Origin: Escherichia phage vB_EcoM_G37-3
Direction: 5' to 3' (one strand)
Sequence record: MK327941.1
Length of the DNA stretch: 64,000 nucleotides
The position numbers and the translations under genes were made by a program. This document shows positions 1 to 64,000 of the stretch, piece by piece. The notes beneath the pieces are model-generated. The model was given only the letters and a program-made list of their open reading frames with translations, was not told the DNA's origin and ran no database searches. How positions within the stretch are numbered: the stretch's first letter is position 1; each line of letters opens with the position of its first letter.

Positions 1-2109
1 TTAAAATTTAACATTCTTAACCAGTTTCATAAAGTCTTGTGCGCGTTTGTCATTATGCAGAATACGATACCAGTTATCGACAATATCATACAGTAACGGG
101 CTATTCTCTTTAAACTTCGCACAAACTGCTTTAATTCGTTCGTTTGCTACCGTGAATTTTTCATCACAAATCTTTTTAGTTTCTTCGTCCATAATACAAC
201 GAGTACGAAGGAGTAACTTGGAAACCTCTTTATTATAATGACGACCGTACAGTCTGTCAATAAATTCTGGAACACAGCGTTCTAGTTCATCGTCATGAAA
301 CAACATAGTGATCACACCCAGATATTCGCCATACCCCAGATGATTGGTCTTAACCTTCTTAGCCAGACCAGCCAGCTTACCGCGAACAAATTCTAGCGCA
401 CATTCCAATTGTTCGTCAACGAGATATTTTTGTGTCTCGTTACGGGTAATAATATACTTTGTTACCCCGAAGTAGTCAAGCGCCGTGTGTAATGTATTTT
501 CATTATAGATCGATTGACGGCTACGGCTTTCGAATGCATCACCCACGCGGAACATGTGCAAGCCTGATAACTCGCGAATCTCTGCCGCTTTCATGTGATG
601 GCTGGTTTTATGCCAACTGTCACCAATCTTTTCCATAATATACACGTTAGGCAGCTTAGGAGTAGCTTCACGTTGTGTACGCTCGGTCTTCTCCGGTTTA
701 ACTGCTTTAGCACGCAGATCATCGGCCTCAGACACTTTAATCACGGTCATTTCAGAATCATCATAATACTGTTTGATGTACTCGAAAGTCTCCATATGTT
801 TTTCGTTGCGCTGACGGAACACCAGTACCTTTTTATTGATTCCGTATTCCTGGACCATGCCGTTAAGAGTCAGTGCACGCAGTTTCGGTTTATCGGTATC
901 ATCAATAAGACACGTAATATCTTCTTTATGCATCCATACAAAATGCGTAATGTTGTATTGACTGCTAACGAAAGCAGGGCGCAATTTACTGATTGTGTGA
1001 CGAGTACGATACAGAGTATACACCTGACCTTCTACGTCATTAGGCGAATCTTTACCCGCATTCACAAACTTATTATAGATTGCTACCGGATCGTCCCATT
1101 GTCCGATCTTACCCATCTTGCTAATAATATTGCGTTGCGTCGATGAATACCCGCTCATAAATTGAGCAAGTTTACGCTCTGTTTTAATGTTGGCGATCTT
1201 TTCTTTAACCTTTTCCAACATCATTTCATTGATTTCTGCAATGCGTTTTTCGATGTTCGCTTTAGTCTCAATTGACAAGTGAACTTCTTCACGCGATGGC
1301 ATAAGGTCCAGATCACCCAACTCAAAATTAATGTAAATGGTCTGGTGCTGGCGGTTTACAGCTTCTAACCATGTTCCGCGAACATATTCATACGGGATCG
1401 GATACTGGATCTTACCCATGATTGCATATACTACATAGGAATCGTTATCACGCCCATTACAAACATAATAATTATCAAAGCTAGGGAAATAATTAATTTC
1501 GATTGCATTGATATTAGGTTTGTGTTCCCCAAAATGACGCAGTACAAATTGCGCTTCTCGATGCCATGTCTGAATATCTTTTTCTTTCACCGGAATAGTG
1601 ATTTTCAGACCATTGTCTTCATAGGTCGGTTCGTCGAAAATCTGCACCATTTTCGGCATAGAGTTTTGCACAAATGCCGTAAAGCCATAAGCGCGACCAT
1701 TGTAATAGTTTACGATTGTAAAGGTGTCAGTGTAGCTATAAGCAGATTTCGCACCTAAACCAAAAGATCCGATATAATCATTAGTCTGGTCTTTTGTTGA
1801 TTCAAAGTAAACCGTAAACAGTTGTTCTAATTCTTTCTTAGACGGAATACCAGTACCATAATCGCGCACAGAAAAATACGGTTCGATTGCAGTCGGTAAA
1901 TGAATGTCAAACGGACGATCTAAGGTTCCGGCTTCTTTGTGAGTGTCGGTAGCATTGCACGAATACTCACGGACGCAAGCACGCTCACAATATTGATAAG
2001 TGTTCTTAGAAAGCACCATAAAAGCCTTGCTACTTGCTTTCAGTGAAAAATCAACCGCACCGCTCAAGTCACTGCCAAATACTTCTTCATTATCAATATG
2101 CATTTTCAT
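1..2109 (-). CDS. rIIA: rIIA protein (ATPase-like N-terminal region)
   Basis: 702-aa ORF with DYGTGIP and GSFGLGAKSAYSY motifs; ATG at 2109 behind GTGAGGA RBS; sits next to gp39 as in T4. Confidence 0.85.
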   Translation of the reverse strand: MKMHIDNEEVFGSDLSGAVDFSLKASSKAFMVLSKNTYQYCERACVREYSCNATDTHKEAGTLDRPFDIHLPTAIEPYFSVRDYGTGIPSKKELEQLFTVYFESTKDQTNDYIGSFGLGAKSAYSYTDTFTIVNYYNGRAYGFTAFVQNSMPKMVQIFDEPTYEDNGLKITIPVKEKDIQTWHREAQFVLRHFGEHKPNINAIEINYFPSFDNYYVCNGRDNDSYVVYAIMGKIQYPIPYEYVRGTWLEAVNRQHQTIYINFELGDLDLMPSREEVHLSIETKANIEKRIAEINEMMLEKVKEKIANIKTERKLAQFMSGYSSTQRNIISKMGKIGQWDDPVAIYNKFVNAGKDSPNDVEGQVYTLYRTRHTISKLRPAFVSSQYNITHFVWMHKEDITCLIDDTDKPKLRALTLNGMVQEYGINKKVLVFRQRNEKHMETFEYIKQYYDDSEMTVIKVSEADDLRAKAVKPEKTERTQREATPKLPNVYIMEKIGDSWHKTSHHMKAAEIRELSGLHMFRVGDAFESRSRQSIYNENTLHTALDYFGVTKYIITRNETQKYLVDEQLECALEFVRGKLAGLAKKVKTNHLGYGEYLGVITMLFHDDELERCVPEFIDRLYGRHYNKEVSKLLLRTRCIMDEETKKICDEKFTVANERIKAVCAKFKENSPLLYDIVDNWYRILHNDKRAQDFMKLVKNVKF

Positions 2110-2123
2110 AATATAATCCTCAC

Positions 2124-2381
2124 TTAATTAAAATCTTCTTTGTCCATCTCTGCGTAGATTACATCCCACGCCCATAAATCAATAAACGCATTATATGTCA
2201 CGGTGCAATCGTTATCAATCACTTCTTTCGCATATTTCTTGATGTTTTCGTAGGAAACTTGCGGATTAATTTTGTGTTTACGAAGATGCGCATATTCATA
2301 CCTCAAACACTCCATAAACAGGTCCATCGATTTCTTTTCTCGATGACACTTGGCGATCATAAAATCAAAACTTCGACTCAT
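2124..2381 (-). CDS. hypothetical protein (85 aa)
   Basis: ORF with AGGAG RBS 6 nt upstream of ATG at 2381. Confidence 0.5.
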   Translation of the reverse strand: MSRSFDFMIAKCHREKKSMDLFMECLRYEYAHLRKHKINPQVSYENIKKYAKEVIDNDCTVTYNAFIDLWAWDVIYAEMDKEDFN

Positions 2382-2391
2382 TTTCTACTCC

Positions 2392-2586
2392 TTATACATT
2401 TTCAATCACCCATTGCAGATGGGCTTCTGCGTCAACCAGTTCAGCGCGGCTTTTCTCTAAGCACTTGCTGTATTCTTTACGTTCCCAATCAGCTATTTCG
2501 TTTTTCAAGACTTCTTCATAGTAAGCAATTACGCCTTTCAGATCGGAAACTTTACGGCTTGCCAGTTCGATGTAATGGTTACGCAT
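2392..2586 (-). CDS. hypothetical protein (64 aa)
   Basis: ORF tightly packed between neighbours on the same strand. Confidence 0.4.
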   Translation of the reverse strand: MRNHYIELASRKVSDLKGVIAYYEEVLKNEIADWERKEYSKCLEKSRAELVDAEAHLQWVIENV

Positions 2587-2782
2587 TTTGATTCTCCTTT
2601 GTTACTAGATAACGAATTTGGTCTTGCATTGCGATCAGTTCCCAGCGTGCTACTTTCATCATGGAAACCGACTCTTTGAACATAATATTAGCTTTTTCCT
2701 TATTCCCTGTCAAGTAGATTTCTGCAATTTTTTCACAAAATTTTTGAGTTTCTTCATTCTTAAACGGTTTCATATAAGTCAA
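2579..2782 (-). CDS. hypothetical protein (67 aa)
   Basis: ATG at 2782 behind AAAGGTTGA RBS and its own early promoter. Confidence 0.5.
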   Translation of the reverse strand: MTYMKPFKNEETQKFCEKIAEIYLTGNKEKANIMFKESVSMMKVARWELIAMQDQIRYLVTKENQNA

Positions 2783-2802
2783 CCTTTTGTTTTCGATGGG
2801 GA

Positions 2803-2832
2803 CATTATGATATATCCCCGATCCAGTGTCAA
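2803..2832 (-). promoter_or_regulatory. sigma70-like early promoter (PeSL-type), TTGACA-N17-CATAAT
   Basis: -35 TTGACA and -10 CATAAT on minus strand; -10 flanked by inverted repeat GGGGA/TCCCC; coordinates approximate. Confidence 0.55.
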
Positions 2833-2839
2833 CAGATTT

Positions 2840-3139
2840 TTAATCTTTTTTCAATGCATCCATTACTCGCTCTGCGATCAGTTCTCGTAAGCACTGATAA
2901 CCATGATATTTGATGGCAATGTCACGCAGATCATTAACCAGTTCCCGTACTTCATGGTCTTTCAGATCGTCTCTGTATTTCGATTTAACCGTGTCTTTAG
3001 GTGGATTGTGGATAACCTGAAAACCTTGTTCTGCAATCAATGCGGCTTCGCGCTGGCGTTCATGCTGTACTGTATTTTTGATCAGGTCTGCTTCCATGAA
3101 CTTTGCCATACTCATCATCATGTTATTCTTTTTGCTCAT
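2840..3139 (-). CDS. hypothetical protein (99 aa)
   Basis: Internal ATG at 3139 behind GAGGA RBS; track start lacks an RBS. Confidence 0.5.
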   Translation of the reverse strand: MSKKNNMMMSMAKFMEADLIKNTVQHERQREAALIAEQGFQVIHNPPKDTVKSKYRDDLKDHEVRELVNDLRDIAIKYHGYQCLRELIAERVMDALKKD

Positions 3140-3173
3140 CGTTAAATCCTCATAAAAGAAAAGGGAGACTCCC

Positions 3174-3201
3174 ATTATAGAGAATCTCCCTTGTATGTCA
3201 A
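3174..3201 (-). promoter_or_regulatory. sigma70-like early promoter (PeSL-type), TTGACA-N16-TATAAT
   Basis: -35/-10 on minus strand with GGGAGA/TCTCCC inverted repeat around -10; approximate. Confidence 0.55.
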
Positions 3202-3761
3202 CTAAAATTTAAAGATGCAAACTCCCCGTGATGAATTTTTGCATATTCATCATATGCTCTAGCGGCTTCCTCCTGAGTAGCAAACGATCCTATGTATTTT
3301 CTGTATCCGTTTATCCTTATTTGTGCTTGCCACGGTCTTTTGCTAGATCCTTTGCGATGAGTAACACCATTATATATGCTCGTGCACCCGTCCATTTTCT
3401 TTTTATTGTACATGTTTTGTTGTTGTGTTGCCTCCCGTAAATTTGGTGGATTGTTGTTTTCTGGATTCCCGTCTATGTGGTCTATTACCTTAACCTGTGT
3501 TCCATATTCAAGAAACCAGACAATTCTATGTACAAGATATGTAGATGTTCTCTTTTTAACCTTATTGTAAACATCTATTGCCAAATGACCGTAATTTAAC
3601 TTTTTTGTTTTTACTTTATCACCGACTTGGTAGAAATATCCCTCTGGTAGACCATTAAAAGACGGACTATTTGTTTTGTGATATAGAACACCTTCCGTGT
3701 GTTCAAATCTGCGTTTTAATTCCTCTTGAATTTCAGTATTCCAAAATTTCGCACTTTTCAT
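3198..3761 (-). CDS. HNH homing endonuclease with C-terminal AP2 DNA-binding domain
   Basis: HNH motif HIDGNPENNNPPNL; AP2-like YNGVTHRKGSSKRPWQAQIRINGYRKYIGSFATQEEAARAYDEYA; directly downstream of gp39. Confidence 0.8.
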   Translation of the reverse strand: MKSAKFWNTEIQEELKRRFEHTEGVLYHKTNSPSFNGLPEGYFYQVGDKVKTKKLNYGHLAIDVYNKVKKRTSTYLVHRIVWFLEYGTQVKVIDHIDGNPENNNPPNLREATQQQNMYNKKKMDGCTSIYNGVTHRKGSSKRPWQAQIRINGYRKYIGSFATQEEAARAYDEYAKIHHGEFASLNFS

Positions 3762-3762
3762 A

Positions 3763-5586
3763 TTATGACGCCATCCATGCCTTCCTCATGTCTGAATCTT
3801 CGCTATAGAGCAAATCGAATAGCTCTTTATAGTTTTCCGGTAACGTGATGATCTCCATGACAGGATCGTTGATCACGCGATGATAATCTGATTCTGTGAG
3901 CGATGCTAAACCTTTGATATATCGAATGTTGTAACCTTTGATATTATCTCGGTCGTTCTCGAAATCTTCTAGGTCATAATACCATCGAACATCATCACCT
4001 TTCTTTGGTTCCGCAATGATAATAGGTGTTTTGATAAACCGGATTCGTCCATCTTCGAACAATTCAGGCCAACGTGCAAAGAAAGAGATCAGACTAGGTT
4101 TAATAGACCCGATCCCGTCAGTATCAGCGTCGGTCATAATCGCAATATTTTTGTATTGCATAACTTCCAATGCATCAACACCAAATTGCAAGCCAGTGAT
4201 CGCCATGATGTTAAAAATTTCGGCGTTCTTAACGATCTTTGCCTCCGGTTGTTCCCACGTTGTAAGAGTTTTGCCTCGCAACGGGAAACCTCCATGTAAA
4301 TCTTGATCACGTACAGAGATCAGATAGTTGATCGCGGAATCACCTTCCGTCAAAAACAGGGTAGTTTCTGCGTCAGTTCCAATAAGGTTAGCTTTAACGT
4401 GTTTTGCCACCTTAGCCCGTTTCGCTGCCTTTGCTGCCTTAGTCGCTGCCGCTTTATCTGCTGCCTCTTTGCGTGCCAGGACTACAGCAATAATAGGCAT
4501 GATAATGTTTTCTTTCTTAGCAATGACTTTAGCCAGCTTTTTAAAATCAAGATCAATATGACGCTTGATATCACCAGTCGGGTTAGTCAAGCGTTCTTTT
4601 GTCTGTGAATCAAAACGAAGGTTAGGCAATTCACGAACAATAAGAATACAGGTCAATCCAGACTTAACCGCAGCTTTAGTAACATCAACCTTATATTCTT
4701 TCTTGATTCGTTTTACAATCTCTTCACAAAGATCATCTGTCACATAATCAACGTGTGTTCCCCCGTTTTTGGTAAACAGACCGTTAGCAAAGGATACTGA
4801 TTTAAAACCTTCTCCCTCGACCGCAGGAACTAGGGCAAGTGAAAAGTTTTTATCTTCAATGACAAACGGATCATCATTGTATAGTTTAGCATAATCCTTG
4901 AACTTGCTGGTTATCTTTTTGCCATTAAACTTAAACGTGATCTTAGGAAAGATTACACTCAATGAATACATTCGATCGCAAATCACATCTGAAATTTCTT
5001 GTGACATGATCATACCTTCAAAATGATCGAAATCGGGGCAGAACGTAACCTTAGTTCCTTTCAGTTTTGACGGCTTAGATGACCAGCTAATATTTTCTGC
5101 ACCATTGGTACATTGAACGGTCAGTTCATTCTCTCCGTCACACGTCACACCAGTAAACCAGGACGAGAAAAATGATGTGAGCGCGCTTCCGATCCCATTC
5201 ATACCCATAGTAACACGATTTGTATCATCAAAGTTAGACCCTGCTTTAGCTCGTGTCCATGCAGCAACTGGTTGTGGAATCTGTTTCCCTTCTGGCGTCG
5301 TAACAATATGTTGCGGAATACCGCGACCATTATCTGTTACTGACACAATGTTATCTTTTATATCCACACTAATAACATTAGCGTACTCAAAATTCGTGCG
5401 GATCGCCTCGTCTACAGAGTTGTCGATAATTTCATCAATAATTTTAACTAGACCAGGAACATATGACACTTTGGTCCATTTTCCAAATAGGAAACGATTA
5501 TGTGATTCATAAGTCGTTGACCCGATGTACATTGAAGGTCTCTTAAGACAGTGAGCGCGATCATCTAACAGTAAAAATTCACTCAT
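3763..5586 (-). CDS. 39: DNA topoisomerase II large subunit gp39, unsplit (covers T4 gp39 plus gp60)
   Basis: 607-aa ORF; GHKL ATPase motifs IIDNSVDE, DNGRGIP, GGTHVDY, TOPRIM-like LFLTEGDSA; T4 has this split into genes 39 and 60. Confidence 0.9.
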   Translation of the reverse strand: MSEFLLLDDRAHCLKRPSMYIGSTTYESHNRFLFGKWTKVSYVPGLVKIIDEIIDNSVDEAIRTNFEYANVISVDIKDNIVSVTDNGRGIPQHIVTTPEGKQIPQPVAAWTRAKAGSNFDDTNRVTMGMNGIGSALTSFFSSWFTGVTCDGENELTVQCTNGAENISWSSKPSKLKGTKVTFCPDFDHFEGMIMSQEISDVICDRMYSLSVIFPKITFKFNGKKITSKFKDYAKLYNDDPFVIEDKNFSLALVPAVEGEGFKSVSFANGLFTKNGGTHVDYVTDDLCEEIVKRIKKEYKVDVTKAAVKSGLTCILIVRELPNLRFDSQTKERLTNPTGDIKRHIDLDFKKLAKVIAKKENIIMPIIAVVLARKEAADKAAATKAAKAAKRAKVAKHVKANLIGTDAETTLFLTEGDSAINYLISVRDQDLHGGFPLRGKTLTTWEQPEAKIVKNAEIFNIMAITGLQFGVDALEVMQYKNIAIMTDADTDGIGSIKPSLISFFARWPELFEDGRIRFIKTPIIIAEPKKGDDVRWYYDLEDFENDRDNIKGYNIRYIKGLASLTESDYHRVINDPVMEIITLPENYKELFDLLYSEDSDMRKAWMAS

Positions 5587-5685
5587 TATTAAACCTCTTC
5601 ATAACATAACCATAACTTACTGCAACCGCCACAAAGACGGCTGCAACAATCATATTAAAAATTGAGTGATTGTCAAGTATATGAC

Positions 5686-5859
5686 TCATGACACGCGCAC
5701 ATTTTTATCATAGTACCCGCCATTAATCCCGCGCGGGGCAGTTAATCCCTGTTTGCATTCTTTACCACATTCAGGGCATTCTGCCTTTTCACGTTCGGAA
5801 ATTTTGCGGATTTTCTGAAATTGACCGTGTTCTTCACAAGAATAATCATATAATGGCAT
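5686..5859 (-). CDS. FmdB-family zinc-ribbon protein (57 aa)
   Basis: MPLYDYSCEEHGQF...CPECG pattern; ATG at 5859 behind AAAGGGGA RBS, just after dexA stop. Confidence 0.5.
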   Translation of the reverse strand: MPLYDYSCEEHGQFQKIRKISEREKAECPECGKECKQGLTAPRGINGGYYDKNVRVS

Positions 5860-5860
5860 A

Positions 5861-6529
5861 TTATCCCCTTTGTTTCTTAACTGAATTTGGATCTGGATTT
5901 TCTGGCAAGTCTTCCAGACCCATAGCATAACGTTGTGCATAGATTAGCATAAGAATATCGCGAGCGCAATCATGAATTGCATCATGTGCGATAAAACCAT
6001 CTAGCGTACCCATTGGTAACGGACACTCACACATCCCGCGATGCATCAATGTACGCTCAATGGCGGTGCGAACATCTCGGATATTCCAGAATCGCACAGG
6101 TTCAAGGCTGAACGTCTCTCGTGTATTGTGTGCACGGCGGATCATATCAACTAGTAACGGAATATCAAACGCATTACCGCGTGACCACAATACGGATTTA
6201 ACCGGATCTACTCCTACGGCTTCACAGAATGCGTTAAAACGCGCTAAACCTTCTTTAGTTGATACTTCCGTACCATTTGTGATTAATTGCTTTCTCATGC
6301 CTTCTGAGGCGGTATTCTTCCACCATTCAACCACACCATGATCAAACACCCTTACACCTTTCTGAGAAGGAATATCAAATTTTACCAGAAAGGAATTGTC
6401 AACCAGTTCTTTAAATGTAGGTGGATTGTGCGGATCTTCTTTAAATCCGATTGCCGCCATATTGATAACCGCCCCATCAGGCGGATAACCTAAACTTTCA
6501 AAGTCAATCATTAAATCCACTGGAAGCAT
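5861..6529 (-). CDS. dexA: exonuclease A DexA (DEDD 3'-5' exonuclease)
   Basis: N-terminus MLPVDLMIDFESLGY matches T4 DexA; ATG at 6529 behind GGAGGA RBS; the first 24 codons of the track ORF are rejected as extension. Confidence 0.85.
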   Translation of the reverse strand: MLPVDLMIDFESLGYPPDGAVINMAAIGFKEDPHNPPTFKELVDNSFLVKFDIPSQKGVRVFDHGVVEWWKNTASEGMRKQLITNGTEVSTKEGLARFNAFCEAVGVDPVKSVLWSRGNAFDIPLLVDMIRRAHNTRETFSLEPVRFWNIRDVRTAIERTLMHRGMCECPLPMGTLDGFIAHDAIHDCARDILMLIYAQRYAMGLEDLPENPDPNSVKKQRG

Positions 6530-6530
6530 T

Positions 6531-6773
6531 TTAAATATCCTCCGCGATATGCCGGAACAACTCCAGATCGTTTTTATCCAGAATGAAACCGCTACAATCA
6601 ATAATCCCGTTACCGTAATTATCGGTTAACAGTCGTTCCGTTGCCATGTATGCGCGTACTTTGTTGTTAAAATTCATTACATGTTGTGCATAGTCACAAT
6701 GAATCTTTTGACGGTTCCACGCGACAATTGATTGTAGATGTATTACATTAGCCACATTATTAATAACAACCAT
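6531..6773 (-). CDS. hypothetical protein (80 aa)
   Basis: ATG at 6773 behind GAGGG RBS; track start is GTG without RBS. Confidence 0.45.
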   Translation of the reverse strand: MVVINNVANVIHLQSIVAWNRQKIHCDYAQHVMNFNNKVRAYMATERLLTDNYGNGIIDCSGFILDKNDLELFRHIAEDI

Positions 6774-6774
6774 A

Positions 6775-6951
6775 TCAAAACCCTCGCTTAGTGGAATGTT
6801 CTGGCATTTTATTGATACATTCAGCTTGGTAGTCACGAGATTTTTTTGACGAATTAAGAGCTACAGCCAAAAAATCCTGTAACTGTTCGTTTGTCATTTT
6901 TGGCTTACACCGCGTATCTAAACCCTTCGTTCTTCTAGCTTCATTAGCCAT
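6775..6951 (-). CDS. small protein (58 aa), tandem paralog A
   Basis: Below ORF-track cutoff; C-terminus YQAECINKMPEHSTKRGF; TGATATG junction to next gene. Confidence 0.4.
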   Translation of the reverse strand: MANEARRTKGLDTRCKPKMTNEQLQDFLAVALNSSKKSRDYQAECINKMPEHSTKRGF

Positions 6952-6952
6952 A

Positions 6953-7120
6953 TCAAAAACCTCGCTTAGTGAAATGCTCGATCATTTTATTGATACATGC
7001 AGCTTCACTATCGCCGGACACGTTCCAGCCGTATAGACCCCATCTAAAGCACATGGTAACAGTTCCATTGTGACGGCTTACCGTCACATCATTAAATTCT
7101 GGGATACTTCGCATAATCAT
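6953..7120 (-). CDS. small protein (55 aa), tandem paralog B
   Basis: Below ORF-track cutoff; C-terminus AACINKMIEHFTKRGF shared with paralog A; GAGGA RBS overlaps dda stop. Confidence 0.4.
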   Translation of the reverse strand: MIMRSIPEFNDVTVSRHNGTVTMCFRWGLYGWNVSGDSEAACINKMIEHFTKRGF

Positions 7121-7130
7121 AATAATTTCC

Positions 7131-8522
7131 TCAAATATAGTCTACTCGATACCTCGCACGGGTAACACCCACATATAATAACTGCATTGCCAATTCAAAG
7201 TCAACATTGTCTGTACACATGCAAGGAGTATACAGGAACACGCGGTCTACGCTGATCCCTTGTGACTTATGAATGGTGCAAGCTGGTAATGCTTTTACAT
7301 TCAAGAACATACGCTTCATCGTCCAGAATGAATCCCAATCTGGTTTAAATTTTGGATTCTCTTTCTTCATTTCGCGATATTGTCCGGCGACCGTATTCAG
7401 ATAGATAGAGAAAATGTTCTTCTGACGTTGTTCTGTCAGAATGTTGATTTCTACCAAATCCGGTTTATCTGTAGTGATTCCGACTGCATCTAAACCGACT
7501 TTCTGATTTAGGATTTCTTTGTCTTCGTCATCATCGACGCTTTCCACTTTCAGAGTATAGCCTAAAACTGGTTGCGGATCTACCCCCGTGCAACGTAATG
7601 TAAATTCACGCGGGATGACCTCTTTAACTCGGATCATCTCACCATTGTTAAAAATAACATTGGGAATCTTCTTCCCGCGTTCATCTCGCAGATATTCGAT
7701 CAATGGTTCCTGAGTAACCAGAATTTCATCTACAATCACTGGTTCATCGGTGTTATAAACGCGCTTACGTACAATTTCATTGAGTTTTTCGACGCTCTTG
7801 TTAGTGTAGGCCAGAATACGGTTTTCTAGAAGGTCTTCCGGCGTTTTAACGGTTTCGAAATAATGCTTCATAAACTCCGGCAGAGTTGAGCTATGGAATA
7901 CACCCTCGTTACCGCACTGCTTTTCGAATACCCATTTACCATTACGGACAGCGGTCGCCACATCAATTATTGGCGCATTAGATCGTTTAATCTCTGTAAG
8001 TTCTACATTCTGAAACCTTTCATCGGTGAAGAAAGGAGAGATCGACGTTGCACCGCTCGGATCAACTGGTCGTAACTGGTACAGATCACCCACGGCAATA
8101 ATAACAATTCGACCGTTGATACTCTTCATGAGAATATCAAATAGTTTCTTATCGACCATACTCGCTTCATCAACAATGATGATCTGAACATCATCTAGCT
8201 TAGGAGTATCTTTTTGTTCAAATACTTGAGTATCTTCATAGTTGGTCGGGTTAAGACGCAATAAAGCATGTAAAGTAAATGCTTGACGACCTACCGCCTT
8301 ACTCAAAACTTTTTTAGCCTGGTGGGTAGGCGTTGCCAAAACCACACCAGTTACACCACGGCGGACCATTTCCTGAACAATGAATTTCATCATTGCGGTT
8401 TTACCAGTACCCGCCGCACCCCGGACAGTTGTATGCTTCTTTTGTTCAATGCGTTTCATTAGAACATCAAAAGCATGTTTTTGCCCGTCTGTTAACATAT
8501 CGAAAGTTAATACTCTGCTCAT
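7131..8522 (-). CDS. dda: Dda DNA helicase (SF1)
   Basis: 463-aa ORF; Walker A GAAGTGKT; N-terminus aligns with T4 Dda. Confidence 0.9.
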   Translation of the reverse strand: MSRVLTFDMLTDGQKHAFDVLMKRIEQKKHTTVRGAAGTGKTAMMKFIVQEMVRRGVTGVVLATPTHQAKKVLSKAVGRQAFTLHALLRLNPTNYEDTQVFEQKDTPKLDDVQIIIVDEASMVDKKLFDILMKSINGRIVIIAVGDLYQLRPVDPSGATSISPFFTDERFQNVELTEIKRSNAPIIDVATAVRNGKWVFEKQCGNEGVFHSSTLPEFMKHYFETVKTPEDLLENRILAYTNKSVEKLNEIVRKRVYNTDEPVIVDEILVTQEPLIEYLRDERGKKIPNVIFNNGEMIRVKEVIPREFTLRCTGVDPQPVLGYTLKVESVDDDEDKEILNQKVGLDAVGITTDKPDLVEINILTEQRQKNIFSIYLNTVAGQYREMKKENPKFKPDWDSFWTMKRMFLNVKALPACTIHKSQGISVDRVFLYTPCMCTDNVDFELAMQLLYVGVTRARYRVDYI

Positions 8523-8836
8523 TATCCTAAAATCCTCACCTTGCGAACACAGATAGTATTGAGTTCTCGCCGTACCCGTTCTTTTTCATATTCAGGAATT
8601 TTATATTCGATACCATCCCGAACAATTTCAGAAGACCGGATTATGCCAAATTTTCGTTTAGGTACAACCTTGTATTTCGGTTCACCCGCCAATAGACTCT
8701 CACAATAATCTATCTGATCACACATTGACGCTAACGCAGCATCATGTGTTTCGCAAGTTAGGACGCGACCCTTCGCGTCCACTGAGTATTGAAAGAATCC
8801 GTCTTTATCACGATAACATACAGCAAATACATGCAT
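8522..8836 (-). CDS. hypothetical protein (104 aa)
   Basis: ORF whose stop overlaps dda start. Confidence 0.5.
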   Translation of the reverse strand: MHVFAVCYRDKDGFFQYSVDAKGRVLTCETHDAALASMCDQIDYCESLLAGEPKYKVVPKRKFGIIRSSEIVRDGIEYKIPEYEKERVRRELNTICVRKVRILG

Positions 8837-9591
8837 TATAAACCTACCTTCGCTTTCATCAATTCAATCCACGACGCATCAATCGGAAGCCCGTATTTCA
8901 CGCGTTCTTTTTGTGCTGGCGTTAAGTTCTCATACTTAGAAAGAGATTCAATCAAAACGCTGGTATATTTTAGCACGATTTCGGTATTGTTTGCAATAGC
9001 CTTAAGTTTTTCTTCTTTCTTGTTGATTTCGCTAAGGGCTTGCTTGAGATCTGCAATTTTCTGATAACGTTCTTCCATACGGAAGAGAGTATTTTTAATC
9101 GCTCGCTCGGCTGCCTCTGCTTTCTCCGGTTCGTTGTGCTTTTTATGGCGCTCGATTGCTAATTTCTTTTCTTCGATTGCCATTTCCTGATTTTTGATGC
9201 GATTCTCGTTAAGTTCGATCCACTCGATGTACTTCGCACGTAGGGCAATTTCATCATCAGAAAGTTTACCGTTAGTTCCTAGTTCCTGGATCTCTTTAAG
9301 AGATTCGATAGTGTGATTGCCACGGAAAGAATTATATTTCAGTTTAACCGGAATTACATTGCCATCAACATATCCCAGATTGCAATCAATGCGCTCTAAG
9401 GAGAGTCCGTCATCACCTTCACCGAAAGCCTCACCGGAATAGACGCAATGAGTCTGTCGGTAAATGTTACGCACAGTGACTAAGCTCATAGAGAAGTCTT
9501 TGTTGCGACGTGAAGCACCAGCCATGATAGAGTTCAGACGGAAAACAACCAGAGCCAATTCTTCGTTAGATTTAAAAGCAAACAGTTTCAT
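8836..9591 (-). CDS. hypothetical coiled-coil protein (251 aa); at the T4 srd position
   Basis: ATG at 9591 behind AAGGAGAATCAATT leader; Srd assignment is positional only. Confidence 0.45.
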   Translation of the reverse strand: MKLFAFKSNEELALVVFRLNSIMAGASRRNKDFSMSLVTVRNIYRQTHCVYSGEAFGEGDDGLSLERIDCNLGYVDGNVIPVKLKYNSFRGNHTIESLKEIQELGTNGKLSDDEIALRAKYIEWIELNENRIKNQEMAIEEKKLAIERHKKHNEPEKAEAAERAIKNTLFRMEERYQKIADLKQALSEINKKEEKLKAIANNTEIVLKYTSVLIESLSKYENLTPAQKERVKYGLPIDASWIELMKAKVGL

Positions 9592-9616
9592 AATTGATTC
9601 TCCTTAGTTGGTATGT

Positions 9617-9648
9617 GTGTATTATTGTCTATCTGGTTTGTGCTGTCA
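9617..9648 (-). promoter_or_regulatory. sigma70-like early promoter (PeSL-like)
   Basis: TTGACA on minus strand followed by an A/T-rich -10 candidate; approximate. Confidence 0.4.
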
Positions 9649-9652
9649 ACAC

Positions 9653-10156
9653 TTAAATTAAAGAAAATTTGTAAATCTCTATCAGATCGCCGTTACACGC
9701 GTAAACTTCCTCGATCTCATCAAGGATCATGGTCGTCCCTGTCTTGTATATGCACTCTCGCTCATCTGCCAACATAGCATACAAAGACAGTCGAGTAGTC
9801 GGATTGTCATACTCTTTAGACACCACTCTGTCAATAGCATGTTCGTAATAATTCATGCAAGGCTTGGTAGGTTTTATTGCAATAATCTTTCCTGTTGCAT
9901 AAACATCGGTTGCAAAGTCCTCTGCGGTTGATTGCAGTGGCGTAAAGCTCATAGGACGCTCTACAACGAAAGAATCACCTACAATTAAGGTATCCAGCTT
10001 ACGGCCTTCTCTTTTGCTCACACCGCGATACAAGGCTTCGTGATGCACTAACCGTTCAGTCTTTTCAATCAATCCATTAAGGATCGACATATCGATATTT
10101 TCTTTAGAGTTCATCACTTCATCAATGATGTTAAGTTCTTCTGGTGTAAATTGCAT
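9653..10156 (-). CDS. putative ADP-ribosyltransferase (ModA/ModB-like)
   Basis: R (LYRG), S-x-T (MSFT) and E-x-E (ADEREC) in the order of the R-S-EXE signature; lies at the T4 modA/modB position. Confidence 0.45.
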   Translation of the reverse strand: MQFTPEELNIIDEVMNSKENIDMSILNGLIEKTERLVHHEALYRGVSKREGRKLDTLIVGDSFVVERPMSFTPLQSTAEDFATDVYATGKIIAIKPTKPCMNYYEHAIDRVVSKEYDNPTTRLSLYAMLADERECIYKTGTTMILDEIEEVYACNGDLIEIYKFSLI

Positions 10157-10157
10157 A

Positions 10158-10189
10158 ATAAAAAAGCCTCCAATCTTTCGACGGGAGGC
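10158..10189 (-). terminator. intrinsic terminator hairpin that also contains the downstream RBS
   Basis: Minus strand GCCTCCCGTCGAAAGATTGGAGGC then T6, immediately before ATG at 10156. Confidence 0.5.
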
Positions 10190-10237
10190 ATAATAAAACC
10201 ATTATAGAGTAGTGTCAATCACAAAGTGTATGTGATC

Positions 10238-10245
10238 TATAAATA
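10238..10245 (+). promoter_or_regulatory. T4-type late promoter TATAAATA
   Basis: Exact TATAAATA about 30 nt upstream of plus-strand HNH ATG at 10275. Confidence 0.6.
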
Positions 10246-10274
10246 AGTTTGTTAGACCTAAAGGAGACCACAAA

Positions 10275-11204
10275 ATGAACTATAAACGTATTTATGATAA
10301 CCTGATTGAACGTGCTAAGACTCGAACTATCGACGGATATACAGAAAAGCATCACATCATACCACGTTGTATGAATGGAAGCGATGATGATAGCAATCTA
10401 GTTAGACTCACCCCAGAGGAACATTACATTGCTCACCTTCTGTTAGTTAAGATTTATCCAGATAACAGTAAATTGGTTTATGCTGCAAATATGATGTGCG
10501 TTTCTTCTGATTCACATAATGGAGAAAGACAGTCAAATAAACGTCATGGTTGGTTGCGTAGAAAAATGGCAGAGGCACATAGTAAAAGAATCCGCGATAG
10601 AATGGAGAACGATCCTGAATATAGAGCTAAGGTTTCGGAATGGGCTAGAAAAATGGGTAAAGCTATGAAAGGAGTTAAACGAGGACCGGAATTTAGCAGA
10701 AAGTTGGCAGAAAGAAACAGAAATACCGTGATGAAAGAAGAAACTAAACGTAAAATCGGGGAAGCCAACAAAGGAAGGAAACGTACAGAAGAATATAAAA
10801 GAAAACATAGTGAGCGGTATAAGGGTGAAGGTAATCCGATGTATGGTAAACGAGGAAAGGACCATCCGGCATATGGTACTAAACCGTGGAACAACCAAAC
10901 ATCATTTGTTGAGCAGAAAGCATGGTGGCGTTTCGCTGGCATGTTCTATGACTGGTATCAGAGAGATATTGACCGTGGAACACATAAACGCCACGGCCAT
11001 AAGAGAATGTTAGACGAGTTAGGTTTTGTTGGTTGGCGAGAAAAAGAGCCAGCCGCAGCAAGACGGTCAATTGAGATGTTCGCTAAAGGCTGGAATCCTT
11101 ATGAAGACCAAGAATGGTTAGATTATGTTAATACCCGCTTTCCAAACGACGATAGTTTTCCGCGTTCTTCAACATATACAAGACAAACAGATCTTTCGCA
11201 GTAA
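10275..11204 (+). CDS. HNH homing endonuclease with NUMOD3-like repeats
   Basis: HNH motif EKHHIIPRCMNGSDDDSNLVRLTPEEHYIAH; repeats GNPMYGKRGKDHPAYG; GGAG RBS; only sizeable plus-strand gene in the region. Confidence 0.85.
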   Translation: MNYKRIYDNLIERAKTRTIDGYTEKHHIIPRCMNGSDDDSNLVRLTPEEHYIAHLLLVKIYPDNSKLVYAANMMCVSSDSHNGERQSNKRHGWLRRKMAEAHSKRIRDRMENDPEYRAKVSEWARKMGKAMKGVKRGPEFSRKLAERNRNTVMKEETKRKIGEANKGRKRTEEYKRKHSERYKGEGNPMYGKRGKDHPAYGTKPWNNQTSFVEQKAWWRFAGMFYDWYQRDIDRGTHKRHGHKRMLDELGFVGWREKEPAAARRSIEMFAKGWNPYEDQEWLDYVNTRFPNDDSFPRSSTYTRQTDLSQ

Positions 11205-11646
11205 GCCCCAACGCCAAGAATTTACACATAATGAAATGGAGTTGGTCGACGGCTTCTAGGTATGTTTCCAAACGATCCGCCTCTGATAAATCACTAAAGA
11301 GGCGGTTTCGTGCTTCCATATGATTGGCTTTCCAGTGTTTCCACACCGCGCTAGCGTCTTTCCCGTTAGACATACCACCCAACGCAGTATACAGTTCTCG
11401 TGTTTCATCGTCAAGCGCATTGTCATTAGCTCGAATAAAATCTAAAATCTCTCCACACGTTTTCAATTCGTCAATTTTTGCTACCCACGGACGGTCCTTA
11501 GACACCTGATCCTGCAACGCTTTTTGCATATTCATCATATGCTGGAACGGGTTATCGCCGTTGGCGATAATTTCTTTATATTTTTCTTCTGCAAAATTCA
11601 GAGTTTCCGCATTTACTAAGTGTGCACAAGAATTAAATTCTGACAT
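11128..11646 (-). CDS. 56: dCTP pyrophosphatase gp56 (MazG-like)
   Basis: 172 aa from ATG at 11646 (track start is GTG); size and N-terminus fit T4 gp56. Confidence 0.75.
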   Translation of the reverse strand: MSEFNSCAHLVNAETLNFAEEKYKEIIANGDNPFQHMMNMQKALQDQVSKDRPWVAKIDELKTCGEILDFIRANDNALDDETRELYTALGGMSNGKDASAVWKHWKANHMEARNRLFSDLSEADRLETYLEAVDQLHFIMCKFLALGLTAKDLFVLYMLKNAENYRRLESGY

Positions 11647-11660
11647 ATTCACCTCATTAA

Positions 11661-12689
11661 TTAAAATTTACAATATTTCATAAACCGCATTTTAGCCATC
11701 AGACCTTGTACGGTGTTCTCTTTGATATATTCCATGATCTGGTCGCGTGTAGCGCCCTCGTCCTGAATCATGGCGTTAACGTCTTTAGAATGCCACGGGC
11801 AACGGTCCCACAATACAATCTTTTCCCCTGCATTGATAAACTTTTCCAGTCGGTGCATTGTATCGGCAGACCGTGGTTCCGCATCAAGTACAAACACTCG
11901 CTGGTTTGGGAAAGGGATTTCATCTAATCCCAAAGTACCGCCAGTAATTGCACACCCGTTATCAATAAACAATGAATCGATCGGACCTTCTAAGAAATAC
12001 ACTGGCCTACTCGGATCGGCGCGTTCAAGACCATAGACCTTACTCGCTAACTCATGAGTTTTAATCGTCATATATTTGGTCTTTCCGTAATCCTTTCTCA
12101 ATGCTCGCCCCTGAATGGATTCTATCTTGTTCTCGCGGTTAAAGATAGGAATCACTAAACGCGGTTCAGGTTGTGGATTCTTGAAAGTATCAGCTTTAAT
12201 GTGATTTGCTACCTTTTGCCATTCTCTCGTGAAATACAGAAGATCCCATTTATCGTGGGGAATGCAACGATCACTGACATACTTTATTATAGGATGATTA
12301 GCCGGAAGAGTATCTAACCTCTCGCAGAAAGGCAATGTTTGCACTTTCTTAATCTCCGGCTTTTCTACCTTTTTCAGTGGCTTGAACGTGGTGTTCTTGT
12401 TGTCGCCTTGTTCCTTCCGTCGTTCCATAAGCCATTCCCTGAATAGGTCCGGCTTATATTGTTTAAGAAATTCACCTAACGGCTGATTGTAGTTACAGTT
12501 GAAGCAACCACAACGCAAACTATCCTTATAGGTATAGATACGGAATCGCGCTTGAGTATGATTTTTCTTTGAGTCACCGCAGATCGGACAACTACAGACC
12601 AGCGTAAATGAGCTAGTATGCAACCGTTTAAAATTTCGTTCGCCGTATATGGCTTTTTCCGCTATTTCATAATCTGCGTAGTAAATCAT
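11661..12689 (-). CDS. 61: DNA primase gp61
   Basis: 342 aa; zinc ribbon CPICGDSKKNH...CFNCNY; TOPRIM-like EGPIDSLF; C-terminus aligns with T4 gp61. Confidence 0.9.
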   Translation of the reverse strand: MIYYADYEIAEKAIYGERNFKRLHTSSFTLVCSCPICGDSKKNHTQARFRIYTYKDSLRCGCFNCNYNQPLGEFLKQYKPDLFREWLMERRKEQGDNKNTTFKPLKKVEKPEIKKVQTLPFCERLDTLPANHPIIKYVSDRCIPHDKWDLLYFTREWQKVANHIKADTFKNPQPEPRLVIPIFNRENKIESIQGRALRKDYGKTKYMTIKTHELASKVYGLERADPSRPVYFLEGPIDSLFIDNGCAITGGTLGLDEIPFPNQRVFVLDAEPRSADTMHRLEKFINAGEKIVLWDRCPWHSKDVNAMIQDEGATRDQIMEYIKENTVQGLMAKMRFMKYCKF

Positions 12690-12698
12690 AATAACCTC

Positions 12699-12902
12699 TT
12701 ATAGCTCAAATTTCATGAAAGTTCCTACACTTTCATTTTCATTCTCTCCGTTTTCATCTAAGCCAAATTTGTAGACACTACCATCTGGCGATGTGTAAGA
12801 GAATACACGAAAACGGCCTACCGAATCAAGTTCTGTAAATTCATATTCTTTTCCGGCTTCAAAAAGTGCATATGTGCTTTTAAGACATTTCATCGTAATC
12901 AT
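12699..12902 (-). CDS. hypothetical protein (67 aa)
   Basis: ORF with ATGA start/stop overlap to upstream mini-ORF. Confidence 0.45.
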   Translation of the reverse strand: MITMKCLKSTYALFEAGKEYEFTELDSVGRFRVFSYTSPDGSVYKFGLDENGENENESVGTFMKFEL

Positions 12903-13042
12903 TTAAGCGCCACCGACAACAGAATGAGAACTACACCAACATACATTGTGATCTCGGATAACTTTTCTGTTTTTGTTTTGTGTCCAGATAATCCGAAAAC
13001 AACAACACCGATAATAGCGGACAGCAAGCCAACGATAAACAT
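12899..13042 (-). CDS. small membrane protein (47 aa)
   Basis: Below track cutoff; two hydrophobic segments; ATGA overlap with next gene. Confidence 0.35.
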   Translation of the reverse strand: MFIVGLLSAIIGVVVFGLSGHKTKTEKLSEITMYVGVVLILLSVALK

Positions 13043-13049
13043 GATGATA

Positions 13050-13226
13050 CTAAGCACCGTCTTTCTCCTTTTTGCGTTTTTCTTTACCCGCTACACTAGG
13101 TCCACGATTGGTAATAGATCCGCTCGTTTCACCTGCTGCGATCTTCTCAGGATTGCCGCCAGCATCGCCAGCGGTCATATCTTCTTTGAGTTTATTTTCT
13201 TCAACAAACTGTTTAAATCCAATCAT
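13050..13226 (-). CDS. small protein (58 aa)
   Basis: Below track cutoff; ATGA overlap with stop of 13223..13600. Confidence 0.35.
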   Translation of the reverse strand: MIGFKQFVEENKLKEDMTAGDAGGNPEKIAAGETSGSITNRGPSVAGKEKRKKEKDGA

Positions 13227-13600
13227 AGAATAATCTCTTTCAGTAAGTCAACAATCTGGTCTTTCGTCAGTTTATCCTGATTCTCTACAATCTTGATAAC
13301 ACAAGCATTAACATCTTTTCGAGTCACGCGGGAGATCGTTTTAATACGATGAAACGGTTCGTAGAAATATACTGCTTCATTATAGAGCGCAGCAATTTTT
13401 CGACGCATTTGATCTTTATCTGACAAGAAAACAAGTGCTGTTTTATGACCTTCTACACCCGACACGTTATATAGTTCAGCAACACCCCAGCGACCTTCCG
13501 GTTCAATCATTCCGGCGTGTTTACCGTCGATAAAAATAAGAATATCTCCGTTGAATGCGGTTTTAAATGCTACATCTTCCGGCGTAATCATATTTTTCAT
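13223..13600 (-). CDS. hypothetical protein (125 aa)
   Basis: ATG at 13600 behind AAGGAG RBS. Confidence 0.5.
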   Translation of the reverse strand: MKNMITPEDVAFKTAFNGDILIFIDGKHAGMIEPEGRWGVAELYNVSGVEGHKTALVFLSDKDQMRRKIAALYNEAVYFYEPFHRIKTISRVTRKDVNACVIKIVENQDKLTKDQIVDLLKEIIL

Positions 13601-13630
13601 AATATAGTCTCCTTAGAGTTTCATTATAGA

Positions 13631-14266
13631 TCAAGCGAATGTAGAAAGCAAATGTTTTGTTTCTTTCAGTTGTCGTTCAAGATCTTTGCGTTTCTCTTTA
13701 AGTTGCATTTTAGCATTATTTCGCTGTTTTTCAACATCTTTATCAATACTCTTATTCCAGTTATCAATATCAGAATAAGTTGGCATACCCAATTCTAGAC
13801 CTAATGCGGTTGGATACAGGGTAACAGTCCATAAACCGCTAATCTTCTTAAATAGGTCGGGGTGTAGTGTACTATCTACATCTTCCGGTGTCAACTCTTT
13901 TTCTTCTTTCAGTGGTGGGATCTCGTCATATGGTTCCAGTGCATTTACTTTAATATCAGATACCTCATCAAAGAATCCGCGTACATCCGCAGGAAATACA
14001 CAAGCAATTTCCCAACCGTGATCACGCAGAGAAGTAATATTTTTCACTCCCCCGCCATGTGTGATGATTGATGTGACATTGCCATCAAGGTCCACCGAAT
14101 TTACGAGAAATGGCTTATCGTCTGTCAGATCATTATAAAACTGTGCTTCGGCTGTAGTCATCTCCAGAAACAGATCTCGGATCGGACGACCATCAGGTGC
14201 GTTACCTTCCTTGAGAGTATAAAAGCGACTTACGATCCATTTTGGCGGTAAAGCATTAGCGATCAT
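13631..14266 (-). CDS. hypothetical protein (211 aa)
   Basis: ATG at 14266 behind AGGAG RBS. Confidence 0.55.
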   Translation of the reverse strand: MIANALPPKWIVSRFYTLKEGNAPDGRPIRDLFLEMTTAEAQFYNDLTDDKPFLVNSVDLDGNVTSIITHGGGVKNITSLRDHGWEIACVFPADVRGFFDEVSDIKVNALEPYDEIPPLKEEKELTPEDVDSTLHPDLFKKISGLWTVTLYPTALGLELGMPTYSDIDNWNKSIDKDVEKQRNNAKMQLKEKRKDLERQLKETKHLLSTFA

Positions 14267-14316
14267 GTTATATCTCCTATCAAATCATTCACCAGCGCCC
14301 CGCAGGGCGCATTTTA

Positions 14317-15729
14317 TTAGAAAGTCATGTTATTTGCTAGCTCGTCGAGTTTTTCTCGTTTCTCGGCTTGCTGTGCGCTTTGTGGTTTAACTTGTGCATT
14401 CTCCTGATCTGCGATCTGGTTTGGAACTTCATACCAACGCTGATTTCCTTTTTTCACACCAACGTTAAACCGTGAATAGTAGTTCTTATCGCCGTAACGA
14501 GACTTGATCTGCTTCATGAGTTGGACGCCCATTTTAGCCAGGTCTTCGGTTTCGATAACACCCAACATAAAATCTGCTGTAGCCGGAAGACCTGCTGATT
14601 CAGCGGTATCACTCATGTTAAGGTCTGACGCATCCCAACCCGCGCGGGTAGTCTGTGCCGCAGTCCAACCAACAACATCCCACTTAACAAAAAATCCTCG
14701 CAGTTCTTCCGCAATCGCCTTAACTAGTGTGTAACTATTTTCAGAGTATACACGCAAGCGAGACGATGCGCAAATCCCCAGATAGTCAACAATCACAACA
14801 TCAGGTTTAAACTGTTTCTTGAGTCGCAATTCATTCATTAACGCCTCAAAGTGATTGGAGTTCGCGCCACCAGTCGGATACTGCTTGATCATCAATTTTC
14901 CAACCGGACGATCTCCGATCTTCTTATTCTTAACACGCTTCATACGTGCGGAATATTCCGCAAAAGAAACATTACCATTATCCAATTCATCTAATGTAAT
15001 GTCAAGCAAGTTTGCGTCAATACGTTTGGCTACGACATGCTCTGCCATCTCCATTGAGATATACAATACATCATAACCACATTCCATATAATCCGCAGCA
15101 AGAGAACACAATCCAAGCGATTTACCAACATTTACACCAGCAAGCAACACATTTAGCGTTTTTCTTTCCGCCCCTCCTTTCGTGATTTTATTCAACATCG
15201 GCAGCTTAAACGGGATCTTATTCGCCTTAGTCTGATATAGCAAGAATCGTTTTTCAAAGTCATTAAACCAGTCATGACCTACATCAGAATCAAACGTAAT
15301 TGATAGTGCTTCCTGCATAATCTCAGGAATAGCTCCCTCGCCAGGCAATTTCTTATTCTGTTTCTCTTTTGGTAGTTGTGCGTTCGCCTGAATCTCTAGC
15401 GCCCGTGACATTGCATTATACATGGCACGGTCACGAATAAATTTTTCGGTTTCCTTCATCAACCAATCAAGGTCTTCCGGTGTATTCTCAAGCGAATCAA
15501 GAAGAGTTTTAGCCCCTTCATATGTTGTCTGATTGCCTCTCTCCTTGTCTAAAGCAATCTGTAATGCAGTTGGCGTAGGAATATTGGAATATTCGTCTAC
15601 GTGCTTTTTAATCAGCTTATAAATCAGTTTTTCTTCGTCTTCGGTGAAGTAGTCCGCTTTAAGGTGAGGCCATACATTCGTAAAGAATGCGCCATTGTAA
15701 ATCAACTGTGAAAAGATAGTTTTAATCAT
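14317..15729 (-). CDS. 41: replicative DNA helicase gp41 (DnaB-like)
   Basis: 470 aa; Walker A GVNVGKS; DnaB-family C-terminal RecA fold; at the T4 gene 41 position. Confidence 0.92.
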   Translation of the reverse strand: MIKTIFSQLIYNGAFFTNVWPHLKADYFTEDEEKLIYKLIKKHVDEYSNIPTPTALQIALDKERGNQTTYEGAKTLLDSLENTPEDLDWLMKETEKFIRDRAMYNAMSRALEIQANAQLPKEKQNKKLPGEGAIPEIMQEALSITFDSDVGHDWFNDFEKRFLLYQTKANKIPFKLPMLNKITKGGAERKTLNVLLAGVNVGKSLGLCSLAADYMECGYDVLYISMEMAEHVVAKRIDANLLDITLDELDNGNVSFAEYSARMKRVKNKKIGDRPVGKLMIKQYPTGGANSNHFEALMNELRLKKQFKPDVVIVDYLGICASSRLRVYSENSYTLVKAIAEELRGFFVKWDVVGWTAAQTTRAGWDASDLNMSDTAESAGLPATADFMLGVIETEDLAKMGVQLMKQIKSRYGDKNYYSRFNVGVKKGNQRWYEVPNQIADQENAQVKPQSAQQAEKREKLDELANNMTF

Positions 15730-15731
15730 AC

Positions 15732-16043
15732 TTAGCCCCCAACTACACGCATAACAAAGGTCTTGAGTTTATACCAGAAAGTTTCTTTTTTCAACTTTTC
15801 TTCTGCTTCTTTGATTTGCGCGGTTAACGCCTTAATGACGTGTGGATATACCACATCACGATCTGACGGCGTGGAGTAGTCGACCACAATACCTTTAGTG
15901 TCTGGATCGTATTCAACATTATGAATATAGACAATATGATGCTCTCCCTCTTCATCAACAATTATCAATTCCTGAATAACTGTCTTCATTGCTTCTTGAA
16001 TCAAGCCGTGTGCTTCTTCTAAACTTGTTGGTTTCTTATCCAT
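15732..16043 (-). CDS. hypothetical protein (103 aa) at the T4 gene 40 position
   Basis: ATG at 16043 behind GAGAGGA RBS; assignment by position only. Confidence 0.45.
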   Translation of the reverse strand: MDKKPTSLEEAHGLIQEAMKTVIQELIIVDEEGEHHIVYIHNVEYDPDTKGIVVDYSTPSDRDVVYPHVIKALTAQIKEAEEKLKKETFWYKLKTFVMRVVGG

Positions 16044-16062
16044 AATATAATCCTCTCTAGAT

Positions 16063-16088
16063 ATGAAAAAGGGGCACGTAGCCCCTTT
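16063..16088 (-). terminator. intrinsic terminator after uvsX
   Basis: Minus strand GC hairpin (AAAGGGGC...GCCCCTTT) followed by T-run. Confidence 0.55.
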
Positions 16089-16098
16089 ACTACCATTG

Positions 16099-17169
16099 TT
16101 ATGCTAACATATCTTCGATTTCTTTGTCAACTGCTTCGTCGCTGATCACTTGCCCCAGCTTATAATGATCGTTGATTGCTTCGTTAAACTTATCGTTTGT
16201 CAGAAGTGGTTTCCAGAACTCAATGCTATTGGTTTCTTTAGCACGGAACTTGCGTTCTTCGGTTTCCATCTCTCCGGTCTCGGTATTCAGGATTGAACGA
16301 GAATACCAGCCGTTTGACGGTTTCACTACCCAGCCTAACTCTACAGCCAATTCCAGCAAGCCAGAATAAGGATCGATACCACCGCTAAATGTTACGCTAA
16401 TCGGGAACTTAGATTTTTCTTTAACGGTTCGTGATTTTTCCGCATTCAGGATAAAATCATAACCAGTAATTTCGGTTCCTTCTTTCTGCTGACGACGACC
16501 AATAATGAAAACTTCATTGGCTGAATACATCGCGCCCGTACCGCCGGACATAACGGTCTTACTAAACATTTCTTGCGTTTCGTAAGTGTGGTTAATAGCG
16601 ATGCACGGGATATCATTCATAGTCAGATACGGCGTCACCATACGGAACAAGCCTTTAAGTGCTTTAGCTCGCGTCATATCCTGTGCGGATTTCTCATTAA
16701 TCGCGTCTTCAACTTCTTTTTTACTTGCTAAGTTACCGATTGAGTCAATAAAGATGATCACTTTATCTTCACGGGTAATTTGCTCAAGCTGGTTCATGAT
16801 TTCAAATTTAAGTTCTTCGATGTTCTTGATTGGAACATGCACCACGCGATCAGGATCTACACCCATAGATTCAAGATAAGCGGATGTAATACCGAACTCA
16901 GAATCAAAGAACAAACACGCCGCATCAGGATTCTGTTTCATGTATGCACTAACACAAGTTAATCCCATGTTTGATTTAAAGTGCTTAGACGGACCAGCAA
17001 AGAAAATCAGACCAGATTGAAAGCCTTTTTTAACATCACCCGAAAACGCAATATTCAGCATCGGGATCTTAGTGCGAGTATTTGTTTTTTCGTTAAAGAA
17101 GCTGGATTTAGACAGTACCGCAGTAGTTTTCAGTGTAGAGTTCTTTTTCAGTTTTTCCAGTACAGACAT
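16099..17169 (-). CDS. uvsX: UvsX recombinase (RecA-like)
   Basis: 356 aa; RecA-fold motifs; strong similarity to T4 UvsX. Confidence 0.92.
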   Translation of the reverse strand: MSVLEKLKKNSTLKTTAVLSKSSFFNEKTNTRTKIPMLNIAFSGDVKKGFQSGLIFFAGPSKHFKSNMGLTCVSAYMKQNPDAACLFFDSEFGITSAYLESMGVDPDRVVHVPIKNIEELKFEIMNQLEQITREDKVIIFIDSIGNLASKKEVEDAINEKSAQDMTRAKALKGLFRMVTPYLTMNDIPCIAINHTYETQEMFSKTVMSGGTGAMYSANEVFIIGRRQQKEGTEITGYDFILNAEKSRTVKEKSKFPISVTFSGGIDPYSGLLELAVELGWVVKPSNGWYSRSILNTETGEMETEERKFRAKETNSIEFWKPLLTNDKFNEAINDHYKLGQVISDEAVDKEIEDMLA

Positions 17170-17180
17170 TATTAATACCT

Positions 17181-17369
17181 CTATTCAGTTAATCCGTAAT
17201 ACTTTAATTGCTTCATTGTTATTCGATCTTTGTAGTGCTCTTGAATTAACTTTTTCATCGCATCAACATCGATCGTCACAAATACTTCGTTGCTGTGATT
17301 TCCGTGAACTTTCTTGAAATGCTCTATGCCTTCCTCACGTTCACGTTTAATCTTTTCAATGTCTCTCAT
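17181..17369 (-). CDS. hypothetical protein (62 aa)
   Basis: Internal ATG at 17369 just downstream of an early promoter; track start is GTG. Confidence 0.4.
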   Translation of the reverse strand: MRDIEKIKREREEGIEHFKKVHGNHSNEVFVTIDVDAMKKLIQEHYKDRITMKQLKYYGLTE

Positions 17370-17413
17370 AGTATATTTCTCACGTTGGCGGGTATCGTCA
17401 CACAACACCCGCC

Positions 17414-17441
17414 ATTATACACACTTTATCTTAAATGTCAA
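17414..17441 (-). promoter_or_regulatory. sigma70-like early promoter TTGACA-N16-TATAAT
   Basis: Near-consensus -35 and -10 on minus strand in the gp43 to uvsX intergenic region; approximate. Confidence 0.6.
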
Positions 17442-20109
17442 ACAGGTCAGTAAGCGATGCAACTTTTTCGTATTGCAGCTTTGCAGCCGTGGTAATGTTC
17501 TCCAGCGGTTTGACGAAAGTCTTATTAAACAACAAAGGCCAGTCTAACCACTTCAACACTTCTGATTCAATTTCTGGCGGAATACGAGTACCAGACAACC
17601 AACCAAAACAGATTTCTCCAAACGGATTTCGATCTTTAAGCGGTACAATCATAACCTTCTCGCCTTCACGAATCGGATCTAGTCCGAATTTTCTGGCATT
17701 ACGATTATAACACAATACACTCTTAACCGCATACGGACAACCCTTAATCGGATACCCGTTTGAATCGCTGTATTTCTGTAGGTTGTTTGCCGATGATACC
17801 GCAGCAACCTCAAGATAGTCAAGTTTTCGAAACTCTTGCTCAAAAATACCGTAGTATTCCTGCAATGACTCTTCCCCTTCCTGCAACATACGGCGAATAC
17901 ATTCTTTCAGTGATTTCTGACATGCTTTAGGGGTGGAGCTACGTTGCGTTTCCAAGCCCATGATTTTTAGCTTAGGTTCAGCAAAGCGCGTTCCTTCCAT
18001 ATCCCAAACATTAAGAGCATAACGCTTTTTGCCAGTCCAGAATCCACCGATACCCGCAGATTTCAACGGAGGACCAGCAATTGCCTCGCGGTCCATAAAC
18101 ATCAAGTGCTCGTAGTTGTTCATGTACTCGCATAACTCGCGATATCCCTTGTCGATAATAGGTTCCATTCGATGTTTACCGAAATTATCAAGGAAGTCAA
18201 CAAGTTTTTCGGTATCGTCGAAACGGTCTTCCCCGCCAACCTTATCAATAACATTGTTAACCAGCACATAAACGGAGTCAGTATCACAATAACGAACATA
18301 TGCAAAATCGGTTGTTCCGCAAAGATCGTTTAAGTATTCGTTAATCTTACGCTCAATCCACTGAATTGCAAGCTGACCGAACAGTGTGATCGCACTAGCG
18401 TTACGGAGATCATAAAAACGGAATTTAGGATTCCCCAACGCACCATAAAGGGAGTTGATCAAAACTTTTCGAGAAAGCTGGTTTGTATTGCACAAGATCG
18501 ACTCGTCTTTACATTCTTCCAGCAATTTCTCTAAGGCATCTTTACTTAATTCAGAAAGCATCGATTTAAACGCTTCATCAAAGTCGTGACGCACTTCAAC
18601 GCTATAGCTAATGGTTCCCCCATAAACATGATTTTCATCGTGTAGAATCGCTTTACAGAGTTCAGCATTGCGATCACATGCCAACATCATGTTTTTGTAC
18701 TGCTTACGCTGATCGAATACCTTTTTAATCTCAATCGGTACGATACCGTGAATATCTTTTCTATACATCCATCCGTTAGGCGAGCAAGAATACTCATCAC
18801 TCGGACGTGGTGCAGTTTTATTGATATACTCGTGCATCGGTGCAGCATCAAAAGATCCAGCGATTGTTTCAGGCGAAATATTAACCTGTCGAATAATAGA
18901 TGGGTACAGACTTGTTAAGTCAAAGCTCATCATCCAACGGTAAGCATTCGGCACAGGTTCTTTTACGAATGCGCCTGGATACGTCTGCTTAGGCTGTATC
19001 TTATTTTCCGGTACTACTTTACCCTCAGCTTTCAGAGATCCGAAGATAATAGCATCCCATACTTTCATTGGGTTATAAACATGGTTAAATTTAATCTTTG
19101 CATAGAAACATAGGCTATACACCAGATCAATAAAACCACGCTTTTTATCAATCGCCAGCACACGGTCAACGTCGCCGATGTTATAATCTATGTAAAGTTG
19201 ATGGTTGTCATCACGCAATTTCTTTAACGGACCATCATAATCAACCTTACCGATTCCGGTCTCATATTCAGCAACATAATCTAACGCATATGTTGGTTGA
19301 GTCGTAAAGCTAAATTTCTTGTACAGGTCAATATAATCAAGGCTTTCGATCCCCATGATCGTAAATGCTTCACGCTCGTTGCCAAAATCATCCTGTGAGA
19401 TTCGGGATTTAATCTTACCGCACGGGCTTAGACGGTTAGCGGTTCTACTTCCGAACTTATTACTGATACGTTTAATGATATACGGTATATCGAATGTTTC
19501 TGTGTTCCAGCCAGTGAAACCAACGGGTCGGTTTTCCTCAAAGAATCGGATGTATTCTAACAGCAATTCATCTTCTGTGTCGTAGACGTTATAAACAACG
19601 CGCTCTACAATATCAGGTCGAAGAATAGACTTGCTAGATTCCCAGATTTCACCGTTTTTTCCTTTCAAATCAAATACAAAGAAACGATCATGTACGGAAT
19701 CATAATGCGTAATTGCATCGATAGGATATTTCGCTTCTTCTGGTTTAGGAAATTCTGGGGCAGTGACCTCGATATCAACCCATGCTACACGGATTTTATT
19801 TCGGTCATATCGAATCTCGCCTTTATACGTATCAGACAGATAGGAGATGATAAAATCATCCATCCCTAGCGCCTCTTGCCCCATTTCTCCCATCTTTTTA
19901 CGCCATTTGTTGGCCTCGTTCATAGATGGGAATTTTTTAGCAATGCAAGGCTTGCCATAGATATCTTTATAATTCGTAACCATACCAGGCGCGGCATGAT
20001 GAAATAATGTTGGCGTATATTCAACGTAACGCTCTTGTTCTTGTCCAGCATCATCAATATAACGCTCGTAGATCTTATCACCTACTCGCTCACATGACAG
20101 AAAATACAT
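17431..20109 (-). CDS. 43: DNA polymerase gp43 (family B)
   Basis: About 892 aa from ATG at 20109 behind GAAGGAG RBS (track start is GTG); exonuclease and polymerase motifs match T4 gp43 along the whole length. Confidence 0.95.
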   Translation of the reverse strand: MYFLSCERVGDKIYERYIDDAGQEQERYVEYTPTLFHHAAPGMVTNYKDIYGKPCIAKKFPSMNEANKWRKKMGEMGQEALGMDDFIISYLSDTYKGEIRYDRNKIRVAWVDIEVTAPEFPKPEEAKYPIDAITHYDSVHDRFFVFDLKGKNGEIWESSKSILRPDIVERVVYNVYDTEDELLLEYIRFFEENRPVGFTGWNTETFDIPYIIKRISNKFGSRTANRLSPCGKIKSRISQDDFGNEREAFTIMGIESLDYIDLYKKFSFTTQPTYALDYVAEYETGIGKVDYDGPLKKLRDDNHQLYIDYNIGDVDRVLAIDKKRGFIDLVYSLCFYAKIKFNHVYNPMKVWDAIIFGSLKAEGKVVPENKIQPKQTYPGAFVKEPVPNAYRWMMSFDLTSLYPSIIRQVNISPETIAGSFDAAPMHEYINKTAPRPSDEYSCSPNGWMYRKDIHGIVPIEIKKVFDQRKQYKNMMLACDRNAELCKAILHDENHVYGGTISYSVEVRHDFDEAFKSMLSELSKDALEKLLEECKDESILCNTNQLSRKVLINSLYGALGNPKFRFYDLRNASAITLFGQLAIQWIERKINEYLNDLCGTTDFAYVRYCDTDSVYVLVNNVIDKVGGEDRFDDTEKLVDFLDNFGKHRMEPIIDKGYRELCEYMNNYEHLMFMDREAIAGPPLKSAGIGGFWTGKKRYALNVWDMEGTRFAEPKLKIMGLETQRSSTPKACQKSLKECIRRMLQEGEESLQEYYGIFEQEFRKLDYLEVAAVSSANNLQKYSDSNGYPIKGCPYAVKSVLCYNRNARKFGLDPIREGEKVMIVPLKDRNPFGEICFGWLSGTRIPPEIESEVLKWLDWPLLFNKTFVKPLENITTAAKLQYEKVASLTDLFDI

Positions 20110-20141
20110 AATATAAACTCCTTCATTTACGAAAGACACTC

Positions 20142-20170
20142 ATTATAGGGGAATCGACCTAGTTTGTCAA
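20142..20170 (-). promoter_or_regulatory. sigma70-like early promoter TTGACA-N17-TATAAT upstream of gene 43
   Basis: Consensus hexamers flanked by AGGGG/CCCCT inverted repeat; approximate. Confidence 0.6.
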
Positions 20171-20191
20171 TACCCCTATCCCATCAGTATC

Positions 20192-20554
20192 TTAGCGTCC
20201 GATCTGATATTTCTCGATCAGCGTCCACTCTTCTTTCTGTTTGAAAGACAGTACACGGAAATTATTAACTTCGGTAGTTTCAAAATCACTATCAATCAGG
20301 GTACACAGATTCCACTGCGCAAGAAGTTTTGCAATGTTATTACGGCGTAATTCATCTTCCCACGTCATTTTAACACTACGACCATCTAATTTCAACAACT
20401 CCTTGAAATGAACGATGTAATAGCGCCCTTTCTTCTGGAGAATATGACAAGACTGATACAGTGTCTTGTCACGATTGTTGGCAATGCCGCAGCGGGTTAA
20501 AGTTTCCTTAATTTTAAGGAAGTTTTCAGGACTAATCAAATTAATTTCAATCAT
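20192..20554 (-). CDS. regA: translational repressor RegA
   Basis: 120 aa; near-colinear with T4 RegA (TLTRCGIANN, YQSCHILQKKG, NNFRVLSFKQK). Confidence 0.9.
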   Translation of the reverse strand: MIEINLISPENFLKIKETLTRCGIANNRDKTLYQSCHILQKKGRYYIVHFKELLKLDGRSVKMTWEDELRRNNIAKLLAQWNLCTLIDSDFETTEVNNFRVLSFKQKEEWTLIEKYQIGR

Positions 20555-20555
20555 T

Positions 20556-21134
20556 TTACCACCTTTCTATAATCTTTTTAAGTCGTTTCCTTTCTGTCTG
20601 ATTCTTAGTAACACCCGCCAAAAGTTCATCGGTCGCATACGGTTTAATGTGCTTCAATAACTTGTCCATATATCCCTTTTCATTAGCCAAATCGAGATAA
20701 AACCGGGCGTCATCCATATTTACACAATATGCTTTCGCCACTGCCATTAAAACCAATTTTTGGTCCAATTCTTCTGTTAGTTTAGCCCATTTACCGTATC
20801 GTTTCCCCTTAGAAATACTCTGTAAGAGATAATCAAAATGCATTTGATCTGGGAGGCCATGACCGATTAAATTCATCACATACGCGCTATATAGACAATC
20901 TGCGTGCTGGGAAAGAGCGGTGTTAATCCATCTCTGGTTATATGCAGAATTGTTTCCCACATTAACGCGCTGTTTATCTAAGGTGATATGATCCATCAGA
21001 GCAAATAATGCATTGTCGGTTTTCTCGGTGAATGTGTCCGCTAGTTCAGACACTTTTTCCCAATCACGAGAGCGCCATGCAATTTCATGCTCGTTTAATT
21101 GTGTATCATCTTCACCGAAAAATTGACCTAACAT
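20556..21134 (-). CDS. 62: clamp loader small subunit gp62
   Basis: 192 aa; TAATG overlap with gp44 stop; at the T4 gene 62 position. Confidence 0.8.
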   Translation of the reverse strand: MLGQFFGEDDTQLNEHEIAWRSRDWEKVSELADTFTEKTDNALFALMDHITLDKQRVNVGNNSAYNQRWINTALSQHADCLYSAYVMNLIGHGLPDQMHFDYLLQSISKGKRYGKWAKLTEELDQKLVLMAVAKAYCVNMDDARFYLDLANEKGYMDKLLKHIKPYATDELLAGVTKNQTERKRLKKIIERW

Positions 21135-22108
21135 TATACAAACTCCAATTCAACCATTAATTGCATTAACAAAAAGACAATGTGAATCTCTTTATCAGCC
21201 GCGTGCGCAAACATCTGATTATTTTCACCGATAATCTCGGTCAGACGGATAATCGACGCTGGCTTAACTTGAGTATACAACTCATTATAAAGTTTCTTGA
21301 CAAATTGAGCGTATGTATTGGTATATCGCGGTGCAAGTTTACGCACATTAGCAAACTGTTTAGTTTTCAGTGCTTCCACCACATCGGTTACTTCGGTATT
21401 GCTACTTTCGATAACCATACTCAATACGCCAGCATCAATTTTACCATGTTTAGCGTAGCGGTCCAAAAGTTTCATTACGCGCCGGAAGTCTGGGAAGTTC
21501 TGCTTAACCAGTTCCGCTAATACGCGCATTTCTTCGACTGGCACACCTTCTTTATCAAGAATTGCTTTACACCGGACGATCATTTCTTTCATCATGCGAA
21601 GCTGATCATCTTTAGTCGGAGATCCAAACGTGATGGGATCAAAACGAGAACGTAACGCTGGGATAATACCTTCTAGATCGTTTGCTGTGATAATGAATGT
21701 CACGTTGTTTGAGTATGCCTCAGAGAAACTACGCAAGTGTCTTTGAGCGTCAGCCAACCCAGCTCGGTCATACTCATCGATAATAACAACTTTGCCTTTT
21801 TCTCGTTTTTCTTCATCGAGTGATACACTCTGCGCAAAGCGTGTAATCTCATCGCGGATAAAATCAATCTTACAATCTGCGCCGTTAACAAACAGATAAT
21901 CAACACCCACATCTTCGCAAAGCGCCTTAGCAACGGTTGTTTTACCAGTACCCGGCGATGGGCTATGCAGGATCATAGAAGGGATTCGGCCTTGCTTAAC
22001 AATCTGCGCGAAGATCTTTTTATCTGCTTCCGGCAGAATACATTCAGAAATTGATTTCGGACGGTATTTCTGTTCCCACTGAAACTCATTTTCATTAACA
22101 CTCAGCAT
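21134..22108 (-). CDS. 44: clamp loader ATPase gp44 (AAA+)
   Basis: ATG at 22108 behind GAGAGGTG RBS; Walker A SPSPGTGKTT, DEYD box; aligns with T4 gp44. Confidence 0.9.
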   Translation of the reverse strand: MLSVNENEFQWEQKYRPKSISECILPEADKKIFAQIVKQGRIPSMILHSPSPGTGKTTVAKALCEDVGVDYLFVNGADCKIDFIRDEITRFAQSVSLDEEKREKGKVVIIDEYDRAGLADAQRHLRSFSEAYSNNVTFIITANDLEGIIPALRSRFDPITFGSPTKDDQLRMMKEMIVRCKAILDKEGVPVEEMRVLAELVKQNFPDFRRVMKLLDRYAKHGKIDAGVLSMVIESSNTEVTDVVEALKTKQFANVRKLAPRYTNTYAQFVKKLYNELYTQVKPASIIRLTEIIGENNQMFAHAADKEIHIVFLLMQLMVELEFV

Positions 22109-22138
22109 ATAATCACCTCTCACAAATTACATCATTAA

Positions 22139-22162
22139 AACGGGGAGTATTTACACTCCCCA
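22139..22162 (-). terminator. hairpin (attenuator or terminator) between genes 45 and 44
   Basis: Minus strand GGGGAGTGTAAATACTCCCC followed by GTTTTAA. Confidence 0.45.
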
Positions 22163-22173
22163 CAAACATTATA

Positions 22174-22860
22174 TTAGTCGGTGTAGCTGGAGTCAAGGTC
22201 ACACGCGATCATATAAGATACGGTTTCACTTGCCAGCCATACAGCCTTACGGCGAGTGAAGCTCAGTTTGTAATCGCCGAAGTCAGTAGCAACCAGTTTC
22301 ATGTTATCTTTACGAATAAAGAAATGGAAGTCTGCGATTCCGGTATATTCGCCCATATCAAGACAAAACATCTCATTAGGATTATTTTTGTCAATCTCTT
22401 CCCAACCTTTGATCATCAGACGACCATCAATCGGAAGAAATTCAAGGCGATCCACTTTAAGCTGATTGCTCATTTTCATAAGCTGTTTCAGATCGTCGTT
22501 GCTCAGTTCGTAATCTACATCGCTTGCGGGTGGAGTAACTCGGCCTTTCGGTGATACGATAGCAGCAGCACTAGCACCAGGGTAATTAATTTTCAGACGA
22601 TCATTAGACACACGAATGTTACCAGTGCGGTCATCAACCGTAATATCTGCTTCATCGCCTACCAGATTCAGAATACCCAGGAAAGAGTTAAGATCATAGA
22701 TCCCGATTTCGTGTTCCAGTTCTTGATTCAGAGTCGCTTCACCATATACAACGTTTGTCATGTTTTTGGTGATCAGGACGTTTCCTTTTTTCAGGATGAT
22801 ACCTGGGTTAATAGCGGAAAAGTTTTTCAGGGTAGCAATGGTTTCTTTAGTCAGTTTCAT
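22174..22860 (-). CDS. 45: sliding clamp gp45
   Basis: 228 aa from ATG at 22860 behind AAGGTG RBS; aligns with T4 gp45. Confidence 0.88.
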   Translation of the reverse strand: MKLTKETIATLKNFSAINPGIILKKGNVLITKNMTNVVYGEATLNQELEHEIGIYDLNSFLGILNLVGDEADITVDDRTGNIRVSNDRLKINYPGASAAAIVSPKGRVTPPASDVDYELSNDDLKQLMKMSNQLKVDRLEFLPIDGRLMIKGWEEIDKNNPNEMFCLDMGEYTGIADFHFFIRKDNMKLVATDFGDYKLSFTRRKAVWLASETVSYMIACDLDSSYTD

Positions 22861-22890
22861 CAAATCACCTTTATCATGTTAATCAATTAA

Positions 22891-23268
22891 TTATGGGTTT
22901 ACTGCGTGTTCGTTACGAATCTTGAGCATTTTGTTTTGGAAGTTTTCCGCAGCTTGCTCATCAATAGCATGAGTATACTTAAATCCAATGTATGCTGTCA
23001 AGTATTGTTGCAGAGCATAGACAGTAACAGGATTCTTTGCGGTCTTCTTGCCTTCGAGATATATCAGATCACCACGAACATCAAACGCAAGTTTACGACG
23101 AATCACATTATCAACAAACTCATCAACAACAAAATGCCAAATGTTGCTATCGGTTCCAATATCAAAATTAACCACACATCCTCGTTTGACATAATCAAAC
23201 GGTATCGGGAATAGTTTATAGTCAAGTTCGATAAACATTAATTGTTCTTTTAGGCTCATACGTTTCAT
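22891..23268 (-). CDS. hypothetical protein (125 aa) at the T4 rpbA position
   Basis: Internal ATG at 23268 five nt after upstream stop; product by position only. Confidence 0.4.
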   Translation of the reverse strand: MKRMSLKEQLMFIELDYKLFPIPFDYVKRGCVVNFDIGTDSNIWHFVVDEFVDNVIRRKLAFDVRGDLIYLEGKKTAKNPVTVYALQQYLTAYIGFKYTHAIDEQAAENFQNKMLKIRNEHAVNP

Positions 23269-23272
23269 TCTA

Positions 23273-23650
23273 TCACTTCCCATCAGCAATTGCGATCAGA
23301 CGAGTTACTACGACGCCAGCGGCTTCAATCAGCAGTTCATCAGTGTCAATCTGATAACCCTTTTCGAGAATATCTTTACCTCGAATAGTTTTAGCGCCTT
23401 TAGCAATTGAATCATCGTAATACTTGCGCATTGCAGCGATCCATTCTTTTTGCACCATATCATCAATATGCGCGTACAGTTCAAAGCGTGCTTGCTGCGG
23501 GATAACCTTCATTTTAGCTTTCTCGCTTTCTGGCATTTGTAGTACCCACGCTTTACGGATCTTGTTCATTGCTCGGTCAAATTCGAGACTGGTTTTCTTG
23601 TTCTGAATGTCTGCTACAGTAATTTTAGCCAGGTTTGCGGAAGTAGTCAT
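23273..23650 (-). CDS. hypothetical protein (125 aa)
   Basis: ATG at 23650 behind GGAGA RBS. Confidence 0.45.
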   Translation of the reverse strand: MTTSANLAKITVADIQNKKTSLEFDRAMNKIRKAWVLQMPESEKAKMKVIPQQARFELYAHIDDMVQKEWIAAMRKYYDDSIAKGAKTIRGKDILEKGYQIDTDELLIEAAGVVVTRLIAIADGK

Positions 23651-23680
23651 AATATTAATCTCCAAAATAAAATCAGTATA

Positions 23681-23911
23681 TCACGTTCTAAAGTTTGTTG
23701 CAACCCCAGCATCAGGGTAATCAAGTTTATCAAAGTTGGGGACCAGCATAAACTCATGATGACGACAAGACAACATTTTTGTTATGTCTGCATCGCTGTA
23801 TATGCTGTTTTTCATATCCCCCATACTAACTACATATTCTTCACCGGAATATAGATTGATTAAGGTATACAATTCTAACTCCGGCTGCGTTACTCTGTCA
23901 AATGTTAACAT
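23681..23911 (-). CDS. hypothetical protein (76 aa)
   Basis: ORF overlapping the 3' end of gp46 by 14 nt. Confidence 0.4.
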   Translation of the reverse strand: MLTFDRVTQPELELYTLINLYSGEEYVVSMGDMKNSIYSDADITKMLSCRHHEFMLVPNFDKLDYPDAGVATNFRT

Positions 23912-25580
23912 TCATTTCAGTGAATCGCCCACGTTTAACCATCTTGAGATGACGGCTAAAATCATCAGGGTTATGGTCACGATGGCTGATAATATACACG
24001 TTATCATCTAACTTGTCAATGATGGAATCAAGTGCTTTTACGCCCTGAACGTCCGTAGCCCCATCATAAATTTCGTCGAGTACCAACAAAGAAATATTAG
24101 TACCAGATACTTTACCAGCAACATCACGCCATGTAAAGAGCATCGCAAGGTCAATACGTGCCTTTTCGCCTTGACTGAACGATGTATACGAAAACGATTC
24201 ACGCCCCCGTGATTTGATTGTTTCGTTAAACTCTTCATCTAGCGTAAAGATATAATCCGCTTCCATGATATCAAGATAATACGCAATCCGATCATTGAAA
24301 TATGGAATATATTTCTTGACGATAGACGCCTTAACACCGGAATCCTTCAACATTTCTGTTACAAATCCACGGTGATATTTTTCAAGAACTAGCTTTGATT
24401 TTTCATTAGTAATCTCTACCAGTTCGTGTTCCAGTTTAGCAAGTTCTTCGGAATTGTCAACCCTTTCTTTTTGTAATTCCTGAATTGCTTTCTGGATCTG
24501 TTTAGCCCGACCGACAGATGCCGTTAAATTCGCTCTCTGTGACTCTATAGCGCGTTTAATTTCCAAGACCTTAGTTTGTGCTGTCTGGAAAGAATTTGCT
24601 TTCTCTGCGTATTCTACGCGTTTCTCGTCAATAAGAGACAGTTTATGTTCCGCTTGTGCTTTTTGTTCGCGTACAGCCTGATCATTACCCTGAATGATCG
24701 GTTGTGTGCACGTAGGACAGATCCCGCCTTTCTCGTGCATATGGATAACACGGTCAAAGTTCTGGATCTGCGCACCAATCTGTGCGATAGCAGTATTAAT
24801 TTTAGCCAATGCCGCGCTAGGATCTTCCGGCATAACAACAGCCAATAGCTCATCGGTCAAGCGCGTTTCTTCGGCTTTAAATGCTTTAGCCGATTCTACC
24901 TCTTTATCATACATATTCTGTAAACGCTGGATATTCTCGGCACTCGCCTTGCTAGCGTCTTCTATGTACTTTTTATGAGTGTTGATTTGTTGCTGAACGT
25001 GATTAGCTTTCATTTCCTGCATTTGGATATTCTGGGTAATCTCGCGCACATACGCTTTATTCAGTTTATCCATTTCGCCTAGCGTAGCAATATCAAGCAA
25101 ATCCTCGACCAGTTTACGGCGACCCGCTGCCGGAAGACTCATAAACGGAACATAACCAGCAGTGCCTAAAACAACGATCTGTTTAAAGCTGGCTAGGTTC
25201 ATGCCTATGATACCTTCAAAATATTCCTGAAAGTCTTTGGTGCTTGCGCTCTCGTCGATCTTTTGACCGTCGCGATGCACTTCGAATACTTCCGGCTTTT
25301 GACCACGTTTGATATAAAACTCTTTCCCGTCCAGTTCAAACCAGACTTCGACTAACAGTTTCTTTTTGTTGACGCTGTTAATCAATTGGCCTTTCTTGAT
25401 ACTACGAAACGGTTTACCGAACAACACAAAGCAAAGCGCCTCAATCATTGTTGATTTACCAGCACCGTTAACACCAGTGATTAGTGTCTTTTTGAATCCG
25501 TCTAGCTGAATCTCAACAGGTTCAGCACCCACGCTCATTATATTTTGATAGCGCAAGGTTTTAAAATTTAACTTTGCCAT
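23898..25580 (-). CDS. 46: recombination nuclease subunit gp46 (Rad50/SbcC-like ATPase)
   Basis: 560 aa from ATG at 25580 behind GGAGTG RBS; Walker A GVNGAGKST, long coiled coil, C-terminal LVLDE; matches T4 gp46. Confidence 0.9.
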   Translation of the reverse strand: MAKLNFKTLRYQNIMSVGAEPVEIQLDGFKKTLITGVNGAGKSTMIEALCFVLFGKPFRSIKKGQLINSVNKKKLLVEVWFELDGKEFYIKRGQKPEVFEVHRDGQKIDESASTKDFQEYFEGIIGMNLASFKQIVVLGTAGYVPFMSLPAAGRRKLVEDLLDIATLGEMDKLNKAYVREITQNIQMQEMKANHVQQQINTHKKYIEDASKASAENIQRLQNMYDKEVESAKAFKAEETRLTDELLAVVMPEDPSAALAKINTAIAQIGAQIQNFDRVIHMHEKGGICPTCTQPIIQGNDQAVREQKAQAEHKLSLIDEKRVEYAEKANSFQTAQTKVLEIKRAIESQRANLTASVGRAKQIQKAIQELQKERVDNSEELAKLEHELVEITNEKSKLVLEKYHRGFVTEMLKDSGVKASIVKKYIPYFNDRIAYYLDIMEADYIFTLDEEFNETIKSRGRESFSYTSFSQGEKARIDLAMLFTWRDVAGKVSGTNISLLVLDEIYDGATDVQGVKALDSIIDKLDDNVYIISHRDHNPDDFSRHLKMVKRGRFTEMNVNI

Positions 25581-25824
25581 TAATCCACTCCGCAATCACA
25601 CATTCCATAATATTAAATGCTAACACATCTTCATCAATGTTGTAAACACTTGCCGCCTTCACTTTAACTAATGTGTCTCTGCGATCTGGCAACATGATCA
25701 CATAATCCAGTGTCGCCGGATCATATGTCATAAAGGGATCAACATAAATCCCTTTATTCAATGCCAGATATTCGCGAAGACCTTCTATAACCCTGTGTCT
25801 AAGGTAGGTCATCGATAGAATCAT
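25561..25824 (-). CDS. hypothetical protein (87 aa)
   Basis: ATGA overlap with upstream gene. Confidence 0.4.
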   Translation of the reverse strand: MILSMTYLRHRVIEGLREYLALNKGIYVDPFMTYDPATLDYVIMLPDRRDTLVKVKAASVYNIDEDVLAFNIMECVIAEWINGKVKF

Positions 25825-26381
25825 TTTAGTTTATGTTCCTCTAAAAATTCTTCAATTTCACCTTGCAGGTCTTCCGCTTGCTGTTCCAGAATATCGCGAA
25901 ATTCACCTACAGTCAAGCGGTAATCACATTTCACCAGTCGATGCGGGAGAATATACCCTTTATACATTGTCTCTGACGCTTCCAGGAATACCCCACTATG
26001 CATGACAGAGATCCAACCTGTTAGCGTCAATGGAGTATTCGGAAAATAATACTTGCTGGATTGTTTCCACTGGACGAAAGCACCATATACAATCGGATTA
26101 TATTCACCAACCACAATCTTAATAATGGATTCTACTTTGTCTTTTACAAAGTCGCCAATGTCCATAGTTATCATCAACTCTTTTGGATTAATGATTTTAA
26201 GGTAACGACGGTAGCCGTCATCATACCACATCTTAACAACTGACCGATCAATATTCGCTTTCAGATAACCATAGATCGGATTCTTGTAATATGATTGTTT
26301 TAGTGTGTATGTGTGCACCAATTTAATAAAATGTTCCATTACCAGCAAATCAGAATCAGCCGCGACCATAGTCGTATTCAT
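25821..26381 (-). CDS. hypothetical protein (186 aa)
   Basis: Internal ATG at 26381 behind GAGGA RBS. Confidence 0.5.
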   Translation of the reverse strand: MNTTMVAADSDLLVMEHFIKLVHTYTLKQSYYKNPIYGYLKANIDRSVVKMWYDDGYRRYLKIINPKELMITMDIGDFVKDKVESIIKIVVGEYNPIVYGAFVQWKQSSKYYFPNTPLTLTGWISVMHSGVFLEASETMYKGYILPHRLVKCDYRLTVGEFRDILEQQAEDLQGEIEEFLEEHKLK

Positions 26382-26673
26382 AATATGTTCCTCGTTCAAT
26401 TTCATATTGTTTCAGGTCTTCTAAAAGTTCATCCACTGCTTGTTTCAGCACATGACGCAGCGTAAAGTAATAGCTTTCATCAAATTCTATTTCCGCGCGA
26501 GGAATAGAGCGAAACTTGCACTTAACGGTAGTATCAGTGAGTCGCTTTTCGACCATCATCCGAACTTCTTCATGCTCTTTGGAATACCATACATCAACGG
26601 AGATCCCCTTGCGTCGAGCAAACATAGGCAATGCCGCATTAAATTCCATTACCTTTTGTGCAAGTGTTTTCAT
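26356..26673 (-). CDS. hypothetical protein (105 aa)
   Basis: ORF on the common strand. Confidence 0.45.
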   Translation of the reverse strand: MKTLAQKVMEFNAALPMFARRKGISVDVWYSKEHEEVRMMVEKRLTDTTVKCKFRSIPRAEIEFDESYYFTLRHVLKQAVDELLEDLKQYEIERGTYYEYDYGRG

Positions 26674-26921
26674 CGTACAGACTCCATAGACCCACGAGCA
26701 ATAACATTCTGGGTAATATCAGCAACCTTACGGGATACGATGTTTGTTAGCCCCTCTTTGGTGATATTTTCACGATCAAATGGGATTTCGTCATGAGTCC
26801 ACAAACCATAGTTAGACCGAAATGATAGCATATACTGACCATCTCGCACAACCTCAAATACATGGATCTTAGTGAATTTCGATAAACCTTCGTTGATTTC
26901 TTTCAGTGCATTAGTAATCAT
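26670..26921 (-). CDS. hypothetical protein (83 aa)
   Basis: ATG at 26921 behind GGAGG RBS; downstream of an early promoter. Confidence 0.45.
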   Translation of the reverse strand: MITNALKEINEGLSKFTKIHVFEVVRDGQYMLSFRSNYGLWTHDEIPFDRENITKEGLTNIVSRKVADITQNVIARGSMESVR

Positions 26922-26946
26922 AACAACCTCCAATCAATTTTTAGAG

Positions 26947-26975
26947 AGTATAACGGGGATTTCTCCCCGCGTCAA
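26947..26975 (-). promoter_or_regulatory. early promoter (PeSL-type) TTGACG-N17-TATACT
   Basis: Spacer is the hairpin CGGGGAGAAATCCCCG; approximate. Confidence 0.5.
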
Positions 26976-28001
26976 CTAACTTTTTGCGTTATTTACTTCG
27001 GCTAAAAGTTCATCAGAAATACGCTTGACCGCCGCAAGTTCTTCCGGTTCTAGGTTTTGTTCTTCCAGATATTCATAGACCATCTGAATAGTGCTTTTAA
27101 CTTCAATAACACCCGTTTCCTGTGATGCGCTACTCTCCAGTTTATGGACCACTTTTAGCTTGTGTACAACGGCCTCTAACGCGCTTTCTAACTTACTTAA
27201 CCCATTATCAGCGACCGTTGCGATAAGACGCACACTAAGCCCTTTAAAGCGTTCTACATCGATTTTATCATCTGACGGGTAAGTGATACGCGCATGATAA
27301 GTTTTGTCATTCTGAATAAACTCTTTTTTGTGTGTATCGGTATCGAATACCCAAAAACCACGCGGATCGTTTTCGTCACCCGCCGTTAGTGTGTATGGTG
27401 TACCAATATACGTTACGTTACCGCCATCACTGATAGTATGAAAGTGACCCGAAAACACTTCACGGTATTTCTTGAGGAAGTCCGCGCTATAACCTTCGGA
27501 TTTTAGCCCTTTATAGAAATAGTAACCGGACAATTCCCAATGGCCTACACAATATTCACTGAATGAGTTTTGAATAAACTCTAAAATCTCTGATTTATTG
27601 TCATCACAAAACCACGGGAACAGGTCAAATGATACACCATCAAAGGTAACTGTTTCCGGTTTATCGATAACCTTAATGCAATCATACTGGCTTAACACTT
27701 CACGCGGTGCGTTAGGCTGGATCTTGTTTCGTTTAAACATATCATGATTCCCGACCGTGGTATAACAAGTAATATCAGCCTCTTCCAGTAGCGGTATGAC
27801 CTTAGTACGGTTAAATTTCATGGTTTCATGGGTAATTGCTTTTCGGCAATCAAACCAATCCCCTGTTTGAATCCATGTCTTAATATTATGCTCTTTGGAG
27901 TATTCAACCGCTTTCTTGATGGTATCAAGAATATACTCATGCACCCACGGATCATCGCCACCGATACCAGTATGCAGATCACCTAAAAGCAAAATTTTCA
28001 T
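26976..28001 (-). CDS. 47: recombination nuclease subunit gp47 (Mre11/SbcD-like)
   Basis: 341 aa; calcineurin-like motifs LLLGDLH, GDWFD, GNHD, GHFH. Confidence 0.9.
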   Translation of the reverse strand: MKILLLGDLHTGIGGDDPWVHEYILDTIKKAVEYSKEHNIKTWIQTGDWFDCRKAITHETMKFNRTKVIPLLEEADITCYTTVGNHDMFKRNKIQPNAPREVLSQYDCIKVIDKPETVTFDGVSFDLFPWFCDDNKSEILEFIQNSFSEYCVGHWELSGYYFYKGLKSEGYSADFLKKYREVFSGHFHTISDGGNVTYIGTPYTLTAGDENDPRGFWVFDTDTHKKEFIQNDKTYHARITYPSDDKIDVERFKGLSVRLIATVADNGLSKLESALEAVVHKLKVVHKLESSASQETGVIEVKSTIQMVYEYLEEQNLEPEELAAVKRISDELLAEVNNAKS

Positions 28002-28043
28002 AGTCTCTTCCTCTCTTCGTTTTCGATGCTCTCACTATATCAC

Positions 28044-28069
28044 AGAAAAATAAAAAGGGAAACCCCTTT
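28044..28069 (-). terminator. intrinsic terminator
   Basis: Minus strand AAAGGGGTTTCCCTTT hairpin followed by TTATTTTTC. Confidence 0.5.
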
Positions 28070-28092
28070 CAGAGTCTCCCTTATAAAAGCCA

Positions 28093-28380
28093 TTACAGCA
28101 TACTTAATACCGTTTGCCGTGTACTGACCCACATAGCAGAAAGCAGTTCTGGCGTGTGTGGCTGTTTGTAGATATCACGTAATTTTCCGATAGCGTAGAT
28201 ATACGCATCACGATTATCATCGATGATAGCTTGTTCAGCCCACCGCTTAAGGCGTGCAATCTCTCGCGAGTTCTTACGCAAGATCTTTTCCGCTTTCTTA
28301 GCGGCTTTAGCCTCTAGTTCTGCTTGTACTTTGTCTACTTCATTCACTGCAATCTTGTCATGCTGTTCATCATAAGTCAT
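28093..28380 (-). CDS. hypothetical protein (95 aa)
   Basis: ORF on the common strand. Confidence 0.45.
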   Translation of the reverse strand: MTYDEQHDKIAVNEVDKVQAELEAKAAKKAEKILRKNSREIARLKRWAEQAIIDDNRDAYIYAIGKLRDIYKQPHTPELLSAMWVSTRQTVLSML

Positions 28381-28381
28381 G

Positions 28382-28615
28382 TTATTTTACCTCTGGGATA
28401 TAATCAATTATTAAAGAAAATTCATCTTCTGATACATTATAGCTATGTGAGATTGTACCCGTCAAGACCTCAAGATCCGGTGATTTGATATTGCACGGAT
28501 CGATAATCACCGGAACGCCGCAATCTCTCAAAAATAATTTGGCGAAATACGGCACGAGGTCAGTTTCAAACTCTGCTTCTTCCAGCAAACGGGAAATGTT
28601 AATTTTCAATCTCAT
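28382..28615 (-). CDS. hypothetical protein (77 aa)
   Basis: ORF overlapping the 3' end of gp55. Confidence 0.4.
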
Positions 28616-29132
28616 AAAATTGGTCCAGGCTAGGCAATTCCTCAGTCAATACATCTTCAACCTTTGGCGCTTTCGGTTTATTGACCGATTCCTCGTAGTT
28701 GTTGATTTTATCGTAAATGTCCTGTATGAATGCCTCATCAGCAATCTGGCACATATCAGCGTCGCGTTCGTCATATACATGATGCACAAAATATTTGTAT
28801 TTTGCGGCTGTCGCTGTTCTCTCTTTTTTAATGCGCTGTACAAAAGCATTAAAGCACGCTTGCGTGATGTAAGCATGAGGATTTTTATACTTTGTCTCGT
28901 CAAAATTAATCAAACCCTTGACCGCCGCTTCGATTCCGTCGTCGATCATTTCTTCGCGCCATGTTTGACTATAACCAGAAAAGTTAAAACGACGTGATAG
29001 ATTTTTAGAGATTTGCATAATTGCTAGGCCGATTTGATCGCTCATTGGAACTTGCCGACCTTCTGCTGCAATTCGTTGTTTCCAACGGCAAATTTCTTCG
29101 TAAAGCTCTTTATTGTTTACATAATCAGACAC
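28599..29132 (-). CDS. 55: late-transcription sigma factor gp55 (GTG start)
   Basis: 177 aa; [44 protein letters not shown] match T4 gp55; first codon reads GTG behind GAGGGTG RBS. Confidence 0.85.
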
Positions 29133-29172
29133 TTCGCACCCTCGCTATTATTTAGGAAATAACCCTTTCGGG

Positions 29173-30642
29173 CTATTCCCCATTACCATTATACTTTCTT
29201 TGCTTAGTTATCCACACTCTAACCATCTCTACAGATTCGCCGTCAGACGGATCAAGAGTTTTTCCCTTTTTCTTCATGCGGTACTTAAATCCGTTAAATC
29301 TTGCATTCTCTTGCTCGTTAAAATCGAACATCTTTTTAAATGATTTTCGCCCTTTACGCTCACCACATTCTAGCGGAATCATTCGGTCTGTTATTACATT
29401 GGCATTAGGTAGAAACGTTTTTAGATAATCTACCAACGCCCAATCAGGAACATATAGATTAACATTCTCCTTGCTCTCGTTGTCTCTCAGGTTACAACGC
29501 AAACATAATTGAAATGCTGGTTCCAGATAATCAGACACATGACGCGCTTTCAAAAACTCATTTGTCGGGAGATCACAACTATTAGCAAGACCTTTTAAAA
29601 TATCAATCTCCCATCGTTGAGGGTTAAAGCTGAACATCACAGCAACATTTTTATGATGAATGTAAGAGTTAAGACCATAAGATCCGTAAGGTATCCGCTC
29701 ACCAATACCATTTGTACACGCTTCTCGGTCCCGATTCACGGTATAAATGAAGTCATCACCACATTCATTTTTAACCATATCAACAAGACGTTCAAAGGTA
29801 TTGTTTGTTTCTGACTGGTGACGCGACCAGCGTTCGGAGTCTGTCATAAGGATGATATTAACTCTATCTGTATTTTTATACTCTTTGAAATATAGTCTGG
29901 ATTCTAGCGCACTCGGAACAAAATCGCAATTTGCATAGTATCGTAGATACTTCCCACTATATGTATCAAAGAGATTTGCACATGCTATCGTAACCTTTTT
30001 AAAGTCTCCCCACGTACCGTGTTTGTTATCGTTCAAGAAAACAATTTTCGACCCATTCTTCCGGTGTCCTTCGTTATGTTTTACCATAACGTTGATTTTC
30101 TTCTCTAATAACGCCTCATAAAGCCCTCTAAGAGAAGAATCGATCATATCAGTACCATCCTTTGCACTTTCTATCTTTTCTTTGATAGCGGCCTTCTCAG
30201 AGTCTTTTAGAACTAAGTTCTGTAGGCATTCCGATTCGTCGGCGATTGGTTCGCAATGCTTCGTGATAAGTTCAAGATTAGACTTAAACGGATACTCATT
30301 AAATTCAACCAGTTGAGGAACTTCATCAATGTAAAGAGCATATTCACCAAACATTTTTGAACGTTCCATATTAGATAACGCTGTATGTGTAATGAATATC
30401 ACATCAGCACCGTCTTTAACTGATTGCATTATCGACGCTTGCACTGTCTTAAGGCTTCTTAGTCTTGTGCTATCAATCAAGACAGCACGACCGCCCATTC
30501 TTTTAAACTTATTGTAAGATTGTTCACTTAAAACACGAGATGGCGAAGCAATAACCGCTTTTTCTTTTGTCTCTAGGACGTGGGAAAGTATAGCATCAGT
30601 TTTCCCCGCCGCTGGCAATGCGATTAATGTTTCAATCTTCAT
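29173..30642 (-). CDS. P-loop NTPase with SF2-helicase-like N-terminal motifs, function unknown
   Basis: 489 aa; motif I LPAAGKT, Ia-like ASPSRVLSEQ, II-like YIDEVPQ; no clear motif VI; not at a T4 core position. Confidence 0.55.
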   Translation of the reverse strand: MKIETLIALPAAGKTDAILSHVLETKEKAVIASPSRVLSEQSYNKFKRMGGRAVLIDSTRLRSLKTVQASIMQSVKDGADVIFITHTALSNMERSKMFGEYALYIDEVPQLVEFNEYPFKSNLELITKHCEPIADESECLQNLVLKDSEKAAIKEKIESAKDGTDMIDSSLRGLYEALLEKKINVMVKHNEGHRKNGSKIVFLNDNKHGTWGDFKKVTIACANLFDTYSGKYLRYYANCDFVPSALESRLYFKEYKNTDRVNIILMTDSERWSRHQSETNNTFERLVDMVKNECGDDFIYTVNRDREACTNGIGERIPYGSYGLNSYIHHKNVAVMFSFNPQRWEIDILKGLANSCDLPTNEFLKARHVSDYLEPAFQLCLRCNLRDNESKENVNLYVPDWALVDYLKTFLPNANVITDRMIPLECGERKGRKSFKKMFDFNEQENARFNGFKYRMKKKGKTLDPSDGESVEMVRVWITKQRKYNGNGE

Positions 30643-30929
30643 TAGAAACCCTTACGTCGTGCTTTCTGGCATTTCTTGATCATTTTATCAGAAATTTCGC
30701 GCTTAGGTGCAATCTCTTTCACACCGAAAGCACTAATGCCAAATTCAGAGAGAATATATTCAACCAACAATTCACGCACACGCGCTTTACCGATATTCAC
30801 GCCGTTATTTTTCAGATATGTCTGGCCTTCGACTTGCATCAGATCTAAATCCGCGTCGGTAATATTGATTTCTTCCATGCGCCCAAATCGAGAGTAAACC
30901 ATGTGTGCGATTGCATTGTGTACTAACAT
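30642..30929 (-). CDS. hypothetical protein (95 aa)
   Basis: Internal ATG at 30929 behind GAGGA RBS; basic C-terminus. Confidence 0.45.
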   Translation of the reverse strand: MLVHNAIAHMVYSRFGRMEEINITDADLDLMQVEGQTYLKNNGVNIGKARVRELLVEYILSEFGISAFGVKEIAPKREISDKMIKKCQKARRKGF

Positions 30930-30950
30930 AATATATTCCTCACTCAAGAA

Positions 30951-31109
30951 TTACTTAATGATACTTACTTTACCAGATCCGTGACAATGAGCGCAACACC
31001 CATCACCACGCAATCCTGTTCCGTTACAATGTTTACACTTCTTCAACGGTAAAGCCATTATAGCAAATAAAGCAATAATGAATACCGAAACTAAATTCTC
31101 AATAATCAT
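30951..31109 (-). CDS. small membrane-anchored zinc-ribbon peptide (52 aa)
   Basis: Below track cutoff; N-terminal hydrophobic helix then CKHCNGTG...CCAHCHGSG; start overlaps 3' end of nrdH. Confidence 0.35.
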   Translation of the reverse strand: MIIENLVSVFIIALFAIMALPLKKCKHCNGTGLRGDGCCAHCHGSGKVSIIK

Positions 31110-31368
31110 AAATCGCCCTCAGTTCTTTATAGCCTCCAATGTGCTCGTTGTCAATGAATATCTGGGGGTATACAAACCGGAGGCTCTTTGAGTTCAGCCT
31201 CCCAGCCAGTTCTTCAATCATATCACGGTCGGGAATAATGTCAACCCCGACCTGCTTGAATACTGGTTTAAGTGTATACGGAATACCCAGGTCATCCAGT
31301 AGCTTCATTGCACTAATACAACCATAACAATGATAAGCCTCTTTCGGTATGCCGTATATCTCGATCAT
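31099..31368 (-). CDS. nrdH: glutaredoxin-like protein NrdH
   Basis: 89 aa; redox motif CYGC near N-terminus; next to nrdG/nrdD. Confidence 0.7.
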   Translation of the reverse strand: MIEIYGIPKEAYHCYGCISAMKLLDDLGIPYTLKPVFKQVGVDIIPDRDMIEELAGRLNSKSLRFVYPQIFIDNEHIGGYKELRAIYDY

Positions 31369-31841
31369 TTCTCAGCCTTTAATCTTTCTAGTTCTTCTTC
31401 CAGTTCCTTGATCCGTTGGTCACGTTCAAAGTCACGCTGTAGCTTAGTGGCAAATACTCGCTTAAACTGATTGTAATCATCGATTTTAAACACTTCTTCT
31501 TCGCCATAGCGACGCACAGAAACTTCGTAGTTATTGAAGAATTGTTGCATCATTGCTTCGGATGATAGTTCTGCTGATACTACTTTAAAATATTGATCTT
31601 CGGTAGGTGAAAACCAATTGCAAGCATAAAGATAAACCTTTTCATTGTCTGGACACTGGTAAGCCTTACCATCGATTTCAATCACAGAAACATATTCAGG
31701 TATACTAGATGAATCAATAGCTAAGACTTTAAACGCACGGTCCCCGATAAACTCGGAGATCACACGATTCGCATCACTGGTTGCAAATGCTTTACGCGCT
31801 TGTTCGTTTTTCCACTGATAGGTCATACCAACAACAAACAT
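31365..31841 (-). CDS. paralog-family protein P1 (one beta-domain plus C-terminal helix)
   Basis: GMTYQWKNEQARKAF...AFKVLAIDS...IEIDGKAY...QYFKVV; ATG at 31841 behind GAGGT RBS. Confidence 0.55.
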   Translation of the reverse strand: MFVVGMTYQWKNEQARKAFATSDANRVISEFIGDRAFKVLAIDSSSIPEYVSVIEIDGKAYQCPDNEKVYLYACNWFSPTEDQYFKVVSAELSSEAMMQQFFNNYEVSVRRYGEEEVFKIDDYNQFKRVFATKLQRDFERDQRIKELEEELERLKAEK

Positions 31842-31842
31842 A

Positions 31843-32667
31843 TTACCAACCTCGCTCTTTACCAATCAAAAATTCAACTTCACGACGTTTAATGTCTTCT
31901 TGAAGGTCTTTAATCTTCTGGCGATCTTGCATGATTTCATCCATCTTGTCAAGTGCCGCAATGAAATCATCGAAACGTTCAAAGGTTTTACCTTCATTTG
32001 CTTCGCCAAATTTAACCATTGTCAGGCCGTAACGACTACTAAACAGACGTTTCAACTGTCCAACGATTTTAGAATCAGTGGTTATAATTTCCAATTCTTC
32101 TACTTCACGAAAGAATTTTCTATCAGAATCAATAAACCAGCTAGTTCCTTTATGGTCTCTATCTTCGGTTGCGCTCATTAGAGTATGGTCTTTACCATCA
32201 ATTTCAATTACATCAATTTGCCCACATGGACTAACATTTTTAACAGTAAAAGGTCTATAATTTATTGCTCGTGCAATAACATAATTAAGGTTAGATACGT
32301 TTTCAGCATAATGGCAGAAGTCGGTCATAGCATTCGCATCTTTCCAAGTATAAGTTTTACCAACTTCCCATTTCTGGGGAACTTCTTCAACTTCACGAAA
32401 GAATTTTCTATCGAATGGACTAAAGAAATATGTTGCAGTCCAAATGTCTTTTCCTGTAGCAGTTTTCGCCGTATGATAAACACCGTCTAGCTCTATTGCA
32501 TTAATCCAACCGTTACCCTCGATCTCGATGATGGTAAATGGCTTGTCACCAATAGCTGCACTAATATCGCTGTTAAGTGGAGAAAGAACACCTTCTCCGT
32601 TAGTAATAAACTCAGTTTTAGCGTTTTCATCTTTCCAGGTGTAAGTTTTACCAATTTCCCATTTCAT
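31843..32667 (-). CDS. paralog-family protein P2 (two tandem domains)
   Basis: Two copies of W-E-[IV]-GKTYTWKD...PFT[IV]...IEIDGK...DRKFFREVEE. Confidence 0.6.
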   Translation of the reverse strand: MKWEIGKTYTWKDENAKTEFITNGEGVLSPLNSDISAAIGDKPFTIIEIEGNGWINAIELDGVYHTAKTATGKDIWTATYFFSPFDRKFFREVEEVPQKWEVGKTYTWKDANAMTDFCHYAENVSNLNYVIARAINYRPFTVKNVSPCGQIDVIEIDGKDHTLMSATEDRDHKGTSWFIDSDRKFFREVEELEIITTDSKIVGQLKRLFSSRYGLTMVKFGEANEGKTFERFDDFIAALDKMDEIMQDRQKIKDLQEDIKRREVEFLIGKERGW

Positions 32668-32679
32668 AATATATTCCCC

Positions 32680-33165
32680 TTAACCGATTTTATCAAGTTC
32701 GTTTAATGCTTTCTCTGCTTCCTGTATAGCTTGCACTCTTTCCGGCATTTTGTCAAGAAAATCTTTCAACTCTTCAAAACTGGAGATATGACGCAAGGCA
32801 TTAGCACCGATAGCCGCATGTGATTTGCATTCAAAGCGGATTTTATAATTATCCATAGCCAATTTGAGAAGGTCTATTAGATCATATTCATGACCAGGCA
32901 ATAAAACTTCTTTGAAGCACGCTCGGTCGCCATCGGAAAACCATATATTATCACCAACATCGATAGAACTAATATAATCCCCTTCGTGATTATAGATTGA
33001 ACGTACATTACCCCAACGGTCTACCGTAGCGACAGTAAATGGTTTATCTAGATATGTAAACACACCATCAATATTAGGTTTTTGTTCGTAACGCCAACAA
33101 TCACGCAAAATGCGCTTTTCGTCCTCACCAACCAACTTATATGTCTTCCCTTCTTCCCATTTCAT
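32680..33165 (-). CDS. paralog-family protein P3
   Basis: MKWEEGKTYK...PFTVATVD...; C-terminal LKDFLDKMPERV helix; ATG at 33165. Confidence 0.55.
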   Translation of the reverse strand: MKWEEGKTYKLVGEDEKRILRDCWRYEQKPNIDGVFTYLDKPFTVATVDRWGNVRSIYNHEGDYISSIDVGDNIWFSDGDRACFKEVLLPGHEYDLIDLLKLAMDNYKIRFECKSHAAIGANALRHISSFEELKDFLDKMPERVQAIQEAEKALNELDKIG

Positions 33166-33169
33166 AATA

Positions 33170-33695
33170 TCATCTCTCATTTTTGATACGTGATTCTAAT
33201 TGGATCATACGGTCGCGCGTTTGCTTGTATTCTCGAATAGCACCGATCCGGCTAGGCATACCATCAAGCACGCTCTTAATCCCTTCTATGGTAGTGATTT
33301 TAGCAATGCTATTATGTAACCCCATCTTATCGATCAACTGAATGTCGTAGGCTTCCATAAGCAGACCCAGACGTTCTAAAGTTAGGTCTTCTTTTTTCTT
33401 CCGATTCTGGAATCTTAGGTTCAATAGTAACTTCGGTAAAGAAACGGCGCTCACCTGACCAAAACCACACACCGGAACAACCAATAGGGGATTCTTTTAG
33501 CGTCATAGAGTCGTAACCACTGCCGATAATAGTAATTTCTCTAACATCACCATCATCGTCAATGTCTTCTACCATAAAAGGGCGACCAGCCAACAAGTCA
33601 ACAATACATCTGTTAATAGACGACGAAAATTTAGTCAGTTCGGCTTTCGACGCTTCGCATTCAATCTTGTAAGTTTTACCAACTTCCCATTCCAT
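33170..33695 (-). pseudogene. paralog-family member P4 interrupted by a frameshift
   Basis: N-terminal domain in frame of 33327..33704, C-terminal helix (GMPSRIGAI) in frame of 33170..33484; frames meet at an A6 run near 33392..33397. Confidence 0.45.
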
Positions 33696-33705
33696 AATAA
33701 TCACC

Positions 33706-34209
33706 TCAAATAATTTTCACTGGAATACTATTAACAATCTTGTATTGTACTTGATTGTCAGACCCCCGCCACGGCTTCTTCGTTGGCATATCTTTAATAT
33801 AACGACCATCGATGAACATGTCAACTGATTCTACAATTTTTCTTTGCTCATCATTCAATTGGTCAAGGGTATAACCGGACCATAGCCAAATATCTTTATT
33901 TGGCATCCATGATTTTACTTCATCGATGATCCGCTGTACACCCTTTAAATTGCGTTTATACAGTGGATCGCCACCTAAGAATGTTAGCCCCTGAATAAAA
34001 TCAGGTCTAAGCAGATCCAGAATCAATCCCATTGTATCATCGGTGAATGGTTCCCCGTTCTTAGGATTGAGTATGCTAGCATTAAAGCAACCATCACATG
34101 CGTGTGAACATCCGGTAACGTAAAGGGAGACTCTCACTCCCTCACCGTTAACCATATCACAATCTTTAATATCGGCATAGCGTAGTTTGCCGTATGTATC
34201 AGAACTCAT
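33706..34209 (-). CDS. nrdG: anaerobic ribonucleotide reductase activating protein NrdG (radical SAM)
   Basis: CSHACDGC cluster, GGDPL motif; aligns with T4 NrdG; ATG at 34209. Confidence 0.85.
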   Translation of the reverse strand: MSSDTYGKLRYADIKDCDMVNGEGVRVSLYVTGCSHACDGCFNASILNPKNGEPFTDDTMGLILDLLRPDFIQGLTFLGGDPLYKRNLKGVQRIIDEVKSWMPNKDIWLWSGYTLDQLNDEQRKIVESVDMFIDGRYIKDMPTKKPWRGSDNQVQYKIVNSIPVKII

Positions 34210-34351
34210 ATTCAATTACCCCGAACTCGTTTACAATCTGCGCTTTATAGTAACCACCGCGAGATGCCAATAGATAAGCTGGGCTTAGGTATTCGTATTC
34301 ACGGATTTCTACTTGTGCGTTTTCAGTTTCCCAAATCAGTAAAGTCCACAT
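34199..34351 (-). CDS. small protein (50 aa)
   Basis: Below track cutoff; AGGAGAATCAAAT leader after an early promoter; stop overlaps nrdG start. Confidence 0.35.
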   Translation of the reverse strand: MWTLLIWETENAQVEIREYEYLSPAYLLASRGGYYKAQIVNEFGVIEYEF

Positions 34352-34393
34352 ATTTGATTCTCCTGTAAAGTTGTATCTCGTCTTGATGAATAT

Positions 34394-34422
34394 AGTATAG
34401 GGGATCTCGCGATCCCCGTCAA
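34394..34422 (-). promoter_or_regulatory. early promoter (PeSL-type) TTGACG-N17-TATACT
   Basis: Spacer hairpin GGGGATCGCGAGATCCCC; approximate. Confidence 0.5.
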
Positions 34423-34431
34423 GCGTTTATT

Positions 34432-34953
34432 TTAATTTTTTCGAATGTATTCAGACCATTCCTTCCCTGTCAGTTCGGTCCCATTCTGGAAACTGAAATA
34501 TTCATACGGCATCGAGTCAAGATAAAACAGGATCATACATCGCGCCATATAATACCAATCACGATTAAAGTAAACTACGTTATCACCATTACCATCAGCA
34601 CCTTTATCATAACCATCGCGGGTACGGGCAACCCATTGAATAGTATCATTTTTCTCACGGATAATAACAGGTTCCCAATATCCAGCACATCCAGCATGAC
34701 CACACGAACAAGTAAGGAAATATTGACCTTTTGCTTTGTTGTCATCCCATTCACGATGGATTGGTTCGATCTCGTGAAACAATGCCAAGCAATCATGATT
34801 ATGCAACACTGGCTTACCATCAATCAATGCATGGAATGTATACAAACGACCAGTAGACAGATAGCTATCCTCACGCTCAACCAGTTCAATAGCAATCTTT
34901 TTAGCTCGTTCTTTGTGTCGTTGTGCTTTACGCTTACGGTTTAATGATTTCAT
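34432..34953 (-). CDS. hypothetical Cys-rich protein (173 aa)
   Basis: Cluster CSCGHAGCAGYW; ATG at 34953 behind GGGGTG. Confidence 0.5.
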   Translation of the reverse strand: MKSLNRKRKAQRHKERAKKIAIELVEREDSYLSTGRLYTFHALIDGKPVLHNHDCLALFHEIEPIHREWDDNKAKGQYFLTCSCGHAGCAGYWEPVIIREKNDTIQWVARTRDGYDKGADGNGDNVVYFNRDWYYMARCMILFYLDSMPYEYFSFQNGTELTGKEWSEYIRKN

Positions 34954-34970
34954 ATTCACCCCACACATTA

Positions 34971-35510
34971 TCAAAGGTCGCGATATAGTACATTATGAAA
35001 ATGAGAACTTGCATTACCAATATTGTAGATAATAAATTCTTCATCCGGCGCTTGCGCTACAAATTGAGTATGAGCAACCGCCACAACCTTAAAAATACGA
35101 TCCGTGATCTTGTGTTTAATTTCTGCCCCTACTTCCATAGGAACATATTCATTTGTTTCTGTTTCAGTCGCAAAACAGCCATCTTCTTCATAAGCACGAA
35201 TAAATCGGTCGCAATCAGTACGCTTAACAAATTCAAGAGTATATAATTCTCGTGAATTGTCGGTATAGACCAATACAGAATTATTATGATAGCGAATCAC
35301 ATACAGGTTATTATCATCGTCAATTACGCAAAAGCTACGGATTCCTTCGCCTTGACTCCAGCAGATATTAACCACCGTTCCTCTAATAAAAAAACTTTCC
35401 TTTAAATTAAAACTAGCCAATGTGCTAGCGTGCATTTTAACAACAACACCATCACCAATTTCCAGTTTACGAAGTTTAACTTCTTTGCTCAGTACACAAA
35501 ACATCATCAT
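34971..35510 (-). CDS. hypothetical protein (179 aa)
   Basis: ATG at 35510 behind GAGAGGA RBS and early promoter. Confidence 0.5.
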   Translation of the reverse strand: MMMFCVLSKEVKLRKLEIGDGVVVKMHASTLASFNLKESFFIRGTVVNICWSQGEGIRSFCVIDDDNNLYVIRYHNNSVLVYTDNSRELYTLEFVKRTDCDRFIRAYEEDGCFATETETNEYVPMEVGAEIKHKITDRIFKVVAVAHTQFVAQAPDEEFIIYNIGNASSHFHNVLYRDL

Positions 35511-35539
35511 GTTGTCCTCTCGTTGTTTTCGATGTGAGC

Positions 35540-35567
35540 ATTATACATTAGCTAATCATGTTGTCAA
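35540..35567 (-). promoter_or_regulatory. sigma70-like early promoter TTGACA-N16-TATAAT
   Basis: Consensus hexamers on minus strand; approximate. Confidence 0.55.
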
Positions 35568-35576
35568 CACCCCAAA

Positions 35577-35605
35577 ACGAAAAAGCCGACCCTTTCGGAT
35601 CGGCT
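35577..35605 (-). terminator. intrinsic terminator after nrdD
   Basis: Minus strand AGCCGATCCGAAAGGGTCGGCT followed by TTTTCGTTTT. Confidence 0.6.
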
Positions 35606-35610
35606 GAAAT

Positions 35611-37473
35611 TTACATGTGCTTAACGCGGTTTACCATCTCGGAGTGTTTCCCGTGGTTGAATGGACGCAGATCAACAGATCCAAGATATCCACTAACGCG
35701 ACGGATAACATTCATCTTTTCCAGATTGTCATTACCGCAATCAGGACAAACAAAACCAGACTCGGTCGCTCTCATTTCCTTAGTGGATCCGCATACATGA
35801 CATACATCAGAAGGAGTATTAACACCGAAGTAGTGCAATTTATCCATTGCATAGTCTACTACAGTTTCAAGACCTTTCAGGTTGTTTTTCATGTCTGGGA
35901 ACTCAACATAAGAGATCATGCCACCGGACGCCAGCCAGTGATAATCTTTCTCAAAGTCGATTTTCTCAAATGGAGTGACTTTCCGGTCTACGTCAAGATG
36001 GAATGAGTTGGTGTACCAGTCTTTATCGGTAGCACCCTTAACAATACCAAATTGCTCTCGGTCCAGTCGATTAAATCGATAGCAAAGGCTCTCGGCTGGC
36101 GTACCGTAAAGACTAAACCCAAGTCCGGTTTCATCCTTCCATTTTTCAGTATAATGACGCAAGATCTTAAGAATATGTTTACCGTATCGCTGCGCATCTT
36201 CCGAATCAAACGGATGAACATCAAACAGGACGCTCAATACCTCATGTAAACCAATATATCCAAGAGAGATACTAGCGCGACCATCTTTCAGAACTTCCAA
36301 AATTTCATCGTTTTGATGAATACGGAAAAATGCACCTTCTGTATACAGTACAGGAGCAACATTGGCTTTAGCCCCTTTTAAAGCGTCTACGCGACTCATG
36401 AGCGCATCAAAGCAAATAGGCATACGATTAGCTAGCTCTTGTTCGAATAGCTCAATTCTGCGCATTACAGACGCTTTACCAGCACGACGCGCGGCAATAA
36501 GGGCAATACGCGGAAGATTTAGAGTCACAACACCTAAGTTATTACGTCCGTCTAATACTTCTTCGCCTTTCTCATTATGCCACACACCCAGGAAGCTACG
36601 ACAACCCATCGGGCTAACCGGAACACTAGATCCGGTGATACTACGGTTATTCTTCGCAGAGATATAATCAGGGTAAAGACGCTTACTCGAACATTCCAAT
36701 GCAAGTTGCTTAATGTCGTAGTTCGGATCTTCCGGTTTAAGGTTTAATCCTTCTTCTAAGAACATCACCAGCTTAGGAAACACCGGAGTGATACCATCTT
36801 TACCTAAACCTTTAGTTCGAACGTTCAGGATCGCTTTCTGAATCAGTTTTTCTTCCCAGCTAGTACCCATACCAAAGGTTAAAGTCACAAAAGGCGTTTG
36901 ACCGTTGGTGGAGAACAAAGTGTTGATTTCATATTCCAACGCTTGATACCCGTCTAAAGTTTCTTTTTCTGTCTTCTCTTGTGCATAGAGAGTATCAGCT
37001 TTGATTCCGTAGGTTTCGGCATCAGCAAGGTGTTTATGATATGTTTTCTCAACATACGGTGCTAACACCTGATCGATGTTTGCGATTGTGGTCCCGCCAT
37101 ATTGATGACTTGCCACCTGTGCGATAATTTGAGCGGTTACAGCACAAGCAACGCCGATTGATTTCGGACTTTCGATTTGTGCGCTACCCAATTTAAAACC
37201 ATTCTCTAACATGTCTTTTAGATTAACAAGACAGCAGTTAGTAAACGGCATAGCGGGTGCATAATCCATATCATGATAATGAATATCACCGTCTACATGC
37301 GCTTTATAGATGTGCTCAGGTAACACGGTTTTAGCAATCTGTTTAGACACAGCACCAGCAATCAGATCTCGACGTGTCGGGAATGTTCGCGCGTCTTTGT
37401 TCGCGTTCTCTTTGCTTACTTCGTTTTCTTTACCCGTTGCGATCTCTGTAATGTCTTTGATTAGTTTTTCCAT
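35611..37473 (-). CDS. nrdD: anaerobic ribonucleoside-triphosphate reductase NrdD (class III)
   Basis: 620 aa; C-terminal zinc ribbon CHVCGS...CPDCG and glycyl radical motif RVSGYLG; continuous ORF, no intron. Confidence 0.92.
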   Translation of the reverse strand: MEKLIKDITEIATGKENEVSKENANKDARTFPTRRDLIAGAVSKQIAKTVLPEHIYKAHVDGDIHYHDMDYAPAMPFTNCCLVNLKDMLENGFKLGSAQIESPKSIGVACAVTAQIIAQVASHQYGGTTIANIDQVLAPYVEKTYHKHLADAETYGIKADTLYAQEKTEKETLDGYQALEYEINTLFSTNGQTPFVTLTFGMGTSWEEKLIQKAILNVRTKGLGKDGITPVFPKLVMFLEEGLNLKPEDPNYDIKQLALECSSKRLYPDYISAKNNRSITGSSVPVSPMGCRSFLGVWHNEKGEEVLDGRNNLGVVTLNLPRIALIAARRAGKASVMRRIELFEQELANRMPICFDALMSRVDALKGAKANVAPVLYTEGAFFRIHQNDEILEVLKDGRASISLGYIGLHEVLSVLFDVHPFDSEDAQRYGKHILKILRHYTEKWKDETGLGFSLYGTPAESLCYRFNRLDREQFGIVKGATDKDWYTNSFHLDVDRKVTPFEKIDFEKDYHWLASGGMISYVEFPDMKNNLKGLETVVDYAMDKLHYFGVNTPSDVCHVCGSTKEMRATESGFVCPDCGNDNLEKMNVIRRVSGYLGSVDLRPFNHGKHSEMVNRVKHM

Positions 37474-37484
37474 TGTATCACCTA

Positions 37485-37509
37485 TGAAAAAGCGGGATTT
37501 TCTCCCGCT
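37485..37509 (-). promoter_or_regulatory. GC hairpin plus T-run about 12 nt upstream of nrdD start (attenuator or operator candidate)
   Basis: Minus strand AGCGGGAGAAAATCCCGCT then TTTTTC, running into the nrdD RBS. Confidence 0.4.
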
Positions 37510-37518
37510 CGTTGATAG

Positions 37519-38013
37519 TTATTTTACCAGTTCTGCTAATTCTTTTTCCGCCGATTCCAGTTCAGCCTTAAGCTGTTTAATCTCTTGTCGCTTCTTATTA
37601 GCGGCTTCCTGCTTACTATTTCGGATAACCTGATCTAGATACAACTCCCAATCCTGAATATTTTTGATAATGTAACCGTCAACATTAATTGGTCGGAGAT
37701 TCAGTAAAGCTTCCAGTTTAGTCGCAAAAACTTTAATTGCTGGTGTGAAGTATTCATATTCGTTATCTTCAAACCAATAACCTAGACTTGCATTATCAAT
37801 ACGAAGACGAAGTTCAAGATCAAGGTCTTTATCTTCGGTGTAAAGATCTTTCACCTGACCCAGCGAACTAACAACAACTTTAAAACGAATTTTATCTACA
37901 CCACCAAACACATCAGTAAGTATACCAGCAATTGAGCTATTAGCGCAAGATTGGTCGCTGAATGCGTCAAGGTTTTCTTTAGTTACAGTATACCAAACAT
38001 CTTGTACCCACAT
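37519..38013 (-). CDS. paralog-family protein P0 (divergent)
   Basis: KIRFKVVVSS...GYWFEDNEYEYF and C-terminal coiled coil resemble the P1-P7 family. Confidence 0.45.
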   Translation of the reverse strand: MWVQDVWYTVTKENLDAFSDQSCANSSIAGILTDVFGGVDKIRFKVVVSSLGQVKDLYTEDKDLDLELRLRIDNASLGYWFEDNEYEYFTPAIKVFATKLEALLNLRPINVDGYIIKNIQDWELYLDQVIRNSKQEAANKKRQEIKQLKAELESAEKELAELVK

Positions 38014-38043
38014 AATATAATCCTCTCGTTGTTAAGTGGGAGT

Positions 38044-38071
38044 ATTATAGCATACTCCCTTCGCATGTCAA
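38044..38071 (-). promoter_or_regulatory. early promoter (PeSL-type) TTGACA-N17-TATAAT
   Basis: -10 inside inverted repeat GGGAGTA/TACTCCC; approximate. Confidence 0.55.
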
Positions 38072-39246
38072 GCACTAACTTTTTTCTTTACTGCTTTCAC
38101 CTTCTGGCGAATTGCTCGAATCTCTTCGATCTCTTTTTCAGTATCTTTAACAATTTCTTTGCGATTCTGAATATCTTTATCGAGATTATCATCAAGTTTA
38201 GGCAGCATGTCAATCAAGAACTTTTTAAAGTCTTTCAGGTTTCGGATAACAGCACCTTCACCCATTACCGCCACGCCTACACCATCCGGCAGGTCGCCAA
38301 ACAGTTTAACCAGTTCAGACAGATGATCATGATCTTCTAGTGCTTCTTCCGGTTCAGATGGCAGTTCCACAAAGTAATAACGTTCATCATTGCTGATCAG
38401 GTGATACCAGCAAAGCCCAAAAGATTTAGGAGTATATTCTACACCACCAACTTCAACTGCGTCAACACTTCCGAAAGAATCTACTTTAGTTACCTTAAAT
38501 CCATGTTCCAGCGTTTTAATAATTTCAATAACATGACTGGATACGGTTTCAGTATTAAACCAATGAGGCAAATTATGTGGATTTGGCTTGTATCGTTCGC
38601 CTACTTTAAATCTCTGACCACGCTCTTGCATACGGACATATTCAACTCGCGTGATTTCCGCGAAGTATTCAAATTCGCCACCGTCAAACACAGAAGCCCA
38701 TTGATCACAAAAACGATCTGCCTTAACAGTTTCACCTTTCGCGGTGATCATGGTAGCTGATCCGTGCAATTCTTCTTCAACTAAAAAGCCATATTCGACA
38801 AAATCAACAAGTTTCATAGCTTCTTTGTGATCTGGATCATGCTCTCCCCAGAATCGCTTAAATTCTTGCAAACCTTCTGGGGTAAACGAATAACATTTAC
38901 CTTTTTCAAAGTAAGTCGGCATTGCATCCTCTTTCTTGTTCATCGCTTCGTATGCCTCTTTTGAGATGCGTTTAAAGTATTTACGCTCATTGTGCATAAT
39001 CATAGTAGCCCAATAATCAACAATATCATTAGCGGAATAAACTACATCTCCAGCTTCAATAGTAATAACATGACCGTGGTCATCTTTTTCTAATACTTTA
39101 AAGCCCTTTTCTACGATTTCAGCAACACGAATATGACCACGGCGCGAAGCATCGGTCAGAATAATTGAATAGCGAGAAAAGTCTAGAAACTCATCTTTAC
39201 CGCCTTCACGGAATGCATAGTAATGACCTTCAAAGAATTTAGCCAT
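38068..39246 (-). CDS. paralog-family protein P5 (three tandem domains)
   Basis: Three G-F-[KL]-V...ERKYF-like repeats plus C-terminal coiled coil; GAGAGGATTATATT leader. Confidence 0.6.
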   Translation of the reverse strand: MAKFFEGHYYAFREGGKDEFLDFSRYSIILTDASRRGHIRVAEIVEKGFKVLEKDDHGHVITIEAGDVVYSANDIVDYWATMIMHNERKYFKRISKEAYEAMNKKEDAMPTYFEKGKCYSFTPEGLQEFKRFWGEHDPDHKEAMKLVDFVEYGFLVEEELHGSATMITAKGETVKADRFCDQWASVFDGGEFEYFAEITRVEYVRMQERGQRFKVGERYKPNPHNLPHWFNTETVSSHVIEIIKTLEHGFKVTKVDSFGSVDAVEVGGVEYTPKSFGLCWYHLISNDERYYFVELPSEPEEALEDHDHLSELVKLFGDLPDGVGVAVMGEGAVIRNLKDFKKFLIDMLPKLDDNLDKDIQNRKEIVKDTEKEIEEIRAIRQKVKAVKKKVSA

Positions 39247-39277
39247 AATATAATCCTCTCGTTGTTTAGATGGGAGT

Positions 39278-39306
39278 ATCTTACTACTCCCGTTTCATCA
39301 TGTCAA
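39278..39306 (-). promoter_or_regulatory. early promoter (PeSL-type) TTGACA-N17-TAAGAT
   Basis: -10 inside inverted repeat GGGAGTA/TACTCCC; approximate. Confidence 0.5.
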
Positions 39307-39869
39307 GCGTTAAATGACTTTTGGATCTCTTTCAGTTCAGCTACTTTATCGGCGCTATATTTTGCTTGATGTTCCATGCGCTTAAGCTCACCTTTGATAT
39401 AGGTTTCTAGCTTAGGTTTATTCTCAATCAGAAAATCTTTCAAGTCATCGGCATTTTTAAAGTATAGCTGATTATCAAAGCTAAAATCTTCCAGCGTCAA
39501 TGATACCAAAGAAGACTTCGCAAACAAGTTAATCAGATCTTCCAGAGATTCTTCTTTCTTAATTGGTTTCATTTCTTCAAACTGCTTTTTAGTGATGCGT
39601 TTAAAGTATTTTCGCTCGTTTGCAGCAATCAGAACAGATGCACCTTCATACTCATGAGTTTCTACCAGATACACACGCCCCATCGCATCAACAGTGAGAA
39701 CTTTAAAGCCGTTACAAAGCACGTCATACAAGAACTTATTATGTTGCGGACATCGTTTGATAAATTCTGCGACTGTTTCTGCACTACGGAAAGTATAGTA
39801 ACGACCTCGTTCAAAAACAGCGTCATTGGGTGACTTAACCGAATATACTTTGTATGTTTTCTGTACCAT
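39303..39869 (-). CDS. paralog-family protein P6
   Basis: GFKVLTVDAMGRVYLVE...ERKYFKRI; C-terminal LKDFLIENKPKL; ATG at 39869. Confidence 0.55.
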   Translation of the reverse strand: MVQKTYKVYSVKSPNDAVFERGRYYTFRSAETVAEFIKRCPQHNKFLYDVLCNGFKVLTVDAMGRVYLVETHEYEGASVLIAANERKYFKRITKKQFEEMKPIKKEESLEDLINLFAKSSLVSLTLEDFSFDNQLYFKNADDLKDFLIENKPKLETYIKGELKRMEHQAKYSADKVAELKEIQKSFNA

Positions 39870-39883
39870 AATATAATCCTCTA

Positions 39884-40156
39884 TCATTTCACTAATTGAA
39901 CAGCACGGAACAGAATGCGGTCACACGGAAGCAGCATAAATTCCCAACGCGGATCAAAGTCTTTAGCGGTATATGTTTTCCCATCAACCGAGATTTCACT
40001 TACATAACCAATAGGTGACACTTTAAGAACAGTAAATCCATTCTTGATGACTTCGTAGGTATCTTTCAATCCTTCGTAGTCATCCTCTAGGAAGTCTTTA
40101 CGTGCTTGCTCAGATTTAAAAACATAGGCCACACCGGATTTAAACATCTTACGCAT
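39884..40156 (-). CDS. paralog-family protein P7 (single domain, 90 aa)
   Basis: GFTVLKVSPIGYVSEISVDGKTY...RILFRAV; AAGGAGAATCAACA leader. Confidence 0.5.
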   Translation of the reverse strand: MRKMFKSGVAYVFKSEQARKDFLEDDYEGLKDTYEVIKNGFTVLKVSPIGYVSEISVDGKTYTAKDFDPRWEFMLLPCDRILFRAVQLVK

Positions 40157-40187
40157 TGTTGATTCTCCTTCTTGATTAGATGGGAGT

Positions 40188-40216
40188 ATTTTACTACTCC
40201 CATTTCATGTTGTCAA
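40188..40216 (-). promoter_or_regulatory. early promoter (PeSL-type) TTGACA-N17-TAAAAT
   Basis: -10 inside GGGAGTA/TACTCCC inverted repeat; approximate. Confidence 0.5.
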
Positions 40217-40219
40217 CCA

Positions 40220-40693
40220 CTATCTTAATCTTTGTATGAATTGTTTCTTATACTTCTTCGTGATCTCTTCTCTTGTATCCGCGTCACAGTAATCGAAACC
40301 TTCTGCGTCCATAATAGCAACCATCTCCGCTCGTGTCAAGCGTGAAAATCGTTTTACTTTATCAACAGCATATTGAGGATGTAAATGATTGTTGGTGTAG
40401 TCTCCTTTGATGTAATTAACATAGTTTGTAGCCCAAACAACGAAATCAGCACCTAAAGCACCAACACCAAACCGTTTAAAGTCTCCGGTCAACGATCCTT
40501 CTAGGCGGTTGCAACACGAATGAAGCAATCCCCTTACGCGGCCTTGCCCTTTCCCATCTAGATCGTGGTCGTGGTCAAGATGGTTTTTGCTCATATCCTC
40601 AAAAAGTGGCAATTGACAAAGGGGGCAAATGCCCCCCTGTTTTTCGAATAGTTCTTGTTTGTACTCTTTAGCACTCTTAGCAGTCAGTAACAT
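40220..40693 (-). CDS. 49: endonuclease VII gp49 (Holliday junction resolvase)
   Basis: 157 aa from ATG at 40693; zinc motif CPLCQ...HLDHDHDLDG...RGLL, aligns with T4 gp49. Confidence 0.88.
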   Translation of the reverse strand: MLLTAKSAKEYKQELFEKQGGICPLCQLPLFEDMSKNHLDHDHDLDGKGQGRVRGLLHSCCNRLEGSLTGDFKRFGVGALGADFVVWATNYVNYIKGDYTNNHLHPQYAVDKVKRFSRLTRAEMVAIMDAEGFDYCDADTREEITKKYKKQFIQRLR

Positions 40694-40717
40694 AAATTCA
40701 CCCTCCAAAGAAGGTAT

Positions 40718-40999
40718 TTAACCATTAATCTTGTTTTTGACTACAAAGGATCGGAACTCATCAAAACCACCGATATAATCACCATCATAGAAAATCTGCG
40801 GCATGGTGGCAATAACTTCTACCCCTGCGCGATCCTGAATATCGGCAATGATAGAATCAATCTTTACCGGACGACCGTTTTCGTCCACACCATCATTAAC
40901 CGGAATGTAGATGTAAGGGATCTTACGCGCTTCACAAAGGCGCTTTGCATTCTGGCAATACTTACAGTTGTAACCTTCAAAACCAAAAATTTCTACCAT
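40718..40999 (-). CDS. nrdC: thioredoxin/glutaredoxin NrdC
   Basis: 93 aa; active site CKYC; MPQIFYDGDYIGGFDEF matches T4 NrdC. Confidence 0.8.
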   Translation of the reverse strand: MVEIFGFEGYNCKYCQNAKRLCEARKIPYIYIPVNDGVDENGRPVKIDSIIADIQDRAGVEVIATMPQIFYDGDYIGGFDEFRSFVVKNKING

Positions 41000-41007
41000 G
41001 TTATACC

Positions 41008-41820
41008 TCAATCTACGTTAGTTACATAAACTTCTTGCGTATCAGAAGACTTACCACCTGAACGATCTAGGCAATAGGTCTTATTCAACAGGACGCAGTT
41101 TAAATCATTCCGCTTGATAAAGTCAAGGAGATGATCATTTACCTTTCCCTTATGATGCGTGACATTACTGATACCAAACTGAAAACCACGCGCCATAATC
41201 GATTCTACCCACTGATAGAATTTAATCTCTTCCTCGTCACTCCAGAACTTATTATATTCCGCAGAAGTGATAAGGTACGGCGGGTCCAAATAAACGAAAT
41301 CACCTGGCAAGATCTCGATCTCGTCATAGCGACCAGACGTAAAACTGATTCGACCGTCTTTGTTTTCTTCCTTAAAATTCAGGACACGCTCTACCGCGTT
41401 TTCGTTAAAAGTCCGGCGACCAAAATTAGCATTAAATTCTCCCTTCCTGTTATGGCGGTTAATGTTGCTAAAACTGTGCTGAATCAGAACAAACAGAGAT
41501 AGCGGATCTGGATTCTCATTATACTTCTTGCGGAATGCCATATAAGAATCTTTATCATCACGAGACAAACCATTCTCGGCAATAATCAGCTTGATCGTAG
41601 AAACCGGATCAGGACACTCGTCAATCGCTTTGTACGCGTCAATTAAGCGGTGATCATAGTCATTAGCCAGAACACCCCCTTCGACGTACAGAGACACGCT
41701 CAAGCCACCACAAAAGGCATCAACAAAGCGGTTATAGTGCTTAGGGAAATACTTACTAACACTTGGCAATAACTTTTCCTTATTGCCAGTATAGGGAATT
41801 AAACCTAATGCTTTCTTCAT
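41008..41820 (-). CDS. dam: DNA adenine methyltransferase Dam
   Basis: 270 aa; FCGG (motif I) and DPPY (motif IV); close match to T4 Dam. Confidence 0.9.
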   Translation of the reverse strand: MKKALGLIPYTGNKEKLLPSVSKYFPKHYNRFVDAFCGGLSVSLYVEGGVLANDYDHRLIDAYKAIDECPDPVSTIKLIIAENGLSRDDKDSYMAFRKKYNENPDPLSLFVLIQHSFSNINRHNRKGEFNANFGRRTFNENAVERVLNFKEENKDGRISFTSGRYDEIEILPGDFVYLDPPYLITSAEYNKFWSDEEEIKFYQWVESIMARGFQFGISNVTHHKGKVNDHLLDFIKRNDLNCVLLNKTYCLDRSGGKSSDTQEVYVTNVD

Positions 41821-42251
41821 TATCCCTTCCTCAAATAAGTTCGCTCAATCTCTACCAGTTCGAAAAATTCATCCCAATCACACGGAAAATTGCAGTTTCC
41901 AAAATGGTCTTCATTGTAAAGCTCTTTACCGGATGGCAACTTAATATCTGTTACAGTATACCAACCGCAACAATCACAATCACCCTCAACAACAGAAACT
42001 TTCGTCGGAATTTGCATCATTGCCAGATAGGTCGGCACGTCAGACTGTTCAAAGATCATGTAACCTTCATTGTCAAACGAAACAAAATTATCATCGCCCA
42101 AAAAAGGGATATAGTGGTCATAATCGGTTACAGGTTGACCGTGCAATTCCCATTCTACAATTTTAACATTACCACTAAACTTGATACCCATCATATCAAC
42201 CATAAAATGAGTATCGTCAATGTAAATCTTACTAGGAGTTGGATAAACCAT
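41820..42251 (-). CDS. hypothetical Cys-rich protein (143 aa)
   Basis: GDCDCCGW and CNFPCDW clusters; GAGGATTATATA leader. Confidence 0.5.
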   Translation of the reverse strand: MVYPTPSKIYIDDTHFMVDMMGIKFSGNVKIVEWELHGQPVTDYDHYIPFLGDDNFVSFDNEGYMIFEQSDVPTYLAMMQIPTKVSVVEGDCDCCGWYTVTDIKLPSGKELYNEDHFGNCNFPCDWDEFFELVEIERTYLRKG

Positions 42252-42261
42252 TATATAATCC

Positions 42262-42558
42262 TCATATCTCAGAGAATAGAATCTCTGTTAGCTTCACTGA
42301 CTGCTCTCTGAATGTTAGCGTATACTCGAAAGGAAAGTCAACACCTAATTTCAGAAGAGAATAGCCTACCGCCTCTTTATGCTTATCTGTTAGGGCAATC
42401 CTAACCAATTCCAGTTGAATCTCTTTAGGCGGTGAATGGATAGTAACACGGGTATCATGCAATGTCCAGTCACCATTACGAATCAAGATTAACGGTTTAT
42501 CGTCATTGAAGATCACCGACCCCTTTCCGGTCGGTGAGTGTTTTATACTAATCATCAA
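42262..42558 (-). CDS. hypothetical protein (98 aa)
   Basis: ORF on the common strand. Confidence 0.45.
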   Translation of the reverse strand: MMISIKHSPTGKGSVIFNDDKPLILIRNGDWTLHDTRVTIHSPPKEIQLELVRIALTDKHKEAVGYSLLKLGVDFPFEYTLTFREQSVKLTEILFSEI

Positions 42559-42769
42559 ATTCTAAGAAATATTCTGGAACGATATAACCGTTAAAGTCAT
42601 TGCACTTATAAAAATGTGGTGCATTTAATGCTGGATGAGCGTTTGTAAAGAGTTTACCCTCTAGAAACAGAATGTAATTAATAGGTCTAATACCTACAGA
42701 ATCAGGGTCTAAACCTTTTTCTTTCAGTTCAGCCAGCGTTAAAACTCGTCCAGATCGTAACTTAGCCAT
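42548..42769 (-). CDS. hypothetical protein (73 aa)
   Basis: ORF on the common strand. Confidence 0.4.
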   Translation of the reverse strand: MAKLRSGRVLTLAELKEKGLDPDSVGIRPINYILFLEGKLFTNAHPALNAPHFYKCNDFNGYIVPEYFLEFDD

Positions 42770-43055
42770 GATTTACCCCTAATTCATCAAGATTATGTCG
42801 CAGCATTTCAGAGTATTTTTCTACTTCCTTGATCTTAGTGTGGATCTCCACGATCTCATCTTCACTATCAGAAAGTTTAATAGCAATCGCGAGCGTGCTT
42901 TTACCAGCTTTCATAGTCTCTTTCCGTTCAACCAATAGATCCGCGTGTTTCAATAGCAATTCTTCACGTCGAACATAAGCGACGGTCAAAGCCTCATCAG
43001 CGATTTCTAAAGCATTTTCAGCGACACCAACAACCATTTTACGAGTAGACAGCAT
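42762..43055 (-). CDS. hypothetical protein (97 aa)
   Basis: ORF on the common strand. Confidence 0.45.
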   Translation of the reverse strand: MLSTRKMVVGVAENALEIADEALTVAYVRREELLLKHADLLVERKETMKAGKSTLAIAIKLSDSEDEIVEIHTKIKEVEKYSEMLRHNLDELGVNHG

Positions 43056-43069
43056 AAATTCACCTCACA

Positions 43070-43378
43070 TTATTTCACGTTAACGCCGTCATAAATCCAG
43101 CCGACGCTATTTGGTTTAACAGTTTTACCATAGGATGCATACTTAATCAAGCATGGGTTAACATCATTATCAAATCTTCCTAAACGTACTCCCAAATCAG
43201 GAATATCCATGTATGCGGCTTTATATCCCCATGTGCCATATTCAGAATCAATCTCAACCGGACGGCCTTTAAAAGCATACACTACACCGTGACGGTCAAC
43301 GATAACATAACAATAACCAGCCGGAAGATACACAGTTTCGCCGTAAACTTTAACTGGAGTAGCAGAAGAGATAAACAT
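43070..43378 (-). CDS. hypothetical protein (102 aa)
   Basis: Internal ATG at 43378 behind GTGAGGATTATATT leader and early promoter. Confidence 0.45.
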   Translation of the reverse strand: MFISSATPVKVYGETVYLPAGYCYVIVDRHGVVYAFKGRPVEIDSEYGTWGYKAAYMDIPDLGVRLGRFDNDVNPCLIKYASYGKTVKPNSVGWIYDGVNVK

Positions 43379-43402
43379 AATATAATCCTCACATCGTTCA
43401 TT

Positions 43403-43441
43403 TGATGCGGTCATTATATGATAACCGCATTTTCATGTCAA
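43403..43441 (-). promoter_or_regulatory. early promoter (PeSL-type) TTGACA-N17-TATAAT
   Basis: -10 inside GCGGT/ACCGC inverted repeat; approximate. Confidence 0.5.
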
Positions 43442-43447
43442 CAGTTT

Positions 43448-43756
43448 TTAAAAATCTTCTTCCGGTTTATATCGACCGTCATCAACTGGTTTTGGGCTGA
43501 ATCCGGTATGTTTGCGCGGCTTCGCTTCCGGTTTCCCCGCAATCATCAAACCAAAACATTTCAGCCCCTTATAACACATAACAATATCAACCACGGTCCA
43601 CGTTATAGGCCATACGATTGCAGCAATACAAAATGCTCCTGTATCGACCTCTTTGGTGTCCTTGTCGAATCTGGCGTACAAGCAGAATACTAGATACGAG
43701 ATCATTGCACCCGTAGTCCAGATATAAAGCACACTGACAATATCTTGTGTTGTCAC
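43448..43756 (-). CDS. membrane protein (about 102 aa, two TM segments; GTG start)
   Basis: AAGGAGGA RBS 5 nt before an in-frame GTG at 43756, directly after upstream stop. Confidence 0.45.
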   Translation of the reverse strand: MTTQDIVSVLYIWTTGAMISYLVFCLYARFDKDTKEVDTGAFCIAAIVWPITWTVVDIVMCYKGLKCFGLMIAGKPEAKPRKHTGFSPKPVDDGRYKPEEDF

Positions 43757-43766
43757 GTTATCCTCC

Positions 43767-44045
43767 TTACATGTCTTGCAGTGCATAAAAGCATTTTTCT
43801 TCATAGTCATAGAAAATGTCAAAGTATGCTTTTTCTACATACTCACCATTGATCCAAGCGGCAGTAACAATCAGAGTGGTCCAGTTCGATCCGCTCTCAA
43901 CGGTAAAGGTTTTAATACCCAGCTTCGCTGCCAAGTCGAACGCAAACCGGACGCAACCACGGCAGGAAGTGATATTTGAAGTTTTGATTTTAAAGCCACC
44001 GCGAGTTTTGGTAATTTCTACTTTAGCGAAAGACAGGTTGCTCAT
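43767..44045 (-). CDS. hypothetical protein (92 aa)
   Basis: AAGGAGAATCAAA leader after an early promoter. Confidence 0.5.
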   Translation of the reverse strand: MSNLSFAKVEITKTRGGFKIKTSNITSCRGCVRFAFDLAAKLGIKTFTVESGSNWTTLIVTAAWINGEYVEKAYFDIFYDYEEKCFYALQDM

Positions 44046-44087
44046 TTTGATTCTCCTTAAGAAAGTGTGTTTCGTTTTGATGTGTGT

Positions 44088-44116
44088 AGTATAGGGGATA
44101 TGTGATCCCCTGTCAA
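44088..44116 (-). promoter_or_regulatory. early promoter (PeSL-type) TTGACA-N17-TATACT
   Basis: Spacer hairpin GGGGATCACATATCCCC; approximate. Confidence 0.5.
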
Positions 44117-44123
44117 CAACTTT

Positions 44124-44333
44124 TTATGATTTTAGTGAATTAACCACTACATCAAAATGATGTACAGAGTACACCTTATTAAACACATATTCATCGTGTT
44201 TAGGAATAGCCCCTAATCGCTCTATTTCGCTCGCTGACACGATAAACCGTTTATCCGGTGCATTTACCTTATATGCTTCAACAACGCACGGAAAACGCGT
44301 TTTAGCGAGTTCGGGATAGTTTTCTGACTCCAT
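44124..44333 (-). CDS. hypothetical protein (start uncertain)
   Basis: Track ORF 44124..44453 overlaps the upstream ORF by 100 nt; internal Met at 44333 chosen, no RBS support. Confidence 0.3.
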   Translation of the reverse strand: MESENYPELAKTRFPCVVEAYKVNAPDKRFIVSASEIERLGAIPKHDEYVFNKVYSVHHFDVVVNSLKS

Positions 44334-44352
44334 CAGGACAATGAATACCCTG

Positions 44353-44694
44353 TTACATTGATTGTAGAATCCTGTTTTTGATTTCATCAAGTTTTCTTCT
44401 ATGTTCAAGTCGTGCAATCTTCTTTTCATGATTTCGTTGGTTCTTGTCTTCACAGTTTACCCACTCAACAAGATCTTTACCTAACTCGAAAGCCCATTCT
44501 CGGTCTTGCTTTACGTTTTGTAGGTATGGACTTTCTGACACTCTACGAAGTGATGTTGTCGTAACAAGAATGATCCCAGGAATGGTCGGATGTTCCTTTC
44601 CATATACAATCGGACGGGAATCACTTTCGACACCTTGTAAGAAGGTGTATCCTGAATCATTCAGCAACAAATACATTTTCGGTTCGTTCATCAC
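44353..44694 (-). CDS. hypothetical protein (113 aa)
   Basis: ORF on the common strand. Confidence 0.45.
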   Translation of the reverse strand: MMNEPKMYLLLNDSGYTFLQGVESDSRPIVYGKEHPTIPGIILVTTTSLRRVSESPYLQNVKQDREWAFELGKDLVEWVNCEDKNQRNHEKKIARLEHRRKLDEIKNRILQSM

Positions 44695-44948
44695 AGATTC
44701 CTCAACCAGTTATTAAAGCGAGCAAAGCATGATTCTTTTCGTGCTTTTTCTGCTTTACGGGCAAATCTATCCAAGAAACACCATTCATAATCATCATTGT
44801 AAATTCCCTCAAAGGAAGCTCCAGCTTTGCGTAATTCTTTGGTTGTTACCAAGAAACTATCATAGAAGGGAGTTCCTCTAACAATGATCGGAAGTTTAAC
44901 ACCTTTCAAGAAAGAATAATCGGCATCATTAATAATTTCAATTTTCAT
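44691..44948 (-). CDS. hypothetical protein (85 aa)
   Basis: ORF with stop/start overlap to neighbours. Confidence 0.45.
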   Translation of the reverse strand: MKIEIINDADYSFLKGVKLPIIVRGTPFYDSFLVTTKELRKAGASFEGIYNDDYEWCFLDRFARKAEKARKESCFARFNNWLRNL

Positions 44949-45193
44949 TTTACATTATCTCCATAGATCTTTCCAGCAATATCAATTTCACCAGCACGAA
45001 CATCTAGGATAAGATGCGGTAGGTGTATGCAGTTTTCCCACCCTACGCGCTTCATTTCTTCTACGGTAACGTAAGCCCACCCGTTAGCTGTAATAACGTC
45101 TACTTCAACCTTGAGAGGAAAGCAAGACTTTTCTATGTCTTCGAATCCGACAATATGTTTTGTTGTTGAATATGGAATATATCCTGTGATCAT
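44945..45193 (-). CDS. hypothetical protein (82 aa)
   Basis: ORF with stop/start overlap to neighbours. Confidence 0.45.
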   Translation of the reverse strand: MITGYIPYSTTKHIVGFEDIEKSCFPLKVEVDVITANGWAYVTVEEMKRVGWENCIHLPHLILDVRAGEIDIAGKIYGDNVK

Positions 45194-45435
45194 TTTGTGA
45201 TCTCCTTATACTCAACACACCATAAGCGGGTAGCCCATGATAAACGCTCATACCGCTGGCAGAAATCGGACCATAGATATTGTGTACCGTCTTGCATGGT
45301 TGAAATATGCGTTTTCTCACCTACTTTCACGAAAGAAGTATTCGATTTTGTGATCTCGACCGGAGTATATCCGAAAGCTGTCGGTATTACTGATTCGTTG
45401 GTCTTCATTCTATATTCCTCACTCTTCTGTTTCAT
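45190..45435 (-). CDS. hypothetical protein (81 aa; start uncertain)
   Basis: ORF with overlap to neighbours. Confidence 0.4.
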   Translation of the reverse strand: MKQKSEEYRMKTNESVIPTAFGYTPVEITKSNTSFVKVGEKTHISTMQDGTQYLWSDFCQRYERLSWATRLWCVEYKEITK

Positions 45436-45616
45436 TTCTTTTATATGGTACTATAACAGGATTAATACAGCAAGCACCAATTACGTTATGAGCACCACAA
45501 TTTAAGCATTTATAATCATGGAACTTATTAAGGAATCGCCCGAACTCATAACCGACTAACGCCGCGTGTACTTGAGTCTCGATCTCATCCATATCAGCCA
45601 ATGTTTTAACCTTCAT
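45419..45616 (-). CDS. small Cys-rich protein (65 aa)
   Basis: CLNCGAHNVIGACC cluster; GAGGATTATATT leader before ATG at 45616. Confidence 0.4.
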   Translation of the reverse strand: MKVKTLADMDEIETQVHAALVGYEFGRFLNKFHDYKCLNCGAHNVIGACCINPVIVPYKRNETEE

Positions 45617-45626
45617 AATATAATCC

Positions 45627-45917
45627 TCAAATACTGGTTTTGCGAAGATGGTCATTACATGCTTTTAATGCATCAGTCGAGGTGTCATAGCGAGTATTAT
45701 CATAGCACCAGTAACCATCTGTCAACTGATAAATTAATCCATCCTTTTTAGCGTCGATGAAAGACAATTCTTTGAAAGTTTCTACTTTCTTTGCTGATAC
45801 TCCACGGTCACGGCGTTTATAGAGTTTAGCTAAAACGCGTTCAGCTTGTTCCTCTTTATCGCCAGACAGATCCCAGATGACGTTTCTGATATGCTTGATT
45901 AATTGTTCAGTGGTCAT
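45627..45917 (-). CDS. hypothetical protein (96 aa)
   Basis: AAGGAGAATCAAAT leader after an early promoter. Confidence 0.5.
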   Translation of the reverse strand: MTTEQLIKHIRNVIWDLSGDKEEQAERVLAKLYKRRDRGVSAKKVETFKELSFIDAKKDGLIYQLTDGYWCYDNTRYDTSTDALKACNDHLRKTSI

Positions 45918-45947
45918 ATTTGATTCTCCTTAGTTGGTATGGTTATC

Positions 45948-45975
45948 ATTATACGGGGATTTCTCCCCGTGTCAA
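45948..45975 (-). promoter_or_regulatory. early promoter (PeSL-type) TTGACA-N16-TATAAT
   Basis: Spacer hairpin CGGGGAGAAATCCCCG, the same hairpin as at 26947..26975; approximate. Confidence 0.55.
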
Positions 45976-45978
45976 CAA

Positions 45979-46200
45979 TTAAATGATCTCTGCTTCACCG
46001 TTAAGGAAGAAAGACCATGTTTTGTTAGGATAACGAAGCGCCCATGATTCAGCAGTTTTAACACCAGCTTCGAACAATTGACGGCTGGTTACTTTAGCCA
46101 TACCATCTTCGATGGCAACGTTTTCAATAATCATCGGGTACTTAGCACCACGCATGAAACCGAAGCCAGCGGAAGATTTGATAATTTTAACAGTTGCCAT
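45979..46200 (-). CDS. hypothetical protein (73 aa)
   Basis: Internal ATG at 46200 behind AGGAGAATCAAAA leader. Confidence 0.45.
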   Translation of the reverse strand: MATVKIIKSSAGFGFMRGAKYPMIIENVAIEDGMAKVTSRQLFEAGVKTAESWALRYPNKTWSFFLNGEAEII

Positions 46201-46239
46201 TTTTGATTCTCCTAGAAAGTGTCGTGTTTCGATGGGTGT

Positions 46240-46268
46240 ATTATGCAATAACACCGGATCGCTGTCAA
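46240..46268 (-). promoter_or_regulatory. early promoter (PeSL-type) TTGACA-N17-CATAAT
   Basis: Hexamers on minus strand with conserved ACACCCATCGAAAC leader; approximate. Confidence 0.5.
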
Positions 46269-46286
46269 CACTTTCTAAGAAAAATT

Positions 46287-46571
46287 TTAAATTAATCGAA
46301 TATAACCAAGAATTTCAGCGCCTTTAGCCAGTCCTAAAACTTCCCATTCAAGGTCGCCGTAGTCATAATTTGCAACCATCAACTGACCATTTTTCATGCA
46401 GCAATCATGAGAGAAAATTTTCCCCGTATAAACTACGATAGTAATAAACTTTCCTGATTCTGGCGGTGTGGAAGACAAAGCGACCATATGACCATTCAGC
46501 TTAGTCACCAGTGATGGAACAATAAAATTCGGGCTTACCTGAATACCGTTAAATTCGTTTGTGTCTTTCAT
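46287..46571 (-). CDS. hypothetical protein (94 aa)
   Basis: ORF on the common strand. Confidence 0.45.
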   Translation of the reverse strand: MKDTNEFNGIQVSPNFIVPSLVTKLNGHMVALSSTPPESGKFITIVVYTGKIFSHDCCMKNGQLMVANYDYGDLEWEVLGLAKGAEILGYIRLI

Positions 46572-46918
46572 GCCAGACCTCGCAAAACACTAATAGCATA
46601 ATCATGCTGGTTATTCATAATATCAATTGCATTGTGATAACGAGCTAAACCATCAAGGATAAATTCTTGTTTATCCTGTTTCAGTTTTGTATCACGCGCA
46701 GCCATAAGAGCATCAAGAACAGGTCCAAAGTGATTATCTAATTCATCTTCGGTTGCAATGTTTCCTATTGCCTCGTCGATCCGTGATTCTAATGCTTGCT
46801 TTTCGTTGATCACTTGCTGGGTATATTCCAACACATCAAGAATATCGCGGGTAACGTCGCCATGATAAGGTATTCCCGCATGAAAATGATCAATTAATCG
46901 CTGAATATCAATGTTCAT
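46568..46918 (-). CDS. hypothetical protein (116 aa)
   Basis: ORF with ATGA-type overlap. Confidence 0.45.
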   Translation of the reverse strand: MNIDIQRLIDHFHAGIPYHGDVTRDILDVLEYTQQVINEKQALESRIDEAIGNIATEDELDNHFGPVLDALMAARDTKLKQDKQEFILDGLARYHNAIDIMNNQHDYAISVLRGLA

Positions 46919-47253
46919 TTGTAACCCTCCTCTGAAAGCACATCCCAGATCGTTGCGTCAAGATGCATTAAATTCCACATAATAGAGTCATAACTACCGA
47001 AGCCAGAAGTAAAAATTACATCACACTGGCGATATGTCTTATGAAAATCGGTGGCTGTCTCTGCATCAATCGGCATATCGTCACCGGAAAGCACCAGACA
47101 TTTAAGAATCATAACTCTGTTAGCCGTTGGCGCTTGCTTAGTCTTTTCAGCATATTTTTCGATGATCCGTTTTGCCTTTTCTTCTTTGATACGTCCAGAC
47201 CAAATCCGGTTTCGGTATTGATTCATAATAATTTCAATCACATCATTTTGCAT
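46915..47253 (-). CDS. hypothetical protein (112 aa)
   Basis: ORF with overlap to neighbours. Confidence 0.45.
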   Translation of the reverse strand: MQNDVIEIIMNQYRNRIWSGRIKEEKAKRIIEKYAEKTKQAPTANRVMILKCLVLSGDDMPIDAETATDFHKTYRQCDVIFTSGFGSYDSIMWNLMHLDATIWDVLSEEGYK

Positions 47254-47452
47254 TCTTCACGGTCTCCATAATTGTTTTGTAAGCCAGCTTAAGATGATCA
47301 CCGAAAAACTTTGCAGTGTTACCCTTCGGATCGCGGAGCATGGTTTCTACGATCTCATCGGCAGTAACAATTTCTCCTTTCTTTGCTGCATGTTCTACCA
47401 TATACTTCAAAGTTTCTTCGGAAGCAAGTGCTGCGGCTACTGGATTAATCAT
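47243..47452 (-). CDS. hypothetical protein (69 aa)
   Basis: AAAGGAGAACCAAA leader after an early promoter. Confidence 0.45.
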   Translation of the reverse strand: MINPVAAALASEETLKYMVEHAAKKGEIVTADEIVETMLRDPKGNTAKFFGDHLKLAYKTIMETVKNAK

Positions 47453-47481
47453 TTTGGTTCTCCTTTGTTGTCGATGTGTGC

Positions 47482-47510
47482 ATTATGCTATACCCTATTC
47501 CTGTTGTCAA
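47482..47510 (-). promoter_or_regulatory. early promoter (PeSL-type) TTGACA-N17-CATAAT
   Basis: Hexamers on minus strand; approximate. Confidence 0.5.
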
Positions 47511-47520
47511 CACCTAAAAA

Positions 47521-47551
47521 CGAAAAAGCCACCCTTTCGGATGGCTTTTTG
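47521..47551. terminator. bidirectional intrinsic terminator hairpin
   Basis: AAAAAGCCACCCTTTCGGATGGCTTTTT with A/T runs on both sides. Confidence 0.6.
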
Positions 47552-47780
47552 ATTATATTTTATTCACGTCCATTTGTATAGTAGTGTTTGAATCGACCTT
47601 TGCTAAACTAGTTAAACATAGTAACCAATTCACCATCCCTTTCCAATGATAACCCTTCCTCGTCTTAGACGGGTCTTCCGATTCGGCAGTAATTGAACAC
47701 GCGAAAGTATGAGGAAGCCAAATAGTTGTGTTAATGCTAGTATTCTTTTACTTCTGGTATGCATCCCACGGTGACTAACA

Positions 47781-48179
47781 TTAAGCCAGTTGAGTGAGTT
47801 TATAAATTGTTTTAAAGCATAGAGCTTTGATATCGTCTAAAACACTCTGTAACGAGCTATCAACATCATTATAAATCTCACTAGCCATTTGCGTTAACTC
47901 TTGCAAATAGGCAATTTCGCTAATCTCCTTGCGGACGACCAACTTTGGCTGATAACGACCAGTGATCCCAATATTGGTTTCAGTGAAATTATCAACCAAT
48001 TCTTGCATTTCAAGATAGAACTCTTCTAGAGCCTTATGTTTTGCATAAGATCCAGGACCAGTTACCCCAAAATGCGCAGAATGCATATAAGTAACACTCA
48101 TCAGACATTCACCGATAAAGCGGTCAACTTTATTAGCCTTTCCCTCTTCGGACGTCTTTAGAAAATCACTGAATTTCAT
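47781..48179 (-). CDS. Dps-like (ferritin superfamily) protein
   Basis: 132 aa from ATG at 48179 behind GGAGA RBS; ferroxidase-type spacing H-x12-H-x15-D-x3-E (SAHFGVTGPGSYAKHKALEEFYLEMQELVDNFTE). Confidence 0.55.
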   Translation of the reverse strand: MKFSDFLKTSEEGKANKVDRFIGECLMSVTYMHSAHFGVTGPGSYAKHKALEEFYLEMQELVDNFTETNIGITGRYQPKLVVRKEISEIAYLQELTQMASEIYNDVDSSLQSVLDDIKALCFKTIYKLTQLA

Positions 48180-48468
48180 GTTCTCGATTCTCCATATTAT
48201 GCAACAGAACAAATTGTTGTGCGGCATATCCCCCCATAATAAAACACTGCCTAGAATCCATACATTTACTACGAGCATACATCTTCATAATATGGGCATG
48301 AAATTTCTGGCTGGTTTCAATGGAAGGAGATATTTTGTTTACATATACTATCATTGCGCCGTCGAAATAATCAGTAAAGTCACCAGTTGGATCATATTGA
48401 TCAGCACTGACACTTCCGACCGCAGTCAAGCATATTGCCGCTGTTAGAGTTTTACGAATAAATGACAT
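48166..48468 (-). CDS. secreted/periplasmic protein (100 aa) with N-terminal signal peptide
   Basis: MSFIRKTLTAAICLTAVGSVSA signal-like N-terminus; GGGGGA RBS. Confidence 0.5.
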   Translation of the reverse strand: MSFIRKTLTAAICLTAVGSVSADQYDPTGDFTDYFDGAMIVYVNKISPSIETSQKFHAHIMKMYARSKCMDSRQCFIMGGYAAQQFVLLHNMENREHEIQ

Positions 48469-48502
48469 AAGTCATTCCCCCAGATTGAAAATATTCAGTT
48501 AT

Positions 48503-48510
48503 ATTTATAA
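48503..48510 (-). promoter_or_regulatory. T4-type late promoter TATAAATA
   Basis: Minus-strand TATAAATA in the loop of a 9-bp inverted repeat CCCCAGATT/AATCTGGGG, between tk and the secreted-protein gene. Confidence 0.45.
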
Positions 48511-48536
48511 TCTGGGGCTTTATTTATGATTAACTC

Positions 48537-49133
48537 TTATTTGGTAGTACCGTCAATAAAATGTTTACGGCACACAGAAACATATTTATCCTCTGCGCCG
48601 ACTTCTATTTGAGCACCATCGCGAATAACATTACCCTCTTTATCTACACGAAGGACCATTGTTGCTTTCTTGCCACAATGACAAATACCTTTCATTTCGA
48701 CCAGTTTATCAGCAAGTGCCATCAATGCCGCAGATCCTTCAAATAGATTGCCCTGAAAGTCAGTGCGAAGGCCATAGCACAGTACAGGGATATTTGCATC
48801 ATCGACAAGCGCACACAAGCCTAAAACATGCTCTTTAGTCATAAATTGGGCTTCGTCTACAAAAACTGCATCTGGACGCCATCGATCCGGTCTACGTTTA
48901 CCTAACGATTCACGATAAACCAAATCGAAAAGATCATCCGATTTAGTGAAGGTGATCGCTGGAGCACTTAGACCAATTCGGGAAACAACTTCACTTTCTG
49001 AATATCGATTATCAATCGCTGGCTTAAGAATTAATACTCGCATATCACGTTCGGTATAGTTATAAGCACTTTGTAACAGAGAAGTTGATTTGCCAGCGTT
49101 CATAGATGCATAGTAGAAATATAATTGCGCCAT
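48537..49133 (-). CDS. tk: thymidine kinase
   Basis: 198 aa; P-loop NAGKST, zinc ribbon CHCGKKA...VCRKH; colinear with T4 Tk. Confidence 0.92.
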   Translation of the reverse strand: MAQLYFYYASMNAGKSTSLLQSAYNYTERDMRVLILKPAIDNRYSESEVVSRIGLSAPAITFTKSDDLFDLVYRESLGKRRPDRWRPDAVFVDEAQFMTKEHVLGLCALVDDANIPVLCYGLRTDFQGNLFEGSAALMALADKLVEMKGICHCGKKATMVLRVDKEGNVIRDGAQIEVGAEDKYVSVCRKHFIDGTTK

Positions 49134-49426
49134 TAATTAATCTCCAAAAATCCAGCAAGACCTAAACCGATATAAGTCCAGATACCAATAAAAAAGATGT
49201 TAATGCTCATGACAAGGATAAACCCTTTTAGCGTTTTAGGATATCCGACCCAATATTCCCGACCATCTTCTAACCGGATCAACTTATTTCCTTGCGAGTC
49301 CATATCAACCACAACATGTTTATTTCGAGATTGCAATAGATATTGTTTTACAATCTCCACACCCGCCATAATAACAATAACGAAAATAAAAGTCCACACA
49401 ACAAGATTAATGATAGTCTCAAGCAT
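49133..49426 (-). CDS. membrane protein (97 aa, two TM segments)
   Basis: Hydrophobic N- and C-terminal segments; TAATG overlap with tk. Confidence 0.5.
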   Translation of the reverse strand: MLETIINLVVWTFIFVIVIMAGVEIVKQYLLQSRNKHVVVDMDSQGNKLIRLEDGREYWVGYPKTLKGFILVMSINIFFIGIWTYIGLGLAGFLEIN

Positions 49427-49661
49427 TTTCTATCACCTCCACCCAATCAGGTGTTTCCTGAAAGACTCCTTCACCTTCATGATGGTCGCAACCTTTATTG
49501 CTGCAATACATCCACCAATCCCACATTCCCCACGGTAAACGCTGCATATCGTCGTTACAGCAAGTGAATATAATAGGCCAACCACATCTAACACATCGGC
49601 AGTTTTCCTTCATGTGTGCGGTATTAGGCTTCTTCATAGATGACTCCAATATAATCGACAT
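49419..49661 (-). CDS. small Cys-rich protein (80 aa; start uncertain)
   Basis: CRCVRCG...CCNDD...CSNKGCDHHEGEG. Confidence 0.4.
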   Translation of the reverse strand: MSIILESSMKKPNTAHMKENCRCVRCGWPIIFTCCNDDMQRLPWGMWDWWMYCSNKGCDHHEGEGVFQETPDWVEVIENA

Positions 49662-49828
49662 TTACATTTAGGGCAATGCGGTTCTTTAATATAATACCCG
49701 TCTGTCTTTGGAACACTAACAGGAGCGGTTTTTATATTGTATTCAGTGAAACAACGAAAACAAGTTACGTTTTCTACAGACTGACGTTTCACCCAATCAC
49801 CGGAATATAGATCATTTTTATTTGTCAT
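49634..49828 (-). CDS. small zinc-ribbon-like protein (64 aa)
   Basis: CFRCF...CPKCKC; internal ATG at 49828. Confidence 0.4.
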   Translation of the reverse strand: MTNKNDLYSGDWVKRQSVENVTCFRCFTEYNIKTAPVSVPKTDGYYIKEPHCPKCKCRLYWSHL

Positions 49829-50273
49829 ATTCAACCACCACAATGTTAATGTCTGGAGTAGCAATATTAATGATCTCTTCTACACATTCCCACTCAAGGC
49901 CACCGATACCGCAACCGATTTTAGGAATATAGAAAGGCTGTATAGCACCTTCAAAAACATCATTGATAGTCTCAAATCCTTTCAGGATAGCACCATATTC
50001 AGCATTTGGACCCGGTCGGAATTGGGTATAGAGATTCACCCCGCACCAGTTATAACCATTAACTTGATGCGTCCAGACACTAAACCCACCCAGCTTTTCT
50101 ACCTTACCGCGAGAAGTTTGCTTGTCAATCTCTAACGCTTGCGGGAACTCTTTCGCGATCTTTGCAGCAATACCAGCGCCCATAGTATGAAAACAATTAC
50201 AACCATGAATTAAATGACCGTTTCCTTGTTTAAACAGGGCGATGAGATCGCCCTTTACAGTATCAATAATCAT
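49818..50273 (-). CDS. macrodomain protein, TARG1/OARD1-like (putative ADP-ribosyl hydrolase)
   Basis: VKGDLIALFKQGNGHLIHGCNCFHTMGAGIAAKIAKEF matches the OARD1/TARG1 GDLF...HC.S.D..MGAGIA signature; GAGAGGTTTATATT leader. Confidence 0.7.
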   Translation of the reverse strand: MIIDTVKGDLIALFKQGNGHLIHGCNCFHTMGAGIAAKIAKEFPQALEIDKQTSRGKVEKLGGFSVWTHQVNGYNWCGVNLYTQFRPGPNAEYGAILKGFETINDVFEGAIQPFYIPKIGCGIGGLEWECVEEIINIATPDINIVVVEYDK

Positions 50274-50288
50274 AATATAAACCTCTCA

Positions 50289-50648
50289 TTAGTCACGGGA
50301 AGACAACCCAGCCATAAAACGGCTTAACAGTGTGTCGCGATAAGCAAAGCATAATTGCTTATCAGGGGCAGTATCACAAAGGTTGCGTTTTGTTTTAGCA
50401 AAGCTGGCAATACTCAGATCCCACGCTCGATTTTTTCGTTTTTCGTCTCGACCTTGTTTGTATGCTTCATCAAGTTCGAGCGCGATAAAATCACTACACA
50501 TGTTATCATCATCACAGAAAGTTTTAATGATCTTTTTGTTGATCTCAAATCCTTTGTATTCGAACTTTGGATAAGGGCGCTCATTACTAGCAAGCGCACC
50601 AGCAGAGAACATCATAGCAATCATAGCAATTATTGTCAACTTTTTCAT
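50289..50648 (-). CDS. secreted/periplasmic protein (119 aa) with signal peptide and 4 Cys
   Basis: MKKLTIIAMIAMMFSAGALA signal-like N-terminus. Confidence 0.5.
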   Translation of the reverse strand: MKKLTIIAMIAMMFSAGALASNERPYPKFEYKGFEINKKIIKTFCDDDNMCSDFIALELDEAYKQGRDEKRKNRAWDLSIASFAKTKRNLCDTAPDKQLCFAYRDTLLSRFMAGLSSRD

Positions 50649-50655
50649 ATATTCC

Positions 50656-51246
50656 TCAATAGCGTTTAGTCTTAAGAATGCCTTTACTCTTTAGATGGTT
50701 AGCCTTTTTTAGTACGTCATCAGCATAACCTAATCCGGCTTTATAGTTCCATCCAGCATTGTAAGAAGCTAGCGCGAGTCGGATATTACCGTTTCGAACA
50801 TCCAGCCAGTATGCTAACTCATCCATCGCGTAGAATGCAGAAACCTCGCGATTCATGATAAAGTTGATAGTCTGGCGATCACTCATTTTAACACCGCGCT
50901 TTGCATTTTTCGCTTTCACCGTTTTAAGGTAATTTTGAAATAATCCATAAGCATGATGATTTTTCTTTGGTGCTAAGTTTGCACCCGCGCTTGATTCTTG
51001 CCATGCGATACCCGCCAGGATGTGACCTAAACCCTTTCCGTTATAGCGAATATTCGGATGGTACTTTTTCAACTTACCGCTTTTCTCAAATTGCTCGCCG
51101 TATTGATAGGCGAAATGTAAATTATCTAGTTGGTGTGGTGTAAAGTTGTCTATCGGCGCTTTTTTGATCGGTGCGCTAGTCGATGCGTGTGTAGCACCAA
51201 CGGCTAGTGACAGACTCAATACTATCGCTTTTAGAACTTTTAACAT
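50656..51246 (-). CDS. secreted lytic transglycosylase (SLT domain)
   Basis: Signal-like N-terminus MLKVLKAIVLSLSLAVGATHA; SLT motifs GIAWQESS and AYGLFQ. Confidence 0.65.
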   Translation of the reverse strand: MLKVLKAIVLSLSLAVGATHASTSAPIKKAPIDNFTPHQLDNLHFAYQYGEQFEKSGKLKKYHPNIRYNGKGLGHILAGIAWQESSAGANLAPKKNHHAYGLFQNYLKTVKAKNAKRGVKMSDRQTINFIMNREVSAFYAMDELAYWLDVRNGNIRLALASYNAGWNYKAGLGYADDVLKKANHLKSKGILKTKRY

Positions 51247-51332
51247 TAATTTCTCCTGTTTGGCTTAACTTTCTGATTCCATAATATAGCCCTATCACCA
51301 GAAAGTCAAGCATTATTTTTAACCAATTTCCA

Positions 51333-51755
51333 TTATTGGTCTACCTTCAAAACAACCGCCGACATTTTACCCGCCAGTCGTTTTGGATTCTCTATAATCA
51401 TTCGGCAGCATAGACCGTGATATGGCTTACCCTCTTCGATTAGATCTACTGTCATCCCGATCCACATGTTACCGTCAGTAATTTCTAATCGATTCGGTCG
51501 GTCTTCCATTTTCAGGAAGTCGAAGATCTCCGGCAAACGAGTTTCTATCTTATTGAATAGTTCCATTGTCTTATGTTCATCGATATGACGATCGGTTAGA
51601 CGGTCGATCATATGCGGACTAAAGCGAATGAAAATATACTCACCATAACCATCATTCAAGCACTTTTCTTTGATCTTCGCATTGGTTTTGCGCATTTCGG
51701 TTTCGAAGAATCTACGCAGCTTACTACGGCGAACATGTACGTTAATTGTTTCCAT
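51333..51755 (-). CDS. hypothetical protein (140 aa)
   Basis: Internal ATG at 51755 behind AAGGA RBS. Confidence 0.45.
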   Translation of the reverse strand: METINVHVRRSKLRRFFETEMRKTNAKIKEKCLNDGYGEYIFIRFSPHMIDRLTDRHIDEHKTMELFNKIETRLPEIFDFLKMEDRPNRLEITDGNMWIGMTVDLIEEGKPYHGLCCRMIIENPKRLAGKMSAVVLKVDQ

Positions 51756-51759
51756 TTTA

Positions 51760-52095
51760 TTATCCTTTCTTAAACAAATTGCGAATCCAGTATACAAACG
51801 GGATTTCTTTAAACTTGAACTTGTCAATAGTTAATTCTTTAGTAGCAAGATGAATACCATAAGCATCATGTGTCACGATATGCCATTTTCTATAGTCCAA
51901 ATGTGAACAACCGTCTGGATCTAGGTTAATAAGAGTTTCTCGCTCACTAGGATTATTTTTCCACAATTTTGTAATAGGATCGCACATAATTCGACCTAGC
52001 GTACCATGAATAATCTCACAACGGTAAAGTTTTCCAGCAGTGAGATAGGCGCACCCGTCATAGTCTGTATAAACAAACACTTCTTTAACACTCAT
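51760..52095 (-). CDS. small protein, GCSHL-motif tandem paralog A
   Basis: DPDGCSHLDYRKWHIV; AAGGAGTATTAAA leader after an early promoter. Confidence 0.45.
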   Translation of the reverse strand: MSVKEVFVYTDYDGCAYLTAGKLYRCEIIHGTLGRIMCDPITKLWKNNPSERETLINLDPDGCSHLDYRKWHIVTHDAYGIHLATKELTIDKFKFKEIPFVYWIRNLFKKG

Positions 52096-52123
52096 TTTAA
52101 TACTCCTTTGTTTCGATGGGGGT

Positions 52124-52152
52124 ATATTACTACCCCCGTTTTGTTGTGTCAA
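52124..52152 (-). promoter_or_regulatory. early promoter (PeSL-type) TTGACA-N17-TAATAT
   Basis: -10 inside GGGGGTA/TACCCCC inverted repeat; approximate. Confidence 0.5.
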
Positions 52153-52398
52153 CTACTTTTTCAAGATTTTTTTAATTGCGTTCCAAAGACCTTTATTCTC
52201 AGGTTGTTTTGGTTCTTCGATCAGTGTCCAGGTTCGACCGTCTAAGTGTGCACAATTTTTAAGACAAATAAAAATCTGGTGTCCTTTATCATCACGGATA
52301 TAACCACTATTCGCAAATCTTTCATGTGGTGTATATTCATACAGTGTATTTGGTGTAATATACTTGCGGTTACTATAAGGTGTCATCACATACATCAT
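52153..52398 (-). CDS. small protein, GCSHL-motif tandem paralog B
   Basis: ICLKNCAHLDGRTWTLI; ATGA overlap with paralog C. Confidence 0.45.
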   Translation of the reverse strand: MMYVMTPYSNRKYITPNTLYEYTPHERFANSGYIRDDKGHQIFICLKNCAHLDGRTWTLIEEPKQPENKGLWNAIKKILKK

Positions 52399-52589
52399 GG
52401 TACTAACTCCCATTTATCACCGCGAAGATGAGAACATCCACCATCAAGAAGGATCGTAATACGAAACCCCGCATCATCTTCAATATACCCGATAGTCGGT
52501 GGATTTTCGTCGTCTCGTGTCGGGGTAAAATCATACATCTTTCCGGGCGTAATATCTTGTCCTTTATTACTATTGGTATAAACTTGCAT
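52395..52589 (-). CDS. small protein, GCSHL-motif tandem paralog C
   Basis: LLDGGCSHLRGDKWELV; GGAGA RBS. Confidence 0.45.
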   Translation of the reverse strand: MQVYTNSNKGQDITPGKMYDFTPTRDDENPPTIGYIEDDAGFRITILLDGGCSHLRGDKWELVP

Positions 52590-52610
52590 TTTCTTAATCT
52601 CCTATATTAA

Positions 52611-53309
52611 CTAACCACGGGTATAGTGTTCCAGAACAACGGTCAGATGAATATATTCTAATAAATCCTTCCAAAAGTCAACATCTGGTTCTTCCGGCAT
52701 ACCGTTTTTCTTTGCCTCTTCACGCGCGAGTTTAACACGCTCGTAGAGATCTTTCAATTCTTCCCGCACATTATCAAAGGTTCTTTCTCCTAACTTACAC
52801 GCTAAAATAGAAGAACGTCGCGCGAGCGGGAATTGTAGATCACCAGTTTGATAGATTTCAAGTAGCTGATAACCAACACGCAGAGCATGAGAAAGATCTT
52901 TCCAGTTACTGAAATACTTTTCAGATTTTGCTACCTGCTTTTTGAGATAACCAGACAAACCCCACATCCCAACATGATAGAATTTATCGCGATGTGTTCT
53001 GATGTATTCCCATTCTCTGGAGGATTCAATCAACATGTTACTAGGCGCGTGCACCATGTCAATAGCGCCGATATCGCCTTTACATGCCAGATTGATAAAC
53101 CGTTTTAGACTGAACATATTAACGTCAATATCGTCTTTGGTGTTCTTGATACCTTGACCGCTAGTGCTTTGGTCATAGTGTTCTTTCATCGATCCTAAGA
53201 TAATTTCTTTCGCAGTCGGAACAAAGATACCACGATAATCTTTATCTGAATTTTCAGTATCAAGGCCGTATAAGTGAGATCCGAAGACCATTTTAACCAT
53301 AGTATGCAT
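52611..53309 (-). CDS. Pol-beta superfamily nucleotidyltransferase, function unknown
   Basis: 232 aa; NTase signature GS-x9-DxD (FGSHLYGLDTENSDKDY) and downstream DIDV; helical C-terminal half; GAGGG RBS. Confidence 0.6.
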   Translation of the reverse strand: MHTMVKMVFGSHLYGLDTENSDKDYRGIFVPTAKEIILGSMKEHYDQSTSGQGIKNTKDDIDVNMFSLKRFINLACKGDIGAIDMVHAPSNMLIESSREWEYIRTHRDKFYHVGMWGLSGYLKKQVAKSEKYFSNWKDLSHALRVGYQLLEIYQTGDLQFPLARRSSILACKLGERTFDNVREELKDLYERVKLAREEAKKNGMPEEPDVDFWKDLLEYIHLTVVLEHYTRG

Positions 53310-53327
53310 AATTAAACCCTCAGTTGA

Positions 53328-53921
53328 TTAAACGTATTCAGCGACAACATTGTGTTTAAAATTACCACTTCTTTTTGGATTTGGATTTTTCAATCGACTA
53401 TGTATTAAATTTTTGTTATATCCGGTTGCTTTAGACGCTTCTCCAATACTTTGATAAACAACACCATCAACACGAATCGGACGAGACTTATTAAACAGTT
53501 TATTCAATCCGGTATCATATGCATGGTTTTGGTTTTCTTGTCTTGTTGCGATCTCAAGATTCCAAACACAATTACAAGATTTTACCCCACTTTTATGATT
53601 AATTTCAAGCCCTTCACAATCACCTATAAAGTGTTCAGCGACTAGTCTATGAATATAGCGATATTTCTTAGTTTCCCCGTCATGCAAGCATACATTATAA
53701 TAACCATCACCAGCGCGTTTAGGTCGGAGTAGTTTACCTTTAACACGTTTTATAGTAGGGAACTCACCAAATTGATTTCGCTGGATAAAAGGAATCTCTC
53801 GGTCAAGTGAACGGATTCGACCATAGTTAGATACTTGATAAAACCCCCCATAGCCCTTAATCTGCTTCCATATCTCGGGGATTTCAACACCATCAATAAC
53901 AACAAGTTTAAGTTCTTCCAT
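53328..53921 (-). CDS. HNH homing endonuclease (NUMOD4-like plus HNH_3-type)
   Basis: YQVSNYGRIRS, HRLVAEHF...NHKSG...NLEIATRQENQNH; GAGGTG RBS. Confidence 0.85.
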   Translation of the reverse strand: MEELKLVVIDGVEIPEIWKQIKGYGGFYQVSNYGRIRSLDREIPFIQRNQFGEFPTIKRVKGKLLRPKRAGDGYYNVCLHDGETKKYRYIHRLVAEHFIGDCEGLEINHKSGVKSCNCVWNLEIATRQENQNHAYDTGLNKLFNKSRPIRVDGVVYQSIGEASKATGYNKNLIHSRLKNPNPKRSGNFKHNVVAEYV

Positions 53922-53933
53922 ATATCACCTCAT

Positions 53934-53964
53934 AAAAATAAAGCCAACCCTTTCGGATTGGCTT
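53934..53964 (-). terminator. intrinsic terminator
   Basis: Minus strand AAGCCAATCCGAAAGGGTTGGCTT followed by TATTTTTAT. Confidence 0.6.
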
Positions 53965-53969
53965 GTGTA

Positions 53970-54386
53970 TTACATAGATTCCGTAAAGGTACGGGTGATA
54001 ATATCAAGTTGCTGTTCGCGTGTCAAGGCATTGAAGCGGGTAGCATAACCACTGATTCGAATTGTAAGCTGCGGGTACTTTTCAGGATTTTCTAACGCAT
54101 CAAGAAGAGTCTCCCGACGCAGTACGTTCGCGTTTAGGTGCATTCCCCCTTCGATAATCGGTTTACCCGCATCGATTTCGCAAATTCGAAAATTGGTCTT
54201 ATGCAGCGCCAGCGAATCGACGTCTTCTGCGGTGATCACATGGTCTTCTGCGAAAGTTTTACTAACAATTACTTTAGCGCCGATCAGTGCTTTCGGTTCG
54301 GATACCAGAATCATAGGCGCGAAGTGTCCACCAATAATAGTACCTTTATGCTCACCTTTCATGATTTGAATTGCTTTAAATTCCAT
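53970..54386 (-). CDS. autonomous glycyl radical cofactor (GrcA/YfiD-like; T4 Y06I-type)
   Basis: C-terminal [15 protein letters not shown]...[37 protein letters not shown] is near-identical to the GrcA glycyl radical domain. Confidence 0.85.
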
Positions 54387-54396
54387 AATTCACCTC

Positions 54397-54522
54397 TTAT
54401 AGATCAGGACGTTCGTCATTAATTTTACCAACCAAAACACCATAGAGTTTATCAGGTTGGATTTTACGATTCTTTTTAATTGTAGCACGAAATCGACGAG
54501 CTACGCTATCTTTATTTTTCAT
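54397..54522 (-). CDS. small basic protein (41 aa)
   Basis: Below track cutoff; TAATG overlap with upstream stop; Lys/Arg-rich. Confidence 0.3.
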   Translation of the reverse strand: MKNKDSVARRFRATIKKNRKIQPDKLYGVLVGKINDERPDL

Positions 54523-55013
54523 TAGTTGATACCTAAGCCAATGAAAATAGGTTGGTCTTCTACACTACCCCTTCCAACACTAAATCGATTCAATTCTAAA
54601 AACTGCAATACGCTGTCAGTAAATCCGCGCATGGTAGTATCTAGGATAAAAATTGTTTTGTCAAGACTACGACCTCGCCATGTGATCGGATTCAGGAAAG
54701 TTCGGATCGACGTACAATCTACATTTGAAATATTTACATTTTCACCGCGACCGCGATCTCGGATCGTTTTGGCATGTTCCCGCGTCGTTGAAACGATAAA
54801 GACACTATAGCCTTTTCTCGTATAATGGTCATATAACTTGATTGTAGCGTCTGTATGCCCTGTCTGACGTCCTAAATTGATTGAGACAATGGAATCTAGG
54901 TCATCAGCAAAATTGCGTCGCTTACGACGTTCTATGATGCCATTTACGGCAGATACACACGCAGCATAAATCAAATCTTTACTTTCTAATTCTAAATCAA
55001 TGTCAATATTCAT
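54522..55013 (-). CDS. hypothetical protein (163 aa)
   Basis: ORF with GGAGA RBS downstream of a GC hairpin. Confidence 0.5.
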   Translation of the reverse strand: MNIDIDLELESKDLIYAACVSAVNGIIERRKRRNFADDLDSIVSINLGRQTGHTDATIKLYDHYTRKGYSVFIVSTTREHAKTIRDRGRGENVNISNVDCTSIRTFLNPITWRGRSLDKTIFILDTTMRGFTDSVLQFLELNRFSVGRGSVEDQPIFIGLGIN

Positions 55014-55075
55014 GGTAAAGTCTCCAGTGAACGGGGAGAGATCCTTAGATTGTCTCCCCGTTGATGGTTAATATT

Positions 55076-55465
55076 TTATTTTGGATCTGGGTATTTGCTG
55101 TGTGGTAGCTGAAAATGAACACCGTCTTTAAACGATACCCAATCCCCACCCCATTCAACAGGAACACCCAATTCTCGACCAGCTTGTTTAAATGCATCCG
55201 CGATCATGCGGTAGTATTTCATGTTCCATGTATCCTTATCTTTCGGATACGCTACAACATCAACCGCGAAACCGTGAAGATGACGAGATTTCATAGTCTT
55301 AGATTTACCTTCCGCAACATATTTCTTTTGCGTTTCTAGACTACGCACACCTTCCGTAATACCAAAATCGACCAGAGTCAGTTCTAACGCACGATGAACG
55401 ACTTTTACCAGATCAGGATGTACACCAACAAGCCGATCTTTGCTTCTTTGAGATAATTTAAACAT
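55076..55465 (-). CDS. endolysin, peptidase M15 family (L-alanyl-D-glutamate peptidase type)
   Basis: 129 aa; zinc-binding motifs SRHLHGFAVDV and DGVHFQL; AGGGGGTG RBS. Confidence 0.75.
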   Translation of the reverse strand: MFKLSQRSKDRLVGVHPDLVKVVHRALELTLVDFGITEGVRSLETQKKYVAEGKSKTMKSRHLHGFAVDVVAYPKDKDTWNMKYYRMIADAFKQAGRELGVPVEWGGDWVSFKDGVHFQLPHSKYPDPK

Positions 55466-55493
55466 TATTCACCCCCTTTGTGAGTGATAATAT

Positions 55494-55685
55494 TTAGATT
55501 CCGGCGATCCTGCATATAGTTCTTGTATTAGCACCAATCAGGATCGCATTAACGACAACCATTCCCCAATCAACCCACTGATTATTATAAATGCTAAACC
55601 CGTTTGCAAGACCAAATACAAGCATTCCGGTACACATACTCAGAGCAATAATCAACATCACGGTAAAACCAAATGCAAATCTCAT
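55494..55685 (-). CDS. small membrane protein (63 aa)
   Basis: Two hydrophobic segments; immediately upstream of endolysin. Confidence 0.45.
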   Translation of the reverse strand: MRFAFGFTVMLIIALSMCTGMLVFGLANGFSIYNNQWVDWGMVVVNAILIGANTRTICRIAGI

Positions 55686-55686
55686 A

Positions 55687-55902
55687 TTATTTTCCTTTTC
55701 TCTGTTTACGTTTATAAAAGTAATACATTACCTCATCGCGTCCGGTGATCCAACATGCTAGGGCGGTAAACAGGTTTACAATTCCCAACACACCTACTGA
55801 CGCGGCGCTGTCAACAGACATAGGAACAGTAAAGGCCATAGCTAACATAGCAACGCCACAAATGACATTAAGCACCATTATAATAAGACCGAAGAAAACC
55901 AT
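55687..55902 (-). CDS. small membrane protein (about 71 aa)
   Basis: Internal ATG at 55902 behind GGAGGA RBS; two to three hydrophobic segments, basic C-terminus. Confidence 0.45.
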   Translation of the reverse strand: MVFFGLIIMVLNVICGVAMLAMAFTVPMSVDSAASVGVLGIVNLFTALACWITGRDEVMYYFYKRKQRKGK

Positions 55903-55904
55903 TG

Positions 55905-56084
55905 TCAATCCTCCGACACAAGAAAACCAACAATCACGCCAGTGATAAGACATGATGCACCGCTAATCAGACAACCCGCGCCCATAGTTTCCCACCAGAT
56001 CAGAGAAGCGACAATAACACAGAATCCCCATACTACCGCAATCACAACATAGGCAAGGGTCGCCCAAAACATATATTTGTTCAT
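55905..56084 (-). CDS. small membrane protein (59 aa)
   Basis: ATGA overlap with upstream gene; two hydrophobic segments. Confidence 0.45.
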   Translation of the reverse strand: MNKYMFWATLAYVVIAVVWGFCVIVASLIWWETMGAGCLISGASCLITGVIVGFLVSED

Positions 56085-56269
56085 AATAAATCCCATTCAC
56101 CAAACAAATAAGAAAAAAGCCATATCAACAGAAACGAGGCAATTGATCCGGCAAGCAAAATGATATTAGAGAATCCGCCGTCTATCCAGGCGACAAAACA
56201 GAATACGCCAGTATAGAAGCATAAACCCATTACAAAGCATACTATAAGCAACCATAGACAAAACTCCAT
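56081..56269 (-). CDS. small membrane protein (62 aa)
   Basis: GGAGGG RBS; hydrophobic throughout. Confidence 0.45.
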   Translation of the reverse strand: MEFCLWLLIVCFVMGLCFYTGVFCFVAWIDGGFSNIILLAGSIASFLLIWLFSYLFGEWDLL

Positions 56270-56321
56270 AGAAAGCCCTCCAGCGAGATAAATTAGTGCG
56301 GGTAGTGGAATGTACTACCCG

Positions 56322-56489
56322 CTTTGTTAATCAACGCAGAGCTTCTTCTAGCGCGATCCCAAACCATCCACAAACAACGCCCATACAGACAGCTACAAGA
56401 AGATTCATTCTCTCTTTAGGGATCATTGCAATCATAACAACAACCATACAGAAAGCCATTACCATTGAAGTTAACATTTGTTCAACCAT
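56322..56489 (-). CDS. small membrane protein (55 aa)
   Basis: Below track cutoff; AAGGTG RBS; hydrophobic. Confidence 0.35.
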
Positions 56490-56491
56490 TA

Positions 56492-56830
56492 TCACACCTT
56501 TAAAGTCATAGACGCATAAACATTAATGCCAGGCCAGTTAGGATCGCAATTATACTCAACATCCCACAAATAAAGCGGTTTAGATGTATCAGCCAAGTTT
56601 TTAAAATCTTCTACCCACATTTCAAGGCTATATGATGGATAAACTAGGCTATCATATCCGCCGTAACGTTGGCCTACTGGTCGGTCAGTAAAAACTACCT
56701 CAAGATCCGGTAATTCTTTTTCAAGGATAACCGCCAGCGCATAAATCAGACGGTCTTCCTTGTTACGCTGCCGAAGGACCGTTGTCAATTGGTTTTTCTG
56801 GTTCACTAGCAAGCACCTACACATTTTCAC
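56492..56830 (-). CDS. hypothetical protein (112 aa)
   Basis: ORF on the common strand. Confidence 0.45.
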   Translation of the reverse strand: MKMCRCLLVNQKNQLTTVLRQRNKEDRLIYALAVILEKELPDLEVVFTDRPVGQRYGGYDSLVYPSYSLEMWVEDFKNLADTSKPLYLWDVEYNCDPNWPGINVYASMTLKV

Positions 56831-57083
56831 AGAATGAAATTTTCACAGACACAATTTTACCATAAGTGAAGAATGAATATACATTATCGAGATATTCAAC
56901 GTCACCTACAATCACATCAAACTGCGGATCAGCCACTGCCGCAACATATTCTACCAGTTCATCAAGAGAATGCAACTTAATTTCATCAATTCGGCTGTAT
57001 TTGGTTGCATCTTTGATTTTAAAACCACGTTCTTTCAGCTTATCAATCAGAATTTCACGCGGAGTTTCAAACAGTTTGCTCAT
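56817..57083 (-). CDS. hypothetical protein (88 aa)
   Basis: GAGGATTATATT leader. Confidence 0.45.
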   Translation of the reverse strand: MSKLFETPREILIDKLKERGFKIKDATKYSRIDEIKLHSLDELVEYVAAVADPQFDVIVGDVEYLDNVYSFFTYGKIVSVKISFCENV

Positions 57084-57104
57084 AATATAATCCTCACATT
57101 AAAT

Positions 57105-57302
57105 CTAAAATTTGTTAACGACGAATTGCATAATTAGACTAATCACAAACATTGCAAACCAAGTATAAATGCAACAGATAAAAGCTACATACAATTCAAT
57201 CTGGTCAGAGAATACACCGGGTAAAAGCATTAGCAAAATAACAACAGTAAAGACGCTAGCGATACCCGCAACAAAACCAATATCATTTTTACTAATCGTC
57301 AT
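57105..57302 (-). CDS. small membrane protein (65 aa)
   Basis: GGTGA RBS before ATG at 57302; two hydrophobic segments. Confidence 0.45.
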   Translation of the reverse strand: MTISKNDIGFVAGIASVFTVVILLMLLPGVFSDQIELYVAFICCIYTWFAMFVISLIMQFVVNKF

Positions 57303-57502
57303 CAAGTCACCGTTTTGTAAAGAAACACAATAAAATCCAAGACAAGAAAGACAGTGTAAATGATCATCGTCAAGACAGTAAACACTGTCAAATTTTCATC
57401 GTTAGTTAATTCATAGTCGCCCATCCATACAATCACAAGATATAGCATTGAAAGAATGGAAGCACCTACGAAGTTAAAAAAAACATATTCTTGAGCGTCA
57501 TA

Positions 57503-57685
57503 TTAACAACCATCGCGGCTTAAGTCAACAGCAATTGCATACAGCATAATGAATATGCTAGCAGATCCGAGAATCAATGCACCATCACATTTTGAAACTC
57601 GCTCATCAAAATGTAACATTATCCATCCGAGGATGTTAAAGGCGCAGACCGCGCCTATGTTCGCTAACCAATTAATCTTTTTCAT
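57503..57685 (-). CDS. small membrane protein (60 aa)
   Basis: AAGGT RBS; hydrophobic segments. Confidence 0.45.
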   Translation of the reverse strand: MKKINWLANIGAVCAFNILGWIMLHFDERVSKCDGALILGSASIFIMLYAIAVDLSRDGC

Positions 57686-57693
57686 AATATACC

Positions 57694-58020
57694 TTAGAAA
57701 GAAACAGTTTTCAAGAAATCCAGATTTTTAGTACCGAAAACAGAAAAGTAGTGTTTTCCTTTTTCGGTTTTAGAGAAAGCGATTGTCTTCTCTACATGGT
57801 GACGGAAGCCAGACAGACGATCACCCAGGTCAAGGCGGCAAGCGTAAGTAGTGCCGTTTTCGAAAGTAACCTCGATTTGAGTTTTGTCATATTCGCTTTC
57901 ATAGGCTTTTGCTGCCGCGTCCTGTGCTTTACGCTCGAAGTCTTCGAAGTGGAATACTTCGTTTGCGTTAGCGAATACAGAAGATTCAGAGAAGATAACT
58001 TTAACAGATACTGGTTTCAT
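57694..58020 (-). CDS. hypothetical protein (108 aa)
   Basis: AAGGAGTATCAAA leader after an early promoter. Confidence 0.5.
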   Translation of the reverse strand: MKPVSVKVIFSESSVFANANEVFHFEDFERKAQDAAAKAYESEYDKTQIEVTFENGTTYACRLDLGDRLSGFRHHVEKTIAFSKTEKGKHYFSVFGTKNLDFLKTVSF

Positions 58021-58043
58021 TTTGATACTCCTTAGTAGTTCGT

Positions 58044-58073
58044 GTTTCGTTTCGATGGGTGTATTATGCTATA
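58044..58073 (-). repeat. PeSL core repeat copy 1 (GTTTCGTTTCGATGGGTGTATTATGCTATA)
   Basis: Near-identical 30-mer recurs at about 59022 and 61012; approximate. Confidence 0.6.
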
Positions 58074-58091
58074 CACCCTCTCGCGTGTCAA
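58063..58091 (-). promoter_or_regulatory. early promoter (PeSL-type) TTGACA-N17-CATAAT
   Basis: -10 inside GGGTGTA/TACACCC inverted repeat; approximate. Confidence 0.55.
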
Positions 58092-58099
58092 CAACTTTT

Positions 58100-58288
58100 T
58101 TAGTCTTTTTTCATAATTTCTAGAGCAGTTTCTACAGCACCTTTCCAACCTTCCCACATAATGGACATAGTAAGGAAGTTAAAGCACCCGCAGGAATCAA
58201 CCTTTTTAGAGATAAACCATTCTACAAACGCTTCGCTCATACCATGCTCTTTAGCGGATTCGCGTAATTGTTCAATTTGGTCTTCCAT
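58100..58288 (-). CDS. hypothetical protein (62 aa)
   Basis: ORF on the common strand. Confidence 0.4.
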   Translation of the reverse strand: MEDQIEQLRESAKEHGMSEAFVEWFISKKVDSCGCFNFLTMSIMWEGWKGAVETALEIMKKD

Positions 58289-58310
58289 AGTATCACCTCA
58301 ACACTTAACG

Positions 58311-58505
58311 TTATTCAAACTCAAACGGTCTATTCAACCTATTGTAAAAGTACATATAACAAGCAAAATTATGCTTTGGCTGTACCGTATCAGATAGACA
58401 CGCTTTTACAGCCTCGCGGTCCGATGGGTCTACACCCTCAGCTTTAAGTAATGCTAAAATCTGGTTATAGCGTACTCTTAGTTGTACTAATGGTTTATCC
58501 CCCAT
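58311..58505 (-). CDS. hypothetical protein (64 aa)
   Basis: ORF on the common strand. Confidence 0.4.
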   Translation of the reverse strand: MGDKPLVQLRVRYNQILALLKAEGVDPSDREAVKACLSDTVQPKHNFACYMYFYNRLNRPFEFE

Positions 58506-58514
58506 ATTACCCCC

Positions 58515-58742
58515 TTATAGTTGATCAGCAATGTATGCGGTGCATTTGCGGAGTTTAGCCATAGCACCACCTTTCATGTCGCTTGCGCCTACAATGTTCA
58601 TGATCTCTAAGCGATCAGCCGGATTCAGTCTAGTAGCCAAGATCTGGTTAGCCAGTTCCATTTTACCCATCTGCGGTTCCATCTCAAACATTTCACGCTC
58701 AAAGTCGATAATTTCTTTTGCTGCGTCTTTAAAGTTAATCAT
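58515..58742 (-). CDS. hypothetical protein (75 aa)
   Basis: GGGAGGACCAAA leader after an early promoter. Confidence 0.45.
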   Translation of the reverse strand: MINFKDAAKEIIDFEREMFEMEPQMGKMELANQILATRLNPADRLEIMNIVGASDMKGGAMAKLRKCTAYIADQL

Positions 58743-58771
58743 TTTGGTCCTCCCGTTTCGTTGATGGTTGT

Positions 58772-58800
58772 ATTGTAGGGGAGTTATCCTCCCCTGTCAA
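58772..58800 (-). promoter_or_regulatory. early promoter (PeSL-type) TTGACA-N17-TACAAT
   Basis: Spacer hairpin GGGGAGGATAACTCCCC; approximate. Confidence 0.5.
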
Positions 58801-58808
58801 CACTTTTA

Positions 58809-58994
58809 TCAGAAATATGCAATATAGTTTGCCAGTCCTACAGAGTCATCATTCGGCATTGCTTTTACCGCCAGTTCAAACCCTGCTTCAACTTTCTGTT
58901 TAGCGGATTCTTCGTTATAACCCCAGATGACCAGAATAGCTACTACGTTTTCTTTGCTTACTGCTTTCAGTGCTTTAGTGATGCGACGTGCCAT
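58809..58994 (-). CDS. hypothetical protein (61 aa)
   Basis: ACGGAGAATCAAAT leader after an early promoter. Confidence 0.45.
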   Translation of the reverse strand: MARRITKALKAVSKENVVAILVIWGYNEESAKQKVEAGFELAVKAMPNDDSVGLANYIAYF

Positions 58995-59021
58995 AATTTG
59001 ATTCTCCGTTTAAGAAAGTGT

Positions 59022-59050
59022 GTTTCGTTTCGATGGGTGTATTATGCTAT
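59022..59050 (-). repeat. PeSL core repeat copy 2
   Basis: Same 30-mer as at 58044 and 61012; approximate. Confidence 0.6.
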
Positions 59051-59069
59051 AGGCGTGATCTGGTGTCAA
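59041..59069 (-). promoter_or_regulatory. early promoter (PeSL-type) TTGACA-N17-CATAAT
   Basis: Hexamers on minus strand; approximate. Confidence 0.55.
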
Positions 59070-59094
59070 CAACTTTTTTAAAAAATTTTAGGCA

Positions 59095-59266
59095 ATAAAA
59101 AAGCCACTCCGAAGAGTGGCTTATAGGGAAGGTAGCGAATCTTCCTTATCTCCAACCTGCTAGCGGCCTAGCAAGTGAATGCTTTAGCGTACCGGATCAC
59201 CCCCATACGCTGTAATAAATGCGGCTAGGTGACGTCCAAATCATTCTAACCGCGCTGTCTTTAGTT
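59095..59266 (-). ncRNA. candidate structured small RNA (about 170 nt) behind a late promoter
   Basis: No ORF longer than 14 codons; four predicted hairpins (GCGGTTAG/CTAGCCGC, AGCGTA/TACGCT, GCTAG/CTAGC, GGAAG/CTTCC); ends in terminator GCCACTCTTCGGAGTGGC plus T-run. Confidence 0.4.
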
Positions 59267-59271
59267 CACTA

Positions 59272-59490
59272 TTATTTATATCGCTTTCTCTCGCGACGTT
59301 TTTGATCTTCTTCCTTGATAGAGTTAAACGCATCAAAAAGACACATGACACTAATAATAAACATAACCGTATTTTCTACGATATCCCACGGCTTCGCATC
59401 GGTACAGATTCCCCAAACTGTAAGAAATGCAAATAGTGCAGAAGAGATCACAAGCATGATACTTGCTAAGATATAAAAAGTCATTTTCAT
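59272..59490 (-). CDS. small membrane protein (72 aa)
   Basis: Two hydrophobic segments, basic C-terminus; ATGA overlap with upstream gene. Confidence 0.45.
   Translation of the reverse strand: MKMTFYILASIMLVISSALFAFLTVWGICTDAKPWDIVENTVMFIISVMCLFDAFNSIKEEDQKRRERKRYK
59273..59280 (-). promoter_or_regulatory. T4-type late promoter TATAAATA
   Basis: Exact TATAAATA on minus strand overlapping the last codons (Y-K-stop) of the upstream gene. Confidence 0.5.
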
Positions 59491-59669
59491 GGTTTTACCT
59501 CAATTCTTCGATATTCATCACACATCCACGCAGTAAGCAAGAATCCCAACACATAAGCAACAAAATACGTTAATGCTTCTTCTGGTTTCGTGCTATGTAT
59601 CATCAGTAAACCAGCGAGAACGGTCTTAACAATTGCATTTAAAATAATTAACCACGCAAATAATTTCAT
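59487..59669 (-). CDS. small membrane protein (about 60 aa)
   Basis: Internal ATG at 59669 forms ATGA overlap with upstream stop. Confidence 0.45.
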   Translation of the reverse strand: MKLFAWLIILNAIVKTVLAGLLMIHSTKPEEALTYFVAYVLGFLLTAWMCDEYRRIEVKP

Positions 59670-59890
59670 CGTTTGCCCCATTTCGGTCGAGTCTTTTCAA
59701 ACTTATACATTCCGTAACAATCTCGAATCATCCACGTAACAAGAGCACCAGTCAACACAGACAATACACAGAAGAAGTAAAACGGTCCGGTTGCATTATC
59801 AACATGAGCAAGCCAGGTAAAGAAAACACATGCAAGGAATGTAAAGAACATCATAAAACACAAGAAAGCAAAATATTTTATGCTACTCAT
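59666..59890 (-). CDS. small membrane protein (about 74 aa)
   Basis: Track start reads TTG; internal ATG at 59890 preferred; two hydrophobic segments. Confidence 0.4.
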   Translation of the reverse strand: MSSIKYFAFLCFMMFFTFLACVFFTWLAHVDNATGPFYFFCVLSVLTGALVTWMIRDCYGMYKFEKTRPKWGKR

Positions 59891-59993
59891 AGCGCCACCA
59901 TACAACAGATCATAAGAAAACCCAACGCAATAAGAATTGCATCAAATTTAGTGAACTCAGATCCACCTATCAACATCATTCGTTCCTGTTCAT

Positions 59994-60236
59994 TCATAGA
60001 TCACAGAGCCATCTTAAAGCACCACATAAAGCGATCAAAAGACTAGGTATAAACGAGACTAAAACAAGACTACAAAAATCATCTAAGGTAACGCCGGAAT
60101 AGCTACCTACTGTAACAACACCGATCATCAGACACAGAAAGAAAACAAATGCAATCAGAAACAAAGTATTGCTAAACAGTTTAGTGATCATTAGACACCC
60201 CACGACGATCAATTTCAAAAACTTTTTTACCATCAA
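59994..60236 (-). CDS. small membrane protein (start uncertain)
   Basis: Hydrophobic ORF overlapping upstream ORF; track start reads TTG. Confidence 0.4.
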   Translation of the reverse strand: MMVKKFLKLIVVGCLMITKLFSNTLFLIAFVFFLCLMIGVVTVGSYSGVTLDDFCSLVLVSFIPSLLIALCGALRWLCDL

Positions 60237-60384
60237 CGAAGCATGTCACAACTGCCTCGTTGACTTCCGCAAATTGTTGTGTTACCCACTTAAGGTCAGA
60301 GCGAAACAATGTTCTATTAATAACAAATGTTTTACCTTTCTTATCCATACCCATAAATTTTGCTTTAACCATATCCAATTCCAT
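60181..60384 (-). CDS. hypothetical protein (67 aa)
   Basis: ORF on the common strand. Confidence 0.4.
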   Translation of the reverse strand: MELDMVKAKFMGMDKKGKTFVINRTLFRSDLKWVTQQFAEVNEAVVTCFVDGKKVFEIDRRGVSNDH

Positions 60385-60393
60385 ATTATCACC

Positions 60394-60552
60394 TTATTTG
60401 CTAATCGCTAAACCCAATCCGAAGAGAGCACCCGATGCTACAGTATACCCGAAAGTTTCAAAGGAAGTAAAGATATCTAAGCCGCCAGCTAACAGAGTTG
60501 CTGTAAACAGAGTACCAGCTACGAACATAAAAGTTTTACCGATAAATTTCAT
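60394..60552 (-). CDS. small membrane protein (52 aa)
   Basis: Below track cutoff; AAGGAGAATCAAA leader after an early promoter; Gly-rich hydrophobic. Confidence 0.35.
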   Translation of the reverse strand: MKFIGKTFMFVAGTLFTATLLAGGLDIFTSFETFGYTVASGALFGLGLAISK

Positions 60553-60583
60553 TTTGATTCTCCTTTCGTTTGTTTGTGGGGGT

Positions 60584-60612
60584 ATCTTACTACCCCCGTT
60601 TCATGTTGTCAA
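60584..60612 (-). promoter_or_regulatory. early promoter (PeSL-type) TTGACA-N17-TAAGAT
   Basis: -10 inside GGGGGTA/TACCCCC inverted repeat; approximate. Confidence 0.5.
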
Positions 60613-60618
60613 CTATTT

Positions 60619-60993
60619 TTAAGAATATTTTACTTCGTCTACAATATCTTTCATGACATTGATTTCCATTCCGGTCAGAACACGTTGGAACATGTGCTGC
60701 ACATACGCTTTCAGGTATTCATTTGATGGCTTGCTATCGAAAGTCTTTTTAGTGTAGTAGTCATCACCGAAAGCTACTGTAATTACATTTTCGTCGTCGT
60801 TCCAAGCGATATAAGCAAATTTGCCGTTATCCCAGAAGCGAGCACTAATTGCTACTTTTGTTGAATCGAATCCTACTTCGCTGTGAGATTCAAGAACTAC
60901 TTGCGTGCCAGTTTCTTTATGAATGTAGTAGCGGGATACTAAGTCAAAGTTACGGGTGTAGTGACATTCAAATTTATCTTTAAACATCATCAT
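60619..60993 (-). CDS. hypothetical protein (124 aa)
   Basis: ATG at 60993 behind TAGGAGAATCAAA leader; upstream part of track ORF overlaps the promoter. Confidence 0.5.
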   Translation of the reverse strand: MMMFKDKFECHYTRNFDLVSRYYIHKETGTQVVLESHSEVGFDSTKVAISARFWDNGKFAYIAWNDDENVITVAFGDDYYTKKTFDSKPSNEYLKAYVQHMFQRVLTGMEINVMKDIVDEVKYS

Positions 60994-61011
60994 TTTGATT
61001 CTCCTAAGTGT

Positions 61012-61041
61012 GTTTCGTTTCGATATGTGCATTATGCTATA
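61012..61041 (-). repeat. PeSL core repeat copy 3
   Basis: Same 30-mer as at 58044 and 59022 with two substitutions; approximate. Confidence 0.6.
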
Positions 61042-61059
61042 GTCGTTTATGGTTGTCAA
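61031..61059 (-). promoter_or_regulatory. early promoter (PeSL-type) TTGACA-N17-CATAAT
   Basis: Hexamers on minus strand; approximate. Confidence 0.55.
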
Positions 61060-61102
61060 CACCTAAAAACAAAAAACCCCGAAAATTTTTCGGGGTATAA
61101 AA

Positions 61103-61573
61103 TTACAGTTTGGTCGTCCACTCCAGGTCTAGATCTTCGACATACTCATGAGATCGGACAATCTCTAAATCGAACTCTAGGTCAGTGCCAAATTTACGCG
61201 CACCAACATCATAAGAAAGCGTGATATGCGGTACATATTCAGGATAATCCCACGTCGCACCTAAAGCAGTGCCGATATCGTGTCTGAATTGCATGTAGTC
61301 GCTTTCAAATGCCAACACAAGTGCATTAGTACCGGATTGAGTTTCAAACACTTTCAGATGACACAGAGAGCCTAAGAACTTCTCCCCTTCTTCTGGGATA
61401 AACGGAACATAGACACGAGAATATAAGATAGTGCTATGCAGTTTATCACGAGGAACGGCATTAGGCAGATCGTAGAACTCCTGCAATTTTTCAATGCGGT
61501 CTAGTGTATCCTCAGTGAATTTAACCGCCGCATATGTACCTTTAACGGATTCTCTAAACGGGGTCATAATCAA
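61103..61573 (-). CDS. 57B: 2H phosphoesterase, T4 gene 57B (Acb1) homolog
   Basis: 156 aa; two H-x-[TS]-x motifs (HSTIL, HITLS); sits downstream of 57A and gene 1 as in T4. Confidence 0.7.
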   Translation of the reverse strand: MIMTPFRESVKGTYAAVKFTEDTLDRIEKLQEFYDLPNAVPRDKLHSTILYSRVYVPFIPEEGEKFLGSLCHLKVFETQSGTNALVLAFESDYMQFRHDIGTALGATWDYPEYVPHITLSYDVGARKFGTDLEFDLEIVRSHEYVEDLDLEWTTKL

Positions 61574-61836
61574 GCCTCCGTGATCAGTTCTACTTCCTCT
61601 TCTGCGTCTTCCGCTGCTTCGTCTTTAGGGAGAAGTGCTTTCACTTCTTCGACAATAGCATCAAGGGAAACAGTCCCGTTTTCGTCTGGCTGAATACCCA
61701 GAATGCGTACCAGTTCCATCAATACACGCTCACGATCTTTCAGTTGGCCTTCTAAGAATGCGGCCTTTTCTTGAGTGTCAAACAGACGTACTTTCAGGAC
61801 ATTAATCATTTGTTCATGCTGATTGGACATATTCAC
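61570..61836 (-). CDS. 57A: tail fibre assembly chaperone gp57A-like coiled-coil protein
   Basis: 88 aa, heptad-rich acidic coiled coil; between gene 1 and 57B. Confidence 0.55.
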   Translation of the reverse strand: MNMSNQHEQMINVLKVRLFDTQEKAAFLEGQLKDRERVLMELVRILGIQPDENGTVSLDAIVEEVKALLPKDEAAEDAEEEVELITEA

Positions 61837-61862
61837 ATCTCCTACTTGTTGATAACTTTTTA

Positions 61863-62519
61863 TTAAATGTTCGCGAGAATCGCGCTTTCAAATTCTTCTA
61901 ATGTACCATTATTTATGATAATGGTTTCACCGTCAATAGGCAAAATTCCTTTTTCGGTGGAGTGAGTCGATACAATACCAGTATCACGATGAATATGCAA
62001 CACCTTAGCACCCATAGCACGCATGAGAGCAATTTCAATAGGCTGACGCACATCAACCACTACAAAATACCCTTCTTCATTTTTGCGCTTCATAAACTCA
62101 TTCACGAAGAGATTACACCAATAAAGCGGATTGATCAAGTTAACCATTATATCAGTACCGAGAGTGGTTAACATGAGACGAATAGACCAGACGTTATTAT
62201 GTTTTTCGCCGATCTCATTAACGACCTTGTAAATCTCAGCCAGACGATCACAAGTAAAGGAACTACCGCCATACTTCGAATCTAGCATAAGCAGACACTG
62301 AATAAACCACTTATGCGCGGTATAGGTATCAATACCTAGATCGGCTTCTCTGTCACGCCCCAACCCGTCAAAGTCAAGATAAGTCAGACCTAAGTCTGGT
62401 TGACATTCGCACAATATTTCTTTGATCGGTGCTGCCAGTTGATAACTATGTCCATCAATGATTAACGCGGCAGTGTCTTTTCCTACTCGCTTTTTACCAC
62501 AAAGTGCAATCAATTTCAT
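61863..62519 (-). CDS. 1: deoxynucleoside monophosphate kinase (gene 1)
   Basis: 218 aa; P-loop GKKRVGKDT; colinear with T4 gp1. Confidence 0.88.
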   Translation of the reverse strand: MKLIALCGKKRVGKDTAALIIDGHSYQLAAPIKEILCECQPDLGLTYLDFDGLGRDREADLGIDTYTAHKWFIQCLLMLDSKYGGSSFTCDRLAEIYKVVNEIGEKHNNVWSIRLMLTTLGTDIMVNLINPLYWCNLFVNEFMKRKNEEGYFVVVDVRQPIEIALMRAMGAKVLHIHRDTGIVSTHSTEKGILPIDGETIIINNGTLEEFESAILANI

Positions 62520-62534
62520 TATATAAGCCTCTTA

Positions 62535-63125
62535 TTACTTTCTAAAAGCAGGGTGCATAGCTTTAATACCTTCCACCCTCTGACGATCCGCCGCCTGAAT
62601 TGCTGGGCGAGGAACGATCAGTTGACCATCACGTTCAATGCTCATTGTTTTAAAGGGAAGAATTGCAGTACACACCAGAGATTCATGCATATCATCGGTG
62701 TATGTTAACTCAAGTTCCCCCAATTGTGAACACCAACAACCATAAAAGTTAAAAGTGCACACAATGTTACGTCGTTCGTTGTCCATCATGTGAACTTGAA
62801 CGGCTTCCGGCATTGAATCCTTCCACGCAGTGGAGTTACCGTTATTGTAGTCTACTATAGAAAGCATCCATGTGTAAAGGTTTAGATAGCTTTCCAAATG
62901 CTCATCGACAATAAACCGGACTACCAACGGGTCAAACTCCACATGACTAGACGGATAATCAGCGACCGCCAAACCATATTGTCCAGCAACTTGCTTAGTC
63001 GGTGGAATGGTTATAGCCGGAAGTGTAACACCTTGAGCATTTAAAGTAAAGCCTTTTGTTAGTTGTCCATCTGGAATATTGATCTGCCAGTTGCTGGGGT
63101 TAGCATAGTTAAAGAGATTAGACAT
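62535..63125 (-). CDS. hypothetical protein (196 aa), possibly gp3-like tail completion protein by position
   Basis: Lies where T4 has gene 3 next to gene 1; late-promoter-like TAATAAATA upstream; no motif recognised. Confidence 0.35.
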   Translation of the reverse strand: MSNLFNYANPSNWQINIPDGQLTKGFTLNAQGVTLPAITIPPTKQVAGQYGLAVADYPSSHVEFDPLVVRFIVDEHLESYLNLYTWMLSIVDYNNGNSTAWKDSMPEAVQVHMMDNERRNIVCTFNFYGCWCSQLGELELTYTDDMHESLVCTAILPFKTMSIERDGQLIVPRPAIQAADRQRVEGIKAMHPAFRK

Positions 63126-63315
63126 TACTGATTCCTCAAATGAAAATATTTATTAACAATTGTCGCTTTGCGACGTGCCGGAGGCATTGACTACTTTTTA
63201 ACCGAAACAAATTTTCTATTATTCTAAAGATCTTTCTTCGTTTTGGTTATGTTTTAACCAATAACTATATTTTTATACAGTAATAAATAAAACGGGTACT
63301 ATACGAGGACTTCTT

Positions 63316-63570
63316 ATGACAGAAGACATTTTGTTAAAACTCTATGATCGTCTGGATAACGAATTAGCAACATTGCGGGGTGAAGTTCTCTATTTGTCTA
63401 AATGCAATACAGATCTGCTTAAGCAGATTGCAGAAAGGGATGATCAAATAAAATCCCTTTCAGGTGCATTACGTGATCGCGACAAGGCATTAGAGATTTT
63501 ACAGCGTGTTACCAATAAGGAAGAATTAAAAGACTTCTTACATGGTTATGCTCATGCTATCGATCTATAA
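63316..63570 (+). CDS. hypothetical coiled-coil protein (84 aa), plus strand
   Basis: AGGA RBS; AT-rich upstream region; followed by a terminator hairpin. Confidence 0.55.
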   Translation: MTEDILLKLYDRLDNELATLRGEVLYLSKCNTDLLKQIAERDDQIKSLSGALRDRDKALEILQRVTNKEELKDFLHGYAHAIDL

Positions 63571-63571
63571 T

Positions 63572-63600
63572 AAAAAAGCCCGTCATTGACGGGCTTAATC
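63572..63600. terminator. bidirectional intrinsic terminator
   Basis: AAGCCCGTCATTGACGGGCTT hairpin with T/A runs on both strands, between convergent genes. Confidence 0.6.
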
Positions 63601-64000
63601 TTAACTATTGATCATATCAATGACGTTTTGTAGCTCTGATATGGATAGCGTTTCTGTATATCCATCGGGCATATCTTCTTTACTAACATAGAAACCTTTA
63701 TACTTTTTCTTTATTGCACATTCCATAGAAAGAGCATCATCACCGTTATCGTATTTTTTATAAAATGTCAACTCATGACGAAATATAGATTTTGAAGATT
63801 GGTTTTGTATTCTTTTTATTAATCTGTTGTTGGTTATACCAAATTTTATAGCAACCGCAACATCTTCTTTGTATAAAGTTTGTACATAAATGTATGCAGG
63901 TTTATTCCTCTTAAATCCATGATTGCTACACATAGGGCAACCGCTATTTTTTGATACGTAGTCTCCTAAGTTTGGCGTAAATTCATGTCCGCTACTACAA
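63601..64000 (-). CDS. GIY-YIG-like domain protein, 5'-partial (runs off window edge)
   Basis: AYIYVQT...KFGITNN resembles a GIY/YIG pair; reading frame stays open upstream of Met at 63933 to position 64000. Confidence 0.4.
   Translation of the reverse strand, partial: CSSGHEFTPNLGDYVSKNSGCPMCSNHGFKRNKPAYIYVQTLYKEDVAVAIKFGITNNRLIKRIQNQSSKSIFRHELTFYKKYDNGDDALSMECAIKKKYKGFYVSKEDMPDGYTETLSISELQNVIDMINS

Follow-up and report, generated by a model that had tools for sequence, protein, structure and literature searches.

Why does an early operon of a T4-type phage carry some 150 nucleotides without an open reading frame between its last gene and its terminator, and does this stretch represent a spacer, the untranslated end of an mRNA or a small RNA gene? 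The window, by which we mean the whole 64 kb of DNA that was analysed, is the first part of a Krischvirus (RB49/phi1/JSE-like) genome and starts at rIIA, as in RB49. The region matches 58 phage records of GenBank at 95–99% identity; classification as Krischvirus was confirmed in all 22 of these records that were opened, including RB49, phi1 and JSE. The genes around the element are all located on the minus strand. Upstream lies an early operon that begins at a PeSL early promoter at ≈61059 (minus) and in which Dmd is followed by five ORFs of 36–74 aa with one or two TM-like segments each. The genes of relevance are:

First ORF of the operon: 52 aa, one TM-like segment
60181–60384, minus strand: Dmd (PF17587)
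59272–59490, minus strand: 72-aa minigene (phrog_15168) with two TM-like segments, last ORF of the dmd/membrane-minigene early operon
58809–58994, minus strand: DUF7421 gene (61 aa) with its own promoter, downstream of the PeSL cassette, also present in T1-like siphovirus contigs

The 72-aa minigene has no Pfam match, the homologues of its protein are confined to sequences of at least 83% identity, and its 3' end reads ...CGA TAT AAA TAA (Tyr-Lys-stop). A preliminary description of the locus had placed the unit inside the array of membrane minigenes; it is rather located at the 3' end of this array, with five hydrophobic ORFs upstream and four ORFs downstream that are not hydrophobic. By its position, the segment 59095–59267 certainly forms the 3'UTR of this early operon with dmd and the membrane minigenes. 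At neighbouring operon ends the terminator follows directly after the stop codon, and the extra 150 nt present here are exceptional. The element sits inside a hyperplastic region, and in such regions ORFans come and go (PMC2839356). The downstream DUF7421 protein is 75–80% identical to the products of genes on contigs of ≈50 kb (13–52 kb; loci L013–L028), which we take as T1-like siphoviruses on the strength of a BLAST note given in the TB34 record. This likeness suggests that a PeSL-flanked cassette may have been exchanged between unrelated phage groups. The T1-like phages reached via the DUF7421 homologues are without the element.

The ≈150 nt downstream of the 72-aa ORF contain stop codons in all six frames, and 58995–59271 is the longest stretch of the window without an ORF of at least 40 aa on either strand. 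The GC content of the element amounts to 47%, compared to 40% for the window and 35–37% just upstream. The earlier statement that no ORF exceeds 14 codons was roughly correct: there are a 15-codon ATG ORF, a TTG ORF of 25 codons that extends into the terminator and, in antisense, an ORF of 28 codons, none of which is conserved in frame. The ATG ORF, the sole one in sense direction, starts at 59243, would code for the peptide MIWTSPSRIYYSVWG and has no Shine-Dalgarno sequence. A run of three to five G residues varies among the relatives by indels of 1–2 nt, so that this ORF comprises 15, 19 or 24 codons with an altered C-terminus. Because these indels break the frame, we regard the element as non-coding on the evidence of the aligned relatives. 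Protein remnants were sought in all frames of the element and none were detected; likewise, no conserved ORF was found when the relatives were inspected for a conserved small protein at this place, a possibility that had been raised against an RNA gene. A cluster of CTAG tetranucleotides turned out to be not unusual. The only other ORF-free stretch of at least 100 nt in the window (63126–63315) is an AT-rich divergent intergenic promoter region; it carries two back-to-back late-promoter-like motifs AATAAATA (63154, minus; 63282, plus), each ≈25–30 nt upstream of a divergently oriented gene.

If the stretch is read as RNA, the following parts can be distinguished between the end of the 72-aa ORF and the next promoter:

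59273–59280, minus strand: T4-type late promoter motif TATAAATA, exact match, at −13 to −6 of a predicted start G at ≈59267
59254–59267, minus strand: 5' leader GAACUAAAGACAGC, predicted to be single-stranded; one position is G, A or deleted among relatives
59221–59253, minus strand: hairpin H1, 8 + 4 bp with internal loop and apical loop UUGGAC, invariant except for one C>U in the loop
59186–59211, minus strand: hairpin H2, 7-bp stem plus 3-bp apical stem, apex hypervariable with 3–5 G
59151–59179, minus strand: hairpin H3, core of 8 bp CUUGCUAG/CUAGCAGG with loop GCCG, invariant
59127–59145, minus strand: hairpin H4, stem GGAAG/CUUCC with 9-nt loop AUUCGCUAC
59095–59122, minus strand: intrinsic terminator AAGCCACUC-UUCG-GAGUGGCUU plus U-tract, the stem-loop part of the PeSL cassette
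59041–59069, minus strand: sigma70-type early promoter of the PeSL cassette, TTGACA-17-CATAAT, after an AT-rich stretch

The MFE fold of the 178-nt unit consists of four hairpins, the number that had been predicted before, and the terminator hairpin (−64.6 kcal/mol, z = −4.47). Without the terminator, the remaining 143-nt core reaches z = −2.56, with 2 of 200 shuffles as good, and the antisense strand of the element gives z = −1.31 and is 9 kcal/mol weaker than the sense strand. In a GC-corrected fold scan of both strands (5,808 scanned windows) the element ranks at about the 19th place and is thus highly, not uniquely, structured. The four lower pairs of H3 in the MFE fold are not conserved, nor is the lower extension that the single-sequence fold gives to H4. 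As an alternative, the H4 loop is also predicted to pair with the 5' leader. The loop AUUCGCUAC is invariant in 26 aligned sequences and differs only in the metagenomic copy L036 (OQVL01013596.1, positions 1–176), in which H1 to H3 are intact and the H4 loop is shortened (GGAA-GAAAGA-UUCC). In place of terminator and PeSL cassette, the final 40 nt of this contig consist of unrelated sequence; the copy may stem from recombination or from a chimeric assembly.

Other stretches of the window are structured as well. The most structured one (25590–25830, minus; 241 nt, −78.4 kcal/mol, z = −5.37) is located inside an 87-aa ORF just upstream of a gp46-like gene and may be a regulatory or processing structure of the mRNA. 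Unusually low GC-corrected folding energies were also determined for 58347–58478 (minus), inside a 64-aa ORF, and for 20067–20264 (minus), just upstream of the DNA polymerase gene, where RB49 is known to have a gp43 translational operator hairpin.

Conservation of this fold was examined in 20 distinct sequences. H1, H3, H4 and the terminator hardly differ among them, in stems as in loops, and most of the variation falls on the H2 apex and on the linkers. The stem cells are paired in 685 of 689 cases, and on the opposite strand 103 of the 689 would not pair. Wherever the long stems have changed, pairing is kept: in the stem of H2, pair 2 changes from G-C via G.U to A-U, pair 1 from A-U to G.U and, in UPWr_E1, pair 4 from G-C to G.U; in the apex of H2 a G.U pair becomes G-C or A-U, and in the stem of H4 an A>G change converts A-U to G.U. 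The G-run in the H2 apex, sometimes interrupted by T, stands out by frequent mutation among near-identical phages, and the H2 loop occurs in the variants GUGA, GCGA, UUAA and GUAA. Covariation is limited to one pair with a double change, a score that is reached by 11 of 500 shuffles; 97.8% of the cells are paired, 44 of the 51 pairs never vary, and with so little variation among the known copies no statistical significance is attained. The proportion of variable columns was not significantly lower in stems (9 of 70 paired versus 13 of 73 unpaired columns). The idea that stems avoid transversions and indels was dropped, as a scripted count gave p = 0.15.

In the divergent relatives, the upstream ORF is 76–91% identical and the element 93–98%. 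The block 59270–58740, which includes the DUF7421 gene, is equally conserved (93–98%), and the boundary between divergent and conserved sequence is located at ≈59300. A particular conservation of the element relative to its flanks was therefore rejected, because the conserved block runs through the downstream gene, and the block-wide pattern suggests a history of mosaic recombination in this part of the genome.

Is there a promoter that could produce the RNA on its own? T4-type late promoters are defined by TATAAATA at −13 to −6, and in RB49-type late promoters A or T is accepted at −13 (PMC1524935). An exact copy of the motif, which had been recognised over the stop region of the upstream minigene, is indeed present at 59280–59273 of the minus strand and overlaps the Tyr-Lys codons and part of the stop codon of the 72-aa ORF. 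The motif by itself is not enriched in the window (3 copies compared to 5.7 expected), and the relaxed form (A/T)ATAAATA is depleted (5 observed, 13.4 ± 3.5 expected); its other four copies in the window are all located 20–35 nt upstream of start codons. The complete Krischvirus genome OZ035808 has 21 copies compared to 28–33 expected from Markov models, and 17 of these are within 60 nt upstream of an ATG-ORF. Two of the four exceptions are AATAAATA motifs with no ATG-started ORF within 130–320 nt. The third is a TATAAATA motif with an unstructured leader of ≈200 nt downstream of the major capsid gene (10546–10750 of OZ035808; z = +0.74, no unusual fold), where ≈200 nt without an ORF are followed by small ORFs and the next large ORF looks structural. 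The fourth is the site of the element, the sole copy with no ORF and a terminator behind it.

The scarcity of (A/T)ATAAATA implies, at the level of motif counts, selection against spurious late promoters. Since the motif is avoided outside promoter positions, the copy in front of the element is likely active and would fire late. Of the late promoter postulated in the preliminary description, the exact motif thus stands and gains indirect support from the genome-wide avoidance elsewhere, while the motif count alone is not above chance. Of 26 aligned relatives, 25 retain the motif. In the exception, the metagenomic contig L035 (MAVA01000028.1, 3300–3340), indels of +2 and −14 nt give the 72-aa ORF a new tail, and the 14-nt deletion removes TATAAATA and leaves the element unchanged; the quality of this contig is doubtful, as 1-nt indels are present inside other ORFs, and it may be error-prone. 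Retention of the motif could also be due to coding reasons (Tyr-Lys-stop). The late-promoter table of Nolan et al. has no coordinates near the site.

The strong intrinsic terminator that had been noted downstream of the hairpins is real by several measures: the hairpin 59122–59101 has a 9-bp stem with five G-C pairs, a UUCG loop and U6, and it was independently annotated by ARNold in the GenBank records of the relatives G2248 and G5211. The terminator is also part of a known type of cassette. PeSL cassettes were defined for RB49 and phi1 by Arbiol et al. 2010; their stem-loops are effective terminators by experiment, and the cassettes mediate recombination and mini-circle formation (PMC2839356). 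The segment 59122–59041 corresponds to this definition, with a stem-loop terminator, an AT-rich stretch and a strong sigma70-like promoter that is repeated: the promoter belongs to a 61-nt repeat with further copies at 58042–58102 and 61010–61070. As the repeat spans only 59020–59080, the structured 150 nt (59125–59267) are outside and are not PeSL repeat sequence. The independent metagenome contigs L010 and L030–L033 break 170–250 nt past the 72-aa ORF, at or just beyond terminator and PeSL cassette, which fits assemblies that collapse at the repeated promoter sequence.

The distribution of the element follows that of the genus. By blastn, its 151-nt core was found once in each of 58 phage records (95–99% identity), with the same tally of organism names as for the 58 records in which a DNA polymerase segment of the window is present. 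In the 'distant' mode of blastn against phages, E. coli genomes and plasmids, only Krischvirus was detected, besides a 26-nt match to the terminator in E. coli, and an exact-pattern scan of GTDB genomes did not find the element. Exact-pattern scans of IMG/VR and JGI metagenomes, which matched close relatives only, and protein-anchored look-ups together added nine somewhat more divergent copies. A covariance model of the core revealed no second copy in the window, in a whole Krischvirus genome, in the tRNA region of T4 or in the T1-like loci. None of the 58 records marks an RNA at the element; the site is either blank or annotated with spurious short ORFs. In the literature, nothing was found on the element or on Krischvirus transcripts.

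Known RNA families do not account for the element. The suggested comparison with Rfam did not identify a fitting family: no part of the window matched an Rfam 15 family at gathering thresholds, and a permissive scan yielded as its best matches only sub-threshold scores driven by and centred on the terminator, namely for RNAI (23.5 bits, gathering 47) and EF3314_EF3315 (23.3 bits, gathering 100). Like ColE1 RNAI and other multi-hairpin antisense RNAs, the element is a row of stem-loops that ends in a terminator; unlike RNAI, for which its score is low as given above, it has no antisense partner in the window, in which complementary targets occur at chance level. ARAGORN finds no tRNA or tmRNA genes in the window. 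A RegB/S1 site (single-stranded GGAGRAYARAA) was discarded as well: the element has GGAGA(U/C)AAGGA with mismatches at positions 6, 7 and 10, and this RegB-like GGAG in the linker between H3 and H4 is partly inside the stem of H4. A resemblance of H3 to the type I-F CRISPR repeat (common TTCACT plus hairpin) was dropped, as no CRISPR-DR model scored in the permissive Rfam scan.

What, then, is the element? A non-coding RNA fits best, with no conserved ORF, a fold on the sense strand, pairing that is kept and presence in 58 of 58 genomes, and to this extent the view of the preliminary description, a dedicated late small RNA instead of a spacer, is maintained. It has to be qualified in that the stretch is also a 3'UTR and terminator region, that its terminator is a known PeSL stem-loop and that the contig without TATAAATA keeps the element. 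We therefore consider the element a credible but unproven small-RNA gene. The model that we favour, with no more than middling confidence, is that of a 3'UTR-type RNA module of the dmd/membrane-minigene operon which would also be made late as a free RNA of ≈165–172 nt. Early, the element would be transcribed as the 150-nt 3'UTR of the operon and end at the PeSL terminator, as follows from the gene layout. Late, the gp55-type promoter TATAAATA in the last codons of the 72-aa ORF would initiate at ≈G59267, a step that we infer from the motif, its genome-wide avoidance and the −13 to −6 rule. This transcript would stop at the PeSL terminator and be released with four hairpins, the terminator hairpin and a U-tail. 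Since variation is lowest in H1, H3 and H4 and affects several positions in two linkers, we speculate that the action of the RNA might be mediated by the folded hairpins, which would bind a protein or make contacts through their loops, and not by a linear seed.

A purely cis-acting 3'UTR is a possible alternative, if one that we rate on the unlikely side. The hairpins would then guard the early mRNA from 3' exonucleases and reinforce termination before the next PeSL promoter, and TATAAATA would be a by-product of Tyr-Lys-stop or would serve only late read-through into the downstream genes. The layout makes the segment the 3'UTR of the operon in any case, PeSL stem-loops terminate effectively in experiments (PMC2839356), contig L035 retains the element without the motif, and the scan within the window gave no trans target. 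However, adjacent operon ends suffice with a terminator right after the stop codon, protection from exonucleases needs structure and not invariant loop sequences in H1, H3 and H4, and late-promoter motifs are otherwise purged from non-promoter positions. At the other extreme, a late RNA acting in trans, for example as a protein-binding decoy or as an anti-defence or host-takeover RNA via the invariant hairpins, is conceivable and in our view unlikely.

It is quite improbable that the stretch is a non-functional relic, i.e. a decayed ORFan or cassette between the last minigene and the PeSL cassette that is conserved only because the genus is young. Such a view can refer to the 95–99% identity of the known copies, to the equally conserved flanking block, to the SD-like motifs GGAG and AAGGA without an ORF behind them and to the non-significant covariation statistics. 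It is at variance with the retention in 58 of 58 genomes despite an indel-prone region, with stem changes that keep pairing and a fold that is specific for the sense strand, with a GC content of 47% compared to 35–40% around it, and with the lack of protein remnants in any frame. An element acting at the DNA level, for instance a site of recombination or replication with a part in the exchange of cassettes via PeSLs, is very improbable: the segment does adjoin a PeSL cassette, a mediator of recombination (PMC2839356), the boundary at ≈59300 is close by and the junction in L036 is inside H4, but the G.U pairs of the stems, some of them invariant and others newly arisen, would be mismatched in a DNA hairpin as well as on the other strand, in agreement with the 103 of 689 unpaired cells, and the genome has no further copy of the segment. 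A very small protein, for example from the ATG ORF at 59243, can hardly be credited, as this ORF has no Shine-Dalgarno sequence and its length and C-terminus alter with the G-run.

The proposed 3'UTR-type module with an additional late RNA can be compared with known systems. DapZ and MicL are bacterial sRNAs of the 3'UTR type that are transcribed from a promoter of their own within the preceding coding sequence. Similar to these, and at the sequence level only, the element has its promoter in the end of the upstream ORF, is co-linear with the 3'UTR of the mRNA and shares a common terminator and U-tail. In contrast to DapZ and MicL, its promoter is a phage late motif of the gp55 type, it is far more structured, and no seed or target was identified. 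Terminator (59122–59101) and promoter (59069–59041) form a typical PeSL cassette as in RB49 and phi1, whereas the structured 150-nt segment is unique, single-copy and not described for these cassettes (PMC2839356). The RNAs rnaC and rnaD of T4 (species 1 and 2) are a further case of small and stable RNAs in a T4-type phage that do not code for protein; for the RNA of the element, stability is a prediction. The two T4 RNAs map to the tRNA cluster and resemble tRNAs in their 3' parts, whereas the window has no tRNA genes. Homology to rnaC and rnaD was rejected, as the alignment is at random level and the covariance model of the element misses the tRNA region of T4.

The element defines a putative new RNA family that is restricted to one genus. 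Krischvirus is a genus used in phage therapy. According to a 2010 review of post-transcriptional control in T4, no riboswitch or small trans-acting RNA had been functionally characterised in this phage (PMC3014915). Should a late trans-acting RNA indeed be produced here, transcribed by means of the gp55 late machinery, T4-type phages would have their first described case of a functional regulatory RNA. The element is compact, conserved in every sequenced member of Krischvirus and easy to delete, and it thus offers a direct test of whether T4-type phages employ regulatory RNAs from late promoters. Hyperplastic ORFan regions can accordingly carry conserved non-coding genes that are missed by annotation pipelines.

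Follow-up and report, generated by a model that had tools for sequence, protein, structure and literature searches.

Gene 57B of Escherichia phage vB_EcoM_G37-3, very probably the Krischvirus orthologue of the T4 anti-CBASS nuclease Acb1

This locus raises the question of what is encoded directly after gene 57A in Escherichia phage vB_EcoM_G37-3, and whether the gene departs from the known members of its family. The window analyzed here is a stretch of 64,000 nucleotides from sequence record MK327941.1, for which a sequence-only reading had proposed a 57B-type 2H phosphoesterase, resembling Acb1, at 61103-61573. With high confidence, from sequence comparison, the gene can be taken as the Krischvirus (RB49-like coliphage) orthologue of T4 57B, i.e., the Acb1 anti-CBASS nuclease. 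The gene and the family, structure and mechanism of Acb1 are all already known, and this copy is an ordinary, catalogued one. The following features define the locus.

61103..61567, minus strand: acb1 (gene 57B), coding sequence of 154 aa plus stop (ORF, Pfam PF23474, PDB 7T26).
61575..61579, minus strand: Shine-Dalgarno-like GGAGG within the 3' end of 57A (direct sequence reading).
61570..61830, minus strand: gene 57A, tail fibre chaperone (Pfam GP57, E = 2.6e-6; PHROG 1002, E = 2.1e-26).
61863..62519, minus strand: gene 1 (dNMP kinase), which anchors the synteny upstream (Pfam DNMK, 229 bits, E = 5.3e-68).
62535-63125, minus strand: gene 3, in the same gene order as in T4.
61076..61096, minus strand: intrinsic-terminator-like hairpin, ACCCCGAAAAATTTTCGGGGT then TTTTTGTTTT (terminator scan: 9 pairs, 5 G-C).
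61908..61936, minus strand: sigma-70-like promoter match TTGACG-17-AATAAT, 10/12 (promoter scan; inside the 3' end of gene 1).
62546-62518, minus strand: sigma-70-like promoter match at the start of gene 1 (promoter scan, consensus match only).

The interval 61103-61573 had been proposed with no strand given; an ORF was found there, on the minus strand, but its upstream boundary needed correction. The mechanical ORF opens at TTG 61573, which overlaps the 57A stop codon. An ATG (61567-61565) is placed two codons inside this ORF, 7 nt after the GGAGG at 61579-61575 by direct reading of the sequence, and the same ATG is the annotated start in RB49, Phi1, JSE, G2494, SSG23 and JK32, which give the gene a length of 465 nt. 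Because of the GGAGG 7 nt upstream and these six related annotations, acb1 probably starts at the ATG at 61567 rather than at 61573, and the protein is probably 154 rather than 156 aa.

Gene 1 and 57A are both directly upstream of acb1 and on the same strand, so that the T4-like placement noted earlier was confirmed: T4 57B occupies the same place, directly after 57A and gene 1. The order 3-1-57A-57B is common to the window, T4, JSE, RB49, Phi1, Mokit, MP1, AsFcp_4, K571 and 05F, and beyond T4 and Krischvirus it was found in five more Straboviridae genera. Gene 57A is annotated as 261 nt in related genomes. With 2 nt between its stop codon and the acb1 ATG, the two genes may be co-transcribed and closely coupled in translation. 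The terminator-like hairpin, with a T-run, starts 6 nt past the acb1 stop codon and carries a terminator annotation in phage G2494 (ARNOLD, -12.3); the hairpin (61096-61076) likely marks the end of the 57A-57B transcript. The promoter match at 61936-61908, by consensus only, could drive 57A-57B. The exact T4 late promoter, TATAAATA, was absent upstream of and within the 3-1-57A-57B block.

The family assignment was carried by profile and structure matches. In a profile search, the protein matched Pfam PF23474 (Anti-CBASS protein Acb1) with 174.4 bits (gathering cutoff 27, E = 1.5e-51), residues 9-152 of the protein covering profile positions 1-143 of 144, and the earlier description of an Acb1-like, 57B-type 2H phosphoesterase is thereby borne out at full length. 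The product also matched PHROG 755 (E = 9.8e-55). The sole sequence match in the PDB was Acb1 of Erwinia phage FBB1 (7T26/7T27, E = 1.8e-43, 142/144 chain residues), with 52.8% identity to the window protein over 144 columns; identity to T4 Acb1 (NP_049750.1, from NC_000866) was 46.8% end to end. NCBIfam had no model that matched the product, and as this library targets bacterial and archaeal proteins the absence is uninformative. A single-sequence AlphaFold2 model of the 154-aa protein gave a mean pLDDT of 37.6 and a pTM of 0.37, too low to inform on the fold. A compact fold of the 2H phosphoesterase type, with its lid at the C terminus, is predicted indirectly, via homology to the solved 7T26; the 53% identity to that structure extends over the whole length and takes in the C-terminal part that carries the lid Trp.

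Two H-x-[TS]-x motifs had been described in the protein, and both were located (H44-S-T46-I and H114-I-T116-L), with no others present. The H-x-[TS] pair alone was rejected as evidence, since at least 2 copies occurred in 8/59 stop-free stretches of 120-200 aa in the window; the match exceeds chance because of the full-length Pfam Acb1 and PDB 7T26 matches, not because of the motif pair. Alignment of the catalytic histidines with those of T4 Acb1 had been set in advance as the test of the assignment. In T4 Acb1 the active-site tetrad is H44/T46/H113/T115, and its mutation inactivates the enzyme (Hobbs et al. 2022, PMC9117128); T4 H44/T46 aligned with H44/T46 of the window protein and H113/T115 with H114/T116. 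The base-stacking aromatics of T4 Acb1 are Y12, W74, F107 and W147, and E141 contacts adenine N6 (PMC9117128). The T4 57B sequence has each of these residues at its published number, and by pairwise alignment they correspond to Y12, F74, Y108, W150 and E144 of the window protein. Both substitutions, F74 and Y108, are aromatic for aromatic, and the same residues are found in the crystallized, active FBB1 enzyme. By alignment, then, the named functional residues of T4 Acb1 are conserved or conservatively replaced.

An alignment of 8 sequences was made, covering Tequatrovirus, Krischvirus, the FBB1 enzyme, Hadassahvirus, Gualtarvirus, Angelvirus, a Vibrio T4-like phage and Slopekvirus. There were 22 invariant columns, including Y12, K42, H44, T46, H114, T116, E141 and E144, and positions 74 and 108 were aromatic in 8/8 of the aligned Straboviridae sequences. 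The Slopekvirus homologue (Klebsiella phage 05F; 1159-1782 of the compared segment) is 207 aa long with a C-terminal extension of ~55 aa, and Lys replaces its lid Trp. In Pseudomonas phage psageK9 (compared segment 1-1554), an Acb1-like part corresponding to query residues 38-123 is found within an ORF of ~600 aa.

T4 Acb1 and the window protein (152 vs. 154 aa) have the same HxT/HxT tetrad, Y12, E141 (here E144) and lid Trp, whereas W74 is replaced by F and F107 by Y, and the window protein carries insertions of 1 residue (N81) and 2 residues (E131-F132). The closest solved structure is FBB1 Acb1 (PDB 7T26 apo, 7T27 with 3'3'-cGAMP), which has F74 and Y108 in common with the window protein but comes from another phage genus and host and differs by two residues in length ahead of the last strand and lid. 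Because identity to the characterized enzymes is ~47-53% and because of the N81 and E131-F132 insertions, the substrate range could differ in detail from that of T4 Acb1.

A larger departure is unlikely, in which the Krischvirus Acb1 clade would have shifted its substrate range relative to T4 Acb1 and may also bear the whole burden of nucleotide-signal depletion. The shift is suggested by F74, Y108, N81 and E131-F132 near the lid together with an identity of only 47%, and it might mean, for example, that signals spared by T4 Acb1 are cleaved, or that decoy nucleotides of Panoptes-type guards are avoided. The second part is raised because no Acb2 (Vs.4) homologue was detectable by BLAST. A tblastn search with T4 Acb2 returned no homologue in the window or in RB49 62000-161999 (best 19.6 bits); the search took the window as standing in for the first 62 kb of RB49 and covered 62-162 kb from RB49 itself, together all but the last 2 kb of that genome. 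The T4 Acb2 neighbors vs.1, regB, tk.4 and vs.6 match the window at 49.8-54.4 kb, and small ORFs in the syntenic regB-vs.6 gap (window 51750-53970) had no Pfam match. At BLAST sensitivity, Acb1 may be the only recognizable cyclic-nucleotide countermeasure in this phage group. Two larger genes lie between regB and vs.6.

52611-53309, minus strand: RlaP-family nucleotidyltransferase (DNA polymerase beta-like, 'RNA repair pathway'), 232 aa (Pfam, E = 3.4e-14).
53328-53921, minus strand: NUMOD4+HNH homing endonuclease.

Database names point to a different function. PHROG 755 and RefSeq records name the protein 'RNA ligase', and, since the 2H fold is common to Acb1 and RNA-end enzymes, the gene might instead encode a generic 2H RNA-end enzyme (a LigT-like 2'-5' RNA ligase or 2',3'-cyclic phosphodiesterase) serving RNA or tRNA repair, for which cleavage of cyclic oligonucleotides would not be the real role. 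The corresponding Pfam profiles did give matches, but weak ones below threshold (2_5_RNA_ligase2, PF13563, 19.4 bits against a cutoff of 27; LigT_PEase, PF02834, 14.1 against 23.3), so that the Acb1 profile scored 174 bits and the RNA-ligase profiles no more than 19. Conservation of the base-stacking residues and of those that read the adenine of cGAMP also argues against an RNA-end role, as do the separate RNA-repair genes of the phage (pseT and rnlA are annotated in RB49) and the age of the 'RNA ligase' label, which predates the 2022 characterization of T4 57B (PMC9117128). We consider this explanation very unlikely; by profile comparison, kinship of the window protein with LigT and 2'-5' RNA ligases is at the superfamily level only. 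The 'RNA ligase' annotation was rejected as a label that reflects superfamily-level similarity.

Acb1 has its 2H fold and its pair of HxT motifs in common with other 2H phosphoesterases (LigT, CPDase and the poxvirus cGAMP phosphodiesterases), none of which gave a significant sequence match to the window protein. The poxvirus cGAMP phosphodiesterase is reported to be a structural and functional analogue of Acb1 that can replace it in phage (summarized in PMC12064943); the lid is N-terminal in the poxvirus enzymes and C-terminal in Acb1 (PMC12064943).

As an Acb1 orthologue, the window protein would be a small, metal-independent 2H phosphoesterase acting after infection. Its targets would be the second messengers, cyclic di- and trinucleotides, that the CD-NTases of host CBASS systems produce, caught in a U-shaped pocket in which Y12, F74, Y108 and W150 would stack the bases and E144 would read adenine N6, the ligand then being covered by the C-terminal lid. 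Catalysis would fall to the H44/T46/H114/T116 tetrad: the 2'-OH of adenosine would attack the 3'-5' phosphodiester bond, and the ring would open on the 3' side of adenosine in two steps, giving first a 2',3'-cyclic phosphate and then a linear product that ends in a 3'-phosphate. Deprived of their signal, CBASS effectors such as Cap4, Cap5 and CapV would stay off and abortive infection would not follow. By homology, the enzymatic activity and anti-CBASS effect are expected of the window protein, and its predicted substrate range would include 3'3'-cGAMP, cUA, cAAA and cAAG, and not cGG.

This expectation draws on published biochemistry of relatives. T4 57B was identified as a cGAMP-degrading activity through activity-guided fractionation, 3'3'-cGAMP and cAAA were cleaved by T4 Acb1 as well as by each of 9 further homologues, and lysates of T4-related phages degraded CBASS signals (PMC9117128). 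For T4 Acb1 and the 9 homologues, the cleavage of cyclic di- and trinucleotides that contain adenosine needs no metal (PMC9117128). A screen of 57 phages included the Krischvirus phage vB_EcoM-G2494, labeled 'RB49' (PMC9117128). A literature search for Acb1 together with RB49 or Krischvirus returned no paper in the library searched. An Acb1-family enzyme could also be directed mainly at other cyclic oligoadenylates (type III CRISPR cA3 or decoy nucleotides) rather than at CBASS signals, given that Acb1 degrades cA3 and that type II Panoptes monitors cA3 and senses phages expressing Acb1 (PMC13577387). This role is compatible with an anti-CBASS nuclease, as the chemistry and family are the same; taken as an alternative, it is extremely improbable, for deletion phenotypes of T4 acb1/acb2 have been shown against CBASS operons (PMC9117128; bioRxiv 10.64898/2026.03.04.709575) and no sequence feature separates the window orthologue from those tested against CBASS.

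The 2-kb segment around acb1 matched 58 phage records at 95-99.5% identity, all of them RB49-like Krischvirus coliphages, with Escherichia phage AV108 as the best match (99.5%). The Acb1 protein was 100% identical in ~50 of the 58 records, including RB49 (NP_891697.1), Phi1 (YP_001469470.1) and JSE (YP_002922201.1); gp57B of these three phages has the same locus and no protein difference, with 10-11 synonymous differences in the DNA. This identity upholds the earlier view that a known anti-defense gene is conserved here, with no novelty. For phage G2494 the 2-kb segment matched at 99.0%, and D129N is the single difference between its Acb1 and the window protein.

Synonymous/non-synonymous differences from the window acb1 were 10/0 in JSE, 10/0 in RB49, 11/0 in Phi1, 11/0 in JK32, 5/1 in G2494 and 12/2 in SSG23, and 15/19 polymorphic sites across these six genomes were at third codon positions. 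Because the differences between genomes are almost all synonymous, the comparison indicates that acb1 is under purifying selection, the pattern of a working gene. The prospect of a decaying or inactive remnant, held only through linkage to 57A and gene 1 and brought to mind by split or disrupted copies in phages Cognac and Bas43, is negligible, and decay is excluded for the window copy because its ORF is intact with all catalytic residues present and the identical protein is conserved in ~50 genomes.

Two relatives showed altered copies. In phage Cognac (MZ504877; 1331-1794 of the compared segment), a 1-nt deletion after codon 64 splits the gene, and 57B is annotated as two short ORFs; in phage TB34 (OX001802), the match to Acb1 is confined to residues 23-147. 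These disruptions could represent natural loss of acb1, or sequencing or assembly error. Natural disruption of acb1 is known in Bas43, and acb1 loss is also reported for Panoptes escapers (PMC13577387).

Among the Krischvirus copies, the database names are 'gp57B conserved hypothetical protein', 'RNA ligase' and 'hypothetical protein'. The labels 'RNA ligase' and 'hypothetical protein' are outdated in ~58 Krischvirus records and should read 'anti-CBASS nuclease Acb1'. RB49-like coliphages, a group with some members in phage-therapy collections, probably have the means to evade CBASS systems whose signals are adenosine-containing nucleotides, and they may be exposed to guards that sense Acb1 activity, e.g., type II Panoptes (PMC13577387). 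No new question is raised by this copy: the mechanism, structure and family of Acb1 were established in 2022, and the same protein sequence entered GenBank with the RB49 genome.

The surroundings of the 3-1-57A-57B block contain further genes and signals, listed from the downstream to the upstream side.

60181-60384, minus strand: dmd (Pfam Dmd, E = 8.4e-15), two genes downstream of acb1, after the orphan gene and the 52-aa ORF.
60394-60552, minus strand: hydrophobic ORF of 52 aa, possibly membrane, after the orphan gene.
60576-60599: hairpin by the orphan gene.
60619-60993, minus strand: orphan gene of 124 aa, directly downstream of acb1, where T4 has ipI.
61059-61031, minus strand: near-consensus sigma-70-like promoter of the orphan gene, TTGACA-17-CATAAT (promoter scan).
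63316-63570, plus strand: ORF of 84 aa with coiled-coil-like sequence, between gene 3 and the endonuclease ORF; hypothetical in JSE and RB49.
63576-63596: strong hairpin AAGCCCGTCAATGACGGGCTT with T-runs, after the 84-aa ORF.
63601-64000, minus strand: ORF ending at 63601 and running past the window edge.

The downstream neighbor of acb1 differs between the two phages, being ipI in T4 and an orphan gene exclusive to Krischvirus in the window. The orphan was found only in the 58 Krischvirus records, with at least 95% identity in all; it had no Pfam, NCBIfam or PDB match, and PHROG 15253, to which it belongs, is listed as 'unknown function'. T4 ipI is an anti-restriction gene, and by position alone the orphan is a candidate anti-defense gene. 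The dmd product is an antitoxin against RnlA/LsoA-type toxins. Together acb1, the orphan, the small hydrophobic ORF and dmd form a compact cluster here; dmd of T4 is at a different locus.

On the upstream side, the ORF at 63601-64000 corresponds to a JSE 381-aa 'endonuclease' between genes 3 and 2, and RB49 has no gene there. Its presence in JSE and absence from RB49 suggest a mobile homing endonuclease, inserted in some members of the genus and missing from others. The 84-aa ORF at 63316-63570 is the only plus-strand gene in that stretch, and the hairpin at 63576-63596 that follows it could terminate transcription in both directions.
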